Source: the human T2T-CHM13v2.0 reference genome, Homo sapiens | Length of the DNA stretch: 64,000 nucleotides | Direction: 5' to 3' (one strand) | Assembly (NCBI RefSeq): GCF_009914755.1 | Contig: NC_060933.1 | Part shown: one piece after another, positions 1 to 64,000 of the stretch | Numbering within the stretch: the first letter of the stretch is position 1 | Layout of the letters: every line of letters begins with the position of its first letter | Translations under genes and position numbers: made by a program | Notes under the pieces: generated by a model | What the model was told of the DNA's origin: nothing | What the model saw: only the letters and a program-made list of their open reading frames with translations | The model's database searches: none

Positions 1-411
1 CAGAGGCTGTGGACAAAGTGGCTTTGGTGGCATGAGAGGGACAAGGCTGGTTTGGGTGATTCAGTGCAGTCAGGCCTGGGAGGAGTCTTCAGGGAAGAAA
101 GGTGGAGAAATGGGGCAGTAGCTGGAGGAGATTGTTGCCATGCCTTGACGTGGGAGGCATGAGAGGGAGGGCAGGGGACACAGGAGTAGGGGAAAGGCCC
201 TAGCGACCCGGTGCTCAAGGATGGGTTGGCCCAGGGTGAGCCATCGGGGCAAGGGGGAGAGACTAGGCAGATCAGGGTGGGCAGATGTGGGGCCAAGAAG
301 AGCGAGCTTCTCATTGCTTCATCTTCTCAGTTTGATGAGAAGCAAGAGAGCACACTGAGAGGGAGGGGCCTGGGCTGGGGGAGTGGAGGCCAGAGGAGAG
401 AGAAGGGGTGA

Positions 412-890
412 CGTGGTGCGGTCACTAAAGAATACTCCCAAAGACATCCATATCCTCATCCCTGGAACCTGTGAATGTGTTATCTTACATGGCGTAGGGG
501 ACTTTGCAACTGGAGTTGAGTGGAGACTCTTGAGATGGGAGATTATTCTGGAGTATCTCAAAAGGCCCAGTGTCATCACAAAGTTTTTTATAAGGGAAGG
601 CAGGAGGCAGAAGGGTCAGAGTCAGAGGAGGAGATATGACAACAGACACAGAGGTCACACTGATAGCTTTGAAGATGGAGAAAGAGACCATGAGCCCAGG
701 AGTGTGGGCGGCCTCTAGAAGTTGGAAAAGGAAATTGAATCTCCTCTAGAGCCTCCAGAAAAAAACCCAGCTCTGATGACACCTTGATTTTAGACTTTTG
801 CCCTCTAGAACTGCAAGATAATAGACATCTGTGGTCTCAGCCGCCCAGTTTGTGGGGATTTGCTCCTGCAGCCCTGGCAAATTCATGCCC
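412..890 (+). mobile_element. MLT1 MaLR solo LTR
   Basis: Characteristic ccctggaacctgtgaatgt...ctagaactgcaagataa motifs. Confidence 0.8.
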
Positions 891-2234
891 GGGGTCTTCT
901 TGGGAGTGGAAAGTGCCTTCGCTGTCTCAGATCCACCCCTCAGTGCTTCCCTACTCGGAGTGCCCACCCAGCTTGTTTGAGGGCAAGAGGAGGCCTGGTC
1001 CTCCGGGCAATGGTCCCTGACTACTCCAGGCCTCAGTGATCCATGCAGATGAACCACCTGCTTGCCAACATCACGCTTGATTCTGGGCCAGTCTGGGAGA
1101 GACGGGAAGGACTCCAAGGGTCTCCTGGCCCTGACCCTTGGGAGCTCCGAGTACGCAGAGGAAGTCCCAACATTAATGTACCCCATGCAAACTAGGCTGT
1201 GGTTTGCACTACTGTGGAGACAGAGGAAGCCACGTGTAACTGGTGGGCCTGGTGGTGAATTCCACATTGGGTGAAAGGGCAGGTCCGAGATAGGCCCAGA
1301 AGAATGAGTACAACTCAGATAGAGGAAAACAGACAAGGCCAGGAACATGGAAGCCAACACTTATTAAGCACCTGCTAAATGCCAGGCATGGTGCTACATT
1401 TCTACAGGAACCTTATGAAGTGGAGGCTGTTAGCAAGCCCACTGCACGGGTGAGAAAACTTAGCTAAGGTCACAGCACATGCAAGTGACAGAGTGAAGAC
1501 TGCAACCAGCTGTGTCCTGCTCGCAGTCTGAGCGCTGAGTCACCCTGCAGCTCTCTCTCTCCTCAAAGCTGTTTTTGCGTGCTCCATGCAGGGAAGAGAA
1601 GAGAGCCACAGGGTGGAGGCGGGGACCACAGCAGATGGCTCAGCAGGAGATGAATCCAGATGGAATCTCACAGACAGGCAGTGGTGGCTGAAAGGCTCAG
1701 GAGATGTCCACCTCAGTGGTGTCCTTGGCCTGGGCAAGGAACTAGAGGAGGGGCAGGGCTGAGGGCACTGTGGAATGTCCAGCAGGTAGGCAAAGTGTGC
1801 TGGCCCTGAGGCTCCAGGGGCATGACCTTTGCAAGAGAGGCTGGTGGGGAACAAGGCTGGAAGGGAGCTGGACTAAGGACTTGTTGGCTGAGCCCCACCA
1901 GGGCTGGGCATTGGGCAGGCTCCCTGCTCCCCCTGGGGTACAGATGACTCTGTGAGGAGAAGGGGCCAGGCCACAGCCAGAAAGGAGGAACAATGAAGTA
2001 TGTGGACGTGGACAGGAAACCAAGAAGCCTGGGGCTGGCTCCCGCTGGGCAGGCAGGTGGGCTGAGCTCCCTCCCACTACTCAGTTAGCTTGCCGGGCAA
2101 TATTGAAAACAGTGCTGCCAATGAGCCCTTCCCACGGGCCAGGGGGACTCAGGGCTCAGACTAGGGGGAAGGAAAGACCTGGTTCTAGTTTTCAATCTAT
2201 CATTTTGCTAGCATTGTGGTCTTTGCCAAACATA

Positions 2235-2660
2235 TCCATTTCCAAGGGCTTGCCATAACACACTGCCACCACCTTGGTGGCTTAGAAGCAACAGAAATGT
2301 ATTCTCTCACAGTTCTAGAGGCCACAAAACTGAAATCAGTGTGCTTCCAGGGACACACTACCTCCAAAGGCTCTAGGGGAAGACCCTCCCTTGGCTGTTC
2401 CAGCTTCTGGCGGCACAGGCATTCCTTGGCTTGTGGCGGCATCCCTCTCCTCTCCATGTCTTTCTGCACATGGCCATCTTCTCCATGTGTGTCTCTATGG
2501 CCTCTCCCCCTCTTTTAAGGACACCAGTCATTGAATTTAGGGCCCACCCTAAATCTAGGATGGGTTCATCTTGAGATTCTTAACTAATTACATCTGTAAA
2601 GATCCTACTTCCGAATAAGGTCACACTCTGAGGTTCCAAGTGGACGCCATCCTTCCAACC
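2235..2660 (-). mobile_element. MLT1 MaLR solo LTR
   Basis: tattctctcacagttctagaggc...ttagggcccaccctaaat motifs. Confidence 0.78.
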
Positions 2661-3019
2661 ACCTCATGGAGGAGGCCTTGGAATCCTCACGCAGCTGATG
2701 AGGACCCAGGCTCAGGAGGTGAAGAGAACATCCCAGGTCACAGGGCAGGCACATGTGGTGGAGCAATGTCTCTCATTCCAGGGTCCCAGCACTTTCCTCT
2801 CTGCCCTACAGTGGTGTCTATGCAAAAGCTCGGCCCACAGATGTCAGCTTAAGAGGCTACCACCTGTGGGAGAGGTTGTGGAGGCAGGGTTGGCCTTGGA
2901 GTCGCAACACCTGGGCCCAGGTTGTACTGCCTCACTTAGGCTAGCCACTTTTCCTCTCTGGGCCTCAATTTCCCCACCTATAAGATGGAACATTACAGAA
3001 GGTTGAAAAGGATTTTCAC

Positions 3020-3790
3020 ACCATGTATCTTACTGTGAACTTATGTCCGGAATACATAAAGAGCTCCTAGAAGAAAAAGACAGACAACCCAACAGAAAAA
3101 TGAGAGGAGAAAAAGAACTTGAAGGGAAACTTCATAAAGATATCCAATAATAATAAACATACAAAAAATTTTAAGCCAAAAACTACACACTCACCAAAAT
3201 GGCCAAAATCAGAAAAGATGGAAAGGAATAAAAGTTGGTGAGAAAAGAAGCTCTCATCCTCTGCTAGAGGGAAGGCGGTTTGCTATCCTCTGCCAAAGCT
3301 GAACACACAGACACATCTTTTTATCTAGCAATTCTACTCATAGGATTCTATGCAATAAAATATATTCATCTGTGTCCCAAAGACAAATACAAACATGTAC
3401 ATAGCACAGCTACTTATAATACCTCCAACTTGGAACCTACTCAAATACTTATCCAATGTAGAATTCAACTCACACAATAGCGCGCTGTCGAGCAGTGAGA
3501 AGAACACACCATAACAACGTGTAATAGTATGGACAAATCTCAGAAATACACTGTTAGGACACAAGAGAGTGCTGACTGTAAATTCCACTTACAGGAATTT
3601 CAGAATCTACGGTGTTAAAAGTGAAGGTGTTTGTTACCCTTGGGCGTTAGTGATAAGAAGGAGGCACATGGGTGCTTCTCGGGTGCTGGTAACATGTTGT
3701 ATCAGTGTGGGAAAGTTCACCAAACTATATACTTATTAATTATGTACTCTTGTGTATATATATTATGCTTTAATAAAAAGTTTAAAATAT
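3020..3790 (+). mobile_element. Ancient L1M 3' fragment
   Basis: Degenerate L1 ORF2 end and 3'UTR motifs with terminal aataaa. Confidence 0.6.
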
Positions 3791-4027
3791 ATTAAAAAAT
3801 GCTGTTTGAAGATCCTTCCAGCAGATGTTCCTGCTGAGATGCGCTGGGGAAGGGGCTAGTCTAGGGGAGACTTCTGAGGGATGGAGCCCAGGGAGGACAC
3901 TCAGAGGAGAGGAAACAGGAATTCCAAGGGACACCACAAAGAAAGCAGAGGCAACACAGAGACCCGTCCCAAGGGAAACTGAGGCCAAGAGAATATGCAA
4001 AGGAAGAGAGGAAATGACCGTACTCAC

Positions 4028-4195
4028 TTTGCAGATGGACTTTCCTGTCGAGAAGTCCCCCCCCACACAGCATCTCCTCGTGCAAAGCTTAGGTCTCGCC
4101 TTTGCCAGTTCTTTGCCCATATAAGGTATTACAGAGTGTGTTCTCAATGAGGCCCACCTTGCCCTCCTGGAGATAGAAGGGTGGTGACAGTTGCA
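4028..4195 (-). pseudogene. PRSS47P: PRSS47P exon 5 with premature stop and +1 frameshift
   Basis: Reads QLSPPFYLQEGKVGLIENTLCNTLYGQRTGKGET*ALHEEMLCGG, then a G8 run shifts the frame to DFSTGKSICK; AAA|gtgagt donor. Length is 168 nt where the phases require 167. Confidence 0.9.
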
Positions 4196-4529
4196 CTGAA
4201 TAGATAAGGGGGAGATCAATGACATGTCCTGTAGGTTAACTAAGAAAGTTCAGGCTACTCTGAGCCCCTACTCTGTCTGACTGCTAACCACAACCCCCCA
4301 AACATAGGTTTTCTCAGAACTGCTGAGCTTTAACTGCTGCTTCACTCTACTACCCATCCTTGATAAGCTTCTCTTCTTTTTCTCAAACCTTTGCACATAG
4401 TCATCCTATTCCCTCTACCTCTCTCATAGCAATAGATCACACCTCTCTTATTCTACAAGAGGCAAATCCCACCAACACATGACTCATTTATTGGAACTTA
4501 GCAACTATTCACTGACCAACTTACTCTTT

Positions 4530-5035
4530 CATGAACCATCCCATCCATTCTCCCTCCATCTATCACTAACCTTTCTTCTCCACCCATCATCCCATCCACT
4601 CACTCACCCATTCCTCCATCTACCTATCTTCCCACACCTACCCATTCATCCACTCACTTTCCAGATATTTGCCCATCCATCCATCCTTGCAGCCATCTCT
4701 CCATCGAGCCCTCCATCTCTCACCCACCTATCCTCCTCTCCACCTACTGACACATCCACCCACTGACACATCCACCCACTCCATCTGTCCACCCCTCACC
4801 AATCCTTCTATCTACACATCTATCCAAACATCCATCTACCAACTCAAATATCATCCATCAATCCATCCATCCATCCACTCATCCCTCCACTTATCCTTCC
4901 ATCCATGCAGTCACCCATCATTCTAGCCATCCATTATCCATCCATTTATCCATTCATCCATCCATCCATCCATCCATCCATCCATCCATCCATCCATTCA
5001 CTAACACAATCACTGATCTATTCACTCATCTATTC
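4530..5035. repeat. Degenerate (CCAT)n microsatellite / low-complexity tract
   Basis: Pure (catc)n at about 4950-5000, flanked by decayed copies. Confidence 0.9.
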
Positions 5036-5477
5036 AGCTATCCTGGTGCTGTCTTTTACATGCTAATGATATAGATAATTTTTAGTAGAAAGTGACAGAT
5101 TATATGAAATAATAAATTAAAAAATATTTTAGATTAAGTGATATGAAGAAAATAAAACAGGAAGATGTGATAGAGGGGGTTGCCTATTTTAGCTCACATG
5201 ATTAAGTAAAACCAAGAAAAAAAACTGAATAGTAAATGTAAAGAAGTGACTCCTGCAAAGATGAGAATGACAAGCAAGCTAAGAAAAAAAAAAAACAGCA
5301 GCTAAAGGCCCCGAGATAGAAATAGCCTTGAGATGTTCAAAGAGTACCCAGGAGGCCCAAGAGGATGGGGTGGGGTATGTGAAGGCTGCAGTAAAAGATG
5401 GGGTATGTAATGGCTGCAGTGAAATATGAAGAATGGAAAGGGTGCATTGGAAGGTGGGATGTGTCATGACTGGAGCA

Positions 5478-5725
5478 GGAGATGGGGGATGTGAAGGGTG
5501 CGGTGGGAGGTGGGGGATGTGAAGGGTGTGGTGGGAGGTGGGGGATGTGAAGGGTGCGGTGGGAGGTGGGGGATGTGAAGGGTGCGGTGGGAGGTGGGGG
5601 ATGTGAAGGGTGCGGTGGGAGGTGGGGGATGTGAAGGGTGCTGTGGGAGATGGGGGATGTGAAGGGTGTGGTGGGAGGTGGGGGATGGGAAGGGCGCGGT
5701 GGGAGGTGGGGGATGGGAAGGGTGC
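5478..5725. repeat. 28-bp G-rich minisatellite, about 8-9 copies
   Basis: Unit gggggatgtgaagggtgcggtgggaggt repeated with few substitutions. Confidence 0.93.
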
Positions 5726-6444
5726 TGGAATTGCAGGCATGAGCCACCACGCCTGGCCATGTGTCTGGATTTCATTTTGCACAAATGAGAAGTTACTGTA
5801 GAATACTGAACCGGGAAGTGACATGACTAATATTTAAAGTAACACTCCGACACCCACATGGAGCCTACAGTGGGGGCACAGAAGAATGGAAGCTGGGTGA
5901 CCAGTTCCGAAGCTACAGGCAAGAAATGGTGGTCTATCAGTGTCATGCAGCACGGTGGTACCAGCCCAGGAGCACCGTTTGGGATATTAAAACAAGTATA
6001 TGTTGCCTCTACCCTCAAGGTATAACCAGATGTATGTGTGAATGCTGGGGACCAGCCAGCAGATGATCAGGGAGAATCCCCTCCATCTGGCAGTCAAAGG
6101 CCATGGATGCTAGCAGAGCCCCACTCAGTGAAGACATATTCTATCAAAAATACGTACAGCACCTCTGTTGAGAAATGCTAACCCTACACATAATTAAATA
6201 TATGTTCTTCCTTTTTCCCTTAACATCATACCATAAGCATTTCCCTAAACTGTAAACACTCCTTTCTTCAATAAACACTCTTGTGTATAAATCTTTGCTT
6301 ACATTTCTTTCCTACTCATCTAACGATGAAAACACACACAACTCTCTCCTCTGTTATTCAGTCACGTAACAAGACTGTGAAGTAGATGAATGACCCAGGT
6401 TAGGATAAGAGCAACATGAGGTTCAGAGAAGGTCAAGAGTTCTA

Positions 6445-6983
<539 letters not shown>

Positions 6984-7248
6984 TCAAAGAACCCAGATTC
7001 TGGATTCTCAAAAGTTAAAGATTCCCAGACTTTCAGAGCCTGGGACTCAGGGAACTCTAAAGCTATGGGATCACAAACTTTCAGAAGTAGAAAGGCCCCA
7101 GCGTGGTGGTCCTCACCTTACCGGTCATGGAAATGAGGCACAGAGGGCCAAGTCCAGTGGCTTCCTCTTTGCCTGGCTAAGCCATCCTTCCTTCTTCCCC
7201 TCTGCCTCCCTCTCCTTCCCCTCCCTCATCCTCCCGCCTCTCCCACAC

Positions 7249-7535
7249 CCCTCTTATGGTCTTCGGTGAGCATTCCCCAGCCGGTTATCCAACAGGACAC
7301 GTTACTGGGCAGCTGCATGTCCCGGGATGGGAGGCAGACAGGGACAATGTAGGAAGTGAAGTTCATAGGCAGGTGCAGCTGCAACATGGCAATGTCACTC
7401 CCAAAGGGGTGGAGCTTCTCAAAGTCTGGATGGGTGATGATCCGGTGCACAGACATCTTCTGGGTGTGCTGGGTTTGATGATACAGTTGGATGTTTCCCA
7501 ACAGAACCTGATAGTTCTTCGGGGCCTGGGATTTG
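7249..7535 (-). pseudogene. PRSS47P: PRSS47P Asp102 exon
   Basis: ctccag| acceptor; encodes IITHPDF...SDIAMLQL...PVCLP...CWITGWG. The expected donor reads C|ataaga (7258/7257), with a cryptic G|gtgtgg at 7249. Confidence 0.92.
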
Positions 7536-9024
7536 CTGGAGGAGGAAGGGCCCATTTTTACCATTCTCTGAGAGTGCGGGGCAGCACTCTCTTTTTACAT
7601 CCACTTGTAACTGCCCACACACCTCTGGGTCCTTCTCCCCTGACATGATTCTAGGCAGCTTTGTATCCCCCTTTCTGACAGTCAGGAGCTCTTTTTTTTT
7701 TTTTGAGGCTAATGGCTATTCTACTCACAACCTCAGGACATATGGCTTCCCCAGCACACCCTTGAATCAGAGGAGCAGAGAATCCTAGTGCCAGGAAAGT
7801 CCTTGACAGAGTCATCAAATCCAGCCCTTTTATTTTACACAAGAGGAGCTCTGGCTTAATTCTGGCTCCAGCCTGATCCTTCCGAAGGCTACCTATGACC
7901 TGCTTCCTGGCCTAACCACCTTTCCTGCTCTCCCCAAGGGTGTCTTCCCCACTGTTGTAAGCACTCATAAAGGATTTGTTCAATGCCCAGATGAGTGCAT
8001 GAAACTGATGCTCTTCTTGTTCCTGAACACAAGTAATGAAACTTCTGACCTTTGTGACTTTGTTCACATGGGTCAGCTGCCAGGAAACCCCTCGCCACAC
8101 TCCCCATACCAAAGCCTCCCCTCTGGCAATCCCCTGCAGCTCCTCATCCTCCCTCAAGACTACAGCATCTCTCTGGATGACCCTGCCTCGGGTCAGCTCT
8201 TCTCACTCACTCTGGGCTTTCTCTCCTGCATCCTGCTTGTTGGAGCTTGTGCCTCGCCTTCCCATAGAGACACCTTCACTTGGGGTCTTGCCACACTCTG
8301 TGCCATAGAGGGTCTTGGGTGGTGTGACACCCAGGAGATGCTCACGGTGCCCAATAGTTGGAGTCTCAAAGCCACTAGGTGCCCAAGCTGACTCCATACC
8401 TGGACTGTGATGCCTTCCTCTCCCTCTGGGTCCCTCCATGACTGTTCAGAAGCTGGGCACTGAGTCAGGCTCAGGAGGGCCAGAGGAGTAGCACCCCTGA
8501 CTGTCCATGTCATTCTCCAGGGTCAGGGGGCCCCACTCTTCCCACCAATACATGCAGCCTGGCACAGCTCCTTCCAGGCATACAGTTTTACAGAAAAAAA
8601 GCATCGCCTGGCTGCTGGCTACCTGCAGAGTCCCCAGTCCCTGCCTGGAGTCTGACTCACAGGAGCATGGTGCACACTGAAGAGAAGCCCTGCAGGTGGC
8701 CAGCACAGACACTGCCAATGCTCTCACGCATGTCTGGGTTGAGCAGACAGACACAGGGGCCAGGGAACTCCCTGCCAGAGCTGAGGATGAAGGATGAGGA
8801 GGTTCTGGGCAGATGGAGGGACAGTGGGTGGAGAGTGGGGAGGACAGTCCTGGTGGAGGGGACTACGGGTCAACGGCAGGCACTGCATCAGTTTGGTGGC
8901 AGCAGACTTCCCCAGAGCAAAGCCCAGAGGAGAAAGACATAACCCCCCCAGCCCCCTAACCCTCGTCCCTTGCATCTTCCTCCCCATCAGCCCCTCTGCT
9001 GGGGCCCAGGGAGGGAGGACTCAC

Positions 9025-9209
9025 TTGAGAAAGCAGTGGGTAGTTGATACCAGCCAGCAGGAGTCGATGAGGACAGCTCCACAGAGGTGCGAGCCCCAGT
9101 AGAGCAGGCTGGCCTGCCATGGCCACTGGCCAGCTGCTGCGTCCCGGCCACCATAGATCTTCCCCACCACCTTAGGCTTCCCACACACTGTGGAGACACC
9201 CCGGTCCAC
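9025..9209 (-). pseudogene. PRSS47P: PRSS47P activation-site/His57 exon (alternative acceptor at 9187)
   Basis: Encodes [54 protein letters not shown]; AA|gtgagt donor. Confidence 0.92.
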
Positions 9210-10003
9210 CTGTTAGAGACACTAGTGGTGCCCATGAATGCCACCCCAGTGAGGCCTCTGCTCTCTTCACAGATGGGAAAACCAAGGCCAAAGAATAGGT
9301 GACCTGGCCAAAATGACTGAGGGCTACTCCAGCATCTGCCTTCTATGGCCACTAGCAGGACCAGATGACAGAGTACAATTGAGCAGGCTCTGTGGGAATG
9401 AGGGACCAGGGGTCTGGCAGGCAGGGCAAGGCTGACCCAGGGTGGCCACAGCAGCTCATCCGGACCTGCCAAGGACTGGTGGACTGGAATCCAGCCCTGG
9501 GACTTTACTTCCCTCCATCAGAACACCTGCATGCCTACTTTGCAGATCAAAGAACTGAAGGTCTCGGGGGTGTCCAAGTGGCTGTGCCCACCCCCGCACC
9601 TCACTCCAGTATCCCAGGGAGAGAGATTCTCAGGCAGGAGTCTGTTGTGCTGTGTGACTTGGGGAAACTTGCTCCCTCTCTCTGATTCTTGATCTTCTAT
9701 TTTTAGAAGGTGAGAGGGGGTGGGGCTGATGTGGACAGCCTTGGTTCTGAGACTCACAGCTGGGAGGGGGAGCTGCGGGCCTGGACCCCTGAGGGGCAGT
9801 GTCCTGATCCCTGGCCTACGCTTCCAGGCCTCAACAAGGGGACATGAGACCCCAGGGCCCACCCCACTCCCGGGGCCCAGCAGCAGTCCCGGTGCTGTCT
9901 CCCTCCACCCAGCCCCGGCACCAGGCACCAGGCCCTGGCACCCCGTCCAGTTTCGTGGGCCCCACACCCAGTCCTGGGACCAAGAGCGGGAAGCCTGACC
10001 CAC

Positions 10004-10034
10004 CTTGCTTGATGTCGTCTCTGGAGCCACCTGG
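10004..10034 (-). pseudogene. PRSS47P: PRSS47P mini-exon 2 with tandem acceptors (10034 and 10030)
   Basis: Long pyrimidine tract then cag|CCAG|GTGG; AAG|gtgggt donor. Confidence 0.6.
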
Positions 10035-10059
10035 CTGGGAGGGAAGGAGAGAGAGACAA

Positions 10060-10720
10060 CGGATTCGGGTGACTTCCGGCCCTGGCACCAGGCCCAGAGC
10101 CCCGGCCTTCTCCCCACCGCCTCTAGCCTGCAGTTCCCCCATCTCTCCGCAGACGCCTGCCTCTCCCGGACACTCCTTACCTCATCTGGTCTTGCCGAGC
10201 CCTCGACCCCCTGCCCCCGTGGCCCAGTGGCCCCCTCAAATGCCCCCTGCCCCCTGCCCTCTGCCTCCGAGGCCGGCTCGGCCCCACACCCTCTGCTTCA
10301 AACGGACCTTGGGCTCTGGCTGCGGGCTCCCGGCCCTGCTGCGCCCCCAAGCTCTCTCTGGCCTCCCCCGGAGCCTGCGAGGGGCTGGCGGCGCGGGACT
10401 GTGGGGCAGGGGCGGCCTCTGGGCTCAGGAGCAGCAGCGGCAGCAGAGACCAGAGCAGGGGCCCCGGCTGGGCTCTGGTCCGCGTTGACCCCACACCCAT
10501 CATCGCCTGACACGAGGACAGAAGGAAGGGGAACTGGAGCTGACCCTGACCCCCGAAACAGGCGGTGACTCCTGGCCCTGACTCCTGGGAAACAGGTCCT
10601 GACCTCGCCCTGACCCCAGCCCCAGACAGGCGCTGAACCCGTCCCTAACCCCCTCCCAAGACAGCCCCTGACCCCGCCCTGACCCTCCCCATGTCCGACC
10701 CCTGAGACCCAGGAAGCAGT
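10060..10720. promoter_or_regulatory. CpG-rich island / probable promoter of PRSS47P
   Basis: Visibly high GC and CpG content and GC boxes (ggggcgg, ccccgccc), spanning the putative exon 1. Confidence 0.6.
10181..10503 (-). pseudogene. PRSS47P: PRSS47P putative exon 1 with signal peptide
   Basis: ATG at 10503, hydrophobic LLWSLLPLLLLSPEAAP, and a strong GAG|gtaagg donor at 10181/10180, all within a CpG-rich region. Confidence 0.6.
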
Positions 10721-10966
10721 CTTTTGCCAAAGAATTCCTTAGGCAGCGGCAGGTTCCAGAACAAAGGAGAGGGTGAAAGCTGCGGGGAGCCTGTCAATCC
10801 TTCTTTCCACTACAGAGCCAGGTGTCTGGGAGGACCTATGGTGCGCTGCCTAGCCCACCGAATGAGGCAGGGACAGAAGGCGCTATGGCTGTAGGTTGCC
10901 GTCACTGGGCCAGTGTAGCCATCACCTGGCCCGGCTGTGAGGCCCCATAGGCAGCTGTCCATCTAC

Positions 10967-11086
10967 AGTGTCTGGCAGGTTTTTGCTGGTCAGCAGCTGA
11001 GCTAGTGCCAAGAAGGCCTCTTTCTCCTTGGGGAACATCAGCAGGACAACAGCGACCTGGCTCACACCCTGGCAGTAGCCCATGTC
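10967..11086 (-). pseudogene. TBC (Rab-GAP) Gln-finger exon remnant (DMGYCQGVSQVAVVLLMFPKEKEAFLALAQLLTSKNLPDT)
   Basis: actcttgcag| acceptor, GYCQG motif and EAFxALxQLL helix. Co-linear with recalled USP6NL [32 protein letters not shown]. Confidence 0.85.
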
Positions 11087-11243
11087 CTGCAAGAGTCAAA
11101 GTCACTGCGCTAGAACCTCACCTGGCAGGGCAGAGGTCACCTGGGAGGATAGACCTCACCTGAGAGATCTGAGGTCACCTGGGAGGCCTAAGGTCACCTG
11201 AGAGGCCCCCATCTCAGGCCTTGCAGGATTTGACACTAGGCAC

Positions 11244-11292
11244 CCTTCTCCTGACAGAATAAGCCCAAAGCACACAAAATAAAGCCTGCTGC
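11244..11292 (-). pseudogene. TBC (Rab-GAP) domain exon remnant, USP6NL/TBC1D3-like (QQALFCVLWAYSVRRR)
   Basis: tctcttttctag| acceptor, 49 nt, AGG|gt donor. Co-linear with recalled USP6NL QQSLFHVLAAYSIYNT. Confidence 0.8.
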
Positions 11293-11419
11293 CTAGAAAA
11301 GAGACAAAAGAATGTTGTGTTTGTTTTGTGCTAATGCTGTTTAATTTTGTAGCAAACCCTGACAATGCAACTGAGGCCCTTTTAAGATTGTCTGCCAAGT
11401 AAGTAGTGAGATCTTCAGG

Positions 11420-12450
<1,031 letters not shown>

Positions 12451-12626
12451 CCCCAGGCCCCGCCTTTTCCCTCCAGGCATCTGTGAAACGCACAGTGCAC
12501 ACCCAGCTGCTCTGGCCTGGCCCCCAGCCTCACCTCAGCACCATTTCCTGCTGCATCACTCTGGCTGCAGCTCAGCGGCTCTTTCCCCCTGGCCCTCTGT
12601 CCCCACCCCGCTCACTGTTCACTGGG

Positions 12627-12910
12627 TGATATGGTTTGGCTGAGACTGGATAATTTAATTCCATCTCAAATTGTAATCCCCATAGTCCCCATGTGTTGAG
12701 GGAGGGCCTGGTGAGAGGTGATTGGATTGTGGGAGTGGTGTCCCCCAGGCCTGTTGCCATGTAAGATGTGCCTGCTTCCCCTTCCGCCATGATAGTAAGT
12801 TTCCTAAGGCCTCCCCAGCCATGCAGAACTGAGTCAATTAAACCTCTTTCCTTTATAAATTACTCAGTCTCGTGTGGCGACTTTATAGCAGAGTGAAAAC
12901 TGACTAATAC
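12627..12910 (+). mobile_element. MST (MaLR) LTR
   Basis: tgatatggtttggct ... gactaataca termini. Confidence 0.85.
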
Positions 12911-13277
12911 ACTGGGCCAGTTCCTTGTCTCTCTGTAGATCTGGGCTTGCATATGCGTACCTAGGAGTCCCTTCTCCTCACACTCTCTGTTTTTTGTGGG
13001 TTGTTGTGGCTTTTGTTGTTTTTGAGACAGGGTCTCATTTCGTCGCCCAGGCTGGAGTCCAGAAATGTGATCACCGCTCACTGCAGCCTCAACCTTCCAG
13101 GCTCAGGCAATCCTCCTGCCTCAGCCTCCCAAGTAGCTGAGATTCTACAAGTGCATGCCACCATGCCCAGCTAATTTTGTGTGTGTGCGTATTTTTGTAG
13201 AGATGGGTTTTACCATGTTACCCAGGCTGGTCTCCAACTCCTGGGCTCAAGCGATCCTCTTATCTTGGCCTCCCAAA

Positions 13278-14190
13278 TGTGGAGTCTTAATTAGGGAAAA
13301 GGAGTCAGGCTGGTGGGACCAAATCAAAGCAAAGAGATAAAGCAGATAAGCTGTAAATATGCTTTTCTTCACGGTTCAGGACATATAAACAAAAAGAGAA
13401 AGCAGAAGAATTATAGGTCTGTTTTTCCTTATTGCCCAGGACATACAGACCTCCTGAACAAACAACATACATAACTCTCAAATTTCTGCTTAGCATCAAA
13501 TGCCTCAATTTATCAAACATCCTGGCTGACAGAAGAGTGCAAGTTTGCAAGTTAGTTCCCAAGTTCCATTCTATAAAATCCTCAGCAAGCATTTGTTTCC
13601 TGGCAGTTAGCTTCTCTCTTGCAGGCTGCCCATTGCCTTATCACAATGTATTTTCCTACTTTCTTTAATACATCTGCCTTTCTCTACCTACAGCTGTCTT
13701 GGTAGTTTCTTTTACCTCCACGCCACCAGCCCAGATAGTCGTTGCTCCCCGGTGACACTTGGGTGGCCCATACGGGGACTCTCTCTCCTATTGGGAAACT
13801 CTCTCCCCTCTCTCTTTTCATTTCCCAACTCAGGACCCTTAGCGGACAAAGTCTAAGCACAGAGGCAATTGCAGGTCTCTGGTCGGAGTGACACGCTGGT
13901 GAGACTGAAAGGTGTCTGTGTGGAAGCATCTAACCACCACTGCCCATTCAGGTGAGAGACCTAAGGGTTTTTTTGTTGTTGTTGTTTGCTTTTTTTCGGT
14001 CTTTCAGAGGCTGGCTTCTAGTATCTCTCTGGCAACTGACAGTAACTGGCTGGAGCTACTCCCCAGTGTTCCCTGAAAGCCAAAGAGTGAACAGGGCTAG
14101 CTATACCACCTATAAGGGTGAAAGGCTCTCTCCTATATGTTCTGGCTAGAAGTCCCTAACCCCTATGTGTAACATGACTGACAGCAGAAT
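13278..14190 (+). mobile_element. ERV1 LTR (LTR23-like, about 13278-13757) plus start of internal sequence, abutting a truncated Alu
   Basis: TG...CA termini (tgtggagtcttaattagggaaaaggagtcaggc ... ggtgaca), followed by a PBS-like tgggtggccc and leader sequence. Confidence 0.7.
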
Positions 14191-14199
14191 AGATTTTTA

Positions 14200-16860
<2,661 letters not shown>

Positions 16861-16932
16861 GAAGCCAATGATATATAACACAGAAAAAGAGAGAAAATTG
16901 ATTTTTTAGGACATTAATGAAATCAATAGAAG

Positions 16933-22436
<5,504 letters not shown>

Positions 22437-23004
22437 GCTGACCCAGTGGTTCGCACTTGTAATTCCAGCACTTTGGGAGGCTTAGGCAGGAGGATTACTT
22501 TTGGTCAGGAGTTTGAGACCAGCCTAGGCAACATAGCAAGACCCTGTCTCTACAAAAAAAAAAAAAAAATTTAGCTGGCTGTGGTGACATATGTCTATAG
22601 TTCGAGATACTCAGGGGTCTGAGACAGGGAAAACTGCTTATGTCCAGAAGTTTGATATTTTTGAGGTTACAGTGAGCTATGATCATGCCACTGTACTCTA
22701 GCCTGGGTGACAAAGCAAGACTCTTGTCTTAAAGAAAATCAAAATGGTAAATTTTAGGTATATTTTACCATAATAAAAATAAAGGAAGTTAGTTGGACTA
22801 CAAAAAAATAAATTTCCTTCAATACAGAATATGGGAGGAGTTCACAGTGTTGAGATAATGGGAAGCAAAATACCATGAAGTAAGAGGTTGATAATAGTGC
22901 CCAAGTCAAGATAAATACTCACAACATATTGCCAATAAGAAAAGGCATTGCAAATCTCCCACTGACATAGAAGGAAATGACCTAATATGATGACCTTTTA
23001 CCAG

Positions 23005-23702
<698 letters not shown>

Positions 23703-23879
23703 CCAGCAAGAGAAAAACCTAAAGTAAAACAGCAAAAAGTGCAACCAACATTTATACATAAGGATTATATACAATGTGTAACAATAGTAAAGTGTTAAAT
23801 TCTAAAAGATGGCTTTAGAATTGCGGATAGACTTTTGTTTGTTTCATTTCAGATCATGACCTTGAGCTGCATGACAGTC

Positions 23880-28702
<4,823 letters not shown>

Positions 28703-29341
28703 AAAGATATCTTTCAATCTGGCTGTAGGTTCTGCAAAATTTGTTTACATTAATTATAATTTTCTGACCTTATTTTTCTTCTTTCTGGAATTCCTACAAT
28801 TTGGATACTGGAACTCCTGGACTCTAACTTATGTATAATATCTCTTTTCTCCCACCTTAAATATTTATTGTTAATCTATCTAGTGTCTGGAAAATTTCAC
28901 ACTATTTTCCAATGATTTTTTTTCTTTTCTATTAAGTCTTATATTAACAGGAACATTTTTTTCTCCTCTTGAGATTTTCATGTTTTGTAGCATCGTTATT
29001 TTACAGATGTAGTATCTTATAACTCTAAGGATATTAACACATTTGGCAGGGGGAATTTTCTTCTCACTGCATTGCTTGATTCCTCAAAGTTGTTTTGGTA
29101 CTCTCTTTTGGTTTTGGATTAGAGGCTTTCACTAGATCTCTCGTAATTCTAGATGGAAGTCTCATGAATAAGAGTTGGGGGCTAAAACACTGACCTGAGT
29201 ATGGACTTCTCAACTTCAAAGTTAATTGTTCAGAGTGAGCCTTTTTCCCAGCCAATACTTGGTGTCAATCTTTTATATTCTTCTTTGGTATAGTGGACAG
29301 TATACATAAAGCCACTTAATCTTGTTTCCAGTACAGTACTC

Positions 29342-29920
29342 TGTATAAAGGAATTTGGCCTTGCCCTTGGATGTTATGCTACATAGGAATGCCTCTGTTT
29401 ACCTGGGGATCTTGAATCATACTGAATAGCCTTGACAGTATGATTTATGGCTGGGGTGGGACAAATCTATACAGTCTTATGGTGGGGGGGGTGTACAACA
29501 CATCAGAAATACCAACAATGTGATTTAGGGTGGAGGTTTTGGGTCATGCACGAGCAGCTGACCTAGAGACTGCGATTAACCACATGGACAATCAATCATG
29601 GATATGTAAAGCAGCCTCAGTAAACACTCTGGGTTCCAAGGCTTGGGTGAGCTTCCCTGGCTGGCAATACTCTGTGCATACTGTCACACACTGATGCCAG
29701 TAGAGTAATGCTTGCTGACTTCAGAGAGACAGGACAAGAGCTGTGTTTGGTACTTCTCCCGGGCTCTGCCCTCTCCTCTTCCTTTGGCTGATTTTGATCT
29801 TTAACATTTCCCTGTCATTAACTGTAACCACGAATACAATAGCTTTCATTGAGTTCTGAGTCTTTCTAGCAAATTATCTAAGCTGAGGGTTGGTTTTAGG
29901 AATCCTCCAGGCTTACAAGT
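29342..29920 (+). mobile_element. MER21-like LTR
   Basis: tgtataaaggaatttggcctt start and gagcttccctgg motif; similar to the copy at 31498. Confidence 0.6.
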
Positions 29921-30748
29921 ACTCTTGTCTTCCATTCACTCCGACTTCTACCAACCAGTCACTTTTTACCTTCCAGATGCCAACTGTGGGGGGAATAAAG
30001 TTGCTTAGCAACGTGGAAATGGGAGAAGCTATAAGGCTTCCCAGTGTTCACGCAATCGTCCCTATTTCTGTGCCTCTTCTACCTTTCATCCCAGAGGTTA
30101 ACTGGTGCTGTGAATTCTGAAATGTAAGTAAGTTTATCAGTTCCTCCATTGATTTAGAATTGGGGTTTCCTGGGTCTACCAAGTTAGTTAACACCGTCTA
30201 TCTGCTTTCCAATTCCCCAAGTTCTGGTTGTTTCCTCTATTTTCTCCAACTTGTGGGTTTTTGTGTGAATGCATCTGTTGTAGTAGCCATAGGGATGTAT
30301 CATTCAGATCTCCCTTCAAAAGAATCTGACATGAGGAGTGTAGTTGGTACTTTCAGATCCATCAAGGCATTTGTGCGAAGGCCACGCTCCCCTTGGTCTC
30401 CTCCCAGAAACTGACTTGAGGAAGTCAGAGAAACAAAGCCAGGCTATTTCTGCCCAATTCTGAACTCTACTAAAAGGAATCCTTGCTTGGGAACTCTCCA
30501 TTGGCCTGACCAAGACTTCATCTTAGAGTTGCACTGCAGTCTAAGTTTTTGCTAATCAATCTTCATTTTCTCTTTTTACAGGTGTCAGACCCACACTGCA
30601 GTCTGAAGGCTCTCTCGACCTACGCTTGCTCCATCTCCCGTTTATCCTCCATTTATGTTTCCTCTAATAAATTCTTGCACATCTAACTTTGTCATGTCAT
30701 CTGCTTCTCTGAGGACTCAAATTATCACCTGGGATTTTGGAAAGAAGT

Positions 30749-30754
30749 TTTATT
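30749..30754 (-). terminator. Distal AATAAA polyadenylation signal of IARS1
   Basis: tttatt on the + strand, about 580 nt after the stop codon and just before LTR sequence. Confidence 0.6.
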
Positions 30755-30883
30755 AGATGTCTAGTCCACTGTCTTAATAAGAAACCACCATGAAGTTTTT
30801 ATGTTCTTCAAAGTTTACACATTTCAAGTTTCATTTATCTATGGGAGAATGAATTACTTTCAACACATTTATATCTGAGTTTG

Positions 30884-30889
30884 TTTATT
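30884..30889 (-). terminator. Proximal AATAAA polyadenylation signal of IARS1
   Basis: tttatt on the + strand, about 450 nt after the stop codon. Confidence 0.65.
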
Positions 30890-31334
30890 GTTCTGATTTA
30901 CTGAAACTTAAAATATTCCATCAAATTATCCAGGAAAATCCAGGTGGCAGAAATATATAATATGTCCATTTCATCAAGAGGTCTCAAATAAATTTTAAAA
31001 GGCCAGAAAATGATATATATACTATGCCATTTAAATCACTTCTATCTTCTGTACTTAAGAACTCAAGTATAGAAATAAACTGTGGGCTGAAGTAACATTG
31101 TAACCTGCTCCCAACATGACTGCATAGGTGTCTAAGGTTAAGTGTGAAGATTACTGTGAGGTCTCAAGTTACTTGACTAATCAATCCCATTTGAATTTCA
31201 ATCCAAGCAGCATATTTTACACACACCTGAAGGAAATATCTTCAGTGTGTTCATGTGTGTGTCTATGTGCATGTATGTGTAGGGGATAGGTGTAATTAGG
31301 GAAGGGCTGACCGAACAACATTGATAAGTACATG

Positions 31335-31417
31335 CTAGAAGTCTGCTGTTGTTGGTAACACAGAAACATACACAGTCTTCATATTCAAAGTCTTCACGGG
31401 GATGTCTTCTGTAATTT
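31335..31417 (-). CDS. IARS1: IARS1 terminal coding exon (EITEDIPVKTLNMKTVYVSVLPTTADF*)
   Basis: ttctag| acceptor after a pyrimidine tract; TAG at 31335-31337. Matches the recalled IARS1 C-terminus; too short for the ORF track. Confidence 0.96.
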
Positions 31418-31497
31418 CTAGAATGGAAAGAAAAAGTTGAAAAAAAATCAGTATTTTACCTATTGGGGGTGAATATTTAAAAAAATGTTAACTGCTT

Positions 31498-32175
31498 GTG
31501 TAGTAAGGAATTTGGCCTTATCCTAAGAGTTCTGCCTTTTGTCCCAGCTCCTGAGGTGAACCTCTAAATCCTTGGAATTTCCTGGTAGGAATCTTTGTTT
31601 CTCATGGTGGGTATGTTCACCAAACCTGACAGTTGTTGCTAATGAGACAATTCAGGGTAGTGCTGGCCAGGACAGAAAGACCAAGTATATGATTTAGGAT
31701 GGGGACTTTGGGTCACATGGTATATCAGTTGAGAAAGACAGCAATCATGCCTACAGAATGAAACCTCAACAGAAACTGGACACCAAGGCTCGAGTGAGCT
31801 TCCCTGGTTGGTAATATAGTCTCTGTGTTGTCAGATGTAAGGGATGAGAGGAAGAAACATTATCCATGACTCCAGGGTCTCTCTCTCTCTCTCACTCTCG
31901 CTGGTTCTAACGTGTATCCTTTCCCTACCCTAATTCAAACCATGAGTGTAATACCTTTTAGTGAGTCTGAGTCCTCCTAGCAGGTTACTGAACCTGAGGG
32001 TGGTTTAGGAAAATCCCTGGAACTTGCAGTTGGTGCCAGCAGTGATGGGGGTCTTGTGTGGATCTTTCCCTGAGTAGAATCCTCACTCCTTGCAGGTGGA
32101 GTTAGATATCGGGCAGACTCCTGGAGCCTTCTGGAGGACTATGCCATCACTTCACAGTTTGGCTAACTCTGGGTA
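31498..32175 (+). mobile_element. MER21-like LTR in the last intron of IARS1
   Basis: tgtagtaaggaatttggcctt start and gagcttccctggttggtaata motif. Confidence 0.6.
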
Positions 32176-34370
32176 CTGCCAAGATGGTTATTTTTCCTCA
32201 TACACAGATACTTCCTATGTCTACAAAAAAAGCCTAGAGGCTGTGCCAACTCAGTATCCCAGATATGTGGTTTCAAAATATGATTCTCTATAATTTGAAG
32301 AACAGCTATTTTCTACGTCTGGAGAAGTAAAAGTACATAATAAGCCTAGGACATGTTGCTACGTGAGAAAGCAAGAATTTACCAAAGACAAAGGATCATG
32401 TTAAAGAATACAGGATCCAATATGGCCAATGACGAAAACTCTGAGCATCCAAAAATATAACCCAAATGCAATTGATTGAAATATACTGAATATACAACTC
32501 AAAAACAAAAAAAAAGAAAATTTAAAGTTATCTGCCTACTGTGGAGCATTTTGCTTCTAGTCAGATCTGAATTTAAAGCAAACAGATGAGCTTCCTTTAA
32601 AAATAGCTCTTGTCCTACCTAGCAGCAATCCTAGATGTGAGAATACTCTCAAAGCTACTTCCTTAATAGATAATTACAGGACCTGGAGATGATGTTTAGA
32701 GTTTAGTGGAGCAAGCAAGAAGACATCTAAGGGTTTCTAAAATGGTCAACATTTTGTGGCTCTTCTAATTTACCAAGTTATTGATACTTTATGAAAGACA
32801 ATTCTGAGAGAAAAGGCATAATGAAAACGAAGCTATAGATACTAGATTGGAAAGATACTGAATTAGAAAAAGTTCCAACTTTGTGGTAATCTTAGATAAA
32901 TCACTAAACATTTAAAAGTTCTCACCCACTAAACTTTTGCCTAACTAACGTCACAGAGTAAAGAGAATACAGAAAGGCAGCACAGGTTAAGAATGGTTCT
33001 GTGAATTGCAGGTAGTATTATAAATACATAATTCATACAGACATGGTTCTACCCCTGACCAGGTTCAATCATGCCACTGCATTTGCTTGCAAGAACAAGT
33101 GAGAGATAAATGTCATCTTCAGCTCCACTGCACAACAGTACTTGGTGACCAAAGGATTTGAGGGACAAGAAGAGTTAAGAATTATCTCTAAAGTTTTATA
33201 TAAGCTTATCAAAATAGAAAGCTACATTATTAGATGATCTTTACTACCATACCACAATGAAAGAGCCAAGTGTGTTCGAGGGAGAGTGAAAAAAGCCTTT
33301 GATAGAGTGAAAGACTCATGGACAGAATTAGCAAGACAGGGAAGGCCCAGAGCAGGAAGGATCTTGTGTGGAAGGGAAGATTCTGAGGCATAAGAGAATA
33401 AGGAGCTTTGGGGGCTCTAAGCAAGGGAACAAAATCAAGGCAGGAATGTTCATGAAGATAGCTCTGGTGAAGAGTACAGACTGCAGACTGGTGACTTAGA
33501 TGGATGATGAGGCCCAATGATGAGATGAGAGGGAAAACGACAAAGGAGAGTCACTGAAAATAAACCCAGGGAGGGAAGGAGGAACCCAAGAAGAAATAGA
33601 GCTTTAGTATTTAACATCATGACAGAAAATTTAAAAGTACGATATGCAACTAAATTTAAAAAAAAAAGCTGCACAGGAAGAAAACGGGAGAATTACACAG
33701 AGGCCAAAAATAATGACTCCCATGGGGTCTGGTGGCTTAATGCTTTTCGCACTAAAGAGCTAGGAAAGCAGGGAAAGAAAAGCCTCCGGTATATACAAAC
33801 CGGGAAGTCCAACAAATCTCTGCTGAAGAAACTGGAACTTCAAATAAGAAACCCATAGCAAAAGGGTTAATTTGAGTAAGTTCCTTCACCACAAGAGAAA
33901 AAGTGAAGAGAATGTAATCGGTTAATAATGGCCTTCCAAAGATATGCCCAGGTTCTAAATTCCCAGGAGCTGTGAATGTTCACTTTATTTGGAAAAAGAG
34001 GAAACAGAAGAGAAGGAGGCAATGTGACCACGGAGTCAGAGACTGAAGTGATGTGGCCACAAGTCAAGGGATGCCTGGCGCCACCATAAGCTAGAAGAAG
34101 TATATAAGGAATTCTCCCACAGAGCCTTCAGAGAGACTGTGGCCTTTCTGACACCCTAATTTCAGTGTCTGGCCTCCAGAGCTGTGAGATGACTTGAGCC
34201 ATCCCATTTGTGGAAATTTGTTGCAGCAGCCACAGAAACCAATACAGAGAAAATCACCTCACTTAGCTTTGTTTTGGAGTAGGGATAGACAGATCCTGTC
34301 TCCATCACAACTCCTGGCCTTTGTGTATGACTGGGAATGCCATAGATTTTTTTTCTGAGATGGAGTTTAA

Positions 34371-34595
<225 letters not shown>

Positions 34596-34728
34596 TGAGC
34601 CACCACGCAGACCCAGTCACAGCTTTCTTAACATTCTCCCTATGGTCCAAAATGATTGAGTTTAAAGTGTGTCTGGGTTGTCAGTGTCTCCAAGGAACTA
34701 GACGTATGCTTCTTAAAACTGGGCTTCA

Positions 34729-40981
<6,253 letters not shown>

Positions 40982-40997
40982 TAAAATTACAAAAATT

Positions 40998-41182
40998 ATC
41001 TGCACATGGTGGCACATGCCTGTAATTCCAGCTACTCGGGAGGCTGAGGCAGGAGAATCGCTTGAACCCAGGAGGTGGAGGTTGCAACGAGCTGGGATAT
41101 CGTGCCACTGCACTCCAGCCTGGGCAACAAGAGTGAAACTCTGTCTCAAAACAAACAAACAAACAAACAAACAAACAAAAAA
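40998..41182 (+). mobile_element. Right arm of the same AluS with (AAAC)n tail
   Basis: Alu right monomer resumes after the TSD. The Alu's own TSD gaatagaatg is at about 34792 and 41186. Confidence 0.92.
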
Positions 41183-43047
41183 CACGAATAGAATGAAAAT
41201 GGTAGAAATTAGGCAGGGTGTGGTGGTTCTTGCTTGTAATCCCAATGCTTTGGGAGGCCAAGGTGGGAGGATCACTTGAAGGCAGGAGTTCAAGACCAGC
41301 CTTGACCTTATAGCAAGACCCTGTCCCTACAAAAAAATTTTAAAATTAGCTGGGCATGGTGGCGCGTGCCTGTAGTCCTAGCTAGGGAGGCTGAGGTGGG
41401 AGGATCGCTGGATCCCAGGAGTTTGAGGCTGCAGTGAGCTGTGATTGAGCCACTGCACTGCAGCCTGCGTGACAGAACAAGACCAAGTCTCAAAAACAAA
41501 ACAAAACAAAACAAAAAAACCAAAACACTGTAACAGAAATAAACACTGCCTTATACCAAAAAATGTACACCTAGGGAAATCATAAACTGCAGAAAGTAAA
41601 AGACAAAGGGAAAATCTTCAAGGAAGCAGAGAAAAGCAGCACCTTACCTGCAGAGGAACAAGGGTAAGATAAAAAAGCCAAAATTATCCAGAATGTAGTA
41701 TATAAGGACAAAAGGAGGGAAAATAGGAAAAGAGAATAAGAGGTAGGATAGAGTGAGAAAGTCCATCTAAAATATGTCTAAACAAGGTGTCAGAAGGAGA
41801 GAATACCAGAGAGAATGAATAAGAGGTAAGTTGGACAAGATAATGTCTGGCAATTTTCCACAAGTGCCGAAAGACACAAATACTGACACAGAAAGCCCAA
41901 TAAATCCCAGGCTATCAGGTGTTACAAATAAAAGGATGGGATGGTAAAAGTCTTGAATTGAGATGTCAAGAATGGGTATAAATAGAAAAAAACAGATCCC
42001 ACAAAGGGAAGCTGTCTGGGGAAGTGATTGCAGTGGCAGCAATATTAAAGTGAACATGTCTGATGTGTAGCAGGATTACAGAACGAAACTCAGAGGGTAG
42101 GGTGAGGATGTCAACAGAGAAGTTGACAGAGCAGCCACAGAAGCTGAAATCTCAGAAGTGAATAGTGCTAAGTGGGAGAACGGGAGGAGGAGAAAATAAG
42201 CTGCCTGACACCAGCAAGTAAGTGCAGGTCGCCATCCTTAATTTCTATTTTCTAGATAATAGAATGTGGAATATGTCAACTGATGATCTAGCTCTTCACA
42301 GTGTTACGTGTCTCAAGGAAAAAATGCAGGTAAGCATGTTTTATAAACTGTAAAGGGAGGTATAATGTCAGCTGTAAGGCTGTAATGTCAGGCTATTTTA
42401 CAACCCTGTGATAATTTTGACTTTTGGGGGAAAGAACAATTTTAGGGTCAGCAAATATGCTGATTTACCTAGAAGCATGTATTTTTAATAACATACCAAT
42501 GTAGTTTTTAGATTTAGCAAAAAGTAATTATACTTTTAATTGCTATTAAAAAATTATATTATTGACCGGGCATCACGGCTCACGCCTGTAATCCCAGCAC
42601 TTTGGGAGGCCGAGGTGGGCGGATCACCTGAGGTCAGGAGTTTGAGACCAGCCTGGCCAACATGGTGAAACCCCGTCTCTACTAAAATCCAAAAATGAGC
42701 CAGCCATGGTGGCAGGCGCCCGTAGTCCCAGCTACTCGGAAGTCTGAGGCAGGAGAATCCTTGTTCCTGGGTTGAAGCCCCAGGCCTGAACCCAGGAGGC
42801 GGAGGTTGCAGTAAGCCAAGATCGTGCCACTGCACTCCAGCCTGGGAGACAAAGTGAGACTCAGTCTCAAAAAAAAAAAAAAAAAAAAAAAAAGAAAAGA
42901 AAATTATATTATGGTAAATTTCTGGGGAAAGAATAACAAAACAGGATAACAATAGTACTATCTTACATGTATATGCTACAAATGGTTAATGGCATCAAAA
43001 TCTACTTTCAACAAAAATAAAAAACTTACGGTCCACAATCTCCTTAC

Positions 43048-43200
43048 CCTGCGTTTGGGTCTCATTCAGAAACAGCTTTAGCTTCCTGCTCCGAAGGCCA
43101 AACACCTTGGCTGCTTCATACAGAAGACCTTGGTGGGTGAGTCCATTCTGCCCAAGTGGGTTTTCAAGCAGGAGAGTGCCCACTGTCCCCATTAAACACT
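43048..43200 (-). CDS. IARS1: IARS1 penultimate exon, UNE-I repeat 2 (ECLMGTVGTLLLENPLG...ETQTQ)
   Basis: 153 nt with ttccacag| acceptor and CAGG|gtaagg donor, phase 1/1. Confidence 0.96.
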
Positions 43201-43873
43201 CTGTGGAAGACAGAACAAACTGGATTAAATCTCGAGAGTTCACCCTCTAGCTCCAAAAGAGGTGGCCACTGCGGACAGCTCTAACAGGCAGTGCTGAGGC
43301 CAGCAGTGCGTCCAGGAGCGTGAGTGTGACCGCTGAAGATGCAGTCCATGCAGAAACAGCTCTCAACATTTCATAGAGGTGAAGGGGAAGGGGAAAAAGA
43401 AAAAAAAAAAACTTATATAAAAGCCCAGCAGCTTGGGGAGCAGATACTCAGTACACAGTGAAGTGAGGAGCCCGAAGACTTCAGTACAAATGTGCACAAT
43501 GAGGATCCTAAAATATCAGGAAAAAAATCACTATCAATCTAGTCTGTTGATTAAGGCATGGAGGTATAGAAGTTTTCAGAACATTTTTCCTCAGAAAAGA
43601 AAGTAAAATTTGAGATTAAAATGTTTTGGCACTCAAACAATTTAGTTGTAATTTTTACCTAACCAATTTTTTCATTTCCTAACCATGCCAGATGGATGAG
43701 GGTCTCTATAACACACCAAAAGAAAAGCCTGTGGTTGCTCCCCAAAGTTGCGTGAGAGCCCACACTTTAAAGCAATACTTTGAAGCCGACTAGAAATACA
43801 CACATATTTGAATATTAAAGACAACTTCAATGCCCAGCACCCCACAGTCTGCCTGCTGTGGGGAGGCACATAC

Positions 43874-44017
43874 CTTGTGGCTTTGCATTCAGGAGCTGTA
43901 GGTTGATATACTGACAAAGAAGAGTACTAGAACTGTTGATCAGAGAGGGAGCCGATCCTGCAGTCACACAAAGTGTTTTTCCACTAAGACTCAGTAAGTC
44001 AGTTTGGTTTTGTATTT
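43874..44017 (-). CDS. IARS1: IARS1 coding exon (EIQNQTDLL...NAKPQ)
   Basis: 144 nt with tttttag| acceptor and AAG|gtatgt donor, phase 1/1. Confidence 0.96.
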
Positions 44018-44499
44018 CTAAAAATAACAACAACAATTCTTTCAGGGTTAACGAACAAATTCAAAACTGAAGTCATTCAATTTTTCCTATTTAACTATCA
44101 TGTATCTTTTTACGATAATGCTTTCCACTTAATTTCTGTTTATCAAGAGACATTGCCTTTTCTATAAAACCAGCCTTTAATGACATGTAATGGTAGGAAA
44201 TCTCAATGTTGCAAAACAAACATCATAATATTCATAATCTGAAATATAGGGCTAATTGTTTTCTCTATTTTAGTATTTTCTCTGTATAATACAGCTCCTC
44301 TTAAAATTTCCTCCTATATCAGAATCTCAAGCTTCACCATGAAAAACTTACATTAAAAAGTGCTAATTACAGTCAGAAGATGTTATTTGACTCAGGAGCA
44401 GATGTGAAAAAAAGCATGATACACAGAACATATGCAGTGTAATTTCATTTAGAGAACATTAAACGTTGCTTGGGGATGCATGCGCAGGCAGATGACTGG

Positions 44500-45860
44500 T
44501 AATGGTTGTGATATAGGACAGGCCCACAGGGCAGCCTCCAAATATTGAGTGGAAATGGTAGGTATGAGACTAGGCTGGGGCACTGGCTCAGGGAACAAGG
44601 AAACTGCTGCACCAGTGGCTAGATGCTCATGCTCAGCCTAGGCCCACATGGTCTCTTCTCTCAACCACAGGTGTGGCCTTGTAGGAAGTCTTCCAGGACT
44701 GGCTGGCAGAGAAAGAAAACATTTTAGGGCTTGCTGTGTAGGGCTTTACTGCACAATACGCTGTATCATCCAAAGTAGACAATTACAGTCTTAACGGCCC
44801 TGTTCTGACTCTGGGTAGCCCTGAAGAATAGTGATGGGTGGAAATCCTCCCAATGGGCACAGCTTCTTTCAGTGCAGCCGGCTGGTCATTTTGCTCAGCA
44901 GAAATAGCTAGGAGTAGATCTACACTGATTCATGGACACTGGCCAATAGCTGGACTAAACGAGAACAGCCAGGGACTCAAAGAACAGAATTAGAAAACTG
45001 GTGACAAGGAAGTTAGGGCAAGAGGTATGTGGACAGATCTCTACAAATGGGCAGACTATGAATGAGGATCTAAAAATGGGTGAGGCTGGGCACAGTGGCT
45101 CACACCTGTAATCCTATCACTCTGGGAGGCAGAAAGGGGAGGACTGCTTGAGGCCAGGAGACTGAGCCTGGGCAATACAGCAAGACCTCCTCTCTACAAA
45201 AAAGAAAAGAATTAGCCAGGCATGGTGGCATGTGTCTGTACTCCTAGTTACTTTGGAGGCTGAGGTGGGAGGATTGCTTGAGCCCAGAAGTTTGAGGTTA
45301 CACTGAACTATGATTGAGCCACTGCACTCCAGCCTGAGTGATCGAGTGAGACCCTGTCTCAAAAAATAAAAAATAAAAAATAAATAATAATAATCAGTGG
45401 ACATGTTCTATTCTGCCGCCAGCCACTCCTGCCCTTGCCCAATGGATTGATGAACAAAGGGGCCACCCAGACTGGGAGGAAGAATAACCACGGGCTCCAC
45501 AACATTACTTCCACTCCCTAAGGCTGATTTTGCTACAGCTGCTACTGCGTATCCCACCTACCAACAGCGGGAACCATTACTTGAGCTTTCGATACAGTGT
45601 TATTGCCAGGAAAGACAAGCCAGACTCCTGATGGCAGCTTGGTTGTACTGCACTGTTTCCATTATGGGAAAAGGCAGTGCTTTGGTCTTACTGGAACACA
45701 CACTCCTTTTGGACAAGGATTTGCCACTGTCACCTATAATGCTTCTGGCAAACCCACCATCCATGGAGGTAGAGAATGTCTTATTTACCAACACAGCATT
45801 CCACATAGCATCGCTTGACCAGAGAACTCATTTTTCAGCAAATGAAGTGTGGCATTATGT
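44500..45860 (+). mobile_element. Degenerate ERVL internal (RNase H/integrase-like) fragments split by an Alu (45084-45390)
   Basis: Resembles HERVL/MLT2 pol (gggaaatcctcccaatgggca; gaccagagaactcatttt). Confidence 0.55.
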
Positions 45861-47034
45861 ATTAATATATATTAGCCAATTCTTATTTTTCCACTCTCTT
45901 ATTTCCTTACCATATAACATGAAATATTTTAACGGGTTAACCTTATACCTCAGTGAAGTTAAAGAACAGCAAAAGAGGGATGTATGGCTCAGCTAGAAGA
46001 GAAATCAACATCACCCAAAGAAGGATAAGGTAACTTTCTATCTCGTTTTGGGTAATGAAGTTAGCATCTTTGAAGCAGTACAAGAAAGAGTTAAAAGTGT
46101 GATTTTTTTTTTTTTTTTAATCTACTAGGGTCTTTATTTGGAAGTTACATATGATTTAAAGAGCCATGTATAGATGTCAAGATCACAATGGGGTGAACTA
46201 TGGTGGTTTCATCCTGTGTCAATGCAGCTAAGCTAAAACTATTTCCCAGGTTCTCTGTCTGACCTGGTTCTGGGTAATGGCTTGATCACAGACAAATCTA
46301 CACAGGATTTAGAAGGTAGAAGTTTAGTAACAGTCATTATGCTAAACAGGCTAACATGGGGCCCGTGCCCTTGGCTTTCTCAGGTTGCTGTGAATCTGCC
46401 AACTTGTTGGGTTAAGTGGGACAGTGAGCAGCCCACGCTCCTGCCTCTGCTCTTCCAACTTCCAGGCCAGGAATGTGTGCAACTCTCTGGAAAAGTGTAC
46501 CAGCAGTTTCTTCTGCAAGGCACCTGTCAGTGTGGGATGAGGTCAGATAGATGTGCACTCTAGCCTGTTTTTGCTCGTTTCTACTTCTCATCCTACCGTG
46601 ACTTTAGGCAGAGATCCAGCTTTCCACTGACTTATCCACCACCTTGGTGGAACCTGGTTAGAGATTTTTCTCAGACCTCTAACTTGCTACCTTCTTGTAG
46701 AATTTTACTTGGTTTCTCCCACATTGCTTTTGCTTCTCCTATCCAACCTTTAATGGATACAATAGCAAACAGTTTTCCAGTGGTTCCAACAATTCATAAT
46801 CCAGCAGTGAATGAGAGTTCCCATTATGCAATATCCCTGACAACATTTGAGTCTGCCAGATTCTTCTAGTTTTTGCCAATCTGGTGGCAGTTAATAGTAC
46901 CTCACTGTGGTACTATCTTGCAAGTTCCTGATTACCATTAAGATGCACCAGTTGTTCCTTAGTTGGCCATTTGCATTTCTTCTTTTAAGTTATTTAAAAG
47001 TTTCTGAAAATGAGCATTCAGATTCATAAAATGA

Positions 47035-48850
47035 GTATTAGTTTTCTGAGGCTGCCATAGTAAAGTCCCATAAACTGCAGGGGGCTAGGGAATAAAAATA
47101 AAAGAAATGTACTGTCTCAAAGTTCTGGAGGTCAGAAGTCCAAAATTAAAGTGTTGGCAGATGTGCTCCCTCTGAAACCTGTAGGCGAATTCTTTTTTGC
47201 CTCTTCCTAGCTTCTGGAGGCTCCCGGCAATCTTGGTTGTTTCTTGGCTTGCAGCTGTGTGTAACTCCAATCTCTGCCTTTGTCACCACATGGCATTTTC
47301 TCCGTGTGTTTCTATGTCTTCACATGGCCACCTTCTTTTTTTTTTTTTTTTTATTGATCATTCTTGGGTGTTTCTCGCAGAGGGGGATTTGGCAGGGTCA
47401 CAGGACAATAGTGGAGGGAAGGTCAGCAGATAAACAAGTGAACAAAGGTCTCTGGTTTTCCTAGGCAGAGGACCCTGCGGCCTTCCGCAGTGTTTGTGTC
47501 CCTGGGTACTTGAGATTAGGGAGTGGTGATGACTCTTAACGAGCATGCTGCCTTCAAGCATCTGTTTAACAAAGCACATCTTGCACCGCCCTTAATCCAT
47601 TCAACCCTGAGTGGACACAGCACATGTTTCAGAGAGCACAGGGTTGGGGGTAAGGTCACAGATCAACAGGATCCCAAGGCAGAAGAATTTTTCTTAGTAC
47701 AGAACAAAATGAAAAGTCTCCCATGTCTACCTCTTTCTACACAGACACGGCAACCATCCGATTTCTCAATCTTTTCCCCACCTTTCCCCCCTTTCTATTC
47801 CACAAAACCGCCATTGTCATCATGGCCCGTTCTCAATGAGCTGTTGGGTACACCTCCCAGACGGGGTGGTGGCCGGGCAGAGGTGCTCCTCACTTCCCAG
47901 TAGGGGCGGCCGGGCAGAGGCGCCCCTCACCTCCCGGACAGGGCGGCTGGCCGGGCGGGGGGCTGACCCCCCCACCTCCCTCCCGGACGGGGCGGCTGGC
48001 CAGGCAGAGAGGCTCCTCACTTCCCAGTAGGGGCAGCCGGGCAGAGGCGCCCCTCACCTCCCGGACGGGGCGGCTGGCCAGGCGGAGGGGCTCCTCACTT
48101 CTCAGACGGGGCGGCTGCCGGGCGGAGGGGCTCCTCACTTCTCAGACGGGGCGGTTGCCAGGCAGAGGGTCTCCTCACTTCTCAGACGGGGCGGCCGGGC
48201 AGAGACGCTCCTCACATCCTGGACGAGGCAGCAGGGCAGAGGCGCTCCCCACATCTCAGACGATGGGCGGCCGGGCAGAGACGCTCCTCACTTCCTAGAT
48301 GGGATGGCGGCCGGGAAGAGGCGCTCCTCACTTCCTAGATGGGATGGCGGCCGGGCAGAGACGCTCCTCACTTTCCAGACTGGGCAGCCAGGCAGAGGGG
48401 CTCCTCACATCCCAGACGATTGGCAGCCAGGCAGAGATGCTCCTCACTTCCCAGACGGGGTGGCGGCCGGGCAGAGGCTGCAATCTCGGCACTTTGGGAG
48501 GCCAAGGCAGGCGGCTGGGAGATGGAGGTTGTAGCGAGCTGAGATCACGCCACTGCACTCCAGCCTGGGCACCATTGAGCACTGAGTGAACGAGACTCCG
48601 TCTGCAATCCCGGCACCTCAGGAGGCCAAGGCTGGCGGATCACTGGCGGTTAGGAGCTGGAGACCAGCCCGATGGCCACCTTCTTATAATGACAACAGTC
48701 ATACTGGATTAGGGGCCCACGCTACTCCAGTATGACCTCATCCTAACTAGTTACATCTGCGATAATCCTATTTCCACAGGTCACATTTAGAGATACAAGG
48801 GGTTAGGACATAATCTTTTTTTTTTCAGAGGTCACAATTCAATACGTAAC
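47035..48850 (-). mobile_element. MLT1-family MaLR solo LTR interrupted by the SVA
   Basis: MLT1 motifs (gttctggaggtcagaagtccaaaat; ggattaggggcccac...tatgacctcatc) are continuous across the SVA TSD. Confidence 0.8.
47338..48671 (-). mobile_element. SVA retrotransposon (SVA_D-like), 5'-truncated, sense to IARS1
   Basis: PolyT, SINE-R (about 47353-47850), GC-rich VNTR (about 47850-48475) and a partial Alu-like domain, with no CCCTCT hexamer. TSD atggccaccttctt at 47324-47337 and 48672-48685. Confidence 0.95.
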
Positions 48851-49528
48851 AGCGGGAGAATGCATCTATAATTCTTTAAAAATTTTTCAGGTTTGCTTTA
48901 TTGAGAATCCAGACTTAGTGAGATCCAGGCATTGTGTTTAATAAAGTTAAAACTCACGGTTGGGTGTGGTAGCTCACACCTGGAATCTCGGCACTTTGGG
49001 AGGCCAAGGCAGGGGGACTGCTTAAGGCCCTGGGTTCAAGACCAGACTGGGCAATATACTGACTTGGTCTCTCCAAAAAAATTAAATAAAATTAGCCAAG
49101 CATGGTGGTGGCATGCCTGTAGTCCCAGTTACTTGGGAGGTCAAGGCAGGAGGATTACTTGAGCCCAGGAGGCCGAGGGTGCAGTGAGCCATGACTGCAT
49201 CACTGTACTCCAGCATGGGTGACAGAGTGAGACCCTGTCTCAAAAACAAAAACAACCTCACAACAGAGGACTCTGAAGCCTGAAGTCCACCAGCTAGCTA
49301 ACAGGTGAGAGGGAAAGATTAGATCCATTAAGCCCAGGGTTTTCAGTCACATGACACAATGAGGAGGCATGAATAGACACTGCAGGCAGGCACTGCTGAA
49401 GAGTTGGGCCCTGACTCAAGAGAGTTAGGAAAAATGCAAAAGTTGTATAGTACAACTGACAGCAAATTAAGACCTTCACCAATCCATCTTGAGTCAAAGG
49501 ACGTAGGCTCCTCTCACTTTCCACATAC

Positions 49529-49654
49529 CTGTTTCATCATGGAAGACAGCCAGCTCTGTATTTTTCACACCAAAAATGCTAGTGACAACACTCTTCAGCT
49601 TTAAAAGGTCCAACCTATTGTCACCTTTTGGATTTTCCAGGAGCAATACTCCAC
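49529..49654 (-). CDS. IARS1: IARS1 coding exon, UNE-I repeat 1 (GGVLLLENPKG...FHDET)
   Basis: 126 nt with ttttag| acceptor and CAG|gtatgt donor, phase 1/1. Confidence 0.96.
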
Positions 49655-49779
49655 CTAAAAAGCCACAAAAATAACACCTCAATCAGACAAATAAAACTAA
49701 AAAGAAAATGTTACATTTGGAGGAAAAGGGATACAAAGGGGTTCAAGCCCTAATATTTTTCCTTTTCCCCCAACTATAC

Positions 49780-49884
49780 ACTATATATATGTGTATATAT
49801 AGCTTATTATATACATATAAAAGCATACCAAGGATGGATATATATACATATATATACATATATAGTGTATATGCAATATATACA

Positions 49885-49917
<33 letters not shown>
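49780..49917. repeat. (TA)n/(CA)n compound microsatellite
   Basis: Degenerate TA run followed by (CA)~15. Confidence 0.9.
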
Positions 49918-49918
<1 letters not shown>

Positions 49919-51960
49919 CTCCATCCTTGGCATGTGTTTTGGCAATCCTTGGTAGCTATGGTCCAGGCATAGAACTCTACCAGGCAATCTGTTCTTGTCT
50001 TTTTCTAGATTTAAACCTTTGTATTCATGATTCTTATTTATGATTGTCATTTTTCATTTTGTGCCATATGTATATTCCCACAGGTCACGATGGTTAAAAA
50101 TACTATCTGACCCCTGATGTTGATTTATTCTGCACCTTAGATTCATGTACGGATATTTACTTTATTAATATATTTGAACATTTTGAGTTAATTGTAGAGC
50201 CAAATGCACGTAGTGAGATACCACAGGCCCCTTACCCAGTTTCCCCTAATGGTGACATTTTACAAAACTACAGTGTATACCACAACCAGCATATTGACAC
50301 TGATGCAATCCACTGATCCTATTCAGATTGCCTCAGTTTTACTTTTACTCACTGGGGCATGTGTACACGTGGGTATGTTTAGTTCTATGCAATTTTATCA
50401 CTCGTGTAAAATCCTGTACCCATCACCATCATTAAGATACAGAGTAGTTCTGCCACCATGAGAATCCTCGTGTTGCCTTTTAATATCCATACCCAATTCC
50501 CTCCCAGGCCCATTCCCTCCTTAATCCCTGGCAAACAGTCTCCATTTCTATAATCTTATCATTTAAAACATGTTATGTGAATGCAATCATACAGTATGGA
50601 ACCTTTTGGGACTTTTTTTATTTGGCAACAATTTCTTTTCTTTTCTTTTTTTTTTTGAGATGGAGTTTAGCTTTGTCGCTCAGGCTAGAATGCAGTAGTG
50701 CGATTTCGGCTCACCGCAACCTCTGCCTCCTGGATTCAAGAGATTCTCCTGTTTCAACCTCCCAAGTAGCTGGGATTACAAGCACCCACAACCACGCCTG
50801 GCTAATTTTTGTATTTTTTCAGTAGAGACGGGGTTTCACCATGTTGGCCAGGCTGGTCTCAAACTCCTGACCTCAGGTGATCTGCCTGCCTCGGCTTCCC
50901 AAAGTGCTGGGATTACAGGCATGAGCAACTGTGCCTGGCCTCAGTTGGCATCAATTTCTAAGGATTAAAATAAGTTACTGTGCTGATAGTTGTTCCTTTT
51001 TATTACTGTGTAATGTTCTATGATATGTACCCCAGTTTGCTTAGCCATTTATCTGCTGAAGAATATCTGGGTCATCTATAGTTTGGTGCTATTATGAATA
51101 TAAGTACTATATACATTCATGTGGTGGTGAACATAGTTTTCAGTTCTCTGGGATAAACACCTAGGAGTGCAACTGCGAGTCATTATAGAAAGCACATATT
51201 TAGTTTTCTGATACTGCCGAACTATTTTCCAGAGTGATCATACCATTCTATATTCTCACCAGCAATGTATGAGATACAGCATTTGGTGCTGTCACTACTT
51301 GCAATTTTAGTCATTGTGATAGCTGTGTATTAAGACCTCAATGTGATTTCAACTTGAATTTTCCTAACGGCTAATGACGTTAAATGTTGTCATGGACATT
51401 TCTGTCATTTGTATATTCCCTTTGGTAAATGTCTGTTCATATCTCTACCCCATTTTCTAACTGGATTTTTCTTTACTGTTGAGATTTAAAAGATCTTTAC
51501 GTATTCTAGATATGTCTTTTGTCAAATATGTTGTTTTATAAAGATTTTCTCCCAGTCTGTAGCTTGTCTTTCATCCTTTTATAGGATGTTCAAAGCAAAA
51601 CCTAAATTTTCATTTAGTTCAATATATCACTTTTCCCTTTTAAGGACAGTGTTTTGTGTCAAGGCTTTAAAACTCTTTGTTTAATGTTTAAATGAAAAAT
51701 CTTAAGACTTTTCCAAAAATACTAGTAGAGCACTTTGGCCACCTAAGTAAGTAACCTTAATTTATTCCATCTGCTGGGAATATACTTTTGATCCAGCTAT
51801 TGTTTCATAAACTAGTGTGTTTTATATTATAGTACCTAGCACATGGCTACAGTTTTCAAATGAAAGCTAAGAAATCTGCTTATCTGTATGCTTATACATG
51901 CCTGTGCATGTAGGTATGTTACGTATATGTGTTATTTTTTTCTTTTTTTTTTTTTTTTGA

Positions 51961-52134
<174 letters not shown>

Positions 52135-54296
52135 TAGTAGAGATGGAGTTTCTCCATGTTAGTCAGGCTGGTCTTGAACTCCTGACCTCAGGTGATCTGC
52201 CTGCATCGGCCTCCAAAAGGGCTAGGATTACAGGCGTGAGCCACCGCACCCAGCCATGAGATGTTTTTCTACCTCCAGATGGTATGGTCAAAAATTAATT
52301 CATAAAAGATTTCTATTTAATTGATTTAAAGAAAAATAAGCATTTCACATAAATTAAGTATTCTCTCAGCAATATAGAAACCAACACACATGCTTTTCAA
52401 GTTCATGTGACTTGGGTAAGAATATATAATGCAGATATACAACTTTTAAATCCTACCAGGATTTATTATCAAATAAGTTTATGTTACCTCCACTACATAT
52501 TTATAATTATACAACTATGAGTTCAACCTATGAACAATGTGCAAGTGGGTGCCAGTATCCATTACTTCACGTTTTTCGAGTGCAGCAAAAAAACAAAAAA
52601 TCTCATCTATTAAACTTTTTAGGATTCTTGTTTTTGTGAAGACTGCCGAACATGCACATGCTGTAAAAGTAGCTAACAGAGAAATAACTTAATGATAGCT
52701 AGCTTTGTTTGTGTTATGTCTACTCAAAAATAGCTCCCCACTGGTAATTTACAGCCTAGGGGTTTTGTTAATTTAAATGATGAATATTCATTGGATATGT
52801 AGATATTTTCCAAATAAAATACTGAAGCATTAATAGTGGAACATAAATTATACTACAAGGAAGCATATGTTTCTACAAATTTGATTCATAGATTTGCCAA
52901 TCTATAGAATGCTGATGTGACAGTTATAACTAGAATAAGAGAAATGATTCTGTATGTGAGGAAAAGACATGGTTTTGGTAAGGTGAAGCTATGAAGTATG
53001 AAGGATGTGTGTTCGTTAAGAGAAAAAGACTAACTTTTGCCTTATAGTAGAATGACTTGTTTCACAGTAAGAGGAAGAATTTAATCCAAAACAGAAGGGT
53101 ATGAGAAAGTTGTAGTAGGTTTGTGGAAGAGGAATCTTGGAAAAGGAATTTTATGTGTGGTCAACCTGGGTAAGTTCTGAATGAATTTATTTATAAATTA
53201 TCAAATTAATAAGCCTTAATAATACCAGCACTTTGGGAGGCTGAGGTAGGAGGATTGCTTGAGTCCAGGAGTTCAAGACCAGACTGGGCAGTGTAGTGAG
53301 ACACTGTCTCTACAGAAAAGAAAACAGAGAAACAGAGTCCTCTCTATTAAAACTGCTCAGGTCTTTTTATAACTTTGTGACTTTCTATATTTGCCTTTGA
53401 TATTTTTAATTATCACTCTGGTTAAATGAGTGACTGTAGCTTCAGTGACCTGCAATCCTATTAATCAAGTGTTTTAAGCCTTTGATATTTTTTACTAGCT
53501 TCCCAAAATCAAACTCTAAACTTAAGTCTTTCTGACCTCAAGCTAACTTTGGGAGCTTTCAGAGGCCCCCTGAAATATCTCAAGAGAATTTTCTTTCATT
53601 ATGAAGAGAAACAGTAAACAAGTTAGACTTATTTGACTACGTTAGATCTGCATGGGAAGCGCTGTCAAATAAGAAATGTTGTTTAACCTTCTTTAACTTG
53701 TACAAATAATGTGTTCCAGAAATTGTGTGAAATTCTTAGAAATCTGATAGCCTGGTCTAATGTTATCAGTCATAATTCTAGTTACCTTAAAATGCTGTAT
53801 ACCACAGAAATAACTAAACTTCCTTGTCAATTGCAACATTAGTATAATGAACTCTCATTAGATATTTAACCATGGCCATTTAAAGTCTTGTCATCCAACG
53901 ATAGTTAATTGTTTTACTCTGGCACTTTCCTGAAAACTATTGTAAGCAACAGTGAATCTAAAGTGTTTCATCTTTGAGGAGATGCAATGGAAAGGACTCT
54001 GACAAGTACAGGTTTCTGATGTTAAGATCACACCATTGGACTGGGTAAGAATTATCATAACTCTTGTGAAGTAATTAACTAATTCATGATGCTGTCACAA
54101 TGGCAATGACATTTTAACCTGAGTTTTGGAGGACACACTCAAACCACAGCAGGATAGAAGATACATTTTTACTATATTGAATCTTCTAATCCATACACGT
54201 CTCTCCACTTACTTAGATTTTGTCTGATTTTTTTCATCACTATTTTGAAGTTTTCAGTATACAAGTCCCAACATGTTTTATTAGGTTTACATCTGA

Positions 54297-54470
<174 letters not shown>

Positions 54471-54725
54471 TAGAGACGGGGTCTCACTTTGTTGCCGAGG
54501 CTGGTCTCGAACTCCCAGGCTAAAGTAATCCTCCTGCCTAAGCCTCCCAAAATGCTGGGAATACATGCGTGAACCACCACGCCTGACCTAGCATCTTTTT
54601 TTAAGTGACTGTAAATGATACCACATTTTTAATTTCATTGCCCACTTGTTCATTGCTAGTATAGATTGCTATTATGAAATAAAATTCATTTTTGTATGTT
54701 TATCTTACATCCTGTGACTCAAAAG

Positions 54726-55374
54726 TTTTTTTCTTTTTTATAAGCAATATGATTTCTATTCAATTACTTTGGAAACCCAATTAATGCTTGAATCCAAAGG
54801 GTATAGAAAAAGGCCAAACATTTAAAAATAACAGATTTAGCGATGATTTGTATGGTTTTTTCCCTCATAATATGAATGCTTTCAGCAGGACAGTAAATTG
54901 CAAAACATATCAAATCATATTAAGGCAGACGACCAAGCTGTGGCTGCATTTAAAGCTATTACTAAGAAAATAATCTTGGAGTTGAGAGCTCTTCTTTCCA
55001 GGTGTCTGGTCAACTGACCCAGGAATGGCCAGTCCTGGAGTTGGTAGATGGGAAAATAGGCCCTACCTGTCTTATCACTGCTCATGCTGCTGGCCCTCTG
55101 TACAAGAACACTGTTCTTGTTTACATTACTGATGCACACCACTGACCATCCGATTCCTTCTACAGGGTAACCTGAGACAGCCAGGATGTTGGCAGTGATG
55201 GACCAGCTCAATGCCATACAACATCACTGAAGTTGCAAAGCAGTTCAGGGAACCATGTACTGTCTGAGACATCATCACAGGTCTAAATAAACACACAACC
55301 ATCATGGGAGCAGCTGGCATGGGAAGATCAATATGGTGATCCCAGGCCACATCTTAAAACCAGGCAATATGAGC
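54726..55374 (-). pseudogene. Processed SEC13 retrocopy (3' CDS, 3' UTR and polyA remnant), 5'-truncated and degenerate
   Basis: Degenerate translation DVAW...ASCSHDGCVFI*TCDD...FSDVVWH/SWSITANILAVS/VTL*KES...CISNVNK matches the SEC13 C-terminal WD40 repeats. It is intronless and followed by a SEC13-like 3' UTR ending ...catattgcttata plus an A tract. Confidence 0.88.
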
Positions 55375-55391
55375 TTTTTTTTTTTTTTTGA

Positions 55392-55499
<108 letters not shown>

Positions 55500-56021
55500 T
55501 AGCTGGGAGTACAGGTGACCGCCATCACACCTAATTCTTTATATTTTTTCGACAGGGTTTCACCATGTTGGCCGGGCTGGTCTTGAACTCCTGACCTCAG
55601 GTGATCTGCCTGCCTTAGCTCCCAAAGTGGGATTACAGGCGTGAGCCACCAAGCCTGGCTTATTTTTTCAGGTGTTTGTATGTATGTTCCTTATGATTTT
55701 CTATAGAGTCAGCTTTATTCCTTTCTTTATCTGCATGACTTTTATTTCCTCGTCATGCCGTGGTCCACTGGCTAGAACTTCCAGTACAATGTCGAATATG
55801 AGTTGTGATTGCCTTGTTCCTGATTTTAGGTAGAAAGAATTCAGGCTTTCCCCATTAGGTATAATGGTAGCTGTAGGATTTTTGCAAAATGCTCATTATC
55901 CAGTCCACAAAGGTCTCATCTCTTCCTATTTTTGTGAGGATTTTCATCATGAATGGGTGTTGAATTTGATCAAATGCTTTTTATGAATCAACTGCTATAC
56001 TCATGTAATCTTTTAGTCTGA

Positions 56022-56273
<252 letters not shown>

Positions 56274-56422
56274 TGAACTCCTGACCTTGTGATCCACCCG
56301 CCTCAGCCTCCCAAAGTGCTGGGATTACAGGCGTGACCCACCTCGCCTGGACTAGATTGATTTTTAAATATTGAATCAGCCTTGCATCCCTGGAATAAAT
56401 CCCACTTGGTGATGGTGCATAA

Positions 56423-56848
<426 letters not shown>

Positions 56849-58771
56849 TAGCAGGTTAATAACCACATAAAATGAGTGAAATGTTCCTTCCTCTTCTATT
56901 TTCTGGAAGAGTCTGTGTACAACTGGTGTTAATTCTGGTAAGAATTCTCCAGTGAAACTGGGCCTGGAGATTAGTTCAGAGATTTTAAATTACAAATTCA
57001 TCTCCTTAATAATTATAGGGCCATTAAAATTATCTGTTTGATATTGTGTGAGTTGTAGTAGTTTGTGTTTTTTAGAAACAGGGTTCACTTCAGGCCAGGA
57101 ACAGTGGCTCAAACCTGTAATCCCAGCATTTTGGGAGGCCAAAGAAGGCCAGACCACTTGAGGCCAGGAGTTTGAGACCAGACTGGCCAACAGGGTGAAA
57201 CCCCGTCTCTACAAAAAAATACAAAAATTCATCAGGCGTGGTGTGGCACACCTGGAATCCCAGCTACTCGGGAGGCTGAGGCATGAGAATCACTTGAACC
57301 CAGGAGGTGGAGGTTGCAGTGAGCTGAGTTGGCATCACTGCACTGTCCAGCCTGGGCGACAAGCATCCAAGTTGTCAAACTTACATATGGAGATTTATTC
57401 ATAGTATTTGCGTTTTTGATTTTGGCAATCTGTATCAATAATTCTTTTTATTCCTGATATGCAACTGTGTCTTCTTTTTCTTTATTAGTCTCACTAGAGG
57501 TTTATTAATTTTGCTGAATTTTTGGGTAAGAACCAGATTTCTGTATCATTAATTTTCTCTATCGTTTTTGTTTTCAATTGCACTGATCTCTTATTTTTAT
57601 GTTTTTCCTTCTTCTTACTTTGCATTTATTCTGCCTTTTTTTCCTATCTAGTTTCTTGAGTTTAGACCTTAGGTTATGACTTGAAACCATCTTTCTTTCA
57701 GTTTTTAGTGCAACAGATTTCCGTCTCAGGACTGCTTTAGCCACATTCCACATATTTTGATGTCGTATTTTCCTTTACACTCAGTTCTATGTTTCTTTCC
57801 CTCTTGAGACTTCTTCCCTAATCATGGATAATTTAAAAGCATGTTGTTTATTTTTAAGAGTGTGGAGATTTTCATTATTATATTACTAATTAATAGTTTG
57901 ATTCTACTGTGGTCAGAGAGCACACTCTGGTTTCAACTGTATTAATTGGTTGAGGTTTGTTTTATGGCCCAGGTTATAATGTATCTCAGCAAAGTTCTGT
58001 GAGAGCTCAAAAATAATTTATATTCTGCTATTTTTGGCTGAGGTGTTCTAACTGGTCTATTGATTACTGAAAAAGGTACTTTGAAGTCTCCAACTATAGT
58101 TGTAGATTTGTCTATTTCTCCTTTAATGTCTGTATCTTTTTATTTCATGTATTTTGTAACTCTTTTGTTAGACGCATATAAATTTAGGATCACTGTTTTC
58201 TTTGTGTACTGACACTTCTATCATTATTTAATGCCCCTGGTAATTTTCTTTGCTCTGAAGTCTGTTTCATCTAATACAAACATGACCATTCCTGCTTCTT
58301 TTGATTAATGTTTGCATAGTATATATTTTTCTACCCTTTTACTTTCAACTCACCTGTATCATTATATTAGAAGTTTGTTATAGACAGCATATACTTGGCT
58401 AATGTGTTTTTAACAATATGCCAATCTTTCATTTGTTCTGCTTGTTTTTTTGAGACAGAGTCTCGCTCTGTCACCCAGTATAGAGTATAGGAGCGTGATC
58501 TTGGCTCACTGCAACCTCCGCCTCCCGGGTTCAAGCGATTCTCCTGTCTCAGCCTCCTGAGTAGCTGGGACTATAGGCGCCCGCCACCAAGCCTGGCTAA
58601 TTTTTGTATTTTTAGTAGAGGTGGGGTTTCATTATGTTGGCCAGGCTGGTCTTGAACTCTTGACCTCAGGTGATCCGCCTGCCTTGGCCTTCCAGTGTTG
58701 GGATTACAGGCGTGAGCCACTGTGCCTGGCATATTTGTTCTGATTTTCTCTCCTAGCTTCTTGTGGGTTAC

Positions 58772-59182
58772 TGATATAGTTTGGATATTTGTCTCCTCCA
58801 ACTCTCATGTTGAAATGTGATCCTCAATGTGGGAAAGTGGGGCTTAGTGGGAGGTGTTTGGGTCACTGGTGCCGATCCCTCATGAATGGCTTGGTACCCT
58901 TGTTGCAGTAATGAGTGAGTTCTCACTCTGTTCGTTCATGCGATAGCTGGTTATTTAAAAGAGCCTGGCTTCTATCTTGCTCCCTCTCTTCATCATGTGA
59001 TACACTTGCTCCCACTTCATCTTCTGTAAAGCAGAGTAAAAGCTTCTTGAGGCCCTCAACAGAAGCAGATGCTTGTGCCGTGCTTCTCATACAGCCTGCA
59101 GAGCTGTGAGCCAAATAAACCTTCTTTATAAACTAGCCAGCCTCAGGTATTCCTTTATAGCAATGAAAAATGGACTAATACA
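58772..59182 (+). mobile_element. MST (MaLR) LTR
   Basis: tgatatagtttggat ... ggactaataca termini. Confidence 0.85.
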
Positions 59183-59391
59183 GTTACTTAAAACATATTT
59201 TAGAGTTCCATTTTTTATTTTTCTAGGGTTTTATATGTATCCTGTGGTATAGTCTTTTCTTAGTGGTAACTCCAAGTAGTACCTAACATAAACATAACTT
59301 CCTAAGGTCCACTGGTGTCAATATTTTACCGGTTTGTGACAAATGTAGAAACCTCGCTCCTTTGTAATTGTCTTAACTATTATTTCTTGTT

Positions 59392-59566
59392 CAGTAAATC
59401 CTTAATGTTGCTGGTAGGTTCTTGGAAACTGTGACTTCAAGCAGAATGATGTACTATATAATAAACCAACTTTACCACAGGAGTTAAGTTCCCATGGCAC
59501 ACAGTACATCACTTCACTTAAAGTTGCAGGACCCAAGAACTCACTGATGATGTTGAGGCCTTAGTG
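59392..59566. mobile_element. MER82-like TcMar-Tigger MITE, internally deleted
   Basis: Degenerate TIRs cagtaaatcctt... / ...gaggccttagtg; internal taggttcttggaaactgtgactt. Confidence 0.6.
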
Positions 59567-60722
59567 TATATACACAGAGAACCACATCGAACAATGATAT
59601 AGTGCTTGCTGGACCCATGAGAGTAATGAAAGTCTATTGAATTACCCTCCATTTTGATTTTCCATTTTTCTTTTTTCCTTCCTGATGTTTCTGGATTCCC
59701 TCTTTCATTATTTCCTTTCTGTGGTAAGAACATCCTTTAGCTACTCTTTTAGGACTGGTCTGCTGGGAACGGATTCTTTTAGTTTTCTTTCACTTGAGAA
59801 TGTCTTTATTTTCCCATCATCCTGAAGGGTATTTCTGATTGATATGGAATTCTTGGTAGACAATACTTATCTTTCAGCACTTGAAAAATGCTGCCTTTTC
59901 ATTTTCTGGCCTCTGTAGTTCCTGATGAAAAATCCAATATCATTTGTTCTTCCCCTGTAAGTTAGGTGTTATATCTTTTTCACTGCACACAAGACTTTTT
60001 TTGTCTTTGGTTTTCAAAAGTTTGATTATGATATATGTAGATGTGGATTCTTTTGGGTTTATCCTGTTTGGGTTTCACGCATACCTTAACTGACACTACA
60101 GAGGAGTTGCTCGTGGTGTGTGGCCTCACTGCTGCCATGCATTTGTAAATGGGAGGGATGCCTTGTTACTGCCCAGAAGGGATGGAAATCTAGGCTTTCC
60201 ATGTGGCCTCCACTGATGCCACCGGGCAGAGGGGCTCATTACTGCCCCCCACTAGGATGAAAGTCCCAGCTTCCTACTTTGTCTTCTCTGATACCCCTGT
60301 GACAGGGGAGGGGTCTTCAGCTTGGCAAGGGTGAAGTCCAGGCTCCCCACTTGGCCTTTGCTAATGTGGGTGGTGGTGGGGCCATAGTTTTTTCTATGGT
60401 GTCTGGCTAGAGTAGAGCAGTTACTGTTTCAAAATTTTCTGTCTTGCTAGGCTGCCCATCTCTTGATCCTTTGTCAAGGGAGCAGAATTTTTGTTGAGGC
60501 TTTCTTTGGTCTGTACTTGACATTTCCAGGTTGCCAGCTTCTTCAGTTCCAACTTTGGGTATACGAGGCAGAAAAGAAAACCCTGAACTTACTACTTTTA
60601 GGTCACTTGGTTACAAGGTCCTTAGGTGGTCTGCTTTCTTCCTTACATCTTTGAGAGTCTTCTTATGCTTGTTTTTACATGTAATATCCAGGGTGTTTAG
60701 ATGTATTTAGCAGGAGGAATAG

Positions 60723-62173
<1,451 letters not shown>

Positions 62174-62681
62174 TGATCTACTTCTAAGTTATAAGCCAAT
62201 ATCTTCCCTACCTTAATATCATACTTTCATAAGTATATCTAAAATTCCTAGATGTAACAACAGAAATGCTATTGTAATCTTTCTTTTTTTGTACTGTACT
62301 TTTATGGAGAACCCACTACCAGAAGAGTTAAATGTTTTTCAAGCCAATTGCTATTTACTTTTAATGATAATTACCAGAATCCACACACTGCCTTTTCTAG
62401 TTTTAGAAAAAACAGGCCATTTTATTTCCGGGCAAAGCTCATGTACCCTCCTGGCTACCTTCCTCAAGAGAACTGTTGTGAAAACAGTTCCATCTTCCCT
62501 CCCTGCTCCATCTTTTCTGAGCTTCCACTCTCTGACTCTACCCACTACTGTCCAGAGCAATACTTCAAGACAGAGTGCTGTGCCGATCTCTACTGTGGGA
62601 CAGAATATCAACACGTGAGTACACAAAGTCAAACCTAATCTGAAACCCTTTAGTAGTAGTTCAGTGGAACTCAGGACTCAC

Positions 62682-62858
62682 CTGTGTTTTTTCTTGAATA
62701 AGGACTTTATCCGATGGAGAAACTGGATATGGTTTCAAGGGAGCCTTTATGGTGGTAAATATGAACTCTGTGTGGCTTTCAATAACACTATTCAGATATG
62801 TTCCTTCAGACTTTGCTTTATAGTACACTGTGATTTCATCAGTTGGAACCAGATTGCA
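62682..62858 (-). CDS. IARS1: IARS1 coding exon (CNLVPTDE...IQEKTQ)
   Basis: 177 nt with ttttcag| acceptor and CAG|gtgagt donor; in frame with neighbouring exons. Confidence 0.97.
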
Positions 62859-63743
62859 CTGAAAACACACACAGAAAAATTTAAAAGGGAAGTACATTCT
62901 ATTAATCAGAACTGAAGGAAGGTACTGTTGAACAAGGGCTACAGATCCCATGCTGAATCATCACAGAAGGGCAGTCACCCTTCCCTCCCTGCTGGGTGAT
63001 CCGTAAGACTAACTGCACTCAGTACATGATTAACTTTGTGTCTTTTTCACCACTCTTTGGGGGATAGGGCATGTTTCTTTTCCTAGAACAATCAGTACCT
63101 CATGAATGTTGAAACCAAGAAATTACTTAGAACCCACTTACAAAGCTCTGAACTGATTCAGAGGTCACAAGCACCCACTCATCTGCTGGAACAGCCTCCT
63201 CAGACCTTGAACCGTCTGGGAAGAAAGATGTATGTTAGCTGTCACTGCCCTCTACAGGGCAAGAAATTCCTGATTCTCTCACTAGCAGGGGCTTTGCAGC
63301 CCCTCTGCGCTCCAGGATGAGCTCCCTGCATATTCCTCAGCTCTCTAATAAGGAAAAACTACCCAACTCTGTCCAAATCCGGGAATCTCCCCTAAGCTAG
63401 AAGCCTGTCTATGCTGACTGCACCTCTGCCCTTCTGCAAAGACACTATCAGCTCTGATTACCTTCTGCTCCAGTCACAGGGGATATTCTGTAGAAGCCCA
63501 ACGGAGCTAAAAAAAAGGATGGGAAAAGGCACAGGCTGGCTGAAAGCTACGACTTGGGAGTGAACACGTGGGGAGAGGAAGAGGAGTGACTTTTCTGCAG
63601 AATACATTCCAAATGGACTATGGATTAGTGATTGTTATGCATTGATCACTATGGTTTATATTACCTGCCTCTCCTATCTTCTCCAAACAACCAAAACAAA
63701 CAAAAAGCCAAAACAGTAGCTTATTCTTAACTGACAAACTAAC

Positions 63744-63839
63744 CTTTTTGCGAAGTTTCTGTATGCGATTGATGACTTCCCGAGCCATTCCTTCATCTAC
63801 CATTGACTGGTCAGGAGTGACATCTAAGAGGACCAAAGC
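63744..63839 (-). CDS. IARS1: IARS1 coding exon (ALVLLDVTPDQSMVDEGMAREVINRIQKLRKK)
   Basis: 96 nt with ttcccacag| acceptor and AAG|gttagt donor, phase 0/0. The peptide matches the IleRS C-terminal EGMAREVINRIQKLRK motif. Confidence 0.97.
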
Positions 63840-64000
63840 CTGTGGGAATGAACAGTGCACACCATGACAATCAAATAAGGAGAAACACTTCTTCCCAACT
63901 CAGCAAAATGTTATTTAAATCTGGAGAGTCTATAATGCAGCACTATTTTTTCACACAAATGAGCAAAAGCAATAAAATTAATCTAGTTTATCATTCAGGT

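What the first reader, a model, noticed from the sequence alone, without database searches (positions are those of the whole stretch)
10926..11292. Hidden two-exon TBC/Rab-GAP module splices in frame into the serine protease: a candidate TBC-protease chimeric locus
Seen: on the minus strand a 49-nt exon (11292-11244, ag|...|gt) and a 120-nt exon (11086-10967) are separated by a 157-nt intron. They join without stops into QQALFCVLWAYSVRRR-DMGYCQGVSQVAVVLLMFPKEKEAFLALAQLL. A further donor (CAG|gtgatg, 10926) is phase 2, matching acceptor 10034, so the frame continues through [23 protein letters not shown] into the protease domain. Established: YxQ (GYCQG) is the catalytic glutamine finger of TBC Rab-GAPs. 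The peptide and exon sizes match my recollection of USP6NL and its TBC1D3/USP6 derivatives, and USP6 itself arose as a TBC-protease chimera. Inference: an intron-containing TBC gene fragment was duplicated next to PRSS47 and can act as an alternative 5' end without a signal peptide. The Arg-finger exon is not visible (L1 starts upstream), so GAP activity is unlikely. From memory, the database model of putative PRSS47 starts MGYCQG; I do not recall its TBC origin being noted.
Basis: partly seen in the sequence, partly recalled or inferred. Interest (0 to 1): 0.85.

Follow-up and report, generated by a model that had tools for sequence, protein, structure and literature searches.

The report
Orphan TBC1D3-lineage gene fragment beside PRSS47P
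Just upstream of the dead protease gene PRSS47P lies a 1.6-kb leftover piece of an early TBC1D3-type Rab-GAP gene that still reads in frame into the protease, but both parts are broken, so it is an evolutionary relic and not a working fusion gene.

Summary
Exon B (11086-10967) hits Pfam RabGAP-TBC above the curated cut-off, and its best solved-structure match is USP6NL. About 1.6 kb (about 12443 to about 10860, minus strand) is collinear at about 70% identity with every TBC1D3-family gene, including intron sequence and a shared, equally truncated old L1.

It is a fragment only. No other TBC exon lies in window 1-30735. The last 13 nt and donor of "exon A" are not homologous. Exon B is 120 nt against the ancestral 121. 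The in-frame donor at 10926 is a window-specific GT in former intron.

PRSS47's own signal-peptide exon (10503-10181) sits between the fragment and the shared acceptor at 10034, in the same phase. The protease carries a TAA and a frame change in one exon, so no TBC-protease protein can be made from this assembly.

New point: this copy and USP6NL keep the catalytic Gln (GYCQG), whereas 34 of 34 other family copies have Arg. An L1-rooted tree places this copy outside all six family members tested, on a short branch. Transcription could not be tested. Interest is modest.

The parts
12137..12443 (-). 5' part of an old, 5'-truncated L1 fragment (ORF2 C-terminal region), shared with the TBC1D3-family intron. 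The upstream limit of the homologous block is at about 12443.
   Evidence: Translation resembles the L1 ORF2 C-terminus (the L1 name is my recollection). The genome holds 1781 candidates, of which 39 were scored, at 71-82% identity. The segment is collinear with TBC1D3 L013 5589-5778. Four unrelated L1 copies align only from about 12443 down, and two of them extend at least 500 nt further upstream.
11830..12136 (.). Alu inserted into the L1, present only in the window copy
   Evidence: Masked repeat 11781-12136. It matches Alus in other loci at 72-87% and is absent from the collinear family sequence.
11293..11829 (-). 3' part of the same L1 (to about 11436) plus about 140 nt of TBC intron up to the exon A acceptor
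   Evidence: One contiguous alignment of about 69-70% identity, 11285-11829, to TBC1D3, TBC1D26/28 and LOC100420311 runs from the L1 through the intron into exon A.
11244..11292 (-). 'Exon A'. The acceptor and first 36 nt are homologous to USP6NL/TBC1D3 exon A (QQALFCVLWAYS). The last 13 nt and the donor AGG|GTGCCT are not recognisably homologous.
   Evidence: Identity to USP6NL is 25 of 36, then 5 of 13. To the family it is 19-24 of 36, then 1-3 of 13. The acceptor is conserved. tblastn to the USP6NL exon gives 9 of 13 identical, E 0.036 in a small database.
11087..11243 (-). Retained TBC intron, 157 nt against at least 470 nt in family genes. It contains a 19-nt tandem repeat at 11118-11205.
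   Evidence: Alignment A1; Tandem Repeats Finder; DNA homology from 11187 downward.
10967..11086 (-). Exon B, the TBC Gln-finger exon (DMGYCQGVSQVAVVLLMFPKEKEAFLALAQLLTSKNLPDT). It is 120 nt against the ancestral 121, and the ancestral donor is weakened to ACT|GTAGAT.
   Evidence: Pfam PF00566 E 4.5e-7. USP6NL structure 9ltp_A E 2e-5. Exon B is 121 nt in USP6NL and TBC1D3. Alignment A1.
10926..10966 (-). Former TBC intron read through in frame to a window-specific donor CAG|GTGATG (phase 2)
   Evidence: In A1 the six paralogs read GGGGA / GGGAA at this place, without the GT.
10860..10925 (-). Last stretch of homologous TBC intron. The block ends at about 10860-10876.
   Evidence: blastn ends at 10876-10908. 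A1. The flank beyond scores at chance: 75 and 76 of 200 shuffles reach the observed score.
10181..10503 (-). PRSS47's own first coding exon: ATGATG..., a hydrophobic signal-peptide-like start (LLWSLLPLLLLSPEA), donor GAG|GTAAGG, same phase as the 10926 donor
   Evidence: read from the sequence. No Pfam family, as expected.
10004..10034 (-). 31-nt PRSS47P exon (S)QVAPETTSSK, the acceptor shared by both possible upstream exons
9024..9212 (-). Stop-free stretch holding the trypsin His-57 exon, from 9209 ([12 protein letters not shown]...STTHCF)
   Evidence: Pfam Trypsin E 9.8e-12, profile 1-45
7229..7594 (-). Stop-free stretch holding the trypsin Asp-102 exon (GSDIAMLQL ... CWITGWG)
   Evidence: Pfam Trypsin E 3.5e-15, profile 47-132
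4028..4195 (-). Disabled PRSS47P exon: in-frame TAA at 4091-4089 and a frame change at the run of eight G at 4064-4057. The GDSGGP exon lies beyond the window start.
   Evidence: sequence. GDSGGPLVC is at L031 1503-1174 on the minus strand.

Best explanation
The finding is an orphan, non-functional fragment of the TBC1D3 lineage, the primate gene family derived from USP6NL. A block of about 1.6 kb (about 1.3 kb without a later Alu) was copied as genomic DNA. It consists of a 5'-truncated intronic L1, the rest of that intron, exon A, a shortened intron, exon B and about 100 nt of the next intron. It now lies about 360 bp upstream of the PRSS47 start codon, on the same strand.

The copy split from the line leading to all other human TBC1D3-type copies before that line lost the catalytic Gln (Gln to Arg) and before it went through a strongly GC-biased burst of change. 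The copy has since drifted neutrally. It lost the exon A/intron junction, lost 1 nt of exon B, and had its ancestral donors weakened.

The open frame is inherited. The in-frame link to PRSS47P exon 2 rests on a new GT in former intron and a 1-in-3 phase match. At most the fragment supplies alternative, largely untranslated 5' exons to transcripts of a pseudogene.

Shown: the homology, the bounds of the block, the lesions and the branching order. Inferred: the copying mechanism, the date (roughly stem-simian to early primate) and the lack of function.
For: - Family identity: Pfam and PDB hits. There are 36 paralogous DNA matches, all at TBC1D3-type loci. Homology is collinear through intron and L1.
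- Bounds: both flanks score at chance (14, 40 and 55 of 200 shuffles upstream; 75 and 76 of 200 downstream), while an internal control gives 0 of 200.
- Fragment only: tblastn of 468 stop-free segments of TBC1D3, TBC1D26 and TBC1D28 against window 1-30735 finds exon B plus L1/Alu-derived matches and no other TBC exon.
- Early branch: Gln is kept in the window and USP6NL, while Arg is found in 34 of 34 other copies. In the tree of 452 L1 columns rooted on four unrelated L1 copies, window + family has support 100/99 and the family without the window 100/100. The window end branch is 0.088. The family stem is 0.22 plus 0.10-0.13 (same topology on 201 columns).
- GC-biased family stem: 36 AT>GC against 1 GC>AT changes, versus 7 against 8 on the window branch.
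- Neutral drift: 5 synonymous to 18 non-synonymous changes on the window branch, against 20% synonymous expected at random.
- Lesions.
- Protease disabled.
- RefSeq lists PRSS47P as a pseudogene with no transcript rows.
Against: - Both acceptors are intact with good polypyrimidine tracts, and the 10926 donor fits 7 of 9 consensus positions, so splicing is possible.
- The RefSeq pseudogene span reaches 11663 and so covers both TBC exons. This suggests that some earlier model or transcript started upstream of them.
- The upstream end of the block coincides with the L1's 5' end. A random DNA duplication does not predict this.
- Exon changes on the window branch (23 in 147 nt) are denser than the 0.088 per site of the L1 part. 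The exons may have had a different history, or the small samples may mislead.
- The tree rests on 452 columns and six family members. Composition differs between rows, as the tool flagged.
- No other species and no RNA data could be examined.
Confidence: 0.78

Rival explanations
1. One reading: a working chimeric locus in which the TBC exons give PRSS47 an alternative, signal-peptide-less N-terminus, making a TBC-remnant/serine-protease fusion protein.
For: Frames and phases do join. The ATG of MGYCQG has G at -3 and +4. The His, Asp and Ser motifs are all still encoded. The RefSeq gene span includes the TBC exons.
Against: TAA 4091-4089 and a frame change lie in the exon before GDSGGP. Exon change on the window branch is neutral, 5:18. 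The in-frame donor is new and the ancestral donors have decayed. A native exon 1 with a stronger donor lies nearer to the acceptor. If a transcript began at the RefSeq gene end (11663) and ran unspliced to 11244, nine ATGs would precede the MGYCQG start (counted by eye). Only 43 of 216 TBC profile positions are present.
Confidence: 0.03
2. The fragment is a relic, but it is transcribed: its exons serve as alternative non-coding first exons of PRSS47P transcripts, which is why database models could start at MGYCQG.
For: Intact acceptors and a usable 10926 donor. The RefSeq gene span reaches 11663 (annotation given; one search shows no exon rows). TBC1D3-family genes are most highly expressed in testis according to a review passage (PMC6920530), as are many testis proteases (the latter is my recollection).
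Against: No expression data are available here. The exon A donor fits only 6 of 9 consensus positions and lacks +4A and +5G. RefSeq gives no transcript. One search found no named protein of 142-453 aa sharing three 5-residue words with the stretch around SQVAPETTSSK.
Confidence: 0.3
3. Origin by an L1-linked RNA route (3'-transduction-like exon shuffling) and not by DNA duplication: the L1 and the downstream exons moved together.
For: The block begins at the L1's 5' end, and the flank beyond is unrelated. The layout is L1 3' end followed by unique downstream sequence. The window L1 is no closer to the family L1 (K2P 0.39-0.42) than to unrelated copies (72-74% identity), so little shared history followed the insertion.
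Against: The family L1 is truncated at the same place within about 10 nt, so it could not have been an autonomous source. No A-rich tail or target-site duplication is visible at about 10860. The tree has an internal branch of 0.085 between the outgroup copies and window + family. The intron is retained.
Confidence: 0.12
4. In-situ relic: the ancestral proto-TBC1D3 gene lay beside PRSS47, the chr17 family was copied from it, and the rest of the gene was later deleted here.
For: The window copy is the earliest branch and keeps ancestral states: Gln, low GC, short branch.
Against: Only 2 of the 14 exons that a preprint passage gives for TBC1D3 remain, and both flanks are unrelated to family introns. 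This reading needs two deletions, one ending at the L1 boundary. PRSS47's start lies 360 bp downstream, which leaves no room for the 3' exons.
Confidence: 0.07

Closest known systems
TBC1D3 gene family and its annotated pseudogenes (TBC1D3P1-P7, LOC100420311, TBC1D26, TBC1D28; USP6 N-terminal part)
   Same: Shares exon B, the first 36 nt of exon A, both acceptors, intron sequence, a 19-nt repeat motif and the same truncated intronic L1, at about 70% identity.
   Different: It is on chr9q22, outside the chr17 duplicon. Only two exons are present. It keeps Gln where 34 of 34 others have Arg. It branches outside the six members tested and has not undergone their GC-ward change. RefSeq does not annotate it as TBC1D3-related.
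USP6NL (RN-tre), the parent Rab-GAP gene
   Same: Best protein match: 48% over 33 residues and PDB 9ltp_A. Same GYCQG motif, same exon A length and same phases.
   Different: No intron or L1 homology to USP6NL was detected in the 10 kb fetched. Exon B is 120 nt here and 121 nt in USP6NL. No Arg-finger exon and no other exons are present.
USP6 (Tre2), a hominoid chimera of TBC1D3 and USP32
   Same: TBC exons lie upstream of, and in frame with, a protease gene.
   Different: USP6 is an expressed coding fusion of most of a TBC domain with a ubiquitin protease (my recollection of Paulding et al. 2003, which appears in the reference list seen). Here a 56-codon remnant precedes a disabled trypsin-type pseudogene that also has its own first exon.
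L1-mediated exon shuffling (3' transduction)
   Same: An L1 3' end is followed by unique downstream exons, and the block starts at the L1 5' end.
   Different: No poly(A) tail or target-site duplication is seen. The putative source L1 is equally truncated.

Membership tests
RabGAP-TBC domain (Pfam PF00566) | Sequence match to the domain profile above the curated cut-off | tested here: met
   30.2 bits against a cut-off of 25.2, E 4.5e-7, but only profile positions 86-128 of 216
RabGAP-TBC domain (Pfam PF00566) | Gln finger (YxQ motif) | tested here: met
   MGYCQGVSQ aligns with VGYCQGMSQ of USP6NL 9ltp_A and with GYCQG of RabGAP1L, TBC1D1 and others. That this motif is the catalytic Gln finger is established knowledge and was not tested here.
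RabGAP-TBC domain (Pfam PF00566) | Arg finger (IxxDxxR) and the rest of the roughly 200-residue fold | tested here: not met
   No other TBC exon in window 1-30735 (tblastn of 468 segments). Homology stops at about 12443.
TBC1D3 lineage (USP6NL-derived primate family) | Non-coding homology (introns, shared L1) to family genes and not to USP6NL | tested here: met
   The L1-rooted clade of window + family has support 100/99.
TBC1D3 lineage (USP6NL-derived primate family) | Family-wide Gln-to-Arg change at the finger codon and a GC-shifted sequence | tested here: not met
   The window has Gln; 34 of 34 other copies have Arg. GC is 0.415 here against 0.50-0.56 in the family. So this is a stem offshoot and not a crown member.
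TBC1D3 lineage (USP6NL-derived primate family) | Ancestral exon sizes and donors (49 nt and 121 nt) | tested here: not met
   Exon B is 120 nt with donor GTAGAT. Exon A's last 13 nt and donor are not homologous.
Expressed chimeric gene of the USP6 type | One intact open reading frame across both parts | tested here: not met
   TAA 4091-4089 and a frame change at 4064-4057 in the protease part
Expressed chimeric gene of the USP6 type | Fusion transcript with the predicted junctions | not testable with these tools
RefSeq gives no transcript for PRSS47P.
L1 3' transduction product | Poly(A) tail and target-site duplication at the ends; a source L1 at least as long as the copy | tested here: not met
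   No A-run at about 10860. The family L1 ends at the same L1 position within about 10 nt. At about 40% divergence the tail and duplication could have decayed, so this part is inconclusive.
Trypsin-like serine protease (PF00089), for the downstream gene | His, Asp and Ser motifs in one open frame | tested here: not met
   The motifs are present: TTHCF and SDIAML (Pfam hits) and GDSGGP. The frame is broken.

The most novel reading that the evidence does not exclude
In an early primate, an L1-bounded block carrying two exons of the proto-TBC1D3 gene, which still had its Gln finger, was placed in front of PRSS47 in the same orientation. There it was used as an alternative first-exon pair that swapped the protease's signal peptide for a TBC remnant. 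This would be a natural exon-shuffling event that preceded, and perhaps contributed to, the death of PRSS47 in the human line. The fragment would also be the only surviving witness of the TBC1D3 ancestor before its GC-biased burst and loss of the catalytic Gln.
Probability: 0.1. Interest if true: 0.55.

Novelty: new member of a known kind. Interest (0 to 1): 0.3.

Why it matters
The TBC1D3 family is studied for its possible role in human cortical expansion. Its origin from USP6NL is described as complex: only 34% amino-acid identity despite 13 of 14 shared exon boundaries (passage of bioRxiv 10.64898/2026.01.14.699559). It is also described as exclusive to simians (passage of bioRxiv 10.1101/2024.03.12.584650).

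A slowly evolving offshoot that split before the Gln-to-Arg change gives an internal outgroup. It indicates that the loss of the catalytic Gln and a 36:1 AT-to-GC burst happened on the family stem, after this copy left. That can help date and polarise the early changes.

For annotation, it explains why any PRSS47 model that begins upstream of the native ATG would carry a TBC-like N-terminus. It argues that such a model is an artefact of a pseudogene and not a new kind of protease.

Tried and rejected
- Chance ORF or no TBC homology: rejected.
- Processed retrocopy: rejected, because intron and L1 are retained.
- More TBC exons hidden in the window: none found. This covered blastn of window 1-30000 against 10 family loci and tblastn of 468 segments against window 1-30735. 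USP6NL exons outside the 10 kb fetched were not used as queries.
- Independent L1 insertions at the two loci: rejected by the contiguous alignment across L1, intron and exon, and by the same truncation point.
- Naming the source of the 13 non-homologous nt of exon A: the best match in the TBC1D3 intron is reached by 96 of 1000 shuffles, so no claim is made. Global alignments with cheap gaps were over-fitted and discarded.
- First codon count: it had the USP6NL exon A slice off by one base. It was discarded and redone.
- MAFFT distances to outgroup L1 copies are inflated by forced alignment of unrelated tails. Only the window-family and family-family values were used.
- The conserved piece upstream of the L1 in TBC1D3 shows no IxxDxxR in any frame. 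Not pursued.
- Literature: "PRSS47" occurs in 4 papers (search listing only; none concerns gene structure by title or abstract). "A8MTI9", "serine protease 47" and "PRSS47P" occur in 0 papers. The main text of the TBC1D3 evolution preprint has 0 occurrences of "chromosome 9" and of "USP6NL". Supplements are closed and may list orphan copies.
- Dates: these rest on substitution rates that I recalled, and are rough.
Full report
1. WHAT IS IN THE SEQUENCE

On the minus strand the features sit at the stated coordinates.
- Exon A is 11292-11244 (TTTTCTAG|GCA ... AGG|GTGCCT).
- A 157-nt intron follows.
- Exon B runs from 11086 (TTGCAG|GAC ATG GGC TAC TGC CAG GGT).
- The two exons read QQALFCVLWAYSVRRR and DMGYCQGVSQVAVVLLMFPKEKEAFLALAQLLTSKNLPDT.
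- The frame continues past a weak GT at 10966 (ACT|GTAGAT) to CAG|GTGATG after 10926. That donor leaves two bases, which the acceptor at 10034 completes. The 31-nt exon 10034-10004 then joins the exon starting at 9209 in phase 0.

Two points put the join in proportion. About half of random 13-codon stretches lack a stop, and one donor phase in three fits a given acceptor. The join is real but weak evidence by itself (my arithmetic).

2. THE TBC ORIGIN IS REAL

- The 53-residue translation from 11086 hits Pfam RabGAP-TBC at E 4.5e-7 (30.2 bits, cut-off 25.2), covering profile positions 86-128 of 216.
- Against all PDB chains the best match is USP6NL (9ltp_A, E 2e-5), with [17 protein letters not shown] aligned to MGYCQGVSQVAVVLLMF.
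- A DNA search of the whole reference with 10900-11350 gave 36 non-self matches at 67-79% identity.
- Every match lies in a TBC1D3-type gene or pseudogene (TBC1D3, B, D-I, K; USP6; TBC1D3P1-P5; TBC1D28; LOC100420311; LOC124905656) or in unannotated copies. These unannotated copies lie mostly next to CDRT15P pseudogenes in pericentromeric and acrocentric DNA, plus chr1:245.94 Mb and chr19:19.88 Mb.
- Matches in closed regions are not shown, so the count is a lower bound.
- The protein search added the USP6NL exon (48% over 33 residues) and TBC1D26.

3. EXTENT AND ANATOMY OF THE FRAGMENT

blastn of window 1-30000 against ten family loci shows three collinear segments against TBC1D3: 10886-11187, 11285-11829 and 12246-12432. 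The gap between the last two is filled by a window-specific Alu at 11830-12136.

The stretch 11436-12443 is an old L1 3' fragment:
- its translation resembles the ORF2 C-terminus (the name is my recollection);
- the genome holds 1781 candidate copies, of which 39 were scored, at 71-82% identity.

The alignment runs without a break from the L1 through about 140 nt of intron into exon A, so the L1 is the same insertion in the window and in the family. Four unrelated L1 copies align to the window only from about 12443 downward. They align to TBC1D3, TBC1D28 and the chr1 copy from the same L1 position within about 10 nt. Two of those four copies continue at least 500 nt further upstream.

Beyond about 12443, and beyond about 10860, local alignment scores against family introns are at chance:
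- upstream, 14, 40 and 55 of 200 shuffles reach the observed score;
- downstream, 75 and 76 of 200;
- an internal control gives 0 of 200.

No other TBC exon is found in window 1-30735 with 468 translated segments of TBC1D3, TBC1D26 and TBC1D28. The fragment is therefore about 1.6 kb, or about 1.3 kb without the Alu.

4. THE FRAGMENT IS DECAYED

- USP6NL has exons of 49 and 121 nt with GTAAGT/GTAAGA donors. TBC1D3 has the same sizes.
- In the window, exon B is 120 nt to the homologous donor, which reads GTAGAT where the family has GTAGGT or GTAAGT.
- The first 36 nt of exon A are 25 of 36 identical to USP6NL. The last 13 nt are 5 of 13 identical to USP6NL and 1-3 of 13 to seven family rows, whereas the family keeps 7-8 of 13 with USP6NL.
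- The intron is 157 nt against at least 470 nt in the family.
- A deletion across the exon A/intron junction is the simplest reading. The source of the 13 nt is not established: 96 of 1000 shuffles reach the best intron match. The equality of 49 nt is therefore probably a coincidence of where a GT happens to lie.
- The donor at 10926 lies in former intron. All six aligned paralogs have GG there, not GT.
- At sites where USP6NL and TBC1D3 agree, the window differs at 23 positions, 5 synonymous and 18 non-synonymous. That is the proportion expected for random changes (20% synonymous).

5. PLACE IN THE FAMILY

All 34 other copies with an exon B homologue carry Arg at the Gln-finger codon (GYCRD, GYHRD, GYYRD, GYRRD, GYCRA and similar). 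The window and USP6NL carry Gln. TBC1D28 was left out because no exon B homologue was found in its 10-kb locus.

A maximum-likelihood tree of 452 columns of the shared L1, rooted on four unrelated L1 copies, gives:
- support 100/99 for window + family;
- support 100/100 for the six family rows without the window;
- a window end branch of 0.088;
- a family stem of 0.22, followed by 0.10-0.13.
A tree of 201 columns agrees.

The tool warns of unequal composition between rows, and that is the biology here. GC is 0.34-0.36 in the outgroup copies, 0.415 in the window and 0.50-0.56 in the family. Changes shared by all family rows are 36 AT>GC, 1 GC>AT and 4 other. Changes private to the window are 7, 8 and 1.

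K2P distances are 0.39-0.42 between window and family, and 0.28 between TBC1D3 and TBC1D26/28.

On date: TBC1D3 and USP6 are 0.068 apart on the tree, and USP6 is hominoid (recollection). On that scale, 0.088 on the window branch suggests a split somewhere between the stem of simians and early primates. This is rough, and it rests on rates I recalled.

6. THE PROTEASE SIDE

- PRSS47 has its own first coding exon between the fragment and the shared acceptor. It starts ATGATG at 10503, has a hydrophobic signal-like start, and ends GAG|GTAAGG at 10181, in the same phase as the 10926 donor.
- Trypsin-domain exons are confirmed at 9209 onward and within 7594-7229 (Pfam E 9.8e-12 and 3.5e-15).
- The GDSGGP exon lies just outside the window.
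- The exon 4195-4028 has an in-frame TAA (4091-4089). Its 3' part (GGDFSTGKSICK) is in a different frame from its 5' part, with the switch at a run of eight G.
- RefSeq calls the gene a pseudogene and lists no transcript. Its span, up to 11663, covers both TBC exons.

7. ORIGIN MECHANISM: UNRESOLVED

Retained intron and L1 show that genomic or unspliced sequence was copied. The block starts at the L1's 5' end, which a random breakpoint does not predict. The family L1 is truncated at the same point, which argues against a classical 3' transduction from that L1. No A-tail or target-site duplication is visible. I keep DNA-level partial duplication as the default and list the L1-linked route and the in-situ relic as rivals.

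8. WHAT IS KNOWN

- Review and preprint passages describe TBC1D3 as derived from USP6NL by segmental duplication, with 13 of 14 exon boundaries shared and 34% identity, and as expanded on chromosome 17 (PMC6920530; bioRxiv 10.64898/2026.01.14.699559).
- A primate survey suggests that the family is exclusive to simians. Its main text does not contain "chromosome 9" (passages).
- "PRSS47" occurs in four papers, none about its structure by title or abstract (listing).
- I found no mention of this fragment. Supplements, which I could not open, may list it.

9. VERDICT

This is a real but ordinary kind of object: an unannotated, early-branching pseudogene fragment of the TBC1D3 lineage, which happens to keep an open frame into a dead protease gene. 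The chimera idea is not supported as a coding gene. Transcript use is untested. The fragment has modest value as an internal outgroup for the early history of TBC1D3.

Noticed in passing
window 10703-10820: This 118-nt stretch lies between the TBC fragment and the PRSS47 start. It has a single 84%-identical copy at G000 C9:100167323-100167438, in unannotated intergenic DNA. It might be a second small piece that came in with the block.
   Followed up: partly
window 11118-11205: A 19-nt tandem repeat (4.6 copies, 75% matches) fills most of the retained TBC intron. Family genes show 2-3 units of the same CCCAGGTGACCTC-like motif at the 3' end of their longer intron.
   Followed up: partly
loci L013, L015, L016, L021, L012, L002 (TBC1D3-family intronic L1): The stem of the TBC1D3 family shows a strongly GC-biased burst: 36 AT>GC against 1 GC>AT changes in 452 shared L1 columns. 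It is also about 2.6 times as many polarised changes as on the window branch (41 against 16). This may underlie the family's reported fast divergence from USP6NL.
   Followed up: partly
window 4028-4195 and L031 1174-1503: The PRSS47P lesions in this assembly are TAA at 4091-4089 and a frame change at the G-run 4064-4057. The His, Asp and Ser motifs and the native signal-peptide exon are otherwise still readable.
   Followed up: yes
G000 chr9 (40.15, 41.96, 47.83, 78.01 Mb), chr2 (132.21, 132.26 Mb), chr13, 14, 15, 18, 21, 22 (loci L022, L036, L039-L050): Sixteen copies of the TBC1D3-type Gln-finger exon (GYYRD/GYHRD forms, two with a stop) have no annotated gene overlapping them. They lie in pericentromeric and acrocentric DNA, mostly next to CDRT15P pseudogenes.
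   Followed up: partly
L015 (TBC1D28, G000 C17:18581077-18591076): No homologue of exon B was found in the 10 kb fetched for TBC1D28, although exon A and the L1 are present. The nearly identical TBC1D26 has it.
   Followed up: no
window 5282-5833, minus strand: Three overlapping long stop-free frames rich in Pro, His, Ser and Thr repeat units (PHLPPHPSHPPPPTAPFTSPTSH...) lie inside a PRSS47P intron. This is a tandem repeat of unknown origin.
   Followed up: no
window 12622-12755: A short interspersed repeat lies just upstream of the block. The genome holds more than 1200 candidates at 77-90% identity over about 95-130 nt. It shows that the upstream flank is old, unrelated sequence.
   Followed up: no
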